From: an uncultured Nitrospiraceae bacterium
Lineage (GTDB): Bacteria; Nitrospirota; Thermodesulfovibrionia; Thermodesulfovibrionales; Dissulfurispiraceae
Length of the DNA: 64,000 nucleotides
Reading direction: 5' to 3'
NCBI GenBank assembly: GCA_963727805.1
Contig: CAVSHF010000005.1
Location: 768,001 to 832,000, forward strand
Shown here: positions 1 through 64,000 of the stretch, in pieces
How the letters are laid out: each line of letters begins with the position of its first letter
How positions within the stretch are numbered: position 1 is the stretch's first letter
Notes under the pieces: model-generated
What the model saw: the letters and a program-made list of their open reading frames with translations, nothing else
Told to the model about the DNA's origin: nothing
The model's database searches: none
Translations under genes and position numbers: made by a program

Positions 1-111
1 TAATTAACAGGGCAAGACTCCGCATAAAATACACACGATAAATCGTGCTCATTGCTTCGGTTACATTAAGGACTAGGGGGACTGCTATAGATATAATGAT
101 AGAAACAGATC

Positions 112-1014
112 ATGCGTAAAGAAAAAGAAATGGGGCATATCAAGCTATTATTAATTGAAGACGATCCAGCAGATACGGAGCTTTTCAAGGATATACTATC
201 CGACATACGCCATGCGACGATAGATATCGCTTGCGCTAATCGTCTTTCATCCGCATTTAAATATCTTGAGGATGGGAGTATAGATGTAATTCTTACTGAT
301 CTAGACCTGCCGGATAGTCACGGACTTGATACTGTGATCAATATAAATGAGAAATTTCTGGAAGTGCCGGTTATCGTATTGTCCGGTTTCGATCATGAAG
401 ATCTGGCTATCGAGTCAGTAAAGTTAGGTGCTCAGGACTATCTCATCAAGGGACAGATCGATGCCGATCGCCTCATACGCTCAATACGTTATTCCATTGA
501 ACGGCACCGTCTAATTCAAGAACTGAAATCACTCGCCATTAAAGACGAATTGACCGGCCTTTATAACCGGCGTGGGTTTCTGGTACTTGCCAGAAAACAG
601 CTTGAAATGGCTGCAAGAGTCAACAAATTATTATGGTTGATTTACTTAGATATAGACAACATGAAATGGATTAACGATAATCTAGGACACAAACAAGGTG
701 ATGAAGCATTAATTGATATGTCCGATATCCTCAAACATACATTTCGTGAATCCGACATTATTGCCCGCATAGGAGGCGACGAATTTGCAATTGTTGCACT
801 GAATGAATTTGAGCCAGATTCTCATAAGATGGTTGCACGCATTCGGGACAACACCACGAACTTCAATGCACATGGGGGACGGGCTTATAAATTATCGGTC
901 AGCACAGGATTGGTAGCCTGTGATTCCGTACCTGACTGCAACATTAATGAATTACTATCCATAGCAGATAAATTTATGTATGAAGAAAAAAAGAGCAAGA
1001 AAAACGCAACTTGA
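112..1014 (+). CDS. Response regulator diguanylate cyclase (REC-GGDEF)
   Basis: N-terminal receiver (LLIEDD, ILTDLDLPD, DYLIK); C-terminal DELTGLYNRRGF, RESD inhibitory site and GGDEF. The start may be the ATG at 130. Confidence 0.93.
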   Translation: MRKEKEMGHIKLLLIEDDPADTELFKDILSDIRHATIDIACANRLSSAFKYLEDGSIDVILTDLDLPDSHGLDTVININEKFLEVPVIVLSGFDHEDLAIESVKLGAQDYLIKGQIDADRLIRSIRYSIERHRLIQELKSLAIKDELTGLYNRRGFLVLARKQLEMAARVNKLLWLIYLDIDNMKWINDNLGHKQGDEALIDMSDILKHTFRESDIIARIGGDEFAIVALNEFEPDSHKMVARIRDNTTNFNAHGGRAYKLSVSTGLVACDSVPDCNINELLSIADKFMYEEKKSKKNAT

Positions 1015-1079
1015 TGCCAACCGCTGAAGCGCTCTGGTCGCCTATATCACTCATTTATCTTTGGAAGGCTAAAATATGA

Positions 1080-1371
1080 AGTTGCACCCCGAAACATCCG
1101 AAGCGCCTGCCAACCAGGAGGGCGCGCACACTCCGACCAGAGACGCCCCGGTTAGGTTCACCTACCGGATATTCCCGTCGTCATTGAGGGTTCAATAGCC
1201 TACAGGAGCGAAATCGTAGCGGGTGGTGTAGCGTCAAGCCCGGTTTCCCCCTCTGCCCGTGAATGTCCGAGTTCGTCGTTCTGCACTTCCACCTCAATCC
1301 GGCGCACCTGGAGGGCTGGATCAGCCGTTGTGTGTCGGCCTACGTCAAGTGGGAGATCGCATCATTCTTCC
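1080..1371 (-). pseudogene. 3' fragment of a degraded PAS-domain gene (type usually found downstream of CheB/CheR fusions)
   Basis: Manual minus-strand translation across frameshifts and stops: ...HLT*ADTQRLIQ/ALQVRRIEVEVQNDEL...RYDFAPVGY*TLNDDGNIR*VNLTGASLVGV. This resembles the ELQVHQIELEMQNEEL...YDFAPVGY.TL PAS-linker pattern. Confidence 0.75.
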
Positions 1372-2534
1372 AGATTGACGAGGAGAGCGTAAAGAAGCAT
1401 CTTGGAGAGATCGTCAAGGGGACGGTCCAGGAGACATTGAACAAGCTTTTGGACGAAGAGGCGGCGAGGCTCTGTAATGCGCAAAAGTATGAGCGGACAG
1501 ATGCCCGAGAAGATAGTCGAGCGGGCCATTATAAAAGGTCACTTCATACGACAGCAGGGGAAGTTGAAATAAAGATGCCGAAGCTAAGGACACTACCGTT
1601 TGAGACGGCGATTATAGATCGGTACCGGCGGAGGCAGTCATCTGTTGAGGAAGCGCTCGTAGAGATGTACCTTGCTGGAGTGTCGGTAAGAAGAGTCGAA
1701 GACATTACCGAAGCGCTCTGGGGTACAAAGGTAAGTCCTGGGACAGTATCGAATCTGAATGCGAAGATATACAAGACGATAGAGGCATGGCGACAGAGGC
1801 CGATAGAAGGGACGTATCCTTATGTATATCTTGACGGCATAGCTCTGAAGCGCAGCTGGGGCGGAGAAGTAGGGAATGTCGCAGTTCTTGTTGCGATAGG
1901 AGTCGATCAAGCAGGATATCGGCATATATTAGGTGTAGCCGAAGGGGCGAAAGAAGACAAAGCAAGCTGGAGCTCCTTTTTGAAGTACTTGAAAGAGAGA
2001 GGACTCAAGGGAGTGGAGTTATTCATAACGGACAAGTGCCTCGGACTGGTAGAGTCATTGGTAGAGTTTTATCCTAAAGCGTTATGGCAGCGGTGTGTCG
2101 TGCATTTCTATCGGAACGTTTTTACTGTCGTACCAAAAGGGAAGATAAAAGAAGTTGTGGCTATGGTGAAAGCGATCCATGCTCAAGAGGATAAAGGTGA
2201 AGCAATGAGGAAGGCAACGGTCGTAGCTGAGAAACTTCGTGGCATGAAATTGAGCCGTGCCGCAGAAATAGTACGAGAGGGCATAGAAGAGACGTTGAGG
2301 TATTACAGATTCCCAAGAGAGCACTGGCTTCGAATAAGGACGAATAATCCTCTTGAAAGAATCATGAAAGAGATCAGGCGGAGGACATCAGTTGTCGGAT
2401 GCTTTCCCGATGGCAATTCTGCACTGATGCTGGTAGCAGCACGGCTTCGACATATAGCCGGGACCAAGTGGGGGTTAAAGCAGTATCTCAAGATGGATCG
2501 CCTTACCGACCAGGCGAAGGAATCAGCTGCATAA
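1263..2534 (+). CDS. IS256-family (Mutator-type DDE) transposase; the first ~36 codons come from host flank
   Basis: Motifs YERT...RAGHYKRSL, EMYLAGVSVRRV, YVYLDG, LFITD, WQRCVVHFYRN, IRTNNPLERIMKEIRRR. Confidence 0.9.
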   Translation: MSEFVVLHFHLNPAHLEGWISRCVSAYVKWEIASFFQIDEESVKKHLGEIVKGTVQETLNKLLDEEAARLCNAQKYERTDAREDSRAGHYKRSLHTTAGEVEIKMPKLRTLPFETAIIDRYRRRQSSVEEALVEMYLAGVSVRRVEDITEALWGTKVSPGTVSNLNAKIYKTIEAWRQRPIEGTYPYVYLDGIALKRSWGGEVGNVAVLVAIGVDQAGYRHILGVAEGAKEDKASWSSFLKYLKERGLKGVELFITDKCLGLVESLVEFYPKALWQRCVVHFYRNVFTVVPKGKIKEVVAMVKAIHAQEDKGEAMRKATVVAEKLRGMKLSRAAEIVREGIEETLRYYRFPREHWLRIRTNNPLERIMKEIRRRTSVVGCFPDGNSALMLVAARLRHIAGTKWGLKQYLKMDRLTDQAKESAA

Positions 2535-2595
2535 TAACTGAGGATGCCAGATTGAAGACACCAAAACAAATGTGCGAAAGATTCTTGACACTATC
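1372..2595 (+). mobile_element. IS256-family insertion sequence, left end deleted
   Basis: Transposase ORF followed by a right-end-like sequence ending ...GCGAAAGATTCTTGACACTATC (2595). No matching left end is visible. TTCTTCC flanks both sides (1365-1371 and 2596-2602). Confidence 0.85.
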
Positions 2596-2674
2596 TTCTT
2601 CCCCTCTCTCAGTCTTTCTTCAGCCTGGTTGCGGAGCGCTGTAGCATCGGGGACAGGTTCTTGTCCTTCTTCAT
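2596..2674 (-). pseudogene. 5' fragment of the IS-interrupted PAS-domain gene
   Basis: ATG at 2674 just after the CheB/CheR stop. MKKDKNLS/(frameshift)DATALRNQAEERLREGK joins in frame to the fragment at 1371 once the IS and one target copy are removed. Confidence 0.7.
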
Positions 2675-2685
2675 TACGCTTTTGT

Positions 2686-5682
2686 CTAGCCCTTGTCACG
2701 TCCCGGCAGGGGCTGGCGGTCGGTGATGTCCTCGACAATGACGCCGAAGCGGTCGGGGCTTTCCCCGGATCGGAAGACATTGCAGTGGTAGAGTCTTCCA
2801 GTCGGCTTGTGGCACATGTCAAAGCTGCTCGAGACCCCAGTTACGGCCACTTGCCCGAATGCCTTAATCCAGCTCGCTTCTGTGCCGGGCCAAACTTCAT
2901 GGACCGTCTTGCCCCGCACTTCAGCGTTCTTTACACCCGTAATCTGCTCATACGCCTTGTTGACAAAGACAAACCGGGAACTGATAAAATTGCCATCCTC
3001 ATCAAGTACTGATTCAAACAATCCGAATCCGCTGGGCATGTTCTCAAAGAGTGATTTCAGAACACGTTCTCTTTCCCAGAGCGCTGCCTCCAGTTTCTTT
3101 GCAATACTAATGTCCGTAAAAGTGAGCACTAAGCCGTCAATCCGGTTTTCCAGCGTACGGTAGGGCATGATGCGCACCAGAAACCAGCGTCCGTCATTGG
3201 TTGCAATCGGTTTCTCTATGAAGACCAAGGTACGCAGCACCTCCTGGGCATCCATGACTAGTCCGGGGTAGTCCAAGGCTGTGACAATGTCGGTGATGGG
3301 TCGGCCCGCGTCAGAGGCAATCAGCTTGATGATTCGGGCGGTCTGAGGAGTGAAGCGCCGCACATTGAGTGCGTCATCGAGAAACAGGGTAGCGATGTCG
3401 GTGCTATTTAGGAGGTTCTTCATGTCGTTGTTCGCCCGCGACAACTCATTCACCTTAACCTCCTGCTCATGGTTGACCGTTTGCAGTTCTTCGTTGAGCG
3501 ACTGCATCTCCTCCTTGGAGGTGGTCAATTCCTCATTGGTGCTCTGCAACTCCTCATTGGTGCTCTGCAACTCCTCGTTGGTGGATTTGAGTTCCTCCTG
3601 CGAGGTCTGCATCTCTTCGCGGGTAACCCGCAACTCTTCACGGCCCTGCTGAAGTTCTTGCTCTAACTCTCTTTGTCGGATTCTGCTGACGGAAGTCCTT
3701 TGGGATTTGTCCGGCGTTATTGTTTCGGAAGGCATGGCCACGTCAGTAAAGACGATCAACACCATACCTTGCAACGCTTCCGGCTCAGTCAATAGCTGGA
3801 CGGTGACATCGACGGTCTGCACTCCGCCGTTGGTCCCCACCTTCATGCCCTTCAGGATGACCGTACCTTTTAGCCTGAGTGCTTTTTGGAAGGCGCTGTT
3901 CAGATCAAAGCGCAGACCTTCGCGGGCCATAGCAAAGATGTTCCAATTGGCCTTGCCAGCCGCCGGTTCAAGGTACTTGCCTGTTCGGCCGTTAACATAA
4001 AGGATATCGCCCTTATCGCTTGTCAGTACGGCCGCCGGGCAATGATGCTGCAACAGAAATTGATCTGCCAGTGACTGAAAGTTGGGGACGCCTGTTCGCA
4101 CCTTTGGCTGAGTAGTCGCACCATGCGGCTCACCTGGCAGCGGAGGAATAAATGATGAGGGGAATTCAACCGGTGCTGCGCGCAGGATGGAATCGCGCCG
4201 CCGGAAAAGCCGCGTCTTACCATCCAGCGAGGCAAAGAGATCGGAAAACGCACCGACGGTCTCCGCGCTCCCTAAAAACAGGACTCCGCCGGGATTCAGG
4301 CTATAGTGAAAAAGGGGAATAAGTTTGCTTTGCAACTCCCGATCGAGATAGATAAGCAGATTGCGGCAGATCAAAAGGTCCAGCTTGGTGAAGGGTGGAT
4401 CCATTATCAAGTTCTGCGGGGCAAAAACCACCATCTCGCGGATAGCCTTACCTACCCGGTAGCTATTCTCGTCCTCCACAAAGAACCGACGCAGGCGCTC
4501 CGGTGAAACGTCCGCAGCGATGTTGGCCGGATAGACGCCCGCGCGGGCCTTGTCGATGGCGTCTCGGTCTAGATCGGTTGCAAAGACCTGAAGCGAAAAG
4601 TTCCCGATTGGCTTGACCTGCTCAAGCGCTTCTTTGAATACGATTGCCAGGGAATAGGCTTCTTCACCTGTGGAGCAACCAGGTGTCCATGCCCGCAGCA
4701 CGCCACCCTTCGGGCGGGCCGCCAGCAGAAACGGAATAACGTCTTCTTTTAGCTGCTCCCAAGCTGCAGGGTCCCGGAAAAAGCTGGTCACACCGATCAG
4801 AAGCTCTTTAAAGAGTAGCTCGACTTCCTGCGGGTTCTCCTGCAGATACCGGAAGTAAATAGCAATCTTGTCGATCTGGTGGATGCCCATGCGCCTCTCA
4901 ATCCGGCGGTATATGGTGCTCTTTTTATAGAGGGAAAAGTCTTGGCCAGTCTGCATCCTGAGAAGAATAAATATCTTTTCAAGGGCGCTCTGCGCCTTGC
5001 TCTCCAGAGATAGGTCGCGCCGGGTGACAAGAGGCGCGTAATGAAGATAACCGATAATCCTGCCAGGCAGTTCCTCCACCGGGGCAACCACATCGGCTAA
5101 TCCAGCTTCGATAGCGCTTCTGGGCATGCTGTCGAACTTGGCCGAGGTCAGTGCCTGTACGAAGACAGTCCCGGCTTTTTCCTTTATAGCCCGCAAACCG
5201 AGCGTCCCGTCTGAGCCCATGCCTGAGAGGATGACGCCTATGCTTCTGTCCTGCTGGTCATCGGCTAGGGACCGAAAAAAGAAATCAATGGGCAGACGCA
5301 TGCCTCGGGGTGCCAGCGGCACGAGAAGGTGCAGTACCCCGTGGAGGATAGACATGTCCTTGTTGGGTGGTATGACATAGACATGGTTCGGCTCGACCTT
5401 CATCCGGTCTTTGACCTGAACGATTGGCATTAATGTTGCTCGCTGGAGCAGTTCCACCATGATACCCTTGTGAGTCGGGTCTAGGTGCTGGACAATGATA
5501 AAAGCCATAGCACTTCCCGACGGCACGTTCTTCAGAAATAACTCCAAGGCTTCGAGCCCTCCCGCGGACGCCCCAATGCCGACGATGGGGAAAGCACTTT
5601 TCTCATAGCGTCCAGATACGTCTGTCGGTGATTTGCTATGCGGTTTGGGCTTACGAAGGCTGGTCTTTGACGATTTCTTCAC
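2686..5682 (-). CDS. CheB methylesterase / CheR methyltransferase fusion with coiled coil and PAS domains
   Basis: CheB motifs [18 protein letters not shown]; CheR motifs [34 protein letters not shown] heptads; C-terminal PAS domains. Confidence 0.93.
3530..3592. repeat. 21-bp coding tandem repeat (ELQSTNE heptads)
   Basis: TCCTCATTGGTGCTCTGCAAC occurs twice exactly, followed by a degenerate third copy, inside the CheB/CheR ORF. Confidence 0.85.
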
Positions 5683-6708
5683 AGTTCCTCTCTTTCGTCT
5701 AGAAACAAACGGGAGATGTCTAGGACATTGGCCCTATGTACTGCAGAGAAGGACTTACAGGCATTGGGCCAATCCATTTTGCCATTCATTAGTTGCTCCA
5801 GTGTTTCACCCTTCACATTTCAAATATGCCAACAATAAAACAATAGTTGTCTAATCATATCATTAAAGAGGATGTGATTAGAAGGTTTTCATCCACTTTC
5901 TATAGTTTCCTACCGAATACCTTAACAGCGTACAGTACCCCCCACTGTTAATGTCTTCACATCGTTTTGTAGACTCAGATGGGGATTCATTGCATAAAGT
6001 CGTGACAATATTTACAGCAGCCAGTTGCATTCTGCGCTTCATAGCGAAACAATTTCACCAACCGAGAAGTCAGACAGATGACAGTTTGAACAATCAAAAC
6101 ACTCCTCCCTCTTATGATCCATGCGCCCAGTCAGTTCGTGGTACCGCTGAGAAAGCCCGAACACCTCATGGGGTTTCTTGTCTGCTTTCATGGAGCTACT
6201 TGCAAAGCAGGTACACTTTTGTCAGAGGAAGTGCATTATTCTGGCTGATGTGTGAGACGTTGCAACTCAGGCGCAAACCGCCTGCTATCTGAGACTAGTG
6301 GACTTCCAAAAGGTCAATTCTATGCACCGATAGAGAATTTGCAAAGCAGAGAATTAACTCGATAAGAGTGAAAATCAAGATTCTTTTAACCGACAACCAC
6401 AATAAATATAGTATTTCAAAAGGATATACCTCTTTGAAGACAGACTTTCAAATCCAGGTCCATATTTTGTCTCTTTCCAAGGGATCTCTGATATACATTG
6501 GAGCATGACAAAACTGAGATTTATAGTAAACAAAGCACCCCATTCATCGGTAAAGTCAGCTGCAGCACTTCGGGTAGATGGTAGCTTACTTCACGCTGCT
6601 TCCTCTTCACACTCCTCAATCGTGATATAATTATGATTGTTGCACTCTACAATCATGAGTGTCTAAAGCCTTTGATGTTTGTCCCGACCAACGTCTCAGG
6701 GAGAATCG

Positions 6709-6918
6709 ATGGAAGAGTTTGCCTTGGATAACAGTGAATTTATCGAATTGAATAGCCTGTTGAAAGTCATGGGACTGTGCGACAGCGGAGGTATGGCTAA
6801 AGCGGCGATTTCAGAAGGGCATGTCACGGTTGATAGCAACGTGGAACTACGCAAGCGCTGCAAAATACGCAAAGATCAGATTATTGAATATAAAGGGCAT
6901 AAGATAGTTGTAAAATAA
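6709..6918 (+). CDS. S4-domain RNA-binding protein (YbcJ/YaaA-like)
   Basis: FIELNSLLKVMGLCDSGGMAKAAISEGHVTVD...RKRCKI; ATG at 6709 preceded by GGGAG. Confidence 0.88.
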   Translation: MEEFALDNSEFIELNSLLKVMGLCDSGGMAKAAISEGHVTVDSNVELRKRCKIRKDQIIEYKGHKIVVK

Positions 6919-6980
6919 TGGAACTGATGTCCAAATCATTTTAATGCATATTAATCAGCCTATGACTGAACAACTCATAT

Positions 6981-7751
6981 TCAAAGACTATCGCAGGGTT
7001 CTGCAATCGTCAATGTATCCCGGCCGTAGATAGATCTGACTTCGTCCGTATAACTACCGTCACCTTTGTACAAGTAAAGCGGCCTATCGACTTTAAGCCC
7101 TGGTTTCCCTTCTTTCACTGCCTCAATAAGCACCATCTTGGCCTGGGATGTTTCGTTCGAATGGACGAAGCGCAAGCGCTTCGGTTCGAGATAATGCTGC
7201 CTCATAGTATCTAGCACCTCGGCGAGCCGTTCCGGCAGATGTATAATGCAGAGCCTGCCGTGATGCAACAAGAGTGAAAGCGCCGATTTCATGAGGGCCG
7301 CAATGGGCAGGTGTATTTCATGTCTCGCCAACGCCCGTTCGTCGGAAGGACTGGTTAGACCTGTCTTCGTCTTTCTGAATGGCGGATTTGCAACCACAAG
7401 GTCGTACGAGTGCAGAACATTGCTTCCAGTCTTCCCAGATTCCCCGTTCGAAAAGAGTCCCTTGATATCGGCATGCACAACTAGCACCCTTTCATCGAGT
7501 CCGTTGAGGGCCGCGTTCTTTTCGGCGAGTTTAACGAGACCTTCCTGGAGTTCGATGAGAGTTACTTGTGCTAAAGGATATTTCCTTGCGAGAAGAAGAC
7601 CGATTATACCGGACCCTGCTCCCAAATCGGCGATCTTCTTTATGCGCGGACTCGTGACAAATGATGAGAGCAGCACTGCGTCGGAAGAAAAGCGATAGCC
7701 TTCTTTGTGCTGATAGAGCTGGATGCTGAGGATTGAATCAAGTGTCAGCAT
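6981..7751 (-). CDS. tRNA1(Val) adenine-N6 methyltransferase-like protein
   Basis: YQ..EGYRFSSDAVLL, DLGAGSG, NPPF, ARHE, LEPKRLRFVH. Confidence 0.85.
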   Translation of the reverse strand: MLTLDSILSIQLYQHKEGYRFSSDAVLLSSFVTSPRIKKIADLGAGSGIIGLLLARKYPLAQVTLIELQEGLVKLAEKNAALNGLDERVLVVHADIKGLFSNGESGKTGSNVLHSYDLVVANPPFRKTKTGLTSPSDERALARHEIHLPIAALMKSALSLLLHHGRLCIIHLPERLAEVLDTMRQHYLEPKRLRFVHSNETSQAKMVLIEAVKEGKPGLKVDRPLYLYKGDGSYTDEVRSIYGRDTLTIAEPCDSL

Positions 7752-7788
7752 TCTTTATACCTACGCACCGGCGAACCAGCGCACCGGC

Positions 7789-8847
7789 TTACTCCTCCTT
7801 AATCAAATCCATCAATGCTTCCAGTAATTCACTTTCCTTTACCCTACGAACAACCTCGCCTTTCCTGAACAGAAGTCCCATGCCCTTGCCTCCGGCGATT
7901 CCGAAGTCAGCCGCACGCGCCTCACCAGGGCCGTTTACGACGCATCCCATGACGGCTACCGAAATCGGACGCTCGACCGATCGGAGTGCACGTTCAACTT
8001 CCTGCGCTATCGGGCGCAGATCAACTTGGCAGCGGCCACAGGTCGGACACGATATGATCTCGGCACCACGCCTTCTGATACCGAGCGATCGAAGGATCTC
8101 ATATGCGACGCGGACCTCTTCTTCAGGTTCGGCAGTAAGGGATACGCGCATGGTGTCACCGATTCCTTCCGACAGCAAAATACCGAGCCCGACAGCGCTC
8201 TTGATAGCGCCCGGAATGGTTGGCCCAGTTTCGGTAATACCGATGTGGACCGGGTAGTCGTAACGTTCTGAAAAGATTCGGTATGCGTCAACCGTCATCA
8301 TTACATTTGAAGCCTTGAGCGAGATCTTGATGTCGTGGAACTTCAGATCTTCGAGTATTCTGATATGTCCTTCAGCACTCTCAACGATAGCCTCAGGCGT
8401 AGGATGTCCATATTTCTCCAGAAGATATTTTTCGAGAGATCCGGCGTTGACGCCGATCCGAATTGGCACGCTGCGCTCCTGCGCCGCGGCAACAACCTCT
8501 TTGACCTTCCATGACGCGCCGATGTTGCCAGGATTCAGCCGCAGGCCGTCCATGCCCTGTCTAAGCGCTTCCAGCGCAAGCTTCCAGTCGAAATGTATAT
8601 CGGCTATCATCGGGATGTCTACCTGCTGTTTGATCGCGCCAAGTGCCCTTGCCGCGTCTTCATCGATTACTGCCAGTCGGATAATCTCGCAGCCGGCAGC
8701 CTCAAGCGATTTAATCTGTGCAATCGTTGCAGACACGTTCCTCGTATCAGTCTTAGTCATAGATTGGACCGATATGAGGCTGCTACCACCTATAGGAACG
8801 CTCCCGATATGTATCTGCCTTGTCTCTTTCCGTTTAATCATTATCAT
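7789..8847 (-). CDS. ispG: 4-hydroxy-3-methylbut-2-en-1-yl diphosphate synthase
   Basis: VQSMTKTDT, IADIHFD, RLNPGNIG, RIGVNAGSL, SCPTCGRC, MGCVVNGPGEA. Confidence 0.97.
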   Translation of the reverse strand: MIMIKRKETRQIHIGSVPIGGSSLISVQSMTKTDTRNVSATIAQIKSLEAAGCEIIRLAVIDEDAARALGAIKQQVDIPMIADIHFDWKLALEALRQGMDGLRLNPGNIGASWKVKEVVAAAQERSVPIRIGVNAGSLEKYLLEKYGHPTPEAIVESAEGHIRILEDLKFHDIKISLKASNVMMTVDAYRIFSERYDYPVHIGITETGPTIPGAIKSAVGLGILLSEGIGDTMRVSLTAEPEEEVRVAYEILRSLGIRRRGAEIISCPTCGRCQVDLRPIAQEVERALRSVERPISVAVMGCVVNGPGEARAADFGIAGGKGMGLLFRKGEVVRRVKESELLEALMDLIKEE

Positions 8848-9856
8848 GACTGATCCTTGTCCCGCGCTGCGCAGCAGAAGGTCTCACCTTTCTTATCGCG
8901 ACATTATGCTCCGCGAGGGAAGATGTAAAGATATGAGTTCCGTCCCCGCGGGCGACAAAATAGATATAAGGAACCCTGGCCGGGAAAAGAGCGGCCGTGA
9001 TCGATTTCAAGCCCGGTGATGCAATGGGCCCCGGCGGCAGCCCCTTTATGACATACGTATTGTATGGAGTTTTATTTCTAAGATCGCTGCTTATTATTTT
9101 AGTTTTGCTGCTCTTGACGCCGTAAATAGCTGTGGGATCTGCTTGGAGCGGCATGTCCATCTTCAGTCTGTTGTGATAGACGGCCGAAATAACGGGCCTC
9201 TCTTCATCCGTCTGGGCCTCTTTCTCGATAATCGAAGCAAGGGTCAGAATATCGTTCTCGCTCCATCCAATCTGCTGCATCCTACTCTTGATTTCATCGG
9301 TGTAAGATTCCCTCAGTTTCCCAACCATAAGTCTGATGATGTCGCCGGGCCGGGCTCCTTTGGGAAGCTTGTAAGTCTGGGGGAACAGGTAGCCTTCGAT
9401 GCTTGGGGAATTGATCTTCAGTGACTCCAGCATCGATCCTTCCCGCGCAAGCGCATAAAATGTGTCAGCAGCAACAAAATTTTTCGCGGCTAGTTTTTCG
9501 GAGATTTCGAGCAGACTATCACCTTCAACGATCGTAATCTCATACTCGATGATCTTCCCGTTTCGCAACTGCTGGAACACATCGAAGGGAGATATCCCCC
9601 CCCAGAAACGGTAGTACCCCGCGCGCATCTTTCTATCCACTCCAGTGATAGTGCCGAGGACACGAAAGAGGAATTTATCCCGGATCAGTTTATTCCCGGC
9701 TAAAATGTCTATTGCATTCGTGTAGGTCGCACCATGGGGTATCTCAATCTCTATGGGGGCAGCACCGTTATAAATCGGAAGGAACAATTGAACCAAGATA
9801 TAAAGAGGGGCTATTAAAAATATCGCGGCCAGAATATGTCGTGTCGATTTTTGCAT
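8834..9856 (-). CDS. mltG: Endolytic transglycosylase MltG
   Basis: N-terminal TM segment, EGYLFPQTY, LASIIEKE, LQADPT, PYNTY..KGLPPGPIASPG. Confidence 0.95.
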   Translation of the reverse strand: MQKSTRHILAAIFLIAPLYILVQLFLPIYNGAAPIEIEIPHGATYTNAIDILAGNKLIRDKFLFRVLGTITGVDRKMRAGYYRFWGGISPFDVFQQLRNGKIIEYEITIVEGDSLLEISEKLAAKNFVAADTFYALAREGSMLESLKINSPSIEGYLFPQTYKLPKGARPGDIIRLMVGKLRESYTDEIKSRMQQIGWSENDILTLASIIEKEAQTDEERPVISAVYHNRLKMDMPLQADPTAIYGVKSSKTKIISSDLRNKTPYNTYVIKGLPPGPIASPGLKSITAALFPARVPYIYFVARGDGTHIFTSSLAEHNVAIRKVRPSAAQRGTRISHDND

Positions 9857-9885
9857 ATATTTAGAATAACACACTCATTTAGGCT

Positions 9886-9925
9886 GAAAACAGAAGCAGC
9901 AGGCGTTGTTATCTCGCCTGCTGCT
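9886..9925 (-). terminator. Intrinsic terminator after groEL
   Basis: 11-bp inverted repeat AGCAGCAGGCG / CGCCTGCTGCT (9895-9925), followed on the minus strand by TCTGTTTTC. Confidence 0.7.
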
Positions 9926-9991
9926 ATCATTGTTTCTAATAAATGTCAGTAGAAGCGCGTCGCAACACCCTCCTACTTCCGTCTTCTTCTT

Positions 9992-11626
9992 TTAATACAT
10001 GTCACCCATTCCGCCGCCCGGCATAGAAGGCATCATTTTCTTGTCTTCTTCGGGAATCTCGGTGATCATCACTTCAGTCGTGAGCATAAGGCCCGCAACA
10101 GATGCGGCGTTCTGAAGAGCAGTCCTCGTCACTTTCGTCGGGTCGATGATACCTGCCTTTATCATATCGGTAAACTCTTCCCGATATGCGTCATAGCCGT
10201 AGTTGATATCCTTGGACGCTTTCACCTTCTCGGCGATGATCGAACTCTCCAGTCCAGCGTTTGCGACAATCTGTCTGATCGGCTCTTCAAGCGATTTTTT
10301 AACTATATTAACACCGATCTGCTGGTCGTGATCAAGTTTCGTTTTATCAAGGGACTTGATACATCTGATCAGTGCGACACCACCGCCTGGGACGATACCT
10401 TCCTCAACGGCTGCTCGTGTTGCATGGAGGGCGTCTTCGACGCGGGCTTTCTTTTCTTTCATCTCAGCTTCAGTAGCTGCGCCAACATTGATGACTGCAA
10501 CGCCGCCTACAAGTTTGGCGAGCCTTTCCTGAAGTTTCTCTCTATCATAATCGGAGGTGGTTTCTTCGACCTGGGCCTTAATCTGCTTTACCCTGCCCTG
10601 GATCTTGGCCGGATCGCCGGCGCCTTCGACGATAGTAGTGTTTTCCTTATCGACGGTGATCTTGCGTGCTCTTCCAAGATCGGGAAGCTTTACGTTCTCA
10701 AGCTTGAGACCAAGGTCTTCAGTGATGACTTGCCCTCCCGTAAGGACTGCGATATCTTCGAGCATAGCCTTCCTTCTGTCTCCAAAACCGGGAGCCTTTA
10801 CTGCGCACACTTGAATGGTACCGCGGAGCTTGTTAACTACGAGAGTCGCAAGCGCTTCGCCTTCGACATCCTCGGCAACGATGAGGAGAGGTTTGCCCAT
10901 CTTGGCGGTCTGCTCAAGAATCGGAAGGAGGTCTTTCATGCTAGATACTTTCTTGTCGTGGATAAGGACAAAGGCATCGTCGAGTACACATTCCATCCTG
11001 TCTGCATCGGTAATGAGGTATGGAGACACATAACCCCTGTCAAACTGCATACCTTCGACAACTTCGAGGGCAGTCGCCATACTCTTCGCTTCTTCAACGG
11101 TAATAACGCCGTCCTTTCCGACCTTGTCCATCGCCTCTGCGATAAGCTCTCCGATCGAGGGGTCGTTATTGGCGGAGATAGTACCGACTTGAGCGATCTC
11201 CTTCTTCTCGGCAACGGTCTTGGACATCGTCTTCAGCTCGGCAATGACTATATCGACTGCCTTGTCGATACCCCTCTTGATGTCGATGGAGTTAGCGCCT
11301 GCCGTTACATATTTCATGCCGTCTTTGTAAATAGCATAGGCCAGAACAGTTGCAGTAGTAGTCCCGTCGCCTGCCACATCGGAGGTCTTTGAAGCAACCT
11401 CTCTCAGGAGCTGGGCTCCCATATTCTCATATGGGTCCTTAAGCTCGATTTCTTTTGCTACGGTAACACCGTCTTTGGTAATGGTCGGTGCGCCGAATTT
11501 CTTGTCGATAATGACGTTCCTTCCCCTGGGGCCGAGGGTGGCCTTAACGGCATCGCTGAGAACGGTAATTCCCCTCAGGATTTGTTGCCTTGCGACATCG
11601 CCAAATAAAAGCTGTTTTGCTGACAT
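9992..11626 (-). CDS. groL: Chaperonin GroEL
   Basis: [33 protein letters not shown] tail. Confidence 0.99.
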
Positions 11627-11648
11627 AGTTGTAGTATCCTCCTATTCC

Positions 11649-11912
11649 TTATTCGATAATTCCTAAAAGATCTTCTTCTTTGACGATGAGGTATTCGACA
11701 TCGTCGATCTTTAGTTTCGAGCCCGAATATTTGTCAAAAAGCACAACATTTCCGGCCTTCACCTCTTTAACATCCACGCCGACTGCCTCAACAGTACCCT
11801 TCTGAGGTTTCTCCTTGGCGACGTCCGGAACATAGAGTCCGCCGGCTGTCTTTTCCATTGACTCTTCGGAATACTTGATAACTACCCTGTCCTTGAGCGG
11901 TTTGATTTTCAT
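11649..11912 (-). CDS. groS: Co-chaperonin GroES
   Basis: IKPLKDRVVI, TAGGLYVPD.AKEKP, KYSG; directly upstream of groEL. Confidence 0.97.
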   Translation of the reverse strand: MKIKPLKDRVVIKYSEESMEKTAGGLYVPDVAKEKPQKGTVEAVGVDVKEVKAGNVVLFDKYSGSKLKIDDVEYLIVKEEDLLGIIE

Positions 11913-11950
11913 AACCTGCCTCCTTTTTTAATGTTTGTGATAAAACGTTA

Positions 11951-11977
11951 TTAGCACTCAATGCTGGTGAGTGCTAA
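11951..11977. promoter_or_regulatory. CIRCE element (HrcA operator)
   Basis: Exact TTAGCACTC-N9-GAGTGCTAA upstream of groES. Confidence 0.97.
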
Positions 11978-12217
11978 TATAACCTGAAAGCGGATATCTA
12001 ATCAAGCACAACCACAGCTCAATAAACCGGTTTATTGCTATTTTATGCTATTTTTTGATATTATTTGCTCAATTTCTCTTAATTTTAAAAATGACGCTCG
12101 AAATCTAATCTTCACTCGTCCATCAAAAGACGTCGAACTGGCTAAAAAGCAAGAGTGTTGCGCTTTCCGGACTTAAACTGGCAAATAAAATCTTATTAAT
12201 GATAAAATTTCAGAATT

Positions 12218-13024
12218 ATGATTACGCTGGGATTTTCCCCATGCCCAAATGACACATTTATCTTTTATGCGCTCGTGAACAGAAAGATCGATACGCTCGG
12301 ACTCAACTTCGGTCCACATATTGAGGACGTGGAGACCCTTAACCGTCTAGCTATGGCAAAAAACCTCGATGTGACGAAGGTATCCTGTCATGCCTTCCAT
12401 CGTTTGCAGGATGACTATCTTTTTTTGAGGTCCGGTGGGGCTTTCGGGCGCGGCTGTGGGCCCCTCATTGTTGCAAAAGAGTCATACCGTGAGAAGGACC
12501 TTAAGGGAAAGAGCATCGCCATCCCCGGCGAAATGACCACAGCGTATCTTCTGCTGAAGCTTTTTTTCGATGCGGCCCTTGATACCAAGCCTTCGGCAAT
12601 CGTGCCGATGCTTTTCCATGAGATTCCGGCAGCGGTCAGAGACGGCAAAGTTGACGCCGGACTAATCATACATGAAAGCAGGTTCACCTACCCCGAATGT
12701 GGCCTGTCAAGGATAGTAGATCTGGGTGAATGGTGGGAAAAAGAAACCGGTCTTCCTATCCCGCTGGGGGGCATCATCGCGAAGAAATCCCTCGGGCCGA
12801 AGATTGCGGTCATCGAAGGTCTCATCAAACAGAGTGTCGAGTATTCGATGGACCACAGAGAGGAAACGATGCCCTTTATTCGAAAATATTCACAAGAGCT
12901 TTCAGAAATCGTTATACATAGTCATATAGGGCTCTATGTAAATGATTTCACCCTCGACATAGGCGAAGAGGGTCATTCATCGCTGCAAGAATTGCTTCGA
13001 CGAGCGCAGAGCGCTGACAGATAA
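12218..13024 (+). CDS. mqnD: 1,4-dihydroxy-6-naphthoate synthase (futalosine pathway)
   Basis: LGFSPCPNDTFIF, DVETLN, GRGCGPL, IIHESRFTY, DLGEWW, LYVN. Confidence 0.95.
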   Translation: MITLGFSPCPNDTFIFYALVNRKIDTLGLNFGPHIEDVETLNRLAMAKNLDVTKVSCHAFHRLQDDYLFLRSGGAFGRGCGPLIVAKESYREKDLKGKSIAIPGEMTTAYLLLKLFFDAALDTKPSAIVPMLFHEIPAAVRDGKVDAGLIIHESRFTYPECGLSRIVDLGEWWEKETGLPIPLGGIIAKKSLGPKIAVIEGLIKQSVEYSMDHREETMPFIRKYSQELSEIVIHSHIGLYVNDFTLDIGEEGHSSLQELLRRAQSADR

Positions 13025-13043
13025 AAAATAAGGAAGGTCTCTA

Positions 13044-14759
13044 ATGTCTCTGTATACTTCAATCGATCAATTTATCAAAGAACCAAAGATCGCCTATTTT
13101 TCGATGGAAATAGGCCTTAAGAACGAGATTAAAACGTACAGCGGAGGTCTCGGCATTCTTGCAGGAGATACGATCAAGTCTGCCGCAGATCTCAGACTGC
13201 CGATGGTCGCGGTTTCGCTGCTGTATAAAAAGGGGTTCTTTAAGCAGGAACTCGATCCCTATGGCAGGCAGATGGAGCTTCCCGACGAATGGAGTCCCGC
13301 CAATTTCATGACGCGTCTCGTCGACCGCGTTACGGTCGGCATTGAATCGAGAGACGTACAGATAGCGCCGTGGCTTTATGTCGTAGAAAGCGCTACCGGT
13401 GGAAAGCTTCCCGTGATCTACCTCGACACGGACCTTCCCGAAAATGCTCCGCAAGACAGGGAGATCACTCTTTATTTATATGGAGGAGATTCCGCATACC
13501 GGCTGAAGCAGGAGATAGTACTCGGCATCGGCGGCACCCGGATACTTGAGCAGCTCGGCTTTGAGATCAAGAAGTATCACATGAATGAAGGCCATTCGAG
13601 CCTGCTTACGGTCGAACTGCTCAAGAGATATAAGAAAAACATAGAGGATGTCTGGGATGAGCGCCTCGTCTGGGACATCGAAAAGGTGAGGGGCCTCTGC
13701 GTCTTTACCACACATACACCTGTCGCAGCGGGCCACGACCGGTTCCCCTATGAACTGGCGGAAAAGATCCTCACCGACATCGAAGTCATCCCGATGCGCG
13801 TGATAAAGGAATTCTCAGGGCCGATTTCCCTCAACATGACGCTCCTCGGCATCAACCTCAGTAACTATATCAATGGAGTTGCAAAAAAGCATGGCGAAGT
13901 CTCCAAGGGCATGTTCCCTGGTTATGAAATACATGCCATCACCAATGGCGTCCATTCGTATACATGGACCTGCGACAGTTTCAAGCGGCTTTATGATAAA
14001 TACCTTCCCGGCTGGGCCAACGAGCCTGAGATCTTCGTCAGGGTCGGTCGCATCCCCGATGAAGAGATGTGGGGGGCCCACATGGAAGCTAAGAAAATTC
14101 TCATCGACTTCGTTAACCGGCAGACGCATGCCGATATGAACTATGACACCCTCACCATCGGATTTGCCCGGCGTGCCACTGCATACAAGAGGGCGGACAT
14201 GCTCCTTTCCGATCCCGAGAGGCTTGCGCGCATAGGAGAAGGAAGAATACAGATCATTTATGCGGGGAAAGCCCATCCGAAAGACGAACCCGGTAAAGAC
14301 CTCATACAAAGGATCGTCGAAATAGGCGAACGCCTGAAGGACCGCGTCAAGATCGTCTTCATTCAAAACTACGACATGGATAAAGCGATGAAGATGATCT
14401 CGGGGGTGGATGTATGGTTGAATACGCCCTTGCGCCCTTACGAGGCATCAGGTACAAGCGGGATGAAGGCCACTCATAACGGTGTGCCGAACTTCAGCGT
14501 CCTCGATGGATGGTGGATCGAAGGGCATATCGAAAACTATACGGGCTGGTCAATTGGCCCATCGTCCGATGTGCCCGCCGACTCTGCGCGGGATGCCGAC
14601 GACCTCTATCACAAGCTCGAAACGGTCATTATTCCCACCTTTTACAGTGACAAGAAGATATGGATCAGGATCATGGAGAACGCCATCGGGAAAAACGCTT
14701 ATTATTTCAATACGCATCGGATGATGCGGCTTTACGTCACGGAAGCATATATACGGTGA
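13044..14759 (+). CDS. glgP: Alpha-glucan phosphorylase (short form)
   Basis: YFSMEIG, YSGGLGILAGD, HMNEGH, FTTHTP, PLP motif EASGTSGMKA. Confidence 0.93.
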   Translation: MSLYTSIDQFIKEPKIAYFSMEIGLKNEIKTYSGGLGILAGDTIKSAADLRLPMVAVSLLYKKGFFKQELDPYGRQMELPDEWSPANFMTRLVDRVTVGIESRDVQIAPWLYVVESATGGKLPVIYLDTDLPENAPQDREITLYLYGGDSAYRLKQEIVLGIGGTRILEQLGFEIKKYHMNEGHSSLLTVELLKRYKKNIEDVWDERLVWDIEKVRGLCVFTTHTPVAAGHDRFPYELAEKILTDIEVIPMRVIKEFSGPISLNMTLLGINLSNYINGVAKKHGEVSKGMFPGYEIHAITNGVHSYTWTCDSFKRLYDKYLPGWANEPEIFVRVGRIPDEEMWGAHMEAKKILIDFVNRQTHADMNYDTLTIGFARRATAYKRADMLLSDPERLARIGEGRIQIIYAGKAHPKDEPGKDLIQRIVEIGERLKDRVKIVFIQNYDMDKAMKMISGVDVWLNTPLRPYEASGTSGMKATHNGVPNFSVLDGWWIEGHIENYTGWSIGPSSDVPADSARDADDLYHKLETVIIPTFYSDKKIWIRIMENAIGKNAYYFNTHRMMRLYVTEAYIR

Positions 14760-14838
14760 GTTTTGCACTTTAAGAAAATCTGGAGACGCTCATTCTTGTC
14801 TCACTTGTTTTCAATGGGGTAAAGTCAATGGAGGGCTT

Positions 14839-15795
14839 ATGAATATCGGCGAAGAAGCTAAAGAATTACGAAAAATGTGGGGGGGCTTCTGGTCAGCCAG
14901 GGTCATCCTCACAGCCAACAACCTCCGGGTGTTCGATCACTTAAAGACACCCAAAAGCGCCAGCGACATCTCAGGTTTGATAGAAACCGATTCGAGGGCC
15001 ATCGAGATACTGCTGGATTCCCTCACAAGTCTCGGTCTGTTAAAAAAATCAAAGAACACATACCGGAACTCCCCTATGGCCAAGCGCCTGCTTGTCAGCG
15101 GTACACCATATTATCAGGGAGATATTCTTCGCCATGCCGATAACCTCTGGACAAACTGGTCGAACCTCGATGAGATCATAAAGACTGGACAGCCTTCTCG
15201 GAAATCCTTTGAAGCCGATGCCTTCATTAGAGGTATGCATAATATCGCCATCATAAAAGCGAAGGAGGTCGTCAAACGCATGGAGTTAGCGGAAGTCAGA
15301 AAAGCGCTCGACCTGGGCGGTGGACCTGGCACATATTCGCTGGAGATGGCAAAGAAGATAGATTCGGTCACGCTCTTCGATCTCCCTGCAACAATAGCAA
15401 TTGCGAAAGACATACTCGGCAAGGCCGGCATCAGTAACATTTCGTTTATGGAAGGCGATTTTGTCACCGACGATATCGGCAGAGGGTACGACCTCGTCTT
15501 CATGAGTCAGGTGCTTCATGCATTCTCCGGAACCAATAATCTGAAGATTCTCGAAAAGGCCATTAACGCCCTCAACCAAAAAGGCATTATCGTCATCCAT
15601 GAGTTCCGTCTCGAAAAAGACCGAACCTCGCCGGTCCAGAGCACACTATTTTCAGTAAACATGCTCGTCAACACAAACGGAGGCAGGTGCTATTCAGTAG
15701 CGGAAATGAAGGAATGGCTTTCTTCACTGGGATTAAGAAAAGTCGGCAACGTCAAGATGGAGGACACCGTACTGGTCTTTGGGAGGAAAGGATAA
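14839..15795 (+). CDS. SAM-dependent O-methyltransferase with N-terminal dimerisation domain
   Basis: LDLGGGPG, FDLP, EGDF, SQVLH; winged-helix-like N-terminus. Confidence 0.85.
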   Translation: MNIGEEAKELRKMWGGFWSARVILTANNLRVFDHLKTPKSASDISGLIETDSRAIEILLDSLTSLGLLKKSKNTYRNSPMAKRLLVSGTPYYQGDILRHADNLWTNWSNLDEIIKTGQPSRKSFEADAFIRGMHNIAIIKAKEVVKRMELAEVRKALDLGGGPGTYSLEMAKKIDSVTLFDLPATIAIAKDILGKAGISNISFMEGDFVTDDIGRGYDLVFMSQVLHAFSGTNNLKILEKAINALNQKGIIVIHEFRLEKDRTSPVQSTLFSVNMLVNTNGGRCYSVAEMKEWLSSLGLRKVGNVKMEDTVLVFGRKG

Positions 15796-15798
15796 AGA

Positions 15799-16566
15799 TT
15801 AAAAGCTGAAGTCATGAAAGGTTAATGATTCCGCATAGAGTGCCGCGCCGAGGGCGGCGAGCATTTCGGGCGTTTTGCCGATGAGGACCGGTCTTTGAAG
15901 ACGCTCCGATAATAATACAGCCAAGCATCTATTCCCCGCACACCCACCTGCAAAGACAATGTCATCACTCGCACCAACTCTTCGGATGAGCGACATGACC
16001 CTTCCAGCGATAGAATCATGGATGGCAGCGACGATCTCCTCCCGTGAAATCCCTTTGGCTATGAGGCTGACCACCTCTGACTCGGCGAAGACCGTGCACA
16101 TGCTGTTTATTTTTAACAACCCTCGTTTGTCTTCACAGGAAGCACCGAATTCCTCGATGGCGTACCCGAGGGTATGGGCCATGATCTCGATGAACCTTCC
16201 GGTACCGGCGGCACACCGATCATTCATCTCAAACCCAGTAACCACGCCACCGTCATCGAGCGCAATGACCTTGGTGTCCTGCCCCCCAATATCGACAACC
16301 GTACGGCATGAAGAAAAAACCGACTTTGCACCGCGTGCCACAGCCTTGATCTCGGTGATAGTGGGGATGTCTCCGTGGACTTCCATAAGGTAACGACCGT
16401 ACCCTGTCGCTACAAGTCGATCGGGAACGGTGCCCGCAATCAGCTTACGGCATGTATGCAGCGGATCATGGCCGGTCTCGCCCTTTTCCGAAGCGACGAC
16501 TCGGCCATCCTCGATCACAATAAATTTAATGTACCTTGAGCCGATGTCGATACCGGCAACTCTCAA
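15799..16566 (-). CDS. ASKHA-type ATPase activator (acyl-CoA dehydratase activase / DCCP reductase type)
   Basis: GIDIGS, ATGYGR, DIGGQDTK, NDRCAAGTGRF, SMCTVFAESE; start overlaps the upstream stop. Confidence 0.92.
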   Translation of the reverse strand: MRVAGIDIGSRYIKFIVIEDGRVVASEKGETGHDPLHTCRKLIAGTVPDRLVATGYGRYLMEVHGDIPTITEIKAVARGAKSVFSSCRTVVDIGGQDTKVIALDDGGVVTGFEMNDRCAAGTGRFIEIMAHTLGYAIEEFGASCEDKRGLLKINSMCTVFAESEVVSLIAKGISREEIVAAIHDSIAGRVMSLIRRVGASDDIVFAGGCAGNRCLAVLLSERLQRPVLIGKTPEMLAALGAALYAESLTFHDFSF

Positions 16567-17855
16567 GCACCAATCCTCGCATTGATTATTTCGAGGAATG
16601 CCCCTATCCTCGTCCCAAGCTGGCCCATATCTTCCATACTGTAATCGCTTTCAATCCTCAGATATGGAACTTCCATCGCATCGACGACCCTCTTGGCTTT
16701 GAAGGCCTCCATCATATAGGGTGTGCAGAATTGGAGAGCGTAATGTATAACGCCTTGAGCATTGAGCCGAGTCACCATTTCCCGGATATTGTCAAGCCGT
16801 TCGGTATTCGGCGTAAAGCAGGCGCAATCTATGGTCAGAGTTCGCTCGGCAAGCTTGTCGATAGCCTGTTCCACAGAAGAAAAGTTTTCATCGAGCAGCG
16901 TCCTGAAATTACGTTCGCCGACACAGGATTCCTCTCCAACCACCGTTGCGCCACTGCCCTCGATGATAGCGTGGAGCTTCCAGTTAGGAATTGCCATGGG
17001 GGAGCCCGAAATAAGCACTCTTGGACTGCCCTTTTCGGCAACGCCTGAGCCTTCCTTTACACGCCTTTCGAGCTCGTCACAGAGTTCGTTTGTCTTTGCG
17101 GCAAAGCGGATTGGATCATCGTAGAACGACACCTGATTGACCAGCAAGGCATCAAGACCGGAGATGGGTGAAGGATCGGCAGCTCTAACTGCCGACAGCC
17201 GCTGAAGTGCCTTTCTCTTCGCGTTGACGATCTTTGAAGATTCCCTCAGTTTTTCGACCGTGATCTCTTTGTTAGTTAGGAGTTCAAGCTTTTCTGCGAA
17301 GTGTTTTATCTCGTTTCTCCAGAGCCTCCTGCCGTCCTCACCTTTCTTGTTTGGCAGTTCCATGACATAAACCTTTTTAGTAATCTCGTCAAATATCTCA
17401 TAGGCCTTCTTCTTGCCGTCACAGGTCGTCTCTCCGACGATGAGATCGGTCAGTTCGACGTAGGGACAGAGCCCCGCAAGCTTGAACCCAAGAAACGCCT
17501 TTATGAGGGCGCAGGTGTTCCTGGGGACATATTTTTCAGCTTCGTCAGAACCCACATCTGCGCCCGCGCAAAGTCCGATACAGACGCCATCAGCGGCAAG
17601 AATGAGTTCTTCCGGAACATAAACACAGAAAGTTCCAACGATTTTTTTACCGATCTTCTTAGATTCGACGATTTCCTCGATCCGAAGACCGTGAATTTCG
17701 GAGATGACGAAATCGAAATAATCCATCCCTTTGGGCCTGTTCTTCTGGGAGAGGTAAATGTTCTTATAGGCTTCGCCAAGGACCCCCAACAGTCCATCAT
17801 GAGCTTTGAGATTGAGCCCGATAGTACTCCACATTTGCGTATAATCTTTTGCCAC
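16563..17855 (-). CDS. Double-cubane cluster protein-like anaerobic reductase (2-hydroxyacyl-CoA dehydratase superfamily)
   Basis: Cys motifs GTFCVYVPEE, GLCAG, RNTCALIK, LCPY, ETTCDGKKK, EESC.GER, DCACFTPN, LQFC.PY; N-terminal NRPKGMDYFD...EIHGLR. Confidence 0.88.
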   Translation of the reverse strand: MAKDYTQMWSTIGLNLKAHDGLLGVLGEAYKNIYLSQKNRPKGMDYFDFVISEIHGLRIEEIVESKKIGKKIVGTFCVYVPEELILAADGVCIGLCAGADVGSDEAEKYVPRNTCALIKAFLGFKLAGLCPYVELTDLIVGETTCDGKKKAYEIFDEITKKVYVMELPNKKGEDGRRLWRNEIKHFAEKLELLTNKEITVEKLRESSKIVNAKRKALQRLSAVRAADPSPISGLDALLVNQVSFYDDPIRFAAKTNELCDELERRVKEGSGVAEKGSPRVLISGSPMAIPNWKLHAIIEGSGATVVGEESCVGERNFRTLLDENFSSVEQAIDKLAERTLTIDCACFTPNTERLDNIREMVTRLNAQGVIHYALQFCTPYMMEAFKAKRVVDAMEVPYLRIESDYSMEDMGQLGTRIGAFLEIINARIGA

Positions 17856-18262
17856 AGAATCCTCCTTCGAAAAAATAAATTAATTTCGTTGTACTTGCCG
17901 CAAGAGATGGTAGCTGTGATTGCCAAGAATCCCTGACGATAGCACATCTGAAAATAACGTTTAACTGTCGACATTTTCCAATAGTTTGTTTCTATCGCAG
18001 GAGGACTATCATAGTCTGCGCCTATTCGATAATCCATTGATATTCTATAGTGCTAGAAGAGGTTATTACCAAAGAGGGGAATTGCGCATTTACAAAAAAA
18101 AACAGAGGGCATTTTCGTATATTCTCATTATTTATGATGAGTCCGCATCGATGTGAATCAGTCGCAACGAACTCGATCACGAAAATGGGCGAACGCTTCC
18201 TCTAGGACCAACAGTCAGGAGGTTGGGGTATGATTTATACGACAAATCAATTGGGCGATCTT

Positions 18263-19489
18263 TTACACTTCCCTCGCTAGAAGTACAGCATTGGTTCCGC
18301 CGAAGGCGAAGGAGTTCGACATGATAGTCCTAATATTTCTGTCGGTTCTTCCTTCATTAGGGACATAATCAAGGTCGCACTCAGGATCCGGGATGCTCAA
18401 GTTTGCGGTAGGAGGTATTGCCTTATTCCTGATCGCGAGCAAGGAAATGACCAACTCGACCGCACCTCCAGCACCTATGAGATGCCCGTGCATCGACTTG
18501 GTCGAACTCACCGGTACCTTATAGGCCCTGTCGCCAAATGCCTTTTTTATGGCCTGGGTCTCCACAACATCATTTGCCGCAGTTGCAGTTCCATGTGCAT
18601 TAATATAATCCACTGAGTCGGGACCAATTCCTGCTTCATCAAGGGCCATTCGTATTGCCCGTTCCTGCCCGTCGACCGCCGGCCCGGTTATATGATGAGC
18701 ATCCGATGTGGAGCCGTACCCGATCAGTTCTCCATATATTTTTGCCCCGCGCCTTTGCGCTTTCTTCATGTCCTCAAGGACGATCATGGCTGCTCCCTCT
18801 CCAAGGACAAAACCGGTCCTGTTTTTTGAGAAAGGCCTGCAAGAGGCGGCAAGGTTCTCGGGATCTTCCTTTGCCAGGACCCCCAGTGACTCCCAGCATT
18901 TAAAAGAAGTATAGTTCATCATGCACTCTGTGCCTCCAGCAAAAGCGGTGTCCACAAAACCGTATTTGATCTGCCGATAGGCTTCTCCAATTGCTATGGA
19001 AGAGGATGAACACGCCGTTGTATAGGTCAGACAAGGGCCTGAAAACTTATAGTTTATTGAGATATGTGATGCCGGAGCATTGCTCATGATCTTTACGACG
19101 GAGAGAGGGCTCACCCTCGACTTCTCCTCTCTGTATAACTGCATGCAGACAACATCCAGCGACTGTGCTCCGCTCATCCCCGTGCCAATGAATACGCCCG
19201 CACGTCCTTGCTTATCACTATCAAGGGTCAAGCCGGAATCGCTCCACGCCTGTGATGCCGCCGCCAGAGCCATCTGGCTGGCTCTATCGAGTGATACCAT
19301 CTTCTTCGCAAAATATACCAGCGAGTCGAAGTTCACTTCTGCAGCGATCCTTACTGAAAGCTTCTCAGCATAAGCTGAAGAAATCCTCCTTATGCCAGAC
19401 TTCGCGGACATCATATTTCCGAAAAGCTCATCTGCGCTATTTCCCGATGGTGAAATAACTCCCAGTCCTGTAATAGCAACTCTTCTCAT
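18263..19489 (-). CDS. Beta-ketoacyl-ACP synthase II-like ketosynthase (FabF family)
   Basis: Cys-His-His triad in TACSSS, NAHGTAT, HGHLIG; NSFAFGG. Confidence 0.92.
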   Translation of the reverse strand: MRRVAITGLGVISPSGNSADELFGNMMSAKSGIRRISSAYAEKLSVRIAAEVNFDSLVYFAKKMVSLDRASQMALAAASQAWSDSGLTLDSDKQGRAGVFIGTGMSGAQSLDVVCMQLYREEKSRVSPLSVVKIMSNAPASHISINYKFSGPCLTYTTACSSSSIAIGEAYRQIKYGFVDTAFAGGTECMMNYTSFKCWESLGVLAKEDPENLAASCRPFSKNRTGFVLGEGAAMIVLEDMKKAQRRGAKIYGELIGYGSTSDAHHITGPAVDGQERAIRMALDEAGIGPDSVDYINAHGTATAANDVVETQAIKKAFGDRAYKVPVSSTKSMHGHLIGAGGAVELVISLLAIRNKAIPPTANLSIPDPECDLDYVPNEGRTDRNIRTIMSNSFAFGGTNAVLLAREV

Positions 19490-19504
19490 GCTCTTCTCCA
19501 CCGC

Positions 19505-19750
19505 CTAAACGCTCCCGTGCTGTTCAGCTACGAGCTTGTCAACCATATTGACGACATCCTGGACGGTATCTATTTTCACATCGCTCTCGGGAATCTTTAT
19601 TCTGAATTCATCTTCAAGGGAGAACAAAAACTCGATCTTATCGAGTGAGTCGATGCCGAAGCTCTCCAATGTTGATTCCGGCGTAAGCAACTCCCTGTTC
19701 AACTCGAGTTTATCGACAAACAATTTCTCGATCTTTTCCAGCGTAGTCAT
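19505..19750 (-). CDS. Acyl carrier protein
   Basis: Acidic 81-aa protein with GIDSLD phosphopantetheine site; GGAGG RBS. Confidence 0.92.
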   Translation of the reverse strand: MTTLEKIEKLFVDKLELNRELLTPESTLESFGIDSLDKIEFLFSLEDEFRIKIPESDVKIDTVQDVVNMVDKLVAEQHGSV

Positions 19751-19784
19751 CTTTCCTCCTTGTTATTCCGTCAACTATATTTCA

Positions 19785-20010
19785 TCAGCACCGGACTATA
19801 AACACGATGCCCAATGCAATAAATCAAACGCCAATCCACTCGATTCTACTCTTACTTTCCCTACAAATAAATGCTGCAAATAAAATTATTATTACTTCGT
19901 GAGTTCCTCTTAGTGGAACTGCGATGGCCAGTGAGATATACATTAGACGCAGAAATCACAGCACATCTCCAGCAGATAGATGAGAACACCGATAACAACG
20001 GGAAGAGAAT
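19785..20010 (-). pseudogene. Possible degraded small EamA/SMR-type membrane protein
   Basis: Frame-broken hydrophobic pieces: VIGVLIYLLE..., SLAIAVPLRGTHEVIIILFAAFICRKV..., WIGV*FIALGIVFIV. Confidence 0.4.
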
Positions 20011-20121
20011 TCCCCTCCCTTTCATCACCCCTGATTATCTCATGTCTCATTGCTTTTTCCCGAGTTTATGCTAAACTGTCCTTTTATTTCTGGATACTGC
20101 GTTGCCACAAATATTCTGTCT

Positions 20122-20343
20122 TCATCCGGCGTCTTTCGTATCTTTTTTCATCTCCTGTTTTTCCCCTCCCGCAGGAGCTGTGTCAATTGACGGCTTATCC
20201 AAATCAGACATCGCTTTTTTGAATTCCCGGATACTTTTACCGATACCGGCACCGAGCTCAGGAAGTTTTTTCGGACCGACAACAAGCAACGCGATGGCCA
20301 ATATGACGATCAAATGCATAGGTTGAAATAACCCTTCAAGCAT
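20122..20343 (-). CDS. tatA: Twin-arginine translocase TatA/E subunit
   Basis: TM helix, GPKKLPELG.GIGKSIREFKKA. Confidence 0.93.
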   Translation of the reverse strand: MLEGLFQPMHLIVILAIALLVVGPKKLPELGAGIGKSIREFKKAMSDLDKPSIDTAPAGGEKQEMKKDTKDAG

Positions 20344-21220
20344 GTCACTTTCCTCCTCTACATGTTAGCAGTCTATTTATTATACACCAACTTCCGTGAC
20401 TAGTTAATCTTTACTATAATCCATGCACTTGGCTAAATCCCCTTTCGCAACTGTGCAACATCGCATACAGTTTACTTGATAACGATAGCAAACAATGGAG
20501 AACGGAATGTATAAAAGCGAGAATATTTCTTAAGAGTCTTGATAGCGAGGGGATATCATGAAAATCCGCGTTCATGGGCTTGCAATTAGCTTCATTTAAT
20601 ACCATTTCCCTCAGAAATGTTCCTTGACGCCGTGGCCAAATGGCATTTGTTATAAACGTGCTGATGGCCTATCCGGGCTAAATAATCAAAAACTTTTAGC
20701 CTCAATGATGAAAAACAATCACGTAAGCCGTTGGATCACGAGGGGATCTTGTTACAGTTATTCTATCATGATTTCAATTTAAAATAGGCCCCAAGAAGAA
20801 TTTCGTCTGGGTCGCCAGCGGCACCTATATTAAATATTTCAATGCTCATAGAAATTCTATTCTGTCCACTTGATTGACAGCACACTTCAGAAAATGGGGG
20901 CGGGATACCGAATTTTCAGAAACCTGAACGACCCTGGCGCTATTGTATCGTTCTCGCACCCCTTCGCTCTTGGGTATGGACAGGATAGATAGATGGTCAG
21001 ACGCAACGTTCTGATTTGAGAAGCAGGCTTATCTGGCCGTAGCTCTTGCAGAGCCTGAAGGGTGAACCATGATTCCGTACTGACCGTGTTGAATCACTGC
21101 AAGTGGCTGTGCAAGGACAGTGGGGTGTTTCGAGAAATCAGCTTTAGCCTTCGATTTCTCCTATCAGAAGACGGGCATATCACTCGGTGTCTTCAGAGAG
21201 TTCTAATGACTCAGCCCCTC

Positions 21221-21814
21221 TTATTGCCGCTCTTCATGATTTACGGTATAGCTGTCGAGTATCTGTCTTAATTGTCCATTGATCGTTCTTGTATGATTTA
21301 TAAGCGCCTGGACATCCCCCTCTCCATCCTGGATAGCGATAGATGACCTCTTCAAATTATTATCGATCGCATCAGACAACTCCCGCATGGAATCGATATT
21401 CGAGGCGAGGATGTTCTTAAGACGGTTGACCGCTTCGGCAAGGTCTTTTCCTTCATCGTGTTGGCGCAGTTTCATGTTGAAGTCCAGGTCGCCAAGTGCC
21501 ATCTTGTCGATAGTACGCTCGACCCGGTAAAGTGGCCCCACAACACGCTGGGTTAAAAATACCCATATGACCGCCCCAATGATGCCTCCAGAAAGGATTG
21601 ACATCCAGTGCGCCCTGATCACTTCCGACAAGCATAGGTAAGAAGTCTTGCCTGAAGAAAGGCAATTCATGCTAAATGTAAGTTCAGCGCAAAGGCTGAA
21701 TATAGCGGTATTAAGAATACTTCCCAGGATGACAAGGGCAAATAAACTGAGTATACATCTGCCCTGCAATTCCGTCTTAATGAAATAATTTCTCCGTTTC
21801 CACTTCCTCTCCAT
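21221..21814 (-). CDS. Membrane protein with HAMP domain (MCP-like, no signalling domain)
   Basis: KRRNYFIK N-terminus, two TM segments, VGPLYR...GDL...DE.KDLAEAVN HAMP pattern, short coiled coil. Confidence 0.75.
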   Translation of the reverse strand: MERKWKRRNYFIKTELQGRCILSLFALVILGSILNTAIFSLCAELTFSMNCLSSGKTSYLCLSEVIRAHWMSILSGGIIGAVIWVFLTQRVVGPLYRVERTIDKMALGDLDFNMKLRQHDEGKDLAEAVNRLKNILASNIDSMRELSDAIDNNLKRSSIAIQDGEGDVQALINHTRTINGQLRQILDSYTVNHEERQ

Positions 21815-22569
21815 TATGAGCCCCCGCATAGCCTTGTCCGCTACTTGATCATCGCCTTTATCCCATTCATCAAAATTAACCCAGTGGTTTTCACCGCATA
21901 AAAAATTCCTCAGAGTACGATGTTGTTATTGTATCACAATCAATCCTGTTGTATTGACAAGCACTTAAGATCATCATACTATGCGACTGGCCCACAAGAT
22001 TGAATGAAGAGAGAGATGGCCAAGCGAGATATTTTGTACCGTATAGTCAGGCAAAAAAGGGGAGATAACAAGCAGCCCTTCCTATCCATTAGCGTCTCAC
22101 CCGGCTTCGATCTGGTGTTCCCGCAGTGAAAGGACGCGGCTGATTTCAACAAATGAGCCGTAGGCAGCCTGTTTTTACGTTTATGAATTGGGGATCCTAT
22201 CGACCAAGGTTCTTTATGGTGCATGTGGACAACCGCATTGTTGCCGCTACTCTGAGAGGTCAGTTTTCAGAACATAACAGTCATCCAGTGTTGCTTCTTC
22301 GATTCGTGTATCGTTGTCTACAGCTAGGTCTATCTCTTTGCAGATGCTGAGATTCGACCTTATTCTGACATTTTAGAAGTTCACTCTTTTCACAAGATCA
22401 CAAGACACCTACAGCCTTTGTTCGGTAAGTGTTGTTTTCAAAAGGACTGCGGATAGGGCAAGGCTGCAGGATCTATATTCAAACAACATCTAAAGATGCT
22501 TCTAAAGCGTTTCATTCAATCTAAACGAGGGAGCTGGAGCTGTTCTATCAGAAATTCATCACAATAATC

Positions 22570-22601
22570 AAAAAAAGGAGATGCGGATTCCGTAACCCCC
22601 T
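22570..22601 (-). terminator. Probable terminator after the tRNA pair
   Basis: Imperfect GC stem (GGGGTTACGG/CCGCATCTCC) followed by a T7 run on the minus strand. Confidence 0.5.
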
Positions 22602-22609
22602 GATTTTAT

Positions 22610-22687
22610 TGGCGTCCCCAACCGGATTCGAACCGGTGTTACCGCCGTGAAAGGGCGATGTCCTAAACCAGGCTAGACGATGGGGAC
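22610..22687 (-). tRNA. tRNA-Glu (TTC)
   Basis: GTCCCCATCGTCTAG...CT-TTC-AC...GGTTCGAATCC...GGGGACGCCA; CCA encoded. Confidence 0.97.
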
Positions 22688-22749
22688 AAAATGATTTAAG
22701 ATCCCGGATTCATCATAATTATCCATAATCTTAAATCGGCAGTTCAAAA

Positions 22750-22822
22750 TGAGCCGCGTTGGATTCGAACCAACGACCCACGCCTTAAAAGGGCGTTGCT
22801 CTACCAACTGAGCTAGCGGCCC
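22750..22822 (-). tRNA. tRNA-Lys (TTT)
   Basis: GGGCCGCTAGCTCAGTTGGTAGAGC...CT-TTT-AA...GGTTCGAATCC...GCGGCTCA; CCA not encoded. Confidence 0.97.
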
Positions 22823-22944
22823 TCATGGCGCACGCCGCGCCAAAGAGATAATAAATTTACTATTAATAAGGCTTGTTTGTCAATAATTGCAGCACAAGAC
22901 AGAATCGTAGAAGCAAAAACCTCAAATTACGTCCGGACTTCTGT

Positions 22945-24882
22945 CTACTTCCACTTGGTATGGGGGAGCAGGCCGCCCTTAAGTATCAGTTCCCTTTCCC
23001 TGTTGTTAAGATTTACTGTCACTTCAAAAGAGTATCCCTTCGTGACATTTTCGACCGTGCAAGTCTGACTTTGAGTGGTCGCATTAACTGCGTCTTTGAT
23101 TGAAAGCAGGTCTCCCTGCTCAACTTTCTCATAATCCTGCTCTGATTTAAACAGCAACGGCAGGACACCGAAATTGATGAGGTTTGCTCGGTGAATCCGC
23201 GCAAACGACTTTGTGATGACCGCCTGCAGGCCTAGGTACATCGGAGCAATTGCAGCGTGCTCGCGGGAGGAACCCTGGCCGTAATTCTCGCCGCCAATAA
23301 CGATAGCGCCGCCTTTCCCCTTTGCAGCACTTGCACGACTGCTGAAGGTATCATCAATATTCTCAAAGACAAACTCTGCAATCGCCGGAATATTCGAACG
23401 GTAAGGAAGCACCTTTGAACCCGCAGGCATGATATCATCGGTGGTGATATTATTGCCGAGTTTCAAAAGCACTTCCGCTCTGATTTCAGATTTCAGCGCC
23501 TCTTTCACCGGCACCTCTTTGATATTAGGCCCTTTAATAACCTTTACGTCCTTCGTGTCCGCTATCGGCTTAATGAGGAGGTTGTCATTGATCAGAAACC
23601 GCTCAGGCTCTTGCATCGCCTCTATCGTAATGCCAGAGTCTCTCGGATCGATCATCTCGCCCTTCAGGGCCATGATCGTGCATGCGACAGGATTCGTAAG
23701 ATAGATAAGAGCGTCCTTTGTCCCCGATCTCCCCTGGAAATTCCGGTTGTAAGACCTGATCGATACTTGCCCCGAACCCGGCGCGCCACCCATGCCGATG
23801 CAAGGACCGCAGGAGGCCTCGAGCATACGCGAACCAGCCGCGATCATGTTCGCAATCGCTCCTTCGCGCATGAGCATTTCGTAAACCTGCTTTGAGCCGG
23901 GATTGATCAACAGATTCACCCCTTTTGCCACGGTCCGCCCTTCAAGAATCGCGGCGACCGATTTCATGCCATGATAGGACGAGTTGGTGCAGCTGCCTAT
24001 GCAGACTTGATCAACCTTAATGCCAGCAATCTCCCGAATGGGCACGACATTGTCAGGACTATGTGGCTGGGCGATCATCGGCTCGATGGAGCCGAGATCA
24101 AGGTCGATAATCTCTGCATATGCCGCGTCATCATCAGCCTTCATTTCGATCCAGTCCTTTTCTCTGCCCTCAGCCCTGAGATAAGCCAGGGAATTTTCGT
24201 CACTCGGGAATATTGAGGTCGTAGCGCCCAGTTCTGCCCCCATATTGGTGATCGTCGCCCTTTCGGTGACATTGAGGTCCTTGACGCCGGGGCCTCCATA
24301 TTCGACTATCTTGCCCACTCCTCCCTTGACGGTAAGCATTCTAAGGAGAGTGAGTATTACGTCCATAGCGCTCACATAAGGCTTCCGCAGCTTACCTGTT
24401 AACCGGACTAGAACAACCTTTGGCATCATCATCTCAAAGGGCGCTCCTGCCATAACAGTCGCCGCCTCAAGTCCCCCCACGCCAATGGCGATCATGCCCA
24501 TGCCGCCGCCTGTCGGAGTATGGCTGTCGGTGCCAAGGGCAATATTTCCAGGGGCCGCAAATCTTTCGAGGTGGATTTGATGACAGATGCCGTTGCCCGG
24601 TCTCGAAAACCAAGCGCCAAATTTTTCTGCCGCGGTTTGAAGGAAAAGATGATCGTCAGCGTTCATGAAATTCGACTGGAGCATATTGTGATCGACATAC
24701 GAAACAGCCAAAGGGACCCTCACCCTATCGATCCCGATGGCCTCGAACTCAAGCCAGGTCATGGTACCAGTAGCGTCCTGAGTATAGACTTGGTCCACAT
24801 TTAATACAATAGGTCGCCCCACCGATATCTCTCCCTCAACCTTATGAGCTTCAAATATCTTCTCTACAATGTTTTTTCCCAT
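22945..24882 (-). CDS. Aconitate hydratase (645-aa single-chain type)
   Basis: QDATGT, DHN, GICHQ, DSHT, IGSCTN, CGPCIG, NYGQGSSREHAA. Confidence 0.92.
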   Translation of the reverse strand: MGKNIVEKIFEAHKVEGEISVGRPIVLNVDQVYTQDATGTMTWLEFEAIGIDRVRVPLAVSYVDHNMLQSNFMNADDHLFLQTAAEKFGAWFSRPGNGICHQIHLERFAAPGNIALGTDSHTPTGGGMGMIAIGVGGLEAATVMAGAPFEMMMPKVVLVRLTGKLRKPYVSAMDVILTLLRMLTVKGGVGKIVEYGGPGVKDLNVTERATITNMGAELGATTSIFPSDENSLAYLRAEGREKDWIEMKADDDAAYAEIIDLDLGSIEPMIAQPHSPDNVVPIREIAGIKVDQVCIGSCTNSSYHGMKSVAAILEGRTVAKGVNLLINPGSKQVYEMLMREGAIANMIAAGSRMLEASCGPCIGMGGAPGSGQVSIRSYNRNFQGRSGTKDALIYLTNPVACTIMALKGEMIDPRDSGITIEAMQEPERFLINDNLLIKPIADTKDVKVIKGPNIKEVPVKEALKSEIRAEVLLKLGNNITTDDIMPAGSKVLPYRSNIPAIAEFVFENIDDTFSSRASAAKGKGGAIVIGGENYGQGSSREHAAIAPMYLGLQAVITKSFARIHRANLINFGVLPLLFKSEQDYEKVEQGDLLSIKDAVNATTQSQTCTVENVTKGYSFEVTVNLNNRERELILKGGLLPHTKWK

Positions 24883-25051
24883 TCTTCCCTCTCTTTATAT
24901 TAGCAATCGAATTTACGCGGCTTACACCAGATATGCCGAAATCCGCCAGCGCCGTCCTACTGCGAGTGGCGGTAATAGGGGATTTTTTGACTATTTGCGC
25001 ATTATTATGTTAAAAAAATAGATAAAAAATCAATCAAGCAAGAGGTCAGTC

Positions 25052-26308
25052 ATGCATTTCTTCCTCTACAAAAAGGGCGAACTCTATGCTGAAGATGTTC
25101 CGGTTAGAAAAATCGTCGCCCAATTCGGCACTCCGGTGTACATATACAGTACTGGCACCCTTGTAAGACACTTTAGAGCCTATGATGAAGCCTTTGACGG
25201 TAAGCCTCATATCATCTGCTTCGCTCTCAAGGCCAACTCAAATTCTGCGCTCATAAGGCTTTTTGCAAAACAGGGTTCGGGTGCCGATGTAGTATCGGGA
25301 GGGGAACTCTTCCGGGCACTAAAGGCCGGGGTACCCGCAAAAAAAATCGTATACGCCGGCGTCGGAAAGACCGGGGATGAGATCAGGTATGCTCTCAAGA
25401 ATAAGATACTGATGTTCAATGTGGAGTCTGAAAATGAATTGCGCGAGATCGACCGCATCGCCGGGGATATGAAGGTCAAGGCCCCTATTGCGCTCCGAAT
25501 CAATCCTGATATAGACCCGCAAACCCATCCCTATATCTCAACAGGATTGAAGAAACATAAATTCGGAATACCCATCGAGTATGCCCTTGAGCATTATAAG
25601 TTCGCCAAGAGCCTGAAAAATACGGCCGTGATAGGCATTCACAAACATATCGGGTCTCAGCTCACTAAATTATCCCCCTTCGTGGATTCTCTAAAGAGGA
25701 TACTGCTCCTTATAGACGAGCTTGCGAAGCATAGAATAAAAATCGATTACCTGGACGTCGGCGGTGGGTTGGGCATCACGTATTTCGATGAGGAGCCACC
25801 GCAGCCGAAAGACTTGGCAAAACAGATACTCCCGATGCTCAAAAATCGCGATTTAACTCTGGTTATGGAGCCCGGAAGGTCACTGGTCGGAAACGCGGGC
25901 ATTCTCATCACGAAAACCCTTTACCTGAAAGAAGGTGAAGAAAAAAATTTCATCATTGTTGACGCAGGGATGAACGACCTAATGCGGCCTTCCTTATATG
26001 ATGCGTACCATCATATTCAACCCGTCGTGAAAAGCAAACGTAGTACCATCATCGCAGATATCGTCGGACCTATTTGTGAATCGGGCGATTTTCTCGCTAA
26101 AAACCGCGAAGTCCGGAAGGTCAAACAAGGGGAATATCTTGCTGTCATGAGCGCCGGCGCCTATGGTTTTTCGATGTCATCAAACTACAACAGCCGCCCC
26201 AGGGCCGCTGAAGTAATGGTGCGTGGCAAAGAGTTTGCGCTCGTCCGCAAACGCGAGTCTCTTAACGATCTTCTGCATGGTGAACTGATACCGGATTTTG
26301 TCCGATGA
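25052..26308 (+). CDS. lysA: Diaminopimelate decarboxylase
   Basis: FALKAN, HIGSQ, EPGRS, GPICESGD, MSSNYNSRPR. Confidence 0.97.
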   Translation: MHFFLYKKGELYAEDVPVRKIVAQFGTPVYIYSTGTLVRHFRAYDEAFDGKPHIICFALKANSNSALIRLFAKQGSGADVVSGGELFRALKAGVPAKKIVYAGVGKTGDEIRYALKNKILMFNVESENELREIDRIAGDMKVKAPIALRINPDIDPQTHPYISTGLKKHKFGIPIEYALEHYKFAKSLKNTAVIGIHKHIGSQLTKLSPFVDSLKRILLLIDELAKHRIKIDYLDVGGGLGITYFDEEPPQPKDLAKQILPMLKNRDLTLVMEPGRSLVGNAGILITKTLYLKEGEEKNFIIVDAGMNDLMRPSLYDAYHHIQPVVKSKRSTIIADIVGPICESGDFLAKNREVRKVKQGEYLAVMSAGAYGFSMSSNYNSRPRAAEVMVRGKEFALVRKRESLNDLLHGELIPDFVR

Positions 26309-27135
26309 TGATATCCTTCACCAAGATGCATGGCACCGGCAACGACTTCATCATTATCGACTGCAGATCCTTCGAACTGCCTAATCCGGCCGGTTTTTCG
26401 GTTAGGTCTTGTCACCGGAGGTTCGGCATCGGGGCCGATCAGGTGCTACTCATTTATCCATCCAATGTCGCCGATTTCAGGATGGAGATTTACAACGCCG
26501 ATGGCGGAGAGGTTGAGATGTGCGGTAACGGTATCCGTTGTTTTGCGAAATATGTTTGGGATCGGAATCTTTCCGGCAAGAAGGTGCTCGAAATTGAAAC
26601 CCTTGCTGGAATCATCAGGCCTGAACGCTCGGGCACTGACGTCCGGGTGGACATGGGGGAGCCGGTCCTTGAGTCCCAAAGAATACCGGTGAATATCCAA
26701 TCGTCAATACCTGTAATCGATCACCCCCTAAGTGTCCACGGAAGGGAATTCAGATTAACCCTCGTTTCGATGGGCAACCCCCATGCGATTATCTTCCTTG
26801 ATGAAGATGTATTGAAATTCCCGGTAGCGACGTATGGCCCCGAGATAGAACATCACCCTCTTTTCCCTAAACGGACGAACGTGGAGTTTGTCAATGTGAT
26901 AAACAGAAACGAATTGATCATGAGAGTATGGGAGAGGGGTTCGGGAGAGACAATGGCCTGCGGCACAGGCGCAACTGCAACCGGCATAGCCGCTATGATT
27001 AAAGGACTAACGGAAAGACAGGTGGCCGTCAAGTTGGTCGGCGGGAACCTCTTTATTGAATGGGCAGACAACAATCATGCTTATATGACAGGCCCCGCAG
27101 TTGAGGTCTTCGAAGGAGTGATACGATATGAATGA
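26305..27135 (+). CDS. dapF: Diaminopimelate epimerase
   Basis: KMHGTGNDF, EMCGNGIRC, GNPH, ERGSGETMACGTGA. Confidence 0.97.
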   Translation: MMISFTKMHGTGNDFIIIDCRSFELPNPAGFSVRSCHRRFGIGADQVLLIYPSNVADFRMEIYNADGGEVEMCGNGIRCFAKYVWDRNLSGKKVLEIETLAGIIRPERSGTDVRVDMGEPVLESQRIPVNIQSSIPVIDHPLSVHGREFRLTLVSMGNPHAIIFLDEDVLKFPVATYGPEIEHHPLFPKRTNVEFVNVINRNELIMRVWERGSGETMACGTGATATGIAAMIKGLTERQVAVKLVGGNLFIEWADNNHAYMTGPAVEVFEGVIRYE

Positions 27136-27394
27136 AGAACGAAGAAAACACCCCAGAAGGTCTTGTGAGCTCACGGTCCCCTTTACCGTCGGCGGGCTCG
27201 AAAGCAAGGAATCCGGAAAGTTGTTCCTTTATGGTGACACAATCGACATTAGCGCAACTGGCCTTTGCATCACCACCGACTATCCACTCGAACCGGGACA
27301 AGTTCTCTCCTTTGGCAACCAGCGTCTAGTTGCAGTTGTCAAATGGGGGGGGAAGTTGGATAATTCCTACAGAGTTGGTATAAAGTTCATATAA
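27128..27394 (+). CDS. Stand-alone PilZ-domain protein
   Basis: RxxxR (ERRKHPR) and DxSxxG (DISATG) motifs, C-terminal GIKF. Confidence 0.88.
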   Translation: MNEERRKHPRRSCELTVPFTVGGLESKESGKLFLYGDTIDISATGLCITTDYPLEPGQVLSFGNQRLVAVVKWGGKLDNSYRVGIKFI

Positions 27395-27413
27395 CCCTTG
27401 GCAGGAGGAGCTC

Positions 27414-28286
27414 ATGTTTAAAGGTTCATTTGTAGCCATAGTAACTCCATTTAAAAATGGCGTATTCGATGAAAAAGCATACGGCGAACTGATTGAATGG
27501 CACATCAATCAGGGCACCCACGGCATTGTCCCCTGCGGGACAACAGGCGAAGCCTCAACTCTCGACTTTGATGAGCACTATCGGGTCATCGAGGTGGCCG
27601 TCAAGGCCGCGAAGAAAAGGATACCAGTTATCGCCGGTACAGGAGCCAATTCGACTGATGAGGCAGTCCTTATTACCCAAAAGGCGGAGAAGCTCGGTGC
27701 TGATGCCGCTCTTGTGGTTACCCCCTATTACAACAAGCCGACCCAAGAAGGTCTCTTTCTGCATTTCAAGGCTGTTGCCGAGGCTGTCGATATACCGATC
27801 GTCCTCTACAATGTACCCGGGAGGACCGCCGTCAATTTGCTGCCTGCAACTGTGGCTAAACTTCTCGAATTCAAGAATATAGTCGGCATAAAGGAAGCGA
27901 CAGGCGACATGAGACAGGCCAGCGATCTGATACGCCTTTGCGGCGACAGGCTTGTGATCATCTCAGGAGACGATTTCACCACCTTCCCTATGCTTGCACT
28001 CGGCGGCAAAGGAGTTATATCCGTTACGGCTAACATCGCGCCGAAAGATTCGGCCGATATGTATAATGCATGGGAACGGGGAGACATTGCCAAGGCAAGA
28101 CAACTGCACTACAAACTAGAACCCTTGAACGCGGCCATGTTCATCGAGACAAATCCAATTCCGGTAAAGTCCGCTCTGGCCTTGATGGGGAAAATTGGGG
28201 AAGAGTTCAGACTCCCCCTCTGCGCTATGTCTCCGGCAAACAAAGAGAAGCTCAGGGGAGTGCTGAAAGATGCCGGACTCATCTAG
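27414..28286 (+). CDS. dapA: 4-hydroxy-tetrahydrodipicolinate synthase
   Basis: GTTGE, PYYNKP, LYNVPGRT, GIKEA, ETNPIPVK. Confidence 0.97.
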   Translation: MFKGSFVAIVTPFKNGVFDEKAYGELIEWHINQGTHGIVPCGTTGEASTLDFDEHYRVIEVAVKAAKKRIPVIAGTGANSTDEAVLITQKAEKLGADAALVVTPYYNKPTQEGLFLHFKAVAEAVDIPIVLYNVPGRTAVNLLPATVAKLLEFKNIVGIKEATGDMRQASDLIRLCGDRLVIISGDDFTTFPMLALGGKGVISVTANIAPKDSADMYNAWERGDIAKARQLHYKLEPLNAAMFIETNPIPVKSALALMGKIGEEFRLPLCAMSPANKEKLRGVLKDAGLI

Positions 28287-28342
28287 GGGGAAAAGTGAGA
28301 AGTAAGGAACTGAGAGCCAAGAGTGGACACTCTAGAGTTCCG

Positions 28343-28861
28343 ATGTATTTTTTCATGTTCTTACTTCTGACTTGCTCCTTTTTGCTTTCTACTTCCAAAG
28401 GATTCAGCGAGAATCCGTCTCCCTACGCCATCGAAAGCCTTTCGGGTCAGAAGGCGCCTGACTTTACGCTTAAAGACCTTGACGGCAAGTCCGTTACTCT
28501 CGCATCGCACAGGGGAAAGGTTGTAATACTCGTTTTCTGGGCTTCTTGGTGCCCGCCCTGTAAGGATGAACTTCAATCATTGAATAAGCTGTACAACATG
28601 TATAAGAACAAGGGGCTCGTCATTCTTGCAGTATCGTCCGACAGGTCACTATCGTCGGTGAAAGATTTCATAGCTCAGAACCCGGTGACCTATACCATCC
28701 TCTTTGATGAAAAGCTTTCCATATCGAGAGACCTTTACAAGGCCTTCATGGTGCCCACTACCTTTGTGATAGACAGGAGAGGGACTATCTTTAGAAAACA
28801 TTTTGGCGAACAGGATTGGACCAAGCCGACGCTTGTCAAAGAGATCGACACCTTGCTCTAA
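28343..28861 (+). CDS. TlpA/ResA-like thiol-disulfide oxidoreductase
   Basis: Signal-like N-terminus, APDFTLKDLDG, FWASWCPPCKDE, VPTTFVID. The start is uncertain (28295 GTG or 28343 ATG). Confidence 0.88.
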   Translation: MYFFMFLLLTCSFLLSTSKGFSENPSPYAIESLSGQKAPDFTLKDLDGKSVTLASHRGKVVILVFWASWCPPCKDELQSLNKLYNMYKNKGLVILAVSSDRSLSSVKDFIAQNPVTYTILFDEKLSISRDLYKAFMVPTTFVIDRRGTIFRKHFGEQDWTKPTLVKEIDTLL

Positions 28862-28869
28862 CCTGCAAC

Positions 28870-28956
28870 TTACACCTTCAGTTCCGATGCATACTGAGAA
28901 CAGCGTGTCGCCTTCAGAGGGATAGCCGAAAGACAGAAAAGGTATTCCTTTGTGTG
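28870..28956 (-). pseudogene. Degenerate second copy of the mscL C-terminal zinc-ribbon tail
   Basis: HTKEYLFCLSAIPLKATRCSQYASELKV* aligns with the MscL tail TTKDCPYCLSVIQIKATRCAHCTADLKVS*. Confidence 0.7.
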
Positions 28957-29039
28957 GCAAGGGGCTAATGTTTTCCCCGAAAGAAAGTCTTTAAGACAGC
29001 CCAGCCTTTTCTGCAATTTATCACGCATCTCCTGCGACA

Positions 29040-29196
29040 TGAAGGGTGTCATCAGGATATCCTTAAAGCCTAAACTGGCGTAACGCACAACCCCAATCAA
29101 GAGTTCACATGAATGCATCGCATATCAAGGAAAAGATAACGGCACGGCGTATATCCCCGCCCTGAAGAGACGGGGTTATATGCTGCTTTCTGATAA
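29040..29196 (+). mobile_element. IS200/IS605-like end hairpin with possible tnpA 3' relic
   Basis: GGCGTATATCCCCGCCCTGAAGAGACGGGGTTATATGCTG...TGATAA resembles IS200/IS605 subterminal hairpins; the upstream frame reads TPIKSSHECIAYQGK. Confidence 0.5.
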
Positions 29197-29220
29197 ATAT
29201 AACGTTACAACAGTTGCCGT

Positions 29221-29676
29221 CTAAGATACCTTCAAATCAGCCGTGCAGTGAGCACAACGAGTCGCCTTAATTTGTATGACAGATAGACAGTAAGGGCAAT
29301 CTTTCGTTGTCGGCAGAGTGGGCGGGGCCTCTTCCTGTCTCTTAAGCTTATTTATATTGCGGACAACGATAAAAACTGAAAAAGCGATAATCAGGAAACT
29401 GATAATTGTATTGATAAAAATACCGATGTTGAGAGTGACCGCACCGGCAGCCTTGGCGGCGGCGACAGACCCATATGGTCCAGGAACTTTGCCTTCTTTC
29501 AGCAGCAAGAAAAGATTTGCAAAATCAACATTCCCTAAGAGGAGTCCGATTGGGGGCATGATTATATCTGCCACGAGTGAAGTGATTATGGTGCCAAAAG
29601 CCGCACCAATAACGATGCCAACTGCCATGTCAATCATATTGCCCTTCATTGCAAATTCTTTGAAATCCTTAAACAT
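29221..29676 (-). CDS. mscL: Large-conductance mechanosensitive channel with C-terminal CxxC...CxxC tail
   Basis: FKEFAMKGNMIDMAVGIVIGAAFG, IIMPPIG, FINTIISFLI. Confidence 0.95.
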   Translation of the reverse strand: MFKDFKEFAMKGNMIDMAVGIVIGAAFGTIITSLVADIIMPPIGLLLGNVDFANLFLLLKEGKVPGPYGSVAAAKAAGAVTLNIGIFINTIISFLIIAFSVFIVVRNINKLKRQEEAPPTLPTTKDCPYCLSVIQIKATRCAHCTADLKVS

Positions 29677-29803
29677 CGCATATCTCCTTTACTGAGATTT
29701 TGATGATCGCTGCTGCATCTAACCGATACCGATAAGATATTCTATATTTACCATGTAATAGAAGACGAGTCAAGGAAAGCATTGCCCGCGCCGATTGAGA
29801 GAT

Positions 29804-30781
29804 TCAATAGAGGTGGCAGGCGACTGACGATTCTCCAGTCCTCTGGAATTCAGGGATAATTTTATCGCAGGGATCGAATCTCTTCGGACAGCGGGGATGA
29901 AAAGGACAGCCCGATGGGACATCGACAGCGCTGGGAACGTCGCTCGAATCCGTTGACGGCCTTGAGTCCCTCGGAAATGGTCCCGAATGGTATCTCAATT
30001 TCGGTGCAGACGAAAGCAATAGTTCGGTATAGGGGTGTTTCGGTGCATTGAACAGGTCATCGGTTTTACCTGTTTCGACGATCTTTCCAAGATACATGAC
30101 CGCCACCTCATCACTCAGGTATCGGACCACCCTGAGGTCATGGCTGATGAAAACCATCGAAATTGCGGTAGTCTTTTTGATCTCTTGGAGAAGATTAAGT
30201 ATCTGCGCCTGAATCGAGACATCGAGGGCAGAAAGGGGTTCGTCAGCAATGATAAGTTCAGGCGAAACGCTGAGCGCCCTTGCGATACATATCCTTTGAC
30301 GCTGGCCGCCGCTGAATTCATGGGGGTATTTAGTAAGCACGTCCTGATTCAATCCCACCTTATTAAGCAAGTCAACCACCCTGTCTTTGATTTCGCGTCG
30401 GGGGATGATATTGTGGATCATGTAAGGTTCAGAGAGGGTATCGATGGTCCTCATCCGAGGATTAAGGGAAGCAAAGGGGTCCTGAAAGACGATTTGGACC
30501 GACCTCCGGAATCGCCGCAACTCGTCGCCTTTGATAGCAGAGATATCGAATCCCTTAAAAAATATTTTACCTGAATTAAGGGGAATCAACTTAAGGATAA
30601 GCCGTGCAACGGTCGACTTCCCGCACCCGCTCTCGCCAACGAGAGCAAAGATTGTCTCCTTCTTCACCTTGAAACTGACACCGTCGACTGCCTTGAGCCA
30701 TTTTTGTGTTTGTCCAAGGCCCGTCCTGACGGAGAATTGCTTCCCTATATCTCGGACGTCCAATAAAAGATTAGGACTCAT
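29804..30781 (-). CDS. Oligopeptide/dipeptide ABC transporter ATP-binding protein (OppF/DppF-like)
   Basis: GESGCGKS, FQDPFASLNPR, FSGGQRQR, DEP, GCPFHPRC. Confidence 0.93.
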   Translation of the reverse strand: MSPNLLLDVRDIGKQFSVRTGLGQTQKWLKAVDGVSFKVKKETIFALVGESGCGKSTVARLILKLIPLNSGKIFFKGFDISAIKGDELRRFRRSVQIVFQDPFASLNPRMRTIDTLSEPYMIHNIIPRREIKDRVVDLLNKVGLNQDVLTKYPHEFSGGQRQRICIARALSVSPELIIADEPLSALDVSIQAQILNLLQEIKKTTAISMVFISHDLRVVRYLSDEVAVMYLGKIVETGKTDDLFNAPKHPYTELLLSSAPKLRYHSGPFPRDSRPSTDSSDVPSAVDVPSGCPFHPRCPKRFDPCDKIIPEFQRTGESSVACHLY

Positions 30782-30805
30782 GCTTATGATGTTGTCGGTC
30801 TCTTT

Positions 30806-30842
30806 CAACCCCTCAACTCCCTAACTCTGTAACCCCTCAACT
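30806..30842. repeat. Degenerate 8-bp tandem repeat between the ABC ATPase genes
   Basis: CAACCCCT CAACTCCC TAACTCTG TAACCCCT CAACT. Confidence 0.65.
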
Positions 30843-31799
30843 TATATGCACCCTTATGCACCGCACAAAATGGCCCTCTGCGACCTCCTCGAGTTCAGGC
30901 TCTGCCATCCGGCATGTATCGATGGCTCTCGGACATCTGTCTGAAAATTTACACCCCTGTGGATAAAGATCGGGAGATGGGACAAATCCGGATATCGGCT
31001 TCAGGGGGACTCCTCTTTTATCCGGCAGCGACTGCAGGAGCCCAATAGTATAAGGATGTAGGGTATTGCGGAAAAGTTCTTCAACGGTAGAGAGCTCCAT
31101 AATCCGTCCTGCATACATGACCGCCACCCGGTCCGCCTGCTCGGATATAATACTCAGGTCATGGGTAATTAGGAAGATTGCCATGCCGCGCTCCCGTCTT
31201 AATCCTTGCAGTAAATCGAGTATCTGTGCCTGTATGGTCACATCGAGGGCCGTTGTCGGCTCATCGGCAATCAGCAACTTTGGGTTGCAGGCTATGGCAA
31301 TCGCAATCATTACCCTCTGTCGCATACCACCCGAAAGCTGATGCGGATAATCCTTGATACGCGTTTCCGGCGAGGAAATCTTTACAGCTCTCAGAAGCTC
31401 TACCGCCTTCTTTATGGCATCTCTCTTCGATATCGAAAAATGAGCAAACAGCGCTTCGGCAATCTGATAACCGACCGTCAGAACCGGATTGAGCGAAGTC
31501 ATCGGTTCCTGAAAGACAATTGAGATGTCCTTACCCCTGATTGATCGCATCTCATCTTCATGGAGAGAAAGCAGGTTTTTCTCCTCAAATATAATGCTCC
31601 CTTCTGCAAAGGCATTTCCGGGCAGGATGCGCAGGATGGAAAGTGCGGTCATGCTCTTGCCGCTGCCGCTCTCGCCGACAAGACCAAATATCTCCGCCTT
31701 GCCGATGTCAAGAGAAATACCGGAGACTACCGTTAACGGATTATGGTCCGATCTAAAGGAAACCGAGAGGTCCCTGACATTCAGAAGTTTGTCGGACAT
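30837..31799 (-). CDS. Oligopeptide/dipeptide ABC transporter ATP-binding protein (OppD/DppD-like)
   Basis: GESGSGKS, FQEPMTSLNP, LSGGMRQR, DEPTTALD, GCKFSDRC. Confidence 0.93.
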   Translation of the reverse strand: MSDKLLNVRDLSVSFRSDHNPLTVVSGISLDIGKAEIFGLVGESGSGKSMTALSILRILPGNAFAEGSIIFEEKNLLSLHEDEMRSIRGKDISIVFQEPMTSLNPVLTVGYQIAEALFAHFSISKRDAIKKAVELLRAVKISSPETRIKDYPHQLSGGMRQRVMIAIAIACNPKLLIADEPTTALDVTIQAQILDLLQGLRRERGMAIFLITHDLSIISEQADRVAVMYAGRIMELSTVEELFRNTLHPYTIGLLQSLPDKRGVPLKPISGFVPSPDLYPQGCKFSDRCPRAIDTCRMAEPELEEVAEGHFVRCIRVHIS

Positions 31800-31833
31800 A
31801 TAGAGGCATGATAAGGTTTTAAATGGGTGGTTG

Positions 31834-34617
31834 TCAATTTCCTAATAATCCCTTAAGCAGCTCTCTTAATTCTTCCAGTTTTTCCCCAGCCGCCGAAAAT
31901 TTCCCGGCCCCTTGCAATGACTGGTACTCTTCCAATGCCCGCGATGCCTTCTTAATAAGTTCGGGAGTGCTCACTTTCACCTCTGTTTTTACCCCTGCAG
32001 GCGTTTCCACGGGAATTTGTCGGCCCGTCAGCCTGGAAAGGGCATCTTCAAACGATGAGCCATACCCAAGATTTTCACCTAGTGACACAACCACCCTTTT
32101 CAATTCAGGCATCTTTCCAACCGTCGCCTGCAGGTAGATTGGCTGCACATAGAGCAGTTTGTAGTCTGCAAGCGGGATTATGATCAGATTGCCTAGCACT
32201 ACTTGGCTCCCCTGCTGGTTCCAGAGAGAAAAATCCTTCGATATGACGTCATCTTGGTTCATGCGCGCGCTGATCTGCAAAGGTCCGTAGACAAGTCTAT
32301 CCTTGGGGAATTTGAATAATAGCAGCTTGCCATAGTTCTCTCCATCGCAACGAGCTGCTATCCAGCTCACCATATTGTTGCGGGGCTGTGCCTGATTGGT
32401 GGTAAGAGGCGAGAAAGGCCTGACAAGCGCAAACTCTTCTTTGGTCTCACCAGGAATGGTCATGACCACATAATATGGCATGATCGACTCAACCTTACCA
32501 TGAGAAAGCTCCCCTGCCGGCTGCCATGCATCTTCCCTATTGTAAAAAACACTTGGGTCGGACATATGATAAGTACTGAAGATATCACCCTGTATCCGCA
32601 ATAGGTCCTCAGCGTATCGTATATGCGCCCTCAATTCTGTGGGCATATTGGTTGCACTTTTAAACATTCCGGGGAATATCCTCTGATAGGTCTTGATTAT
32701 GGGATCATCCTGATCGAATACGTAGAAATCCACTTTGCCGGTAAAAGCATTCATCACCACTTTGACGGAATTCCTTATATAATTCAATGATCCTCTTCCA
32801 TGTGACGGCTCTGAATAGGGAAAATCCGTGCTTGCGGTATAGGCGTCCCATAGATAGAACAGATTGCCATTTGCCACTACCTGGTATCTGTCGGAATCGT
32901 ATGCGAGAAAAGGAGCGAGGGTTTTAACGCGGGTCTGAATATCCCTTCTCCAGAGAAGCCTCGTTTGCGGAGTTATTTCGGCAGCCGTTAGAAGCCTCAA
33001 TCCGTCAATCCTGAGGGCGAATGCAAGCTTCTTTAAAAAAGAGTCAAGCTCTATGCCGCTGTTGGCTTCATAACGATAAGTGGCATTTGCGTCCCCGAGA
33101 GGGTAGTCGAACTCCTGATGAGCGGTATGAACATACACATGTTCTGTCGTCACCTCCCCGAAGTATATCCGGGGCTGCGTTATCTGAAGCTCGGGATATT
33201 TAGAGACCGGCGGAATGTCCCTGATCCAATAGTCTGGGGATCCTTCAGGCAGAACCCTATTGACGGGGTTGGCAACGGCGCCATACCCGTGAGTGTAGAC
33301 AAGATGCTCATTCTGCCATGTTTTGGACTGGGCGGCCAGTTTATCAGGATCCAGTTCCCTGGCCGAATACATCAACTGCTGGAGCCTTCCGTTTATGACA
33401 TAACGGACAACATTCACACTGGGGAAGGTGTAGTAAAGCCTGAAGCCCTGGTACTGACTGTTATTACTCTGCTGAACCCTCCAGTCCCAGACGCGTACAT
33501 TGTCGAACGTAACCCTATTCTTGGATATAATATCGGGTGTCATCCCGGAGAAATTGACCGGGAATTCCACCTGCTTCATTTTGTCATCCGTAAGCCCATA
33601 GGCGATTTTAGTATATCTAATATTGTGTTTGATATATTCACTTTCCATTGACAGTTCGTTTGGTGATACCTTGTAGCGCTGCAGTAATGAAGGGACGGCC
33701 TCGACTCCCACTACCCAGGAGAGTATGCATATCAAAAGGCCTAAAGATGCAGCTTGGGCGGTACGCTTGAAGTCATTCGAAAAGATAGAGATCCCGAGCA
33801 ATACGGCGGACACCACAAGCGCCACCATAAAGAAGTTGTATGCGCCAATTTGCACATGTACGTCGGTCCATCCCGGTCCAAAGACAGCGCCCCGGGGAGA
33901 ATACATAAGGTCCCATTTGGCTATTTGAGTCCAAAACATAAAAATACCGATCATCACAACACCCAAGCCTGAAAGATGCGTGATAATGCGGTGGTGATCT
34001 GTTGTGCCGACGTTGATCAAAGTGCTATTCTTCACAAAAATTTGTTTTACCCGTTCACGACTGACAAAACCAATGTAGAGTCCCATAGAACCAAGCATAG
34101 TGGCAAGCACTAAGACAAATAGGGCACTCCGTAGGGTCTTCAGAAAAGGCAGTGTGAAAATATAAAATCCGATATCCCTGTTAAAGATAGGCTCCGTCAG
34201 GTTGAATGATACTTGATGGCTGAAACGGAGGTACTCGTATACTACGTCTGTCATTCCAAAAGCAAATATCGACGCGAATAATAAACAACCGACCGTTGCC
34301 AGATATTTAAGGAATGAGATCATCGAGGTGGTTTTGAAGATATAGAGAAAGTTGGCCATGATGAAAACCAATGCAATTATGAATGACACCGCAAAGATGC
34401 CTATCTCGGGAAGAAGGATATTCCAGTATCTCTGCTCATAACCAAGATCGGCATACCAAAGCGATTCAGTTACAACCTCAATGCCTATCCGGGCTCCCAC
34501 GAAAATGATCGCCACCAGCAATGCCCATGCGATACGGCCTTTGAAGCTATATTTGTTCAAAACGAAGGGCAGTGCGCTTATGCCAATATAAAGCAGAAAT
34601 AATATCCATCCAAGCAT
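31834..34617 (-). CDS. UPF0182-family integral membrane protein
   Basis: LWYADLGY, PIFNRDIGFYIFTLP, NVRVWDWR, HLVYTHGYG, PRIYFGE, NYIRNSVK, PELKRVVV. Confidence 0.9.
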   Translation of the reverse strand: MLGWILFLLYIGISALPFVLNKYSFKGRIAWALLVAIIFVGARIGIEVVTESLWYADLGYEQRYWNILLPEIGIFAVSFIIALVFIMANFLYIFKTTSMISFLKYLATVGCLLFASIFAFGMTDVVYEYLRFSHQVSFNLTEPIFNRDIGFYIFTLPFLKTLRSALFVLVLATMLGSMGLYIGFVSRERVKQIFVKNSTLINVGTTDHHRIITHLSGLGVVMIGIFMFWTQIAKWDLMYSPRGAVFGPGWTDVHVQIGAYNFFMVALVVSAVLLGISIFSNDFKRTAQAASLGLLICILSWVVGVEAVPSLLQRYKVSPNELSMESEYIKHNIRYTKIAYGLTDDKMKQVEFPVNFSGMTPDIISKNRVTFDNVRVWDWRVQQSNNSQYQGFRLYYTFPSVNVVRYVINGRLQQLMYSARELDPDKLAAQSKTWQNEHLVYTHGYGAVANPVNRVLPEGSPDYWIRDIPPVSKYPELQITQPRIYFGEVTTEHVYVHTAHQEFDYPLGDANATYRYEANSGIELDSFLKKLAFALRIDGLRLLTAAEITPQTRLLWRRDIQTRVKTLAPFLAYDSDRYQVVANGNLFYLWDAYTASTDFPYSEPSHGRGSLNYIRNSVKVVMNAFTGKVDFYVFDQDDPIIKTYQRIFPGMFKSATNMPTELRAHIRYAEDLLRIQGDIFSTYHMSDPSVFYNREDAWQPAGELSHGKVESIMPYYVVMTIPGETKEEFALVRPFSPLTTNQAQPRNNMVSWIAARCDGENYGKLLLFKFPKDRLVYGPLQISARMNQDDVISKDFSLWNQQGSQVVLGNLIIIPLADYKLLYVQPIYLQATVGKMPELKRVVVSLGENLGYGSSFEDALSRLTGRQIPVETPAGVKTEVKVSTPELIKKASRALEEYQSLQGAGKFSAAGEKLEELRELLKGLLGN

Positions 34618-34778
34618 TGAATACCCCCTCAAAGGCTTGTCATCATCCCCATTATATCAGATTTATCAGGATACAGACTTCGGGAAGAGGGCAGCGCTAG
34701 CCAACCTCGAACTGGAAAACTCCATATGATAATATAAGGCGGCATGCTGCTAGCATGGGGAACGGCGTCTCTCTAAGC

Positions 34779-36041
34779 CTAACTTTGATTTGCACCCCTC
34801 ATCATGCCGATGAAAAGTTTGATGAGGACAGGATCGTAATTATCAGCTTCTTTCGTGAGCAGTGCCATGGCCTCAAAAGATGAGATCGGCTCTTTAAACG
34901 GTTTTTTAGTTGTGATCGAGTCGTAGCAGTCGCATATGGCGGTAATCCGGCCATAAAGCTTGATCTTGTCGGCCGAAAGCCTGAATGGATAACCGCGCTT
35001 GGAAAGTTTTTCATGATGCTGAACAGCAGCCGTTATGACATCCTCCGGCATGTTCTTATCGGCCTTCAGCAATCTTTCGCCTTCCATAACATGATTTTTA
35101 TAGACCTGAAATTCGTTATCGGAGAGATTGCCCATTTTGTTAATAATTGCCGCGGGTACAATGCTCATTCCTATATCATGAAGCAGTGCCCCAAGGGCAA
35201 GGTTTTGCGTCTCCTTCGGCTTGATCCCTATTTTGAGTCCGAGCCCGGTTGCCATGATTGCAACATTGACGGAATGAACGTTTACAAAGTAATTATGCAG
35301 CCCCTTGGACAGAAATTCGGGTATCTGATCGAGGTTCTCAGAAACCATATTCACAAATGAACTCATTACAGCTCTGATGCGCAATATGATCTCCTTGTTC
35401 GCGGGCTCATTCAGCAGAAAGTCTATCATCAGTTTCAGATTCTCTATGATGGCCCAGTTCTTTATGGTGATTTTTTCAGTCGGCAAGATGCTCTCCGATT
35501 TAATCAGACTGTTGATAAACTGATGGTAAAGCTTAATGTCCGATTTCTTTATCACGATATCTCCGACAATATGAGCGTTATCGATGTGCTCGTCCTTTAG
35601 TTCCGCAGGGTTAGCTTCATCAGCTTTCAGCAGATCCTGCATTTCCAGATTTCTAATAACGAAGAGGCTAAATTTTATTTTTTCTCCGACAATAAGCAGT
35701 TTTCTGCCGGTATAATAGACCTTCTCTTTGTCGGCAGTGTATTTCTCGAACTTTTTTTCAGGGCTGAGGGGGGCGGCTGATTCCTGATTTTTCTTCTTAT
35801 ATTTATTCACTTCATCCATAACTTCGTAGTCCACGTATACTTCAGAAATACCCTTGCCCTGCAGAGCACCTCTGTCTATATGGTTATACTTATGACCCTT
35901 TGGAAAAGATAGCTTGAAAGTGCTTTTATCCTTGGTATAAACATCGCAGGGGAGCTCGGTCCCCACAACAAGGTAGTCCATCTTTATCGGCGTGAAGTCT
36001 ATTACAAAGGTGCGTCTTTTAACTGTTACATAGTCACCCAT
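34779..36041 (-). CDS. HD-GYP domain protein
   Basis: HSVNV, LLHDIG, QHHEK....GYP, ICDCYD; long unassigned N-terminal region. Confidence 0.85.
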   Translation of the reverse strand: MGDYVTVKRRTFVIDFTPIKMDYLVVGTELPCDVYTKDKSTFKLSFPKGHKYNHIDRGALQGKGISEVYVDYEVMDEVNKYKKKNQESAAPLSPEKKFEKYTADKEKVYYTGRKLLIVGEKIKFSLFVIRNLEMQDLLKADEANPAELKDEHIDNAHIVGDIVIKKSDIKLYHQFINSLIKSESILPTEKITIKNWAIIENLKLMIDFLLNEPANKEIILRIRAVMSSFVNMVSENLDQIPEFLSKGLHNYFVNVHSVNVAIMATGLGLKIGIKPKETQNLALGALLHDIGMSIVPAAIINKMGNLSDNEFQVYKNHVMEGERLLKADKNMPEDVITAAVQHHEKLSKRGYPFRLSADKIKLYGRITAICDCYDSITTKKPFKEPISSFEAMALLTKEADNYDPVLIKLFIGMMRGANQS

Positions 36042-36131
36042 GTGTGTTTAATCTACAATATAATCGCAATAAAATCAATAGCGGACACAAGTATTTTATC
36101 CTACCCCTCCCCCACTAGCCGCGCTCGTCAA

Positions 36132-36512
36132 TTATATGATGCTCAGAACGGTAAATATGATGAACATAAGAAGCAGCGATATTCCAACAAGCGTTGCCTT
36201 TAATCGACCGTTTTTGCCCTTGTCGATTGAGGGGATTAGTAGCAGAAGCACTACATAACTCATGGGTACCAGCACCGTGCCTATGATTGCGGTTTTCCCG
36301 GGAAAGTAGCCAACGAGTTCAAAGAGCCAGAGAAAATACCATTCAGGCCTCGGCTGGAAGGGTTTCAGAAAATCGATCTGTCGACCGATCGCGGGGGGGA
36401 AAAGCAGAGCAAGGATCACCAGGATCTCAAAACAGATGACGATAGTTGTGACGATCTCCGAGAGGTAGTCGGGATAGAATCTCTTATCGTTTTTTCCCTT
36501 CTGTTCCGCCAT
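36132..36512 (-). CDS. Cytochrome b C-terminal / b6f subunit IV-like protein
   Basis: RFYPD, three TM segments, PEWYFL motif. Confidence 0.88.
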   Translation of the reverse strand: MAEQKGKNDKRFYPDYLSEIVTTIVICFEILVILALLFPPAIGRQIDFLKPFQPRPEWYFLWLFELVGYFPGKTAIIGTVLVPMSYVVLLLLIPSIDKGKNGRLKATLVGISLLLMFIIFTVLSII

Positions 36513-36524
36513 TATATTGTCCCG

Positions 36525-37172
36525 CTACAATCCTTTTGAAATCCCCTGTCTCTTGACCATGTGAAAGTGTGCCCAGAGGAGAATTGAAATTGACAGAGGT
36601 AGATGGAGTATATGTAGACTGTAAAACCTTACGAGAGTTGCCCCGCTCACTTCGAGGCCTCCTCTGAAGGCATATACGATGTAGTCACCGATGAAAGGAA
36701 CGTTCTGCGCCATCGAAGTCCCCACCTCAGTTGCCCAGTAGGCCTTCTGGTCCCACGGCAGCAGATATCCTGTGAAGCCCGAGAACATCGCCAGAACAAA
36801 GGTCATGACGCCGACCATCCAGTTCAGATCGCGCGGAGGCCTGTACGCCTTTGACAAAAACACCCGCACCGTATGAAGCATAATCGAAATAATAAAGAGA
36901 GAGGCAGACCATTTGTGTAAGCCCCTTATGATCCAGCCCAGGGTCACTTCGTTCGTAATCATGACGATGCTGTGATAGGCCTCCTTCTCGGAGGGGACAT
37001 AGTATAGCGACAGGAGAAAGCCTGAAAAAGCAAGCGTGAGAAAGAAGGTAAAGGCCAAGCCGCCAAAACAGTAGGTATAGCCGATATTTGACGGTATACG
37101 GCGTTCGAGGAACCTGCCATGAGGCCGCTTAATCCCAAAACGGAAATCAAGCCAGTCAAAGACTTTGCCCAT
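36525..37172 (-). CDS. Cytochrome b6-like N-terminal subunit
   Basis: YCFGG, RGLHKWSAS...LHT.RV, GYLLPWDQKAYWA, FYSLHI...HF. Confidence 0.93.
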   Translation of the reverse strand: MGKVFDWLDFRFGIKRPHGRFLERRIPSNIGYTYCFGGLAFTFFLTLAFSGFLLSLYYVPSEKEAYHSIVMITNEVTLGWIIRGLHKWSASLFIISIMLHTVRVFLSKAYRPPRDLNWMVGVMTFVLAMFSGFTGYLLPWDQKAYWATEVGTSMAQNVPFIGDYIVYAFRGGLEVSGATLVRFYSLHILHLPLSISILLWAHFHMVKRQGISKGL

Positions 37173-37615
37173 CAGACTGTGATACCCAAATAAATTTTGC
37201 CCGCCTCGATCTTGTAGGGCAACATGGCGAGCGACTTTGGCGGTGGGCCTGCAATCACCTGACCTTCGCTGTTATACCTGCCGCCGTGGCACGGGCAGAG
37301 GAATTCCTTTCTGTTATTGTCCCAGTTGACATAACAACCGAGGTGCGTACAAACAGGAGAAAATGCAATAAGCCCTTTTTCGTTAACAGAAAGAAAGGCC
37401 CTGTTCAGTATTTCACTCTCAGCAACCGTATATTTGAACTCCACCTTGCGGACCCCTCTCTTGGGCAGATCATCCACATCAAGAACATAGACGAACTGGA
37501 GAAGCCGTTTATTCACCTTAGATGGATAAATGTACCATACAGCGGTGAAGACCCCAGTTGAGAGAAGCACGAAGAAAGATTTGATTATGCCCTTAAGAAA
37601 CTTTCTCCGTGTCAT
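37172..37615 (-). CDS. Rieske iron-sulfur protein
   Basis: Twin-arginine MTRRKFL, CTHLGC, CPCHGG.Y, GPPP. Confidence 0.93.
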   Translation of the reverse strand: MTRRKFLKGIIKSFFVLLSTGVFTAVWYIYPSKVNKRLLQFVYVLDVDDLPKRGVRKVEFKYTVAESEILNRAFLSVNEKGLIAFSPVCTHLGCYVNWDNNRKEFLCPCHGGRYNSEGQVIAGPPPKSLAMLPYKIEAGKIYLGITV

Positions 37616-37666
37616 AAATGCTAGCAATTAGGCAGGGAAAAGCGGTCCATGCCGCCTCCTTAAGCC

Positions 37667-37951
37667 CTATTCTCCGCGGTTGAGGGCGTTATGGAAGGGC
37701 TTGCCGATTTTAAAGTGGAGGGCCTTCTTGGCCGGCACCTGGACTTTTTCTCCGGTCTTGGGGTTTCTCGCCACCTTGCCTTCTCTCTGTTTCAGCCGGA
37801 AGTTGCCGAAACCCCTAATCTCTATCTTTTCGCCACGGGCAAGCGCTTCTTTCATACCGTCGAAGACTGTGTTGATGATCGCTTCAACCTGTTTCTTTGT
37901 CAGCCCTTCGACCTTTTCAGTAACCTTTTCGATGAGCACCGATTTTGTCAT
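37667..37951 (-). CDS. ihfB: Integration host factor beta / HU-family DNA-binding protein
   Basis: MTKS.LIE, IEIRGFGNF, ARNPKTGE; downstream of rpsA-sppA. Confidence 0.85.
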   Translation of the reverse strand: MTKSVLIEKVTEKVEGLTKKQVEAIINTVFDGMKEALARGEKIEIRGFGNFRLKQREGKVARNPKTGEKVQVPAKKALHFKIGKPFHNALNRGE

Positions 37952-38047
37952 TCTCTCCCTCCAAGTGAGCTTAAAATAGGATGCATGTCGTAATCACTTA
38001 TATTTTGAGTCATTATTTACTGTCTTTACTACTGATTGATGTTTTTC

Positions 38048-38905
38048 TCAGGGCATGTACATATAATACATGTACTTCAGACTGATATCGGGCAACACCC
38101 GGGAAAGTTCTTCAGGCACCTTTCCTTCGAGCAGCCTCGACAGAACGCCCTTTTCGGCTTTCGAGACAACTTCGGGCTCTCCTTCGATGCCTGCAAGTTT
38201 TGCAGCATACTTGACGGCATATTCAAGATCGCCCACCTCATCGACAAGGCCAACATTGATGGCCTGACGGCCGGAAAATATCCTTCCATCAGCTATCGCG
38301 CGGGTCTTTTCGATGGGCATCTTCCGCCCTTCTGAAACAGCCTCAATGAATTGCTCATGAACATCATCCATAACACCCTGGATAATCGTGCGCTCCTCCG
38401 GGCCTATGCCCCTAAAAACTGAAGCAAGATCCTTGTTCTTACCGCTCTTGACAACCTCGGTCTTTATCCCGACCTTATCGAGGAGCCCCTTCAGATTCGG
38501 TACCACCATAATGACGCCGATGGACCCGGTGATGGTGCCCTGATTTGCGATGATACGGTCAGCTGGCGCCGATATATAGTAACCACCCGATGCGGCGACC
38601 GATCCCATTGACACGACAACCTTTTTAACCATCTTGGCCTTTTTTACCTGTTCATAAATCTCTTGGGACGGGACAACACCTCCGCCCGGACTGTCGATCC
38701 GAAGCACGATCGCTCTAATAGATGAGTCCTTCACATACCCCTTGATCTCGTCCACCACCGACTTTGCCTCGATGATCGGCCCTTCGACACGAACGAGTGC
38801 AACTTTCTCCCTTGCACCCCAGTTAATTGCCGTATAGATGAGGCTTATAAGGATCAGAAATAGTATAAACAGGAGTGAATAAAGCAATACTTTATTGACT
38901 TTCAT
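38048..38905 (-). CDS. sppA: Signal peptide peptidase SppA
   Basis: LRIDSPGG, AASGGYY, TGSIGV, ADGRIFSG. Confidence 0.95.
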   Translation of the reverse strand: MKVNKVLLYSLLFILFLILISLIYTAINWGAREKVALVRVEGPIIEAKSVVDEIKGYVKDSSIRAIVLRIDSPGGGVVPSQEIYEQVKKAKMVKKVVVSMGSVAASGGYYISAPADRIIANQGTITGSIGVIMVVPNLKGLLDKVGIKTEVVKSGKNKDLASVFRGIGPEERTIIQGVMDDVHEQFIEAVSEGRKMPIEKTRAIADGRIFSGRQAINVGLVDEVGDLEYAVKYAAKLAGIEGEPEVVSKAEKGVLSRLLEGKVPEELSRVLPDISLKYMYYMYMP

Positions 38906-40505
38906 GAGCCCTCACGTTTTTCATGCTGAGTCCAATCTTGCGCTCTTCCACATTCAATTTTATAATCCTGACCCATAAGTCGTCACCTTCATTGATCTCT
39001 CTTGTTGTATCGACCTCGGATGTATAAATCAGACCTTCTACGCTGTTTTCAAGTTCCACAAAAATGCCGAAGTCGCTTTTCCTCAGGACCTTCCCCCTGA
39101 ACTCTTCGCCAAGCCTGAATTTCGCGGGAATCTCGGTCTCCCATGGATCGTGAGTGAGTTGCTTGATCCCGAGGGCCATCCTCTCGCGTTCAGCATCAAG
39201 ATTGAGAACAACTGCATCGATCTTTTGCCCTTTCTTCAAGACCTCCGACGGATGCTTGATATGCTTCGTCCATGAAAGGTCAGCGATATGGATCAGGCCG
39301 TCCACTCCTTCAGGCAACCGCACAAAGGCCCCAAAATCGGTAATGGTCTTGATCTTGCCCGTAATCGTCTGTCCCACCTGATAATGGTCTGCAATCAGTT
39401 CCCATGGTTTTGGTTTGAGCTGCTTCAGGCTCAGGGAAAGCCTCTTTTCGTCCTTATTCACATTGATGACTTTCGACTCAATCATATCTCCGACAGAAAC
39501 ATACTTGGAAGGATGTTTCTGTCGGGGTGACCAATCGAGCTCTGATATATGAATGAGACCTTCGAGCCCTTCCTCGACCTCAACAAACACCCCATAGTCA
39601 GTAACGTTCACCACTTTCCCGGTGATGTTCATTCCCGATTGATATCTCTCATCTACTGAAAGCCAGGGGTTCGGCTTCTTCTGCTTGTATCCAAGAGTGA
39701 CTTTTTGTGTTGCTTCGTCGAACTTGAGGACGAGAAATTCCTTTTCGTCTCCCACGGAAAAAAATTCCGAAGGATGGTTGACTCTTCCCCATGATATATC
39801 GGAAATATGGAGGAGCCCGTCAATACCGCCAAGATCTACAAAAACACCATAATCCGTTATGTTTTTGACCGTTCCCTGCAGTAGTGCTCCTTCCTTAAGA
39901 AACTTGAGGGTCTCCTCTCGCAATGTCTTTGTCTCTTCTTCGATGATGGACCGTCGCGAAACAATAAGAGTCATGCCCGCCGACGCCCCCTGGCCAGCAC
40001 CATACCCTCTTGCAGGGCTCATCTTCAATATCCTAAGCGGGATAGTCTGTCCAACATAAGCATCGAGGTTCTTTACTGGTTTCACATCGATCTGCGAACC
40101 CGGAAGGAACGCTTTGATGCCTACAACATTGACAATCAGACCTCCTTTTGTCTTCTCGATCACCTTTCCTTCCACCTTAGTATTGCCCTCGAGGGCGGAT
40201 GTCAAGGACTCCCATGCCTTTATCTTGGATGCCCGCTCCCTTGAAAGATAGACAACACCTTCTTGGTCATTGATTCGTTCGATGAAGACAAAGAGTTCAT
40301 CGTCAGCCTTCATGTTCTTAATTTCGTCACTACTAAATTCCGTCGCCGGAATGGTCCCCTCCGATTTATACCCGATATCGACAACGATGCCGTCAGGTTT
40401 CACTGCGATGACCCTCCCCTTTACTACTTCTCCACTGTGAATTCGCTGAAGGGTATCAGCATACATTTGTTCAAGTTCTCTTTCCTCTTCGTTCTGCATG
40501 TTCAT
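38892..40505 (-). CDS. rpsA: 30S ribosomal protein S1
   Basis: Six S1 repeats; VDIGYKSEG, FLPGSQ, DGLLHISDISW. Confidence 0.96.
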   Translation of the reverse strand: MNMQNEEERELEQMYADTLQRIHSGEVVKGRVIAVKPDGIVVDIGYKSEGTIPATEFSSDEIKNMKADDELFVFIERINDQEGVVYLSRERASKIKAWESLTSALEGNTKVEGKVIEKTKGGLIVNVVGIKAFLPGSQIDVKPVKNLDAYVGQTIPLRILKMSPARGYGAGQGASAGMTLIVSRRSIIEEETKTLREETLKFLKEGALLQGTVKNITDYGVFVDLGGIDGLLHISDISWGRVNHPSEFFSVGDEKEFLVLKFDEATQKVTLGYKQKKPNPWLSVDERYQSGMNITGKVVNVTDYGVFVEVEEGLEGLIHISELDWSPRQKHPSKYVSVGDMIESKVINVNKDEKRLSLSLKQLKPKPWELIADHYQVGQTITGKIKTITDFGAFVRLPEGVDGLIHIADLSWTKHIKHPSEVLKKGQKIDAVVLNLDAERERMALGIKQLTHDPWETEIPAKFRLGEEFRGKVLRKSDFGIFVELENSVEGLIYTSEVDTTREINEGDDLWVRIIKLNVEERKIGLSMKNVRAHESQ

Positions 40506-40509
40506 ACTA

Positions 40510-41355
40510 TCACCTTCCTCCTATATGTCTAATTCTATCCGCCACTTCCTCTATGATCCAGTCGGGTGTCGAGGCGCCCGCGGTGATGCCGACTTTGTCG
40601 ACATTTGCAAACCAACCCACCTTAATCTCTGAGGCCGTTTCAATGTGGTATGTCGGGACGGACATGGATATACAGAAATTAGCAAGTTGAGTTGTATTGG
40701 CGCTGTTCTTACCTCCGACAACGATAACCACATCCACCTTTTCAGCAATGCTTTTTGTCTCTTTCAGCCTCAATGCCGTCGAATTGCATATAGTGTTAAA
40801 AACCTTAAGCTCCTTTACACGGTCCACAGAATCGCTAAGAAAGTCTTTAAGGACGCTCACCGGCTGGGTTGTCTGGACCACAACGCCTACTCTGCTCTTA
40901 AGATTTGGAGGAGAATCATCCTTATTGACCACGACCGCATCCGGTCCTGCATAGCTCATCAACCCCTTCACTTCGGGATGCTCTTTATCACCGATGATAA
41001 CTACCTGGTAGTCTTCTGCTCTGAGAAGTCTCGCATAATTCTGGGCCTTTTTAACAAAGGGACAGGTTGCGTCAATGACTTCGTATTTCTTCTTATTGAG
41101 CTTCTCGGATATCTCTTTCGAAACGCCATGGGTCCTGACGATAAGGGTCTTAATCTTGCGACTGTCAATCGACTCGATGGGTTGTACCCCCTCTGATTTG
41201 AGTTTCTCGATGACCTGGGGATTATGTATTATAGGCCCCAGCGTATACACCCGTTCGCCCTGCCTCGCCACAGCAAAGGCCATGTCTACTGCCCTTTTCA
41301 CTCCGAAACAGAAGCCAGCCCGTTTCGCCGTGATTACGTTTATGCTGCCCGCCAA
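40510..41355 (-). CDS. ispH: 4-hydroxy-3-methylbut-2-enyl diphosphate reductase
   Basis: AGFCFGV, IIHNP, DATCPFV, TICNST, TAGASTP. Confidence 0.97.
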   Translation of the reverse strand: MAGSINVITAKRAGFCFGVKRAVDMAFAVARQGERVYTLGPIIHNPQVIEKLKSEGVQPIESIDSRKIKTLIVRTHGVSKEISEKLNKKKYEVIDATCPFVKKAQNYARLLRAEDYQVVIIGDKEHPEVKGLMSYAGPDAVVVNKDDSPPNLKSRVGVVVQTTQPVSVLKDFLSDSVDRVKELKVFNTICNSTALRLKETKSIAEKVDVVIVVGGKNSANTTQLANFCISMSVPTYHIETASEIKVGWFANVDKVGITAGASTPDWIIEEVADRIRHIGGR

Positions 41356-41447
41356 AAAACACCTCCAAAAATAACCATTACATGAGACTTGTTGTGGTGG
41401 ACTAACCTATAAGATACAGAATAATGCATTTATATTTCAAGGATATA

Positions 41448-42095
41448 TCACTGCGCCTTTTTTAAAATAACATCAATAACTGCATTGAGTGACATATCAC
41501 TGGTATCGATATAGATGGCGTCTTCAGCCTTTCTTAGTGGAGCGATGTCACGGTTCTTGTCCCTGAAATCCCTGTCTCTGACATCCCGCAAGGCTTCCTC
41601 CATCGTGATCGGGAGCCCCTTTTCCTTGAGCTGGAGATAGCGCCTTTCTGCACGGCCCTCTTCAGAAGCGTCAAGATATATCTTAACCTGAGCTTCTGGG
41701 AACACTATCGTGGTCATGTCCCTGCCCTCGGCAACAATATCGCAGTTCCGGCCTGCGGCTTTCTGAATCATCAAGAGATGGTCCCTTACGCTCTTCCTGG
41801 CAGAAAAGACCGAAGCGAAATGTCCGGCCTCAGGCGTCCTAATCACATCCGAGATATCCTCGCCATTTAGAAATACCTTCTCACCATCGAGACTTATCTC
41901 CGCATCTCTTACAGCATCAATGATTTGTTCATCTGGACTTTCGGGGCTCGCCCCCTTCCTGGTCAAATGGAAGGCCAGCGCCCGATAAAAGGCCCCTGTA
42001 TCAAGATACTGAAATCCAAGCCGCTGCGCTACCAGCCTGGAAACAGAACTCTTTCCGGCCCCCGATGGGCCGTCTATGGCGATAACCTTTGCCAA
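41448..42095 (-). CDS. cmk: Cytidylate kinase
   Basis: IAIDGPSGAGKSS, LDTGAFYR, EGRD, RD..D..R..APL. Confidence 0.96.
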   Translation of the reverse strand: MAKVIAIDGPSGAGKSSVSRLVAQRLGFQYLDTGAFYRALAFHLTRKGASPESPDEQIIDAVRDAEISLDGEKVFLNGEDISDVIRTPEAGHFASVFSARKSVRDHLLMIQKAAGRNCDIVAEGRDMTTIVFPEAQVKIYLDASEEGRAERRYLQLKEKGLPITMEEALRDVRDRDFRDKNRDIAPLRKAEDAIYIDTSDMSLNAVIDVILKKAQ

Positions 42096-42096
42096 T

Positions 42097-43389
42097 CTAT
42101 ACCTCCAGGTCCTGTAATTGTGCGTAAAAGCCCGGGAAGGAGATGTCTACACACGAAGCGTCATTGATCGTAATTTTTTGGGTAGCAATCAGCGCTGCAA
42201 TCGAAAACGACATCGCGATCCTGTGGTCGCCATAACTATCGACAATGCCGCCCCTTAATTCGCTTGTACCTCTAATATCTATTCCGTCAGGATACTCCCG
42301 GACTTCGACGCCGAGCTTGGAAAGCTCTGTGGCCATCGCCTTGATTCTGTCAGATTCCTTGACTCTCAACTCCTGAGCACCCCTAATTTCAGTGACTCCC
42401 TCGGCCTGCGTCGCCAGGATACAGAGTATGGGGAATTCATCGATAAGAGAAGGCACTATTTCGCTTCCTATCTTCACGGCTTTCAGCCTCTTGGTCGTGG
42501 AACAGACCACATCGGCAACCGGCTCCCCCGATATCTCTCTCGCATTTTCCAGCCTCACATCTGCCCCCATGTCCCCGAGCAGCTTCAGGAGACCGGTTCT
42601 CGTGGGGTTCATACCAACGTCCTTGATCATGACTTGAGAGTTGGGCACCACGAGTGCGCCCGCTATAAAAAAAGCTGCTGATGAAAAATCGGCTGGCACG
42701 GTTACATCAGCCGCATGGAGTCTTGAGCCACCTTTTATAGAGACTGATAGTCCCTGCACTTGCAGGTCCGCTCCCATTGCCGCAAGCATTCTCTCGGTGT
42801 GGTCCCGTGATTTTTGGGGTTCGGTAATAGTCGTAGTCCCATCGGCATACAGTCCCGCCAAAATCAGGCAAGACTTCACCTGAGCGGATGCCATGGGCAT
42901 TGCATAATCGATGGACTTCAGTGCCGTTCCTTTGATCGCCAGCGGAGGATAGCGGTCTGCATTCCTCGCTGCGATCAGTGCTCCCATCTGTTTAAGGGGA
43001 TTGATCACTCTGGCCATAGGTCTCTGCTTCAGAGAATCGTCTCCGGTGAGAATAGAGAAAAACGGATTTCCTGATAACATACCCGATATGAGTCGTATGG
43101 TGGTCCCCGAGTTGCCGCAATCGATGACATCAAAGGGTTCGATGAAGCCTTGAAGCCCCTTCCCTTCAATTGTCACTTCACCCGTTTCTTCGGCATGGAT
43201 CGGAATGCCGAGCATGCGCATAGCCTTTATGGTACTAAGCGGGTCTTCGGCCCCAAGGAAATTCCTGACTACGCTCTTTCCCTCGGCCATGGAGGCAAAC
43301 ATAATAGCTCTATGGGAAATCGACTTGTCGGGTGGCGGAATGACCTCACCCCTCAGTCCCCTTGATCTTGTCATTTCAACTTTTTTCAC
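42097..43389 (-). CDS. aroA: EPSP synthase
   Basis: DKSISHR, GNSGTT, SAQVKS, RVKESDR, DHRIAM. Confidence 0.97.
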   Translation of the reverse strand: MKKVEMTRSRGLRGEVIPPPDKSISHRAIMFASMAEGKSVVRNFLGAEDPLSTIKAMRMLGIPIHAEETGEVTIEGKGLQGFIEPFDVIDCGNSGTTIRLISGMLSGNPFFSILTGDDSLKQRPMARVINPLKQMGALIAARNADRYPPLAIKGTALKSIDYAMPMASAQVKSCLILAGLYADGTTTITEPQKSRDHTERMLAAMGADLQVQGLSVSIKGGSRLHAADVTVPADFSSAAFFIAGALVVPNSQVMIKDVGMNPTRTGLLKLLGDMGADVRLENAREISGEPVADVVCSTTKRLKAVKIGSEIVPSLIDEFPILCILATQAEGVTEIRGAQELRVKESDRIKAMATELSKLGVEVREYPDGIDIRGTSELRGGIVDSYGDHRIAMSFSIAALIATQKITINDASCVDISFPGFYAQLQDLEV

Positions 43390-43392
43390 GTG

Positions 43393-44262
43393 TTATGTCT
43401 CGATGCTCATTCTCAATTGCTGCGCCCTGAGGAATTCCTTTTCGATCCCTTCCCCGTCATTCTCCTCAAGGCAGCGTTCAATACGGTGCAGATTTTCCTT
43501 AAAGCTATCGAGCACCTTAATCAGATTATGCCTGTTCATCGTCGCGATGTCCCTCCATAATTCGGGAGAACTTGCAGCGATCCTCGTAGTGTCCCTGAAG
43601 CCGCCGCCGCTGTACTCGACGCATCCGGGATCGAGGCTCTCGACGGCGTTTACTATCGCATAAGCGATGATGTGGGGCAGATGGCTGATAAGAGCGAAAA
43701 TCTCGTCATGCCTGAGTGGGTCCATGCATTCGACAAGACCGCCTACCGTTTCCCAGAGAGCAATCACTTTATCAATGGCGTCTACGTTTGAGCGTTGCGT
43801 CGGCGTGACGATGCATCGTGCCCCGCTGAACAGGTTGCCCCGTGCATCATCGATTCCTGATTTATCACTGCCCGCGATAGGGTGGGAACCTATGTAATGA
43901 ACCCTATCGGGCATGAGGGTTTCTAGTTCGGGAACAAGGGCACCTTTCACGCTTCCCACGTCTGTAACGAGGGCGTCTTTTTTTAGCGCCGTACGCATCC
44001 CGGCAGCAATGGTGCTTAACATACCTACCGGCGTAGCGAGGACTATGAGATCAGCACCGTCAACCGCAGCAGCGGCATCCATTCGGTAATCGTCGATAAT
44101 TCCACGCTCTTTCGCCCGCCTGAGATTATCCTCTTTCCTACCGCAGCCGATGACTGAATTGGATAGCCCCGTTTCGTGCAACGCGAGGGCAACCGATGCA
44201 CCGATCAGCCCGACTCCTATTATAGCCGTTCTGGTGAAACATACGTTCTTGCCGTAAATCAT
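43393..44262 (-). CDS. tyrA: Prephenate/arogenate dehydrogenase
   Basis: GVGLIG, DVGSVK, HPIAG, SHLPH, FRDTTRIA. Confidence 0.93.
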   Translation of the reverse strand: MIYGKNVCFTRTAIIGVGLIGASVALALHETGLSNSVIGCGRKEDNLRRAKERGIIDDYRMDAAAAVDGADLIVLATPVGMLSTIAAGMRTALKKDALVTDVGSVKGALVPELETLMPDRVHYIGSHPIAGSDKSGIDDARGNLFSGARCIVTPTQRSNVDAIDKVIALWETVGGLVECMDPLRHDEIFALISHLPHIIAYAIVNAVESLDPGCVEYSGGGFRDTTRIAASSPELWRDIATMNRHNLIKVLDSFKENLHRIERCLEENDGEGIEKEFLRAQQLRMSIET

Positions 44263-44280
44263 TTCGACTCTCTTCGTCCC

Positions 44281-45306
44281 TTATATGTCTCTTCCCACGG
44301 CCTGGGCCACGGGTTTCAGGTCTTTCATTAATTGCGCGAAAATATCGGGTTTGAGAGACTGCTCACCGTCAGAAAGCGCCTCTTCAGGATTAGTATGCAC
44401 CTCTATAATCAACGCGTCAGCACCTGCGGCAACGGCCGCCTTGGACATTGGCGCCACAAGGTCCCACTTGCCGACGCCGTGGCTCGGATCGACCACAACC
44501 GGAAGATGTGTTAGCTGTTTAAGGACCGGAATGGCGCTCAGGTCAAGAGTGTTCCTCGTTGCCGTTTCGAAAGTCCTTATACCACGCTCGCAGAGCATCA
44601 CTCTCTGATTGCCCTTCGACATGATGTATTCCGCCGACATGAGCCATTCCTTTATCGTAGCCGATAAGCCCCGCTTGAGAAGGACCGGCTTGTCGACCAT
44701 GCCAACCTCAAGGAGGAGCCTGAAATTTTGCATATTCCTCGTTCCAATCTGGATGATGTCCGTGTATTTAACAATGATATCGAGATCACGGGGATCCATA
44801 AGCTCCGTGATGACACGGAGCCCGGTCTTCTTCTTTGCCTCGACAAGGTATTGCAACCCTTCTTCACCAAGACCCTGAAAGGAATAGGGAGAGGTTCTCG
44901 GTTTAAAGGCGCCACCTCTCAGGAATGTCGCACCAGCTTCTTTCACTTTTTCGGCAATGTTCAGAAGGCTGACCCTGTTTTCAACCGAGCAGGGACCTGC
45001 CATCACCTGGATCTTTGTGCCACCGATCAGGATGCCGTCGACATTGATTTCCGTCGCATCTTTTTTGAATTCCCGGCTCGCCAGCTTATAAGGTTTAAGT
45101 ATACGCAGTACGTTCTCGATGCCAGTCATCGCCCGGATTGCATCTTCCTCTTCCTCGGTCACCTTGGATGTATCGCCGATTACACCGATAATCGTCCTTT
45201 CGGTCCCGCGCGAAACGTTCGCTTTTAATCCCTTACTCTCGAGTTTCTTCAGTATATGCCTGACATTCTCTTCAGGTGTGTCGGGCCGAATGACGATGAT
45301 ATCCAT
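44281..45306 (-). CDS. aroF: DAHP synthase (type I-beta with N-terminal regulatory domain)
   Basis: [38 protein letters not shown]. Confidence 0.95.
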
Positions 45307-45316
45307 AGAACCTCCG

Positions 45317-46411
45317 TTAAATGACTGACTTTAGGGCATCTATAAAACGCCAGTTCTCCTCAGGCAGGCCGACGGTGACCCTGATCTCCTTGGGTCCTAC
45401 GGGCCTCACGATAATACCCATCTTCAGAAGGGCATCGAATACTTCCTTGGATTCCCTGTCGAGGACCATGTAAATGAAATTGGCTTCCGTCGGGATGTAC
45501 TCTATTTTAAGCGCGTCGAATTGTCCATAGAGGAACTGCTTGCCCTCTTCGTTGATCTCTATCGTTCGTTTCAGATGGGCCTCATCTCCAAGGGCAGCCA
45601 TGGCCGCTTCCTGCGCTAATACATTGGTATTGAAGGGCTCCCTGATCTTGTTCATTTCTTCAAGGATTTCCTTCTTTGCAATACCATATCCGATTCTAAG
45701 TGAAGCAAGACCGTACACCTTCGAAAAGGTCCTAAGGATCAGGATGTCTCTGCCCTGGCCAAAAAACCTGAGGGTATCAGTATATTCAGGATCGCGCACA
45801 TATTCATAATATGCCTCATCCATGACGACAAGAACGCCGTCGGGAACACGCTTCATGAAGGCATCAAACTCATCTTTCTTGTTTATGGTTCCGGTAGGAT
45901 TATTCGGATTCGCGATAAAAACCATCTTCGTTTTTAGCGTGATCGCATCAGCCATTGCCGAGAGATCATGCGTGTAATTCCTGAGCCTCGTCTCCCGCGC
46001 CACACCACCAACGGATTGAACCGACATGGAATATACGACAAATGATGGCGATGCCATGACTGCTTCGTCGCCCGGTCCGACGAAGGTACGGACCGCGATG
46101 TCAAGGAGCTCGTTCGAGCCGTTACCGAGTATGATTTCTTCAGGACGCACTTTTGTGCCGTCGTTGAAGAGCTTTTCGGATAAAGCGTTTTTCAGATAAA
46201 ATCCGCTTCCGTCAGGATAACGACAGAGTTCTCCACTCTTTCTTATAAAAGCCTTAATGGCCTTCACCGCCTTTGGAGATGGCCCAACTGGATTTTCATT
46301 CGAAGCGAGCTTGATGCATTCCCTGAGTCCTAGCTCCCTCTCAACCTCCCTCAGGGGCTTGCCGGGCATGTACGGTTTGATCTGTGAGACGTATTCAAGT
46401 GGTTTAATCAT
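45317..46411 (-). CDS. hisC: Histidinol-phosphate aminotransferase
   Basis: [38 protein letters not shown]. Confidence 0.95.
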
Positions 46412-46466
46412 GGCGCACTCCTTGTGGACTCTCTTTTGCCAAACTGCCTTGGGGCTTCTTTATAAT

Positions 46467-47555
46467 CTATCTCTCGTCGATGGGATAAGAACCCAGATGT
46501 GTCAGATAAAGACAGTGTTCTTTCACCCTTTCTATGGCACTTCTCACCTTCCCTTCCTCGATATGGCCGTCCATATCGACAAAAAATATGTATTCCCAAG
46601 CCCTCCTTTTCGAAGGTCTCGATTCTATCTTGGAGAGATTGATCTTTGTTTCTTTGAAAGGATAAAGCACATCGTAAAGAGCACCGGGCCGGTTCTTCAG
46701 TGAAAACATTATCGATGTTTTGTCCGAACCCGTTCTGGCGGGCGATTCCTTTGCGATCACAAGAAATCGGGTGAAGTTATTTTTCTTGTCCTCGATATGC
46801 CTCTTGATGAACTTCAAGTCGTAGAGCTTTGCAGCAAGCTCACTCGCAATGGCCGCCGCATCTTCGTCGCTCGCAACCATCTCGGCCGCCTTTGCCGTGC
46901 TGACCGACGCGAGAACGGGGACCCCTGGCATGTTGGTTTCGAGCCATCCCCTGCACTGCGCCAATGCCTGCGGATGGGAATAGATTTTTTTAACTCTGCT
47001 CTTATCGCCACTTTTGGACAGAAGATTATGGGAAACCTCGAGCATCACTTCAGCGGATATTTTTAGGTCATAATCCATGAACATATCAAGCGTATGACTC
47101 ACCACACCCTCACTTGAATTCTCGATAGGGACGAGACCGTAATTGGTCTCTCCGTATTCGACTGCATCAAAAACAGCCTTGATGCTTTCTACAGGGATAT
47201 ATCTTGCAAATGAGCCGAAATGACGTATCGACGCAAGATGGGTAAAAGTGCCCTCAGGCCCGAAATAGGCGACCTTAAGTGGTTCTTCAAGGGAAAGGGA
47301 AGCTGAAATAATCTCTCTGAAGATGACCCGGAGGGCATCATTGGGAAACGGCCCCTTGTTCATGGCAGTGAGGCGTTCCAGAATCGCCCTCTCACGTTCC
47401 GGAGAATGGAATTTAAGGCTCTTCCTGCGCTTGATGCCGGCGATCTCGATAGCGATTGAGGCTCGTTTATTGAGCAGTGCGAGCATCGCCGTATCGATGT
47501 CATCGATCTCTTTCCTCATCCCCCCCAGATCAAGGCCTTTACCTTTCTTCTCCAT
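46467..47555 (-). CDS. pheA: Chorismate mutase / prephenate dehydratase
   Basis: R.EID.ID, P.RE, PIENS.EG, SHPQA.AQC, N.TRF, IESRP. Confidence 0.96.
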   Translation of the reverse strand: MEKKGKGLDLGGMRKEIDDIDTAMLALLNKRASIAIEIAGIKRRKSLKFHSPERERAILERLTAMNKGPFPNDALRVIFREIISASLSLEEPLKVAYFGPEGTFTHLASIRHFGSFARYIPVESIKAVFDAVEYGETNYGLVPIENSSEGVVSHTLDMFMDYDLKISAEVMLEVSHNLLSKSGDKSRVKKIYSHPQALAQCRGWLETNMPGVPVLASVSTAKAAEMVASDEDAAAIASELAAKLYDLKFIKRHIEDKKNNFTRFLVIAKESPARTGSDKTSIMFSLKNRPGALYDVLYPFKETKINLSKIESRPSKRRAWEYIFFVDMDGHIEEGKVRSAIERVKEHCLYLTHLGSYPIDER

Positions 47556-47838
47556 AGTGATTTAATATACAGGAATTCCCTTATTTAATCAATATTTACA
47601 GCTCACTGTTTTCGCTGTGGAGATGGTATGCACAATAGGAAACCTCGATGCAAACTTGAATTTCGACAGCTTCACCACTACATTTAAAATTAGATAACGA
47701 AGAGTTTATTTTTGCAGAGTTCAAATGGTAAACTTATGGCATAATATCATGTTTATTTATGTACGCCGGGCAGGAATGTAATGTGTGAACTCTTACAATA
47801 TTACGTAACATAAATCTCATTCCCGATCTTGGCGTGAA

Positions 47839-48933
47839 ATGGAAGAAATCTCGAATAACTCCGATCATCATAAAATAGCTACAGTCCTCATTGTAGATGA
47901 CGATCCTTATGTACTCGAATATGTTTCCTCGCTGCTTAACGAATACGGGTATTCTTATATTGCCTGTAGAAATGCTGAAGAGGCATTCCTCAGGTTTCAG
48001 GATGGAGCCATCGATGCAGTCCTGACGGATATTAAAATGCCGGTATTCACAGGGATCGATCTCCTCGAAAAGATTTACCTCGCTAAGCCTGATGTCCCGG
48101 TGATCCTCATGACTGCCCATGCAGAAGTTGATGTCGCAGTCGATGCGATCAAGAAAGGGGCTTTCGATTTCATCATCAAGCCTTACCGGTCTGAGCAGCT
48201 GATCCATTCCGTCGAAAAGGCGGTGAAGTACCGGCGGCTCAGCCAAAAAGAAGAAGAATACAAGAAAACCCTCGAAGAGACGGTCGAAAGGAGAACGCGT
48301 GAACTACGGGAAGCCCTTACGATGCTCAAAAATATGAGCGCCGAGCTCATCGACCGTCTAACGGTAGTCGCGGAATTTAGGGATACGGGCACAGGGTTCC
48401 ACAACTCACGCATGGGGCGTTACTCCAAAGTGATCGCGCAAGCCCTGTCCTTACCCCCTCACTTTGTAGAGGCAATTTCCTTCTCCAGTCCCCTGCACGA
48501 TATCGGGAAGGTAGGCATCCCTGACACGATCCTTCTGAAACCAGGAGAACTCTCCGACTATGAGATTGAAATCATACAAACACACAGCCAAATAGGGGAA
48601 CGCATCCTTGCTGGATCATCGTATCCGTTTATCCAGATGGCGGCATCCATAGCGTTGAATCATCATGAGAGATGGGATGGCAGCGGGTATCCGAGAGGAT
48701 TAAAAAAGGATAAAACCCCGATCGAAGGCAGGATCGTAATGCTCTGTGACCAATATGATGCCTTAAGAAGCAGCAGGCCGTATAAACGCCCACTACCGCA
48801 TGATGATGCATTTAGGATCATTATGGAAGGTGACGGGAGGACCATGCCCCACCATTTCGACCCCGACATCCTTGAAATCTTCAAAATATCAGCCCGCTCG
48901 CTTGATGATATCTTTAACAATTTTAAAGAGTAA
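47839..48933 (+). CDS. Response regulator with HD-GYP phosphodiesterase domain (RpfG-like)
   Basis: Receiver VLTDIKMP; LHDIGK, HHERWDGSGYP, RPYK. Confidence 0.93.
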   Translation: MEEISNNSDHHKIATVLIVDDDPYVLEYVSSLLNEYGYSYIACRNAEEAFLRFQDGAIDAVLTDIKMPVFTGIDLLEKIYLAKPDVPVILMTAHAEVDVAVDAIKKGAFDFIIKPYRSEQLIHSVEKAVKYRRLSQKEEEYKKTLEETVERRTRELREALTMLKNMSAELIDRLTVVAEFRDTGTGFHNSRMGRYSKVIAQALSLPPHFVEAISFSSPLHDIGKVGIPDTILLKPGELSDYEIEIIQTHSQIGERILAGSSYPFIQMAASIALNHHERWDGSGYPRGLKKDKTPIEGRIVMLCDQYDALRSSRPYKRPLPHDDAFRIIMEGDGRTMPHHFDPDILEIFKISARSLDDIFNNFKE

Positions 48934-48943
48934 TCAGATTTAA

Positions 48944-50353
48944 CTATGTAACCTTGTGCAGTCTGATAATGTTGGGTTTGCCCAGGAAAGGCGAGCTTGC
49001 GACAAAAACCATGCTATTCCCTTTCTTAATCAAACCTTCTTCGACAAGTGACCTTTCTATCTCACTCATCAGGTCGGCTTCCAGAATGATATCCTTCCGC
49101 CCTATCAGCTTTGCGATCGTCCCCCAGTAGAGAGGGATCCTGTGCAAAGTCTCCTCAGTGGGCGTAAAGGCTACCACTGGAACAGCAGGTCTCAGCTTGG
49201 ACAGAAGTATAGCAGCGAATCCTGAATGGGTGAAGACGACGATCAGCTTCGCCCCTATGCTCTGCGCCGCCATGCAGGCGCCGACGGCGATCGACTCGGG
49301 GAACTTGTTTCCTGTCTTGTATAGGGATTTTATTCTGTCAGAAAAATTCGCCTCAGTATTTCTGATAATCAGGTCCATCATCCTGACTGCTTCGACAGGA
49401 TACTTCCCCGAAGCAGTTTCCGCGGAGAGCATCACGGCGTCAGTGCCGTCGAGAATGGCATTGGCCACATCCGAGGCCTCGGCCCTAGTAGGACGTGTAT
49501 GATGGGTCATGGATTCGAGCATCTGCGTTGCCGTGATGACCAGCTTCCCTTTCATATTCGCAAGATCGATGAGCATCTTCTGAATAACCGGCACCTGCTC
49601 CGTGGACATCTCAACCCCGAGGTCTCCCCTTGCCACCATAATCCCATCGGTGACTTCCATGATCTCCTCTATTTTTTCGAGGGCCTCGGGCTTCTCTATC
49701 TTTGCGATGAGCGGGGGCAAATGAACCTTATTCCTGTTGGCCCAATCAATAATACGCACGATATCATCGGCCCTTCTCACAAAGGAGACGGCGACATAGT
49801 CGACCCCTAACTGAAGACCGAACTGAAGGTCCCGCCTGTCCTTTTCCGTAAAAGCCTCGAGCGTGGTCCTTGTTGCCGGCAGGTTCGCTCCCTTTCTGGA
49901 CTTCAGCACACCACCTTCAACAACCTTGGCAAGCAGAGAGTCTTTTCTTTTCTCCATCACCGTCAGCTTGATAAGGCCGTCATCTATCAGAATGCTCTCA
50001 CCCTCATTCATATCCTTGATCAGGGCCGGGTATGAGATGTAAAGGTTCTTCGCCGTGCCGATTTCGCTCCCTGGATAGAGAGAGACTTCGGCCCCTGTCC
50101 TGAGATGAACGCTCCCCCCTTCGACTTCGCCAACGCGGATCTTGATTCCCTGAAGGTCTTGAAGAACCGATACCATCCTGTTCTGCCGTGCGCTCTCATT
50201 TCTGATCACGTGAAACATCTTTTCATGAAATTTGAAATCTCCGTGTGAGAAGTTCAACCGGGCGACATCCATGCCACTTCGAACCAGCGAGGCTATGATT
50301 TTCTGGCTGCTCGATGAGGGGCCTAAAGTACAAACAATTTTCGCCTTCCTCAT
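48944..50353 (-). CDS. pyk: Pyruvate kinase
   Basis: KIVCTLGP, RLNFSHG, IAKIE, VARGDLG, ATQMLESM, LSAETA. ATG at 50353 overlaps the nadB stop (ATGA). Confidence 0.96.
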   Translation of the reverse strand: MRKAKIVCTLGPSSSSQKIIASLVRSGMDVARLNFSHGDFKFHEKMFHVIRNESARQNRMVSVLQDLQGIKIRVGEVEGGSVHLRTGAEVSLYPGSEIGTAKNLYISYPALIKDMNEGESILIDDGLIKLTVMEKRKDSLLAKVVEGGVLKSRKGANLPATRTTLEAFTEKDRRDLQFGLQLGVDYVAVSFVRRADDIVRIIDWANRNKVHLPPLIAKIEKPEALEKIEEIMEVTDGIMVARGDLGVEMSTEQVPVIQKMLIDLANMKGKLVITATQMLESMTHHTRPTRAEASDVANAILDGTDAVMLSAETASGKYPVEAVRMMDLIIRNTEANFSDRIKSLYKTGNKFPESIAVGACMAAQSIGAKLIVVFTHSGFAAILLSKLRPAVPVVAFTPTEETLHRIPLYWGTIAKLIGRKDIILEADLMSEIERSLVEEGLIKKGNSMVFVASSPFLGKPNIIRLHKVT

Positions 50354-51921
50354 GCCCATGTCACCTCCATATTGTCGCCAGATTTCCGTATATTTGAATG
50401 ATGTTTCCATTGATCGTCTTTCAGGGGAAAATCGGATCGGTAATGTCCTCCGACACTCCCTTTTCTGTGGATTGCCGCTTCGGTGATCATCAGTGCTACC
50501 GTGAGCATATTCTTTACCTCAAGCCCGGCTCTTGTACTGAAGTCCTTATCGAGTATTTCCTTGAATGCCTCAAGCCTTTTTTTAGCAGTACTGAGAGATT
50601 CCTTGCTCCGTATAATCCCCACACACTCCCACATGGTCCTTCGTATAATGGTCCTTATCTCGCCTAGATTCGGCGAATCCGGTATTATGCCGCGCACTGC
50701 TTCAATCTTGTTTGATGTCCGATCTGCCTGCAGACATGCACCATAGCGTGCTGCAGCAATCCCCGCTCTGTATCCGAAAACAAGCCCCTCAAGAAGACTG
50801 TTGCTTGCGAGCCTGTTGGCACCATGCACACCAGTGCAGGCCACCTCTCCGGCGGCAAAGAGGCCGGCAATTCCAGACATTCCTTCAAGGTCAGTCTTGA
50901 CGCCGCCCATCATATAATGCGCAGCCGGAGAAACAGGAATCAGATCTTTAGTGATATCAAGATCGTATTTCAGGCAGGTCTCATATATCCGTGGAAATCG
51001 TTTCTTCACAAATTCCGCATCGAGGTGTGTGAGATCGAGTGAGACGTGACTGCTCCTCGTCTCGATGATCTGCGATATTATCGCCCTCGAAACCACATCT
51101 CGCGGCGCCAATTCTGCATCAGAATGATAGCGCTGCATGAAAAGCTCTCCTTTTGCATCTCTCAACAGAGCGCCTTCTCCCCTCATCGCCTCACTCAGGA
51201 GAAACTGAGGGGCCGTCGGAATAAAGAGTGCTGTTGGATGGAACTGAACAAACTCCATGTCTTGCAGGACCGCTCCAGCCCTGTAGGCAAGTGCCACGCC
51301 ATCACCCGTAGCAACACTCGGATTAGTCGTCCTCGAAAAGATCTGACCAGCCCCACCGGTGGCGAGCACCGTTGCCTTCGCATACGCAGTGATGAAATCA
51401 GTTCCACGGAGAATAGAAGCTCCTTTGCACATACCGTCTTGGATAACAAGGTCCACTGCGGTGCTGAAGCGCGATGCCGTCACACTGCTCAAGAACTTAA
51501 CCTTGCTTATCAGGACACGCTCCATCTCTTTCCCGGTCGAGTCGCCTCCGGCGTGAACAACTCTCCTCCGGGAGTGGGCAGCCTCCCTCGTGAAAGCAAG
51601 TTTTGCGCCTTCCCTATCGAACTCAGCACCCCATTCGATGAGTTCGAGGATCCTGGCCGGACCTTCTTCAACTAGGACTGCCACCGCCTCCTCCCTGCAG
51701 AGTCCTGCGCCAGCCTTGATCGTATCTTCAAAGTGGATGCCGACCTCGTCCTCATCGCTCAGGGCAACTGCCACCCCGCCCTGTGCATATTCTGTAGAGC
51801 TTTCGGTCGGGATGTCTTTGGTCACGATGAGCACACGCCCGTGGCGAGAAAGCTCAATCGCCGCCCTAAGCCCGGCAACGCCACTACCGATAACGAGGAA
51901 GTCAGTATAAATACTTCGCAT
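50350..51921 (-). CDS. nadB: L-aspartate oxidase
   Basis: GSGVAGL, AQGG, EAAHS.RR, QFHPT, SEA.RGEG, HY.MGG, GVHGANRLASNSL. Confidence 0.96.
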   Translation of the reverse strand: MRSIYTDFLVIGSGVAGLRAAIELSRHGRVLIVTKDIPTESSTEYAQGGVAVALSDEDEVGIHFEDTIKAGAGLCREEAVAVLVEEGPARILELIEWGAEFDREGAKLAFTREAAHSRRRVVHAGGDSTGKEMERVLISKVKFLSSVTASRFSTAVDLVIQDGMCKGASILRGTDFITAYAKATVLATGGAGQIFSRTTNPSVATGDGVALAYRAGAVLQDMEFVQFHPTALFIPTAPQFLLSEAMRGEGALLRDAKGELFMQRYHSDAELAPRDVVSRAIISQIIETRSSHVSLDLTHLDAEFVKKRFPRIYETCLKYDLDITKDLIPVSPAAHYMMGGVKTDLEGMSGIAGLFAAGEVACTGVHGANRLASNSLLEGLVFGYRAGIAAARYGACLQADRTSNKIEAVRGIIPDSPNLGEIRTIIRRTMWECVGIIRSKESLSTAKKRLEAFKEILDKDFSTRAGLEVKNMLTVALMITEAAIHRKGSVGGHYRSDFPLKDDQWKHHSNIRKSGDNMEVTWA

Positions 51922-52099
51922 TACTGCACCAGTCCTTAGTCCAATTTTCTGTCAGTTTACCACAGATCGCGATCGAATCATAAGCGCATGATACAGAACA
52001 CGCGTGACTCACCAAGCTAATTATAATTAATGGAGGGGATAATTGGATTCCCTCTAACGTTGGGGATAAGGAGTATGGGGGAAATCCTTCCTGTCAACT

Positions 52100-52180
52100 C
52101 ATAAAGAAAAAGGGCGCTCAGGGGAAGCCGTTTGGGAGGGGGGCAGCTTGTCGGCTGGCAAGCCTATCCCCTGAGCAACT
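52100..52180 (-). ncRNA. Candidate structured small RNA or terminator with C-rich loop
   Basis: Perfect 10-bp outer stem GCTCAGGGGA/TCCCCTGAGC (52116-52176), inner GCTTG/CAAGC hairpin, CCCCCCTCCC tract, then a U-rich tail on the minus strand. Confidence 0.4.
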
Positions 52181-52290
52181 TTACATTCCGAACAAACTTG
52201 TCAGTACCTTTCACAAAATCAGGACTTACTCATCAATCACTCGCTCTTCGATGTTCTTCTCAGACGGGAAGAAGAAGCTCGCCGATCGTC

Positions 52291-52616
52291 CTAATTGAGT
52301 TCGCTTATGTCGCTCTTAATCTTGTGGATGCGATCCCCGCATAGGAGCCAACGCTGCTCGATAAGTGTACGGCTTTTCCGAAGCTCCTCAAGCGACTTGA
52401 GCGCCCCATAAAAACCCCTTCGTGTCCCTGCTATACCATAATGAACCCTTCGGCAAGATAAGCCGGGATAGAGAGAGTTGTTTTACGCATAGAGCCTAAA
52501 CTATCGTCGGAATCCCAGGCCGACAGATTGTCAATCATTTTCTGCACTTCCTCGGCAAGCCCAAGTCCTCTCCGCCAAATACTATAATCATCGAGACACT
52601 TCATCTGCTCGTGCAT
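52291..52616 (-). pseudogene. Degraded four-helix-bundle (23S rRNA IVP / Avd-like) protein
   Basis: DYSIWRRGL.LAEEV...MRKTTLSIPAYLAEG, then a stop and frameshift, then FYGALKSLEEL...IKSDISELN*. Confidence 0.6.
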
Positions 52617-52631
52617 AGTGCACAATATACA

Positions 52632-53012
52632 CTAAACATGTGCTTTAGCGCCCAAAAAGCCTTTCAGGAGTTGAGGCAACTTCCTTGTATCAAAGGGTTT
52701 CGCTATGTAATCGTCGAATCCCGATGCAAGTATCTGTTCCCTGTCTCCTTTCATGGCGAAGGAAGTTAGTGCGACAATGAAAATGCCCGCCGTTTCAGGG
52801 TCGCTTCTCAACTCCCTAAGGACTGCAAAGCCGTCCTTGCCGGGCAAATGTATGTCCATAAGCACAAGGTCAGGTTTCTGTTCTTTTGCCTTGATCACGC
52901 CTTCAATCCCGTCGGAAGCTTCGATTGTCTCATATCCGTGAACGCCGAGAATATGACGGACAAGAACCCTATTTTTCGAATTGTCTTCCACAATCAATAT
53001 TTTTTTAGTCAT
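52632..53012 (-). CDS. Single-domain response regulator (DivK-like)
   Basis: ILIVEDN, LVLMDIHLPG, ALTSFAMKGD, YIAKP. Confidence 0.92.
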   Translation of the reverse strand: MTKKILIVEDNSKNRVLVRHILGVHGYETIEASDGIEGVIKAKEQKPDLVLMDIHLPGKDGFAVLRELRSDPETAGIFIVALTSFAMKGDREQILASGFDDYIAKPFDTRKLPQLLKGFLGAKAHV

Positions 53013-53049
53013 AAAATATCCTTTGTCGAGTATGTAGTTGATATACAAA

Positions 53050-53679
53050 TCAAGCTACATTAAGCACCCTGTCGCTGCCGGACATCAGCAGTGCATAGAG
53101 TCCTGGCTTTTCGCTCCGGAGCCTGTCTTCGAGTACAATGAGATTCGTAATAGCCGGAACGGTCTTTGATCCCATATACATTTTCGGCTCTCCTATCGGG
53201 ACAAAGTTGAATCCCATCATTATCAGGAGCCTAAAAAACCGGTGATCAGCAGAGATGAAAGCATGACTGGCTCCCGCGATCAGTAGCTTACCAAGCAAGG
53301 CCATGCAGAGTGCCTGGGTGATCTCATGCTTCTTGTACTTCTGATGTTGAGGCACGATAAAGCGCGATACTTCCGCACCAAGAACAATCTTTCCATGAAC
53401 AGACTCAACCAGTTCTTTCGGGTAAAGCTCAAAATGCTTCTCTATCGGCAACGGAATACCCCCTGGCATTATAATCCTTGTGGTTCCCACAGGATTGTCG
53501 TCATCGTCAAAGGCCAGGAAAATAATGCTCTGGCCTGCATCATATTCGTCTTTTTCTTCTGGGACAGCGTAATCCTGAGCAGGAAGCCAGCCGAGATCTC
53601 GGCACATTGTCTCAAACCGTAACCGGTAACTGGACCTCCTCTCTTCCTCTGTCCCTGCAACTGCTACTTTCACAGACAT
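53050..53679 (-). CDS. GNAT-fold acyltransferase of the LuxI / N-acyl amino acid synthase superfamily
   Basis: YRLR....C..LGW, EEKDEYD, VGTTR, LPIE, EVSRF, IGEP..YMG. Confidence 0.82.
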   Translation of the reverse strand: MSVKVAVAGTEEERRSSYRLRFETMCRDLGWLPAQDYAVPEEKDEYDAGQSIIFLAFDDDDNPVGTTRIIMPGGIPLPIEKHFELYPKELVESVHGKIVLGAEVSRFIVPQHQKYKKHEITQALCMALLGKLLIAGASHAFISADHRFFRLLIMMGFNFVPIGEPKMYMGSKTVPAITNLIVLEDRLRSEKPGLYALLMSGSDRVLNVA

Positions 53680-54955
53680 ATCGCACCTTCCTTTCGAAAT
53701 CGAGAGCATGTGGGAAACTTTCAAAAGGATGCAAACTCACGCAAACAGGCATTCCGCTGAAGACTTGGCTGAAAAGACGCTGCAAATGAATGTGCGGAGT
53801 GATACTCTCAGCACACTGGATTTCGAGCGACACCGTTTCGCAATTTCTGCTGATAAAGAAATTGCCAGTGGTGCTCGATGCGATCTCAGCGGAAGAAAAA
53901 AGGAGCTCCTTAATTCTCTCAGGATAAATGCCAGCTACGTTCCTGCCCCTCCCAAACTGCGCAAGCACCGGTAATCCGGTGTCATCCACGGGCCTGTACC
54001 CGAGGCTGATCAAGACTGTATTGATGTCACGCCACAATAACTTCTTCCCTTTGTCGCCACTCTTATATCTGATCAGTGGCAGGACCCTATCGGAATCTAT
54101 CGTCGTCAGAAGAATCGAATCGAAGGTTTCCCCCATCTCTTTTACCGTCTCTACAACGAGCGACCGCTCATCATAAGAAAACAGCATCGGGCAGAATGCT
54201 GCCTCCCCGAAAAGGGCCTTCATCAGGCGTCTGTCTTTCACAAGCATTTTTCTCAAGAGGAGCGTCTCGTCGGTCTCGAAAAAATAATTCAGGCCGAGTT
54301 CGGCCATTCCCATCGACGAATAGAGCCGGTTTTGACCTATTATGCCTTCGATATAACGGCGGTATGATTCAGAGATCCATTCACCTCCTGCGACGATAGA
54401 GAGTGGTAAATACTTCCATACAATGGACTGCTCGATGCCGTATTCAATGAGTTTCTTTATGAATAGCGGCTCGCCTGCCAGGATAATCTGCTCAAAGCTG
54501 CTGCCGAGGGATTCGATCGCAGATATCGCAGTGTCCGTCCTTACCCCTATCGATGCGACAGTAACCGATGATGAATGCAGCGATATCGCTCCCGGCAGCA
54601 GGTTGAGGAGAAGCGTCTTTTTGGTATCGGTCTGAAATTTTTTTCTCAGGAACGCCTCTATTGCCACCGATGACTTTCTCATCTCGTCAATCCCAAAAAG
54701 GCCGAAAGAAAACTCGCATCCGGTGGAACCTGAACTCGGTACGATATTCCTGACTTTCAGGAGCGGCACAGTATGGATGGCTTGCGCTATGAAATCTTTA
54801 TCGATGATGGGGAGTTCGCTCAGGTTCTCGAATTTAAGGGGATTGGGCAGCAACCCCTCGACATATTTCCGATAGGCGGGCCACTTCTTTATAACTTTCT
54901 TTACCTGCAAAACAGTCCTGACGTCCACGTCTTCTGTCTTGATATCAATATTCAT
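53612..54955 (-). CDS. Phenylacetate-CoA ligase (PaaK)-like adenylate-forming enzyme
   Basis: LPIIDK, SSGSTG, GGE, YSSMG.AELG, PLIRY..GD.G, FGR, IYP, terminal K.RY. Confidence 0.85.
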   Translation of the reverse strand: MNIDIKTEDVDVRTVLQVKKVIKKWPAYRKYVEGLLPNPLKFENLSELPIIDKDFIAQAIHTVPLLKVRNIVPSSGSTGCEFSFGLFGIDEMRKSSVAIEAFLRKKFQTDTKKTLLLNLLPGAISLHSSSVTVASIGVRTDTAISAIESLGSSFEQIILAGEPLFIKKLIEYGIEQSIVWKYLPLSIVAGGEWISESYRRYIEGIIGQNRLYSSMGMAELGLNYFFETDETLLLRKMLVKDRRLMKALFGEAAFCPMLFSYDERSLVVETVKEMGETFDSILLTTIDSDRVLPLIRYKSGDKGKKLLWRDINTVLISLGYRPVDDTGLPVLAQFGRGRNVAGIYPERIKELLFSSAEIASSTTGNFFISRNCETVSLEIQCAESITPHIHLQRLFSQVFSGMPVCVSLHPFESFPHALDFERKVRYVCESSSCRDRGREEVQLPVTV

Positions 54956-54961
54956 GACCAA

Positions 54962-55050
54962 ATCTTAGCGGAAAGACGACAGGATTAATACCGCCGTTTG
55001 GAGGATAGGCTGAACTTTTCTGGCAAATGATATCCTCTTTTCGGAGGAGA
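54962..55050 (-). promoter_or_regulatory. Putative activator-dependent leaderless promoter: -10 TAAGAT plus two 20-bp palindromic boxes
   Basis: TAAGAT (54967-54962) lies 6 nt before ATG 54955; boxes ATACCGCCGTTTGGAGGATA (54988-55007) and TATCCTCTTTTCGGAGGAGA (55031-55050). Confidence 0.6.
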
Positions 55051-55064
55051 AAAGGCCGTTTCTG

Positions 55065-55664
55065 CTATTTTCTGAGTGCCATAAAGACCGACGATATCAG
55101 AGAAGCCTTGCTGTTGACATCGAATTTCCCATAAAGGTTTTCAAGGTGCTGCTTGACCGTTGCGGGCTTGATCTGTAGTCTTTCGGCAATGTCGCTGTTT
55201 TCGGTAATCCCTTCCTCAACCATTAGCTTGAGCATATCTTCCTCACGCTTTGTGATGCCTACGGCGATGAGTTTTTCCCATAATATCGGTATGTCTTTTT
55301 GACGTTCCAGCGACTTCGCGACAGCCTTGAGGATCTCTTCTGTCTTGAAAGGTTTGGTGAAATAGTCGATAACGCCTTTCTTTACAGCATCGATCGCACT
55401 GTCGGCACTCGGGTAAGCTGTAATGACAATGATGGCCGTATCAGGACAATTCTCCGAGACATATTTTATGAGTTCTCCCCCTCCCTGACCGGGCATAAGG
55501 AGATCAGTAATCACGACATTATAAAGCCTCTTCTTGAGCAGAGCGATGGCCTCGACGCTGCTTCTCACAGGAGTAGCGGAATAGCCCGAGCTATTGAGGA
55601 TAAACGTGAGGTTCCTTCTTAATACATCTTCGTCTTCGGCAACAAGTATACTGGCCACCATCAC
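55065..55664 (-). CDS. Response regulator, receiver plus LuxR/NarL-type HTH
   Basis: ILVAEDE, VITDLLMPG, YFTKP; ITKREEDML...N.DIAERLQI...TVKQHLENLYGKF. Confidence 0.92.
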   Translation of the reverse strand: MMVASILVAEDEDVLRRNLTFILNSSGYSATPVRSSVEAIALLKKRLYNVVITDLLMPGQGGGELIKYVSENCPDTAIIVITAYPSADSAIDAVKKGVIDYFTKPFKTEEILKAVAKSLERQKDIPILWEKLIAVGITKREEDMLKLMVEEGITENSDIAERLQIKPATVKQHLENLYGKFDVNSKASLISSVFMALRK

Positions 55665-57505
55665 TCCTTTTTCAAGAGGACAGTTACTCTCGTCCCCTTG
55701 TCTTCTTCATTGCTGATTGAGATATCTCCGCCGTACTTCTTGACTATCTCTCTGCTGACGGAGAGGCCAAGTCCCGTACCCTCTGCTTTTGACGTATAGA
55801 GCGGCGAACCAATCAGGGGCAGCCTGTCTGGCGGCACACCACAGCCCGAATCGACAACGTCGATTCTGATATAATCTCCCATCTCACCTGTTATGATCTC
55901 GATAGTGTTCGAGGTGGAGAGTTCCATCGACTCCTCAGCATTCTTCATGAGATTCAGCAGGACCTGCTTTATATGTCCGGGATAGCAGGGGATAGAAGGC
56001 AGACCGGGCGATAGACTAGCGGTAACAAGGATACCCTTTCCGTTCAGCCGCCGCCTGGCTATGGAGATGATCTTCATGATTTCGGTGTTGATATCGACCG
56101 ACTGGAGCACGGCATTGTCAGCTCGATAAACCTCCAAGATCCCCTTCACGATACCCGACATCCTGTCGATCTCTTCATGGACGTCCTTGAGCACATCATG
56201 CCGATACTGGCGGTCGATCTTTATCCTGTCCAGAATAAAGAGGGCAGTTTCGATATTGGCGAGGGAATTGTTGATCTCATGCGCGATCTCTGCGGCAACT
56301 ATCCCCTTGGCGGCAAAACGCTCAGCTTCGAGCAGACGTGTCGCCATTTCCTTTTCGGCGGTAATATCTCGTGCGATAACCATAAGACCCTTTACTTCGC
56401 CGTCTTCCTTGATGGTGGTTTGGTTGGTTGAGAGAAGAAGGCGACCCGAGTCCTTTTTGATGACCTCAAGTTCAAAAACCGTTGCGGTACCTAGAAGGCT
56501 TTCGCTGAATATCTTCTCCGCTTCCTTTCGATACGCCTCATCAACAAAACAAAGAAAGTGTTTGCCCCTGATCTCTTCATGAGAATATCCTGTCAGTTCC
56601 AAACCTGTTCTGTTCATCAATACAATGATCCCATCAGTATCAACAAAGCAGATCATGTCTGATGCGCTCTCCAGCAAATTGCGGTATTGCTCCTCCGACT
56701 TATATATCCGCTCGTAGGCTTCCTCGAGTTTTGCGTGGTTCTCCTCAAGATGGGCTAGCGCCTCCTGCAGGACCTTTTCCTTTCCTGGAAGTCTGCTGAA
56801 CAATCTTCTTTTTGACTCCTGCCACTGCAGGCGAAAAATACAGCTGTGTGCCCCGAAACCTGTCCTGCCGAGAGTGAACACCCCCGATTCAGGAATTCTG
56901 CCCAGCGGCGTCCAATCGCCTTTATCAGCTCCTGTTTCGACTACCGTTCCCGAATCGTTTATGGAATAATATTTCCCCTTATGCTTTCCGAGCTGATCCA
57001 CGGGTACAACACACTGCATTTCTATAACCGATGTCGGCCCCATACCGAACAACTCTGAGGTGAGACTGAAGAGTCCCTGATTGAAGAGACACGCCCCCCT
57101 CGTCTGCTTACCCCGGATTTTAAGCTCTACGGTTGCATGGCATGTCCCCACATCGATGACAGCAATGTTGACAATATCCTTGGTGAGAAAACGCGCGATC
57201 TTCGGGGCATACCTGATAAGACGTTCTGGCGTCATGAACATGTTGAAAACAATATTGACCATGCCAAGAGATTTGAGGGAGATTACGCTCCTGCCGATCT
57301 CAAACATAATGCGCTCATCGTCAAAGAGCCGTACCAGTCTCTCTTCAAGGATACGCTCAGTATCCCATGGGACCCAGTTATTAGGATCGGAAAGAAATCC
57401 TTCGTCGTAGGGCAAGCCTGCAAGGAGCGGCGAAAGGAATTCGGGTCTAGTGTGTTTTACGTACTCGAGAAAACTACTCGTTATCTTGCAGCTGATCTCG
57501 TTCAC
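55661..57505 (-). CDS. Soluble sensor histidine kinase: unassigned N-terminal domain, PAS, HisKA, HATPase
   Basis: AHEINN H-box, QVLLNLMKNA, DSGCG, GTGLGL; PAS (GYSHEEIRGK...ARDIT); no clear TM helix. Confidence 0.92.
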   Translation of the reverse strand: MNEISCKITSSFLEYVKHTRPEFLSPLLAGLPYDEGFLSDPNNWVPWDTERILEERLVRLFDDERIMFEIGRSVISLKSLGMVNIVFNMFMTPERLIRYAPKIARFLTKDIVNIAVIDVGTCHATVELKIRGKQTRGACLFNQGLFSLTSELFGMGPTSVIEMQCVVPVDQLGKHKGKYYSINDSGTVVETGADKGDWTPLGRIPESGVFTLGRTGFGAHSCIFRLQWQESKRRLFSRLPGKEKVLQEALAHLEENHAKLEEAYERIYKSEEQYRNLLESASDMICFVDTDGIIVLMNRTGLELTGYSHEEIRGKHFLCFVDEAYRKEAEKIFSESLLGTATVFELEVIKKDSGRLLLSTNQTTIKEDGEVKGLMVIARDITAEKEMATRLLEAERFAAKGIVAAEIAHEINNSLANIETALFILDRIKIDRQYRHDVLKDVHEEIDRMSGIVKGILEVYRADNAVLQSVDINTEIMKIISIARRRLNGKGILVTASLSPGLPSIPCYPGHIKQVLLNLMKNAEESMELSTSNTIEIITGEMGDYIRIDVVDSGCGVPPDRLPLIGSPLYTSKAEGTGLGLSVSREIVKKYGGDISISNEEDKGTRVTVLLKKE

Positions 57506-57711
57506 ACCAGAACACAGCTCAAATGAATAATTTCAGACAATACGATTTCTGCATATGGATGTCGCAAACGGCTGTCCCTTCTCAAAGACTTTTATTAAAA
57601 TTATAAAGGTTTTCAATCCCAAATTGATATGCCCTTGACTCACGGAAAAGGTATTGAATACAATCAAGACCAAAGAAATATAAAAATAGGAGCCGAAAGG
57701 AGGAGTCCGCA

Positions 57712-58206
57712 ATGAGCGAAAAGGAAAAGGAATCTCTGGAAGAGTCGCTAGGAGGATACAAGGAAAAAATCTTACCCATTAATAAGGCAACTCTGACATG
57801 GGATAAGGACCTTATCTTCGTGGGCAGGACGCAGGAGGGGTATGAAATCGATTTCGACGCCCATGTCCAGTGGGGATGCAAGCCGACGGATGCTCTACTC
57901 CTTGCTCTCGCCGGCTGCATGGCTATCGACATCGTCATGTTCCTGCAAAAGATGCGAATGAAACTCGCCACTTTTAAGATCGATATCATGGGAGAGAGAA
58001 ATCCGACACCGCCGCAGTTCTACAAAGCCATCGAGATGGTACTTAATATAGCCGGGAAAGACCTCGAAGCCAAAAAAATAGAGCGGGCCATCTCACTCTC
58101 TCACGAGAAATATTGCTCCGTTTACAATTCTTTGAGGAAAGATATGGAGGTCAGAGTGCGGTACGTGCTTGAAGAAAAGGAGCCAGAGGAAAAGAGCGAC
58201 CATTGA
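57712..58206 (+). CDS. OsmC/Ohr-family protein (YhfA-like)
   Basis: P.D.LLLALAGC.AID, LSHEKYCSV. Confidence 0.9.
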   Translation: MSEKEKESLEESLGGYKEKILPINKATLTWDKDLIFVGRTQEGYEIDFDAHVQWGCKPTDALLLALAGCMAIDIVMFLQKMRMKLATFKIDIMGERNPTPPQFYKAIEMVLNIAGKDLEAKKIERAISLSHEKYCSVYNSLRKDMEVRVRYVLEEKEPEEKSDH

Positions 58207-58898
58207 GGCCATACGGGATCATGGTCCCCACCTTGGTGGAGGCCGAAATTCTTATCCGCAGCATAGCGGAAAGGGAAGAAGTCGTCATTCAAGGCAAGCC
58301 ATTTCATAAAGGGCTGCTGAAAGACAGGCCCTTAGTCATCTGTCTCTGCGGTATTGGAAAAACCAATGCCGCCCACGGCGCCACTCTACTGCTCGAAAGA
58401 TTTCACCCCACGTTTATCTGCGTAATCGGCGTAGCCGGGGCTTACCCCTCGGCTGGCTTGACAATCGGCGACATCGTCGTTGGTGAGAAAGAGATTTACG
58501 GGGATGAGGGTCTTCTGCTCGAAACAGGGCTTGAGACGATGAACGCAATCGGGCTGCCCCTTGTTGACATTGGAACCGTCCACTGCTTCAATGAGTTTCC
58601 GCTCCATATGCCGGAGGAGTTAAGAGGTCACCGACACAAAGGCGTTTTTGTCACCGTATCAGCATGCACAGGTACATTGAAACGAGGCAGGGAGATTGAG
58701 ACAAGGTTCGGGGCTCTCTGCGAAAACATGGAAGGCGCTGCAGTCGCCCACGTATGCCTGCTAAACAATGTCCGCGCCACCGAAATAAGAGGCATCAGCA
58801 ATGTCATCGAAAACCGCGCAGGAAAGCCGCTTGACAAGTCCGCAATTGTTGAGGCTGCGCACAAGGTCCAGACATTTTTTCTGAAGAGAATGCTTTAA
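58203..58898 (+). CDS. mqnB: Futalosine hydrolase
   Basis: GIGKTNAA, GVAGAY, EIYGDEG, TVS.CTGT, ENMEGAAVAH, EIRGISN; mqnD is also in the window. Confidence 0.88.
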   Translation: MRPYGIMVPTLVEAEILIRSIAEREEVVIQGKPFHKGLLKDRPLVICLCGIGKTNAAHGATLLLERFHPTFICVIGVAGAYPSAGLTIGDIVVGEKEIYGDEGLLLETGLETMNAIGLPLVDIGTVHCFNEFPLHMPEELRGHRHKGVFVTVSACTGTLKRGREIETRFGALCENMEGAAVAHVCLLNNVRATEIRGISNVIENRAGKPLDKSAIVEAAHKVQTFFLKRML

Positions 58899-59408
58899 TT
58901 AAGCCTGAGACGATATTGGGGGACTTGCCTGTCCCTTGAGCTGAGATACGATCTTCTGCACACCCTCGACGTAGTTGCGATAATTTTCCCCAGCATGCTG
59001 CATGAAGCCTTCATAGGCCTTGATAGTTTCATCAACGAGGCCCTTTTTGTTATACGCTATGCCGAGATTATAGTAGGCTTCTGCAATTTCGGGATTCAGA
59101 TTGACAGCCTTCGTTAGTTCCTCGATCGCCTCATCCACGAGTCCCTTGTTCAGCAGCACTAGGCCAAGATTGGCATGGGCAAGGGGAAAGTTTTGTTCGA
59201 TGTGCAGGGCATTCCTGAATTCCTCAATCGCCTCATCAAAGCGACTCTGATTAAAAAGCGCAAGCCCCATATTATTGTAGGCTTCCGCAAACTCAGCGTT
59301 GTTCTTCAGTGCTTCCTTAAACTCCGCGATCGCGGCATCGAGACGGTTATCCTGCATGGCGATATTACCGAGTTCGAAGTGGTCGACTTCATTATTCTGA
59401 TCGGTCAT
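58899..59408 (-). CDS. Tetratricopeptide repeat protein
   Basis: Four TPR units (AEAYNNMG, LAHANLG, AEAYYNLG). Confidence 0.92.
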   Translation of the reverse strand: MTDQNNEVDHFELGNIAMQDNRLDAAIAEFKEALKNNAEFAEAYNNMGLALFNQSRFDEAIEEFRNALHIEQNFPLAHANLGLVLLNKGLVDEAIEELTKAVNLNPEIAEAYYNLGIAYNKKGLVDETIKAYEGFMQHAGENYRNYVEGVQKIVSQLKGQASPPISSQA

Positions 59409-59498
59409 TAAACGCTCCTCTCAACTTGGAAATGATTTGTCATTGCATTATATCATCAATGCCTAGCGAATGCGTAGTCTCTTCAGGGATCAAGCAGC

Positions 59499-61028
59499 TC
59501 AGGAGGAGACAATCTTTTCTTCCCAACGCACCGGGAAATAGATACGTACCGTCGTACCTTTACCAGGCTCACTATCGACGGTGATCTCGCCGAGGTGCTC
59601 GGTGACAATCTGGCGCACAAGCGGCAGGCCCATGCCAAAGCCGTACTGTTTGGTGCTAAACAAGGGGTTGAATATTTGCTTGGCCACATCAGATGGGATA
59701 CCCTTGCCGTTATCTGTCACGGTAACAAGGATATGCTCTTTTTTCCTTTCCGCCAGCACAGAAATAGTGCCACCCGGTGGAGTCGATTCGAGGGCATTTC
59801 TGAGAACATGAAAGAAGGCAGCCTTAATGAGGTTCTTCTGCATATTGATTGGAAGCTGTCCCTCCGGCAATAAAACTCGTATCGTAACGCGCCGTTCACG
59901 CGTTTCGTATTCCATAGCATCTACAACTGTACTGATGACGGCCTTCAGATCCTCGAATTTGAACATGCCACGCTTGGCCTTGAAGAATGCTTCGAATTGT
60001 TCTACGATGGCTTCGAGCTTCTTGCACTCATCTGCCATGTCCCGAACTGTCTCTTCGGCCTTACCCGTGACCTGACCCTTCTCGATCATACGGCGGCAAG
60101 CGCCGCCCATAAAGAAGGCTGGATTACGCACTCTGTCAGCTACAGTCAGTCCCATAAGGGCCATAGTCCTCTCCGCCACGAGAGTGCCGATATCCTCATT
60201 GAGTTCCGTAAGTGTTGAGTTTATCCTCTGGATTTCTCGACGTTGCTCAGCCATTTTCAGATAGATTTGATAGGCTCGGATAAAGAAGAGGCTGACGCAT
60301 CCAACACCAAGAATGGCAACAGTGTTAAGACTTCCACTGTAAGGCTGGATAAACAGCCAGATATCATTATGCTCCGTAGAAATGAGGACATGCTGTACTA
60401 TATGCCCGAAGGACCTGGATATCGAATAAATGAGATACGATGTTGAGAGCCAGATCATATAGCTCCAAAGGGCGTTATCCTTGTCCCTCCGAAAAAGTCT
60501 GCTGCTCTCCAGAAGACTCAGCGAGGCAAGAACCATAAAGATAACTGTACCGGCGATATCTGAAATGAGAATAGGAAGAAACGGAATATAGGCTGGGGAG
60601 ACCGGCGCCTCGTGTTCCTCACGCCTATGCTCCCTAAGCCCGAGATAAAAAAGGAGCATGGCGATATCGAGAAGAATCTGGTCCATGCGCGATGCATACA
60701 AAAAATAATCCCATCCCTCAATAACTGCGATCCGTTGAAAATAGTTCCATCCCTCCGTTTCACCGATAATCCAGAGATCTGAGAACCGACCCAGAAAGAC
60801 GAGCACATCCCACAGGATGAAGACGATCACCGAATAGAAGGAATAGCGCCAGCCCTTCTGCAGGTATAGGCGATTCTTTACCATGAGACTCAAAACTGCA
60901 ACAAAAGCGACAAGGAGAAAAAAACGCCCAATCTGATGCGTATAAAGGGCCGGATACTCCTGTGGAACATAGCCCCATGCATTCATTGGCAGAAAAATAA
61001 GAAAGAAGACAATAATGGCTCGTTTCAT
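59499..61028 (-). CDS. Polytopic membrane histidine-kinase-like protein with altered H-box
   Basis: About 7-8 hydrophobic segments; ADRVRNP in place of AHE.RNP; NALE, DNGKG, FSTK, GFGMGL. Confidence 0.85.
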   Translation of the reverse strand: MKRAIIVFFLIFLPMNAWGYVPQEYPALYTHQIGRFFLLVAFVAVLSLMVKNRLYLQKGWRYSFYSVIVFILWDVLVFLGRFSDLWIIGETEGWNYFQRIAVIEGWDYFLYASRMDQILLDIAMLLFYLGLREHRREEHEAPVSPAYIPFLPILISDIAGTVIFMVLASLSLLESSRLFRRDKDNALWSYMIWLSTSYLIYSISRSFGHIVQHVLISTEHNDIWLFIQPYSGSLNTVAILGVGCVSLFFIRAYQIYLKMAEQRREIQRINSTLTELNEDIGTLVAERTMALMGLTVADRVRNPAFFMGGACRRMIEKGQVTGKAEETVRDMADECKKLEAIVEQFEAFFKAKRGMFKFEDLKAVISTVVDAMEYETRERRVTIRVLLPEGQLPINMQKNLIKAAFFHVLRNALESTPPGGTISVLAERKKEHILVTVTDNGKGIPSDVAKQIFNPLFSTKQYGFGMGLPLVRQIVTEHLGEITVDSEPGKGTTVRIYFPVRWEEKIVSS

Positions 61029-61228
61029 GATCTTTGGCGCTGACAAACCTCAAGAATATTTTTTCTCGAGAAGTCGTTCCTTCATAAACCTTTTTTTCAG
61101 CATATAAATATTTTCACTATTATACCACTATCTCTTAACCCTCATTATACAAACGCCATATATATGAATGTCAGACTGGCATCAGCCCTCCTCTTGACAG
61201 GGGGCGAAACAATCATTATTGTAGATTA

Positions 61229-61918
61229 ATGCAGCTTATCCTTTTCGATATTGACGGCACACTCGTAGACTCAGGGGGTGCCGGCGTCCGTTCTCTCGAT
61301 CACGCTTTTAAAGAAATACTCTCGATTGAAAACGCCTTTAGAGAAATCAGCATGGCAGGCAAGACAGACCTCCAGATCGTGAAGGAAGGTCTATCAGCAC
61401 ATGGATTATGTTCAGCTAACGGCTTGGTCCCTCGCATAACCGATGCTTATATTCGTCACCTTGAGAGAGAGATACAGAGCAGCGACAAGCACCTAAAGCC
61501 CGGAATCATAGATGCCCTCGAGGCGGTAAAGAACCGGGGCGACCGTTATCAACTCGGTCTTCTCACAGGGAACCTCGAGCAGGGAGCGCGGATAAAACTC
61601 AGTGTTTTCGACCTTAATGAATATTTTCTGACAGGAGCTTTCGGCAGTGATCATGAGGACAGAAACAAGCTTCTCCCGATTGCCATCCACCGTTTCAACA
61701 CCGTTTCCGGAAGGCACTTCGCTTTTTCGGATTGTATCGTCATTGGCGACACGCCGCTCGATGTCATGTGTGCAAGACCTTATGACGCTGTGTGCATCGC
61801 TGTTGCGACCGGCCCTTATGGAGCAGGTAGCCTCGTTGAGGCAGGTGCTGATGTTGTCGTGGAAGACCTCTCCGACACTGAGCATTTTCTGAATATCCTC
61901 CATTTCCTCGAAAATTAA
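61229..61918 (+). CDS. HAD-superfamily hydrolase (phosphoglycolate phosphatase-like)
   Basis: LFDIDGTL, LLTGN, IGDTPLD. Confidence 0.92.
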   Translation: MQLILFDIDGTLVDSGGAGVRSLDHAFKEILSIENAFREISMAGKTDLQIVKEGLSAHGLCSANGLVPRITDAYIRHLEREIQSSDKHLKPGIIDALEAVKNRGDRYQLGLLTGNLEQGARIKLSVFDLNEYFLTGAFGSDHEDRNKLLPIAIHRFNTVSGRHFAFSDCIVIGDTPLDVMCARPYDAVCIAVATGPYGAGSLVEAGADVVVEDLSDTEHFLNILHFLEN

Positions 61919-62169
61919 CAGATGCAATTCCACGCCAAACAGGACGTATATCTTGAAAATTAATCATTAATCCTTTTACGACCGATTCACAATTCTTTGC
62001 AATGCTTAAAACAAGGTTACTCACAAGCAGAAAGGAGAACGACCATGACATGCCTCTTAATGATATGCGTGGGAAGGAAACTCAGGCAAGAGCGCTAAGA
62101 TTACTGGCGTTTAAGAGGAAGGCCTTGCAAGTGTACGATAAAACAGTTCGGCCTCATTATTAGCAAGCA

Positions 62170-63207
62170 TTACTCAATCCTTTTAACTCCCTTGAGATCA
62201 ACTGTGCGATGTGGGAAGGGGATTTCGATCCCCTCTTCCCGGAACCTTTTGACAATCCTCTTGCGCATCTCATGCTGGACTGATTGCTGAACCGAATATT
62301 CCTGAATCGGGCAAGCCAGGGTGAAGTCGAGAGAACTCTCACCAAAACCGACCAGTCGGACAGTCACTTCGCAATCTGCCAGTAATCCGTCCACATTCCC
62401 TTTCGCTTTTTCTGTCTCATCGACGAGAATCGCTTCGACTTGGTTAGGATCGGAGTCGTAACTGACACTCACGGGTAATGTAAGCATCATCTTTTTTTCA
62501 GGCAGCGAATAGTTGGTGATGACACTCCGCGAAAGCTTGTTATTCGGGATGACCACCATATTGTTCGGCAACATCTTTATCCTCGTCGTCCTCCAGGTGA
62601 TGTCCTCCACCCTACCCTCTTGTCCTGTTTCGAGCCTTATGAAATCACCTACCCGAATCGATTTTTCAACAAGTATATGGATCCCAGCAAACAGGTTGGC
62701 GAGGGTATCCTGAAGTGCCAGGGCGACCGCCAGGCCTCCCACGCCAAGGGCGGTTATTAATGGCGTAATAGAGATGCCGAGCAAAGCCAGAATAATCAGA
62801 ATCCCGATAATGTAAATCGTCCCCTTAAGCATGCCATAGGCGAGCCCTGTTGTCGGAAGAGGGAGGTCAGAATTCTGGATGTAGTCCCTGAATATCTTCC
62901 CCGCAAGATTGGCGATAGCCATGGTAACGGAGAATATCACTAACACATAGAGCCCCGCATTAAAATAAGAAACATATTTCTCAGGCAGCTCGGAGATGAT
63001 GATCCCCGCATAGAGGCCGACCGCAGTGCACCAATATATCGAAGGGATACGGACAGAATCTGTTATGATATCGCCGATCCGAGTTTCAGCCCTTCGGTCC
63101 CACTTACGCAAGAGGCCGAAGGCAATACCCCTCGCGATAACTGCGGCAACAGTCGCAGCGGCGGCTATGAAAACCGGCAGAATCAGTTTATGAACCGTTA
63201 TGTCCAT
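62170..63207 (-). CDS. MscS-family mechanosensitive channel
   Basis: LGVGGLAVALALQDTLANLFAG, RVGDFI, VIPN, GIEIPFP. Confidence 0.95.
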   Translation of the reverse strand: MDITVHKLILPVFIAAAATVAAVIARGIAFGLLRKWDRRAETRIGDIITDSVRIPSIYWCTAVGLYAGIIISELPEKYVSYFNAGLYVLVIFSVTMAIANLAGKIFRDYIQNSDLPLPTTGLAYGMLKGTIYIIGILIILALLGISITPLITALGVGGLAVALALQDTLANLFAGIHILVEKSIRVGDFIRLETGQEGRVEDITWRTTRIKMLPNNMVVIPNNKLSRSVITNYSLPEKKMMLTLPVSVSYDSDPNQVEAILVDETEKAKGNVDGLLADCEVTVRLVGFGESSLDFTLACPIQEYSVQQSVQHEMRKRIVKRFREEGIEIPFPHRTVDLKGVKRIE

Positions 63208-63234
63208 GATGCCTCCCTATGTCGAAAATAATGG

Positions 63235-63486
63235 TCACTCTTTAGCAGGCGTCTTCGGCGCCATTTCAGCCGACACCTTCTTTGCTGAAAGTGCCTTCTT
63301 GACCGCCCGCGACGAGTAGATGATAACTGTTACCAACATTCCTGCAAGTACTGATAGAAACATGACTATCGCCAGTGAGGCCTCGAACCTCCAGAAGAGA
63401 AACGAAATCGCGACCGGGGATGCGTTCTGGACTGAAAAAAGAGCTACTAGAAATACTACAAGCAAAACTACTATCAGACTCACCAT
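63235..63486 (-). CDS. LapA-family small membrane protein
   Basis: Two TM segments around FSVQN..PV.I.FLFW; GGAGG RBS. Confidence 0.85.
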   Translation of the reverse strand: MVSLIVVLLVVFLVALFSVQNASPVAISFLFWRFEASLAIVMFLSVLAGMLVTVIIYSSRAVKKALSAKKVSAEMAPKTPAKE

Positions 63487-63771
63487 TGTTACCCCTCCTG
63501 TTTTGACGGCATAGGGAACATAGTAGATTAAAAAGCTTTATATTTTACACTATCGTTCTGCACTTCATTCAGCTTCGCTTTACCGGGGTTCACACCGCCA
63601 TGCAGAGCATGCCCGACAATCCATATTTTACTCTGCCGTTGGCATAAGCTCAAGCCGTCATCCGGCTCTCGCCTCTTGCATTCATACTTCCAGATTTAGA
63701 AACGCTGATAGTATGATTGGTGGGGCTGAACGTTTGCACTGACAACATGTAATCAAGTATTATGTAAACTT

Positions 63772-63869
63772 GGGAGCGCATAGGGTTCTGGTGTCCCTCC
63801 CGGACTTCAAATCCGGTGTTGCCGGCTACAACCCGGCAGGGTGTGTTCGATTCGCACGCGCTCCCGCCA
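63772..63869 (+). tRNA. selC: tRNA-Sec (TCA)
   Basis: 8-bp acceptor stem GGGAGCGC/GCGCTCCC, anticodon arm CCGGA-CT-TCA-AA-TCCGG, long variable arm, TTCGATT loop, GCCA end. Confidence 0.95.
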
Positions 63870-63942
63870 TAGACGCCTCAATATTTCCGTTGAAGGCTAT
63901 GCTATAATTTGACAGACATCAAATAGCTTATGGAGTAAAGCC

Positions 63943-64000
63943 ATGATCAATCGATACATCGTTGTGCTGCTGGCATGCAGCCTGTTCTCTCTCTTTTTGC
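63943..64000 (+). CDS. Start of a probable exported protein, truncated by the window edge
   Basis: GGAG RBS, MINRYIVVLLACSLFSLFL signal-peptide-like start. Confidence 0.5.
   Translation, partial: MINRYIVVLLACSLFSLFL

Follow-up and report, generated by a model that had tools for sequence, protein, structure and literature searches.

A conserved kinase-regulator-ligase-acyltransferase cassette of Nitrospirota as a candidate acyl-amide signalling loop with a predicted H-NOX/V4R-fold input domain

In LuxI/LuxR systems, including RpaI/RpaR and BjaI/BjaR, a LuxI-fold synthase is paired with a regulator that carries a LuxR-type HTH, and the lux box, a 20-bp palindrome, is centred near -42.5. In other systems a kinase takes part. 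LuxM of Vibrio lies outside the LuxI family, and the LuxN pathway proceeds through LuxO and sRNA steps; in the Xanthomonas DSF system (RpfB/RpfF/RpfC/RpfG) an acyl-CoA ligase, a signal synthase, a kinase and a regulator are clustered, but there a crotonase-like enzyme makes the signal, a free fatty acid that the ligase breaks down, and a membrane-bound kinase is combined with an HD-GYP regulator. DSF turnover is reported to be RpfB-dependent. In LuxM/LuxN (AinS/AinR) a histidine kinase, not a LuxR, reads an acyl-amide autoinducer; this kinase is membrane-bound and signals through LuxU (PMC13220807, in part). Methanosaeta FilI/FilR1/FilR2 reportedly ties AHL synthesis to a histidine kinase, a DNA-binding regulator bound at its own system's promoters and a lone receiver; synthase and kinase are one protein there, the regulator is ArsR-like, and the abstract mentions neither a LuxI/FeeM-fold enzyme nor a ligase nor an H-NOX/V4R-fold input (PMC3991700).

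The locus described here lies on the minus strand of the window, a stretch of 64,000 nucleotides from an uncultured Nitrospiraceae bacterium, and consists of five real and intact ORFs in one direction (Table 1). A sequence-only reading had proposed an autoinducer circuit of five co-oriented genes with two overlaps, a soluble kinase and intact phosphorelay residues, and these elements were confirmed. Kinase and regulator share 4 nt; acyltransferase and ligase overlap by 68 nt from the homology-based start, a length equal in relatives. The PAS, HisKA and HATPase domains of the kinase all exceed the Pfam cut-offs, no segment scores above 1.42 in a Kyte-Doolittle scan (19-residue window), and the H, N and G boxes, with the phosphoacceptor His409 in AHEINN, are intact, as are the Asp, Thr and Lys of the receivers. 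The kinase-regulator pairing is conserved even where the enzymes are missing, and we have little doubt that phosphate is passed from the kinase to the adjacent regulator. In contrast to LuxN, this kinase is soluble and has a predicted H-NOX/V4R-fold input domain, a REC-HTH protein encoded next to it serves as regulator, operators lie at the synthase promoter and the operon has a dedicated ligase.

Table 1. Features of the cassette (positions in the window; starts of ligase, acyltransferase and receiver assigned by homology)
Feature	Position	Strand	Description	Basis
Sensor histidine kinase	55661..57505	-	soluble, 614 aa; H-NOX/V4R-fold input domain, coiled coil, PAS, HisKA (His409), HATPase	conserved in all cassette loci
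Kinase input domain	56810..57505	-	N-terminal, residues 1-232; predicted H-NOX/V4R fold	AF2 pLDDT 94.7, structure matches, conservation
Kinase PAS domain	56351..56692	-	residues 272-385; possible second or alternative input	Pfam
Response regulator	55065..55664	-	REC + GerE/LuxR-type HTH; receiver Asp in VITDLLMP	Pfam; helix/box co-change in L015
Operator box 1	55031..55050	.	20-bp palindrome, consensus TATCCTCC-n4-GGAGGATA; centre about -85.5	conserved in loci
Operator box 2	54988..55007	.	centre about -42.5 from predicted start; replaces -35 element	43 bp from box 1
-10-like hexamer	54962..54967	-	TAAGAT, 20 nt past box 2	TAnnnT at +20/21 in 23/25 loci
Acid ligase, predicted	53612..54955	-	PaaK/LuxE-like, adenylate-forming; start ATG 54955 or GTG 54928	motifs PSSGSTG, SSMGMAEL, RYKSGDKG; profile
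N-acyltransferase	53050..53679	-	LuxI/FeeM fold, own clade; start ATG 53679	Pfam, NCBIfam, fold, tree, alignment
Single-domain receiver	52632..53012	-	receiver Asp in VLMDIHLP; start ATG 53012	Pfam; orthologous in close relatives only

Conserved synteny of the four core genes had been named beforehand as a test of the circuit. The order kinase, REC-LuxR-HTH regulator, PaaK-like ligase, LuxI/FeeM-fold acyltransferase is kept in 13 of 16 distinct genome loci (Thermodesulfovibrionia/Nitrospirota), and close metagenome loci with DNA past the ligase have the acyltransferase there in 15/15; such counts overstate independence because the loci are related and some are near-duplicates. Four-gene loci are 42-77% identical and their flanks differ between genomes. 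In the other three loci the kinase-regulator pair is inverted beside the ligase, the contig end cuts the cassette, or the acyltransferase is missing (one each). The absence of an autoinducer-binding LuxR, claimed before for the window, extends to the whole genome and to all six cassette genomes searched (PF03472, 0/6; 79-100% complete, one at 79%; a positive control matched in E. coli), whereas such a LuxR adjoins each of eight canonical Nitrospirota luxI genes tested. The fifth gene did not hold its place in the circuit: the receiver is a swappable downstream output outside the conserved core.

A possible interpretation, towards which we lean slightly, is that the cassette is an autoregulated acyl-amide signalling loop with positive feedback. 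The product of ligase and acyltransferase would be an acyl-amide, either an acyl-homoserine lactone or an N-acyl amino acid. Once this amide is bound in the heme-less H-NOX/V4R-fold domain of the soluble kinase, the regulator would activate the ligase promoter via two conserved palindromes. Transcription past the acyltransferase would also switch on signalling genes that differ between lineages, among them receivers, HD-GYP proteins, further kinases and chemotaxis genes; in the window this is the single receiver. That the amide is the ligand of the kinase seems probable. The sequence-only interpretation is partly supported: besides the conserved synteny, the double operator, the predicted ligand-pocket fold, the sensor-synthase fusions and the absence of LuxR point the same way.

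The enzymatic half of this loop was formerly described as a PaaK-like ligase and a LuxI-like synthase, and both names need qualification. The likeness of the ligase to PaaK/LuxE lies in profile matches (E 1.7e-4 and 2.2e-3) and in the adenylation motifs only; against PaaK-named chains the profile gave E 1.7e-4 to one and 0.28-0.33 to the others. There was no match to Pfam or to the PaaK NCBIfam models, and none in a single-sequence search of the PDB. The 'phenylacetate-CoA ligase' labels in the source annotation are automatic. The acyltransferase does have the LuxI fold and passes Autoind_synth (PF00765, 25.3 bits, cut-off 24), but the FeeM/ExoAT enzymes, which are N-acyl amino acid synthases, are equally close: FeeM Pfam is also above its cut-off (PF21926, 31.7 bits, cut-off 27), the best NCBIfam score is that of TIGR03694 (89.3 bits, below the cut-off of 111.95), and the fold matches are tied (TofI Z 18.3, FeeM 18.1, LasI 17.3, RpaI 17.2). 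In the tree the enzyme forms its own clade (support 100/99) within a polytomy with 17 LuxI-type and 9 ExoAT-type rows; as far as this polytomy resolves, it groups neither with the LuxR-linked LuxI proteins of Nitrospirota nor with the ExoAT-type proteins of that phylum.

The acyltransferase retains the conserved N-terminal and catalytic residues of LuxI-fold synthases (R21, W31, E42, D44, D47, R68, F83, E103 and R106) and also S105, with Met at the position of LuxI Phe27. Unlike FeeM/ExoAT it keeps the LuxI-type L-x-W, lacks an exosortase context and belongs to a two-component operon; as a likeness to FeeM, distant ligases are fused to or adjoin FeeM (L083, L084). A Trp-Trp indole platform and the lack of a basic ACP-binding helix are features of CoA-using LuxI proteins (PMC8188788, PMC4234381). 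W142/W143 of BjaI align to R147/F148 of the cassette enzyme, in a weak-scoring segment, and the indole platform is thus absent; R147 and R150 are invariant. As with RpaI, the thioester is predicted to come from a ligase. We consider it very likely that ligase and acyltransferase together synthesise an acyl-amide.

In all 25 loci a pair of 20-bp palindromes lies in the ligase promoter at a spacing of 42 or 43 bp (spacings of 25-69 were permitted in the search), and the conserved hexamer after box 2 (Table 1) compares with a background of 2.6% per position. When this locus and its relative from the same genus were left out of the matrix, the window pair still ranked first in the 3.9-Mb genome (36.2 vs 17.0); it is unique within this genome, and three shuffled 1.2-Mb controls contained none. 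In L022, L027, L029, L072, L073 and L075 an ATG 11-13 nt past the hexamer is the ligase start, and in the window the transcript is predicted to start at ATG 54955. The cassette thus resembles LuxI/LuxR in having a palindrome near -42.5 of a start site, here a predicted one, but differs in having two boxes, in the lack of an autoinducer-binding domain in the genome and in the predicted activation by phosphorylation; the box sequence also differs from the lux box. L015 is the most divergent locus; its regulator has TVERHLRN in place of TVKQHLEN in the recognition helix, and the boxes become CCTG-n5-CAGG with the spacing still at 43 bp, a co-change seen in this one locus. The regulator likely binds the two boxes, and we expect with considerable confidence that binding there leads to activation.

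Other readings of the boxes fared less well. In some loci box 1 may also serve as a terminator. For the pair this was rejected because box 1 of the window is picked up by a terminator scan whose yield is that of chance (5 found vs 5.0 expected) and a T-run follows box 1 in 9/25 loci and box 2 in 1/25. Single boxes occur at chance in the genome (38 scoring at least 13 bits in 3.9 Mb; shuffles 10-20 per 1.2 Mb), box-plus-hexamer patterns in five other genomes show no excess over reversed controls, and no conserved motif was seen upstream of the kinase in 17 loci. No further operator pairs were found, and therefore no wider regulon, which counts against the signalling loop.

The input domain of the kinase has no Pfam match. 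Its predicted structure shows an H-NOX/V4R fold and matches H-NOX (Z 15.3-15.8), VirS (Z 13.8), PoxR (7.6) and DmpR (7.3); the best H-NOX superposition has Z 15.8 and an rmsd of 3.2 over 174 aligned residues (Foldseek E 7e-6). A sequence-profile search of the PDB returned saposin noise only and was discarded, a protein-atlas search gave only leads below 0.9 (DUF2378, V4R), and V4R Pfam hits in sensor-domain relatives stay below cut-off. Cys139, Glu162, Cys165 and Cys222 are invariant in the cassette and present in 128, 118, 131 and 121 of 140 family members, respectively. In the model these residues likely form a Zn site; the predicted domain thus has both the fold and the Cys-Glu-Cys-Cys motif of the V4R effector-binding domain (DmpR/PoxR). 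Fold, Zn-Cys site and histidine kinase control are shared with H-NOX/HnoK and DmpR/PoxR/VirS, but here the domain is fused to the kinase in cis, has no heme His, is 7-16% identical and belongs to a synthase operon.

Since H-NOX proteins are the best structural matches, the domain could instead be a heme-free Zn-thiol switch for redox or gas sensing, or the PAS domain could be the sensor, and the acyl-amide would be an output metabolite or a signal for another receptor. The four Zn-site residues parallel Cys139/161/Cys164/Cys172 of S. oneidensis H-NOX, the hosts are probably anaerobes, judging from their class, and V. cholerae H-NOX senses oxidation independently of heme via a Zn-Cys site of such type (PMC7108781, in part). 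Yet the Zn site does not discriminate, because it is also structural in the phenol-binding DmpR. The heme His is described as absolutely conserved in H-NOX (PMC7108781, in part), whereas the query has no His at residues 92-111 and at most 5 of 140 relatives have one at any of these positions, the helix being assigned from helix order and not from superposition. Redox or gas sensing would also leave unexplained the repeated linkage to amide synthases and the FadL-type channels of distant relatives, and no LuxR that could serve as the other receptor was found in the cassette genomes searched. We regard it as improbable. A PYP-type PAS was rejected by eye, as there is no conserved Cys at the chromophore motif. 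Against the autoinducing loop stand that the solved folds nearest to the input domain are heme NO/O2 sensors, that PAS could be the input and that one locus lacks the acyltransferase.

This locus, L029, has kinase, regulator, boxes and ligase with no acyltransferase downstream, and it fits a second alternative, which we think unlikely: the kinase would bind an external carboxylic acid in a V4R-like pocket and induce enzymes that conjugate the acid to an amine (signal conversion or detoxification), making the loop feed-forward or negative. In DmpR, aromatic effectors are held by a V4R scaffold (PMC7264223, in part), free acids are the substrates of PaaK-type ligases, and the operator architecture would be identical. 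However, the enzymes are not followed by a transporter or catabolic gene; of 15 loci scanned, 12 continue in the same direction with a two-component, c-di-GMP or chemotaxis gene, although such genes abound in these genomes and the count has no background control. Moreover, G087 keeps the kinase, the regulator, both boxes and the hexamer with no ligase match, a receiver and an HD-GYP gene coming next; its regulated promoter is thus kept without the enzymes. Finally, a separate fusion family joins the sensor to an amide synthase and not to a ligase.

These fusions belong to a large family. The sensor domain falls into 375 sequence clusters (50% identity) and occurs on kinases, HD-GYP proteins, sigma-54 activators and a LuxR-type HTH. 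It is fused with a FeeM-like GNAT and a kinase in five of 150 representatives listed and in four further relatives, a separate lineage; proteins with sensor, synthase and kinase in one chain are from Spirochaetota. Their GNAT is distant from the cassette acyltransferase (hhalign 55%) and mostly lacks the equivalent of Arg106. In a single case, P0110, the cassette acyltransferase itself is fused to the sensor domain; this is one sequence on one contig, and either an assembly artefact or a rare deletion might account for it.

Having synthase and sensor in one chain would also suit covalent loading, in which a LuxE/pCL-like ligase and the acyltransferase acylate a protein, for example Cys6 of the sensor, and no diffusible molecule is released. 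Cys6 is invariant in the cassette and present in 125/140 family members, LuxE is among the profile matches of the ligase, the sensor fold is shared with a palmitoylated TRAPP subunit, and a CoA ligase loads PYP (PMC12826048, in part). Kinase-regulator pairs without a ligase match in genomes G087, G454 and G038 nevertheless argue against this, as does the absence of such enzymes near most members of the sensor family. The acyltransferase, for its part, keeps LuxI/FeeM N-terminal residues that are typical of small-amine acceptors. We consider covalent loading very improbable.

Tentatively, the favoured acyl-amide loop can be extended to the sensor family: the input domain might represent an unrecognised class of quorum-sensing receptor, heme-less, H-NOX-fold and Zn-binding, whose ligands are acyl amides or related lipid signals made by the cell itself. 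Its clearest circuit would then be the cassette, in which a third LuxI/FeeM clade produces a new, ligase-derived signal. Kinase-regulator 'solos' would eavesdrop, Spirochaetota would have a version with synthase, sensor and kinase in one protein, a further version would be linked to a methyltransferase and FadL, and LuxR-less communication of uncultured anaerobes would be explained. If the loop is real, its receptor is not a LuxR but of a kind not recognised before; the loop then follows an acyl-amide route overlooked by LuxR/LuxN-based genome surveys, probably uses a new signal molecule from uncultured Thermodesulfovibrionia, puts an H-NOX-like fold to heme-less use in chemical communication and tells what class of ligand belongs to a large sensor domain that has lacked annotation. 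Four soluble proteins with a defined operator pair and promoter would be a ready biosensor for their own signal, testable in E. coli. No description of the cassette or its sensor was found in the open-access full-text literature (main texts).

Among more distant sensor relatives, none of 20 loci had this ligase or acyltransferase nearby, a further point against the loop, and linkage to FadL-type channels was seen. As to expression, three wetland metatranscriptome runs contained only short contigs of relatives (share 0.05-0.07).

Five open reading frames on the minus strand of the window were recovered at the positions that the sequence-only reading had given for its autoinducer circuit. The kinase has no evident membrane segment. 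The ligase gave no match in the Pfam scan, but it retains conserved adenylation motifs, and a profile of 32 sequences picked up LuxE at E 2.2e-3 and, at E 1.7e-4, a chain named as PaaK. The acyltransferase lies above both Pfam cut-offs (FeeM, 31.7 with 27 needed; Autoind_synth, 25.3 with 24 needed) and reaches 89 on TIGR03694, where 112 are needed.

Features of the cassette and of compared loci (L), genomes (G; G000 is apparently this genome) and proteins (P)
Feature	Location	Composition or remark
Kinase		PAS + HisKA + HATPase; ~235 N-terminal residues without Pfam match (Pfam scan)
Regulator		REC + GerE (Pfam scan)
Fifth gene		Lone receiver, last of five (Pfam scan)
Membrane kinase-like ORF	window 59499-61046	HATPase present, no HisKA match, no obvious H-box histidine (ADRVRNP)
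REC-HD-GYP gene	window 47839-48933	
Cas9-, Cas1-, Cas2-like genes	L015:248-4627	By eye; adjoin the most divergent cassette
Gas-vesicle-like cluster	L017:9778-12787	GvpN-like AAA protein (by eye); after cassette and three signalling genes, same strand
Amidohydrolase-2-type gene	L066:4282-5463; L076; L077:10069-11241	Beside or near cassette, two lineages; Pfam check for L066 alone
FeeM synthase with distant ligase relative	L084:1454-3424; L083	Fused; convergent
FeeM-like GNAT + sensor + histidine kinase in one protein	P0247, P0232, P0253, P0277, P0226, P0290-P0293	
Methyltransferase module	G000 C3:902879-909097; L145-L148, L159, L160	Distant sensor copy

Strong ligase matches were found in 7 of 101 genomes, this one counted, with weak matches in 2 more, and the species-genome collection holds the ligase at 14 loci titled Thermodesulfovibrionia, Dissulfurispiraceae, Nitrospiraceae or Nitrospirota. 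Among the 16 distinct genome loci compared (four of the six loci of the first set duplicate loci of this collection), 13 have the order kinase-regulator-ligase-acyltransferase, at identities of 42-77% and with differing flanks. At L020 the kinase-regulator pair is inverted and adjoins the ligase, L028 begins within the ligase, and L029 is without the acyltransferase; frameshifts occur in L020, L023 and L025. Close relatives make up 25 of the 27 metagenome loci, and all 15 of these that reach beyond the ligase carry the acyltransferase, the remaining 10 stopping before it. The four core genes of the postulated five-gene module are conserved in synteny; the fifth receiver, with orthologues in close relatives only, is not part of this core. 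The cassette is patchy, as the profile of the sensor, the N-terminal input domain of the kinase, matches 16 of 301 genomes of the class.

The next co-oriented gene is a signalling gene in 12 of the 15 other loci scanned, a raw count without a background rate (kinases, REC-HD-GYP, REC-GerE, REC-sigma-54, CheW; in L022 a 144-codon ORF was passed over). The other three are an XRE-cupin regulator, an amidohydrolase and an amidase. Possibly, the amidohydrolase-2-type gene encodes a signal-degrading enzyme.

Alignment of the regulator-ligase gap from 25 loci revealed two palindromes with the consensus TATCCTCC-n4-GGAGGATA. The best pair is spaced 42 or 43 bp in all 25 loci, with 25-69 permitted (L078 is weak, at 8 bits each, and L026 required the full gap), and a -10-like TAnnnT hexamer follows at +20/21 in 23. 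With a matrix excluding the window and L016, the window pair ranks first in its genome (36.2 vs 17.0). In six loci the conserved N-terminus of the ligase begins at an ATG 11-13 nt past the first base of the hexamer; this leaves no space for a ribosome site and so places the transcript start independently. The centre of box 2 would then lie at about -42.5 relative to the predicted start, the activator position at the lux box. At L020 the boxes remain at the ligase despite the inversion. In genome G087, which has no ligase match, boxes and hexamer remain behind kinase-regulator, and a receiver and an HD-GYP gene occupy the place behind them. In L015, outside the 25, recognition helix and box sequence are both changed, with the 43-bp spacing and hexamer position kept. 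These three natural experiments tie the boxes to the cassette regulator. No further target promoters were found for it, and genome G454, which has kinase-regulator and no ligase match, shows no clear box pair.

In a tree of 54 rows (17 LuxI-type, with a LuxR neighbour confirmed for all eight tested and the others labelled by eye; 9 ExoAT-type), the 21 cassette enzymes and P0110, a fusion protein, form one clade (100/99) apart from both types, in a polytomy. The structural model matches TofI, FeeM, LasI and RpaI equally (Z 17.2-18.3). It keeps the LuxI-type Trp, with Met for the Phe of LuxI, and has Arg-Phe at the position of the Trp-Trp that passages of PMC8188788 and PMC4234381 describe for CoA-using enzymes. 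The two enzymes may yield an AHL or an N-acyl amino acid, and ACP instead of CoA may be the carrier loaded by the ligase; that they serve covalent loading is very improbable. Distant ligases (32-35%) are fused to or adjoin clear FeeM proteins, and hence the ligase-acyltransferase pairing predates the cassette.

The sensor family comprises 375 clusters at 50% identity and, in 28 members scanned in one check, precedes kinase, HD-GYP, sigma-54 and GerE outputs. By structure, the sensor model (pLDDT 94.7) is closest to H-NOX (Z 15.3-15.8), followed by the ligand-binding domain of VirS (13.8) and by PoxR/DmpR (7.3-7.6). Four conserved residues, Cys139, Glu162, Cys165 and Cys222, parallel those described as binding Zn in S. 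oneidensis H-NOX (PMC7108781) and in DmpR (PMC7264223). The heme His, absolutely conserved in H-NOX according to the former, has no conserved counterpart in the sensor. Fold, Cys/Glu residues and missing His together suggest a sensor that would work like an H-NOX/V4R pocket sensor and is probably not a heme H-NOX; redox sensing by the kinase is an unlikely reading. In P0213 the sensor is fused straight to a GerE/LuxR HTH, a one-component LuxR analogue.

Five of 150 listed representatives have a FeeM-like GNAT before the sensor and a kinase after it (three above the Pfam cut-off), as do four more relatives; two source names in this group are from Spirochaetota. These GNATs are distant from the cassette enzyme, which suggests a separate recruitment and makes their activity doubtful as well. 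P0110, a single Logan record, joins sensor, PAS and cassette acyltransferase without a kinase core; its junction lies inside a short stretch alike in both parent genes. Near distant sensor relatives neither ligase nor acyltransferase was found (0 of 20 loci), which counts against a general sensor-synthase link.

Kinase(-regulator) loci in genomes without a ligase match (L109 in G087, L110 in G454, L111 at a contig end in G038) are possible receptor 'solos'; G087 additionally carries a canonical luxI/luxR pair (L051). The window's own genome (100% complete) and five other cassette genomes gave no match to an autoinducer-binding LuxR. The best fit, somewhat favoured, is that the cassette is an autoinduction loop: the regulator has a single detected target, the promoter ahead of a signal-type synthase and of swappable signalling genes downstream; the soluble kinase has a fold with a ligand pocket, and links of this domain to amide synthases recur; and receptor-only genomes occur and LuxR is missing. 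Alternatively, the pocket could sense a precursor, which is unlikely. As an autoinduction loop, the cassette would work like LuxM/LuxN and FilI/FilR, as portrayed in portions of PMC13220807 and PMC3991700, without being a member of either, or of LuxI/LuxR. No published description was found in open-access full text, including portions of PMC13136126 and PMC12826048; subscription papers or supplements could contain one.

Six of the 20 distant-relative loci and this genome share another module, consisting of a ~690-aa protein without a Pfam match, sensor-GAF-HD-GYP, a convergent SAM methyltransferase and, in most, a FadL/OmpP1 channel. It resembles a methyl-ester signal circuit, a PhcB-like idea. 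Three Nitrospira-type sensor members lie immediately upstream of a FadL-like gene (two Pfam-confirmed). FadL-like genes adjoin both Nitrospira-type sensor kinases (L152-L154) and canonical Nitrospira luxI/luxR pairs (L042, L043, L045, L050, L052, L053).
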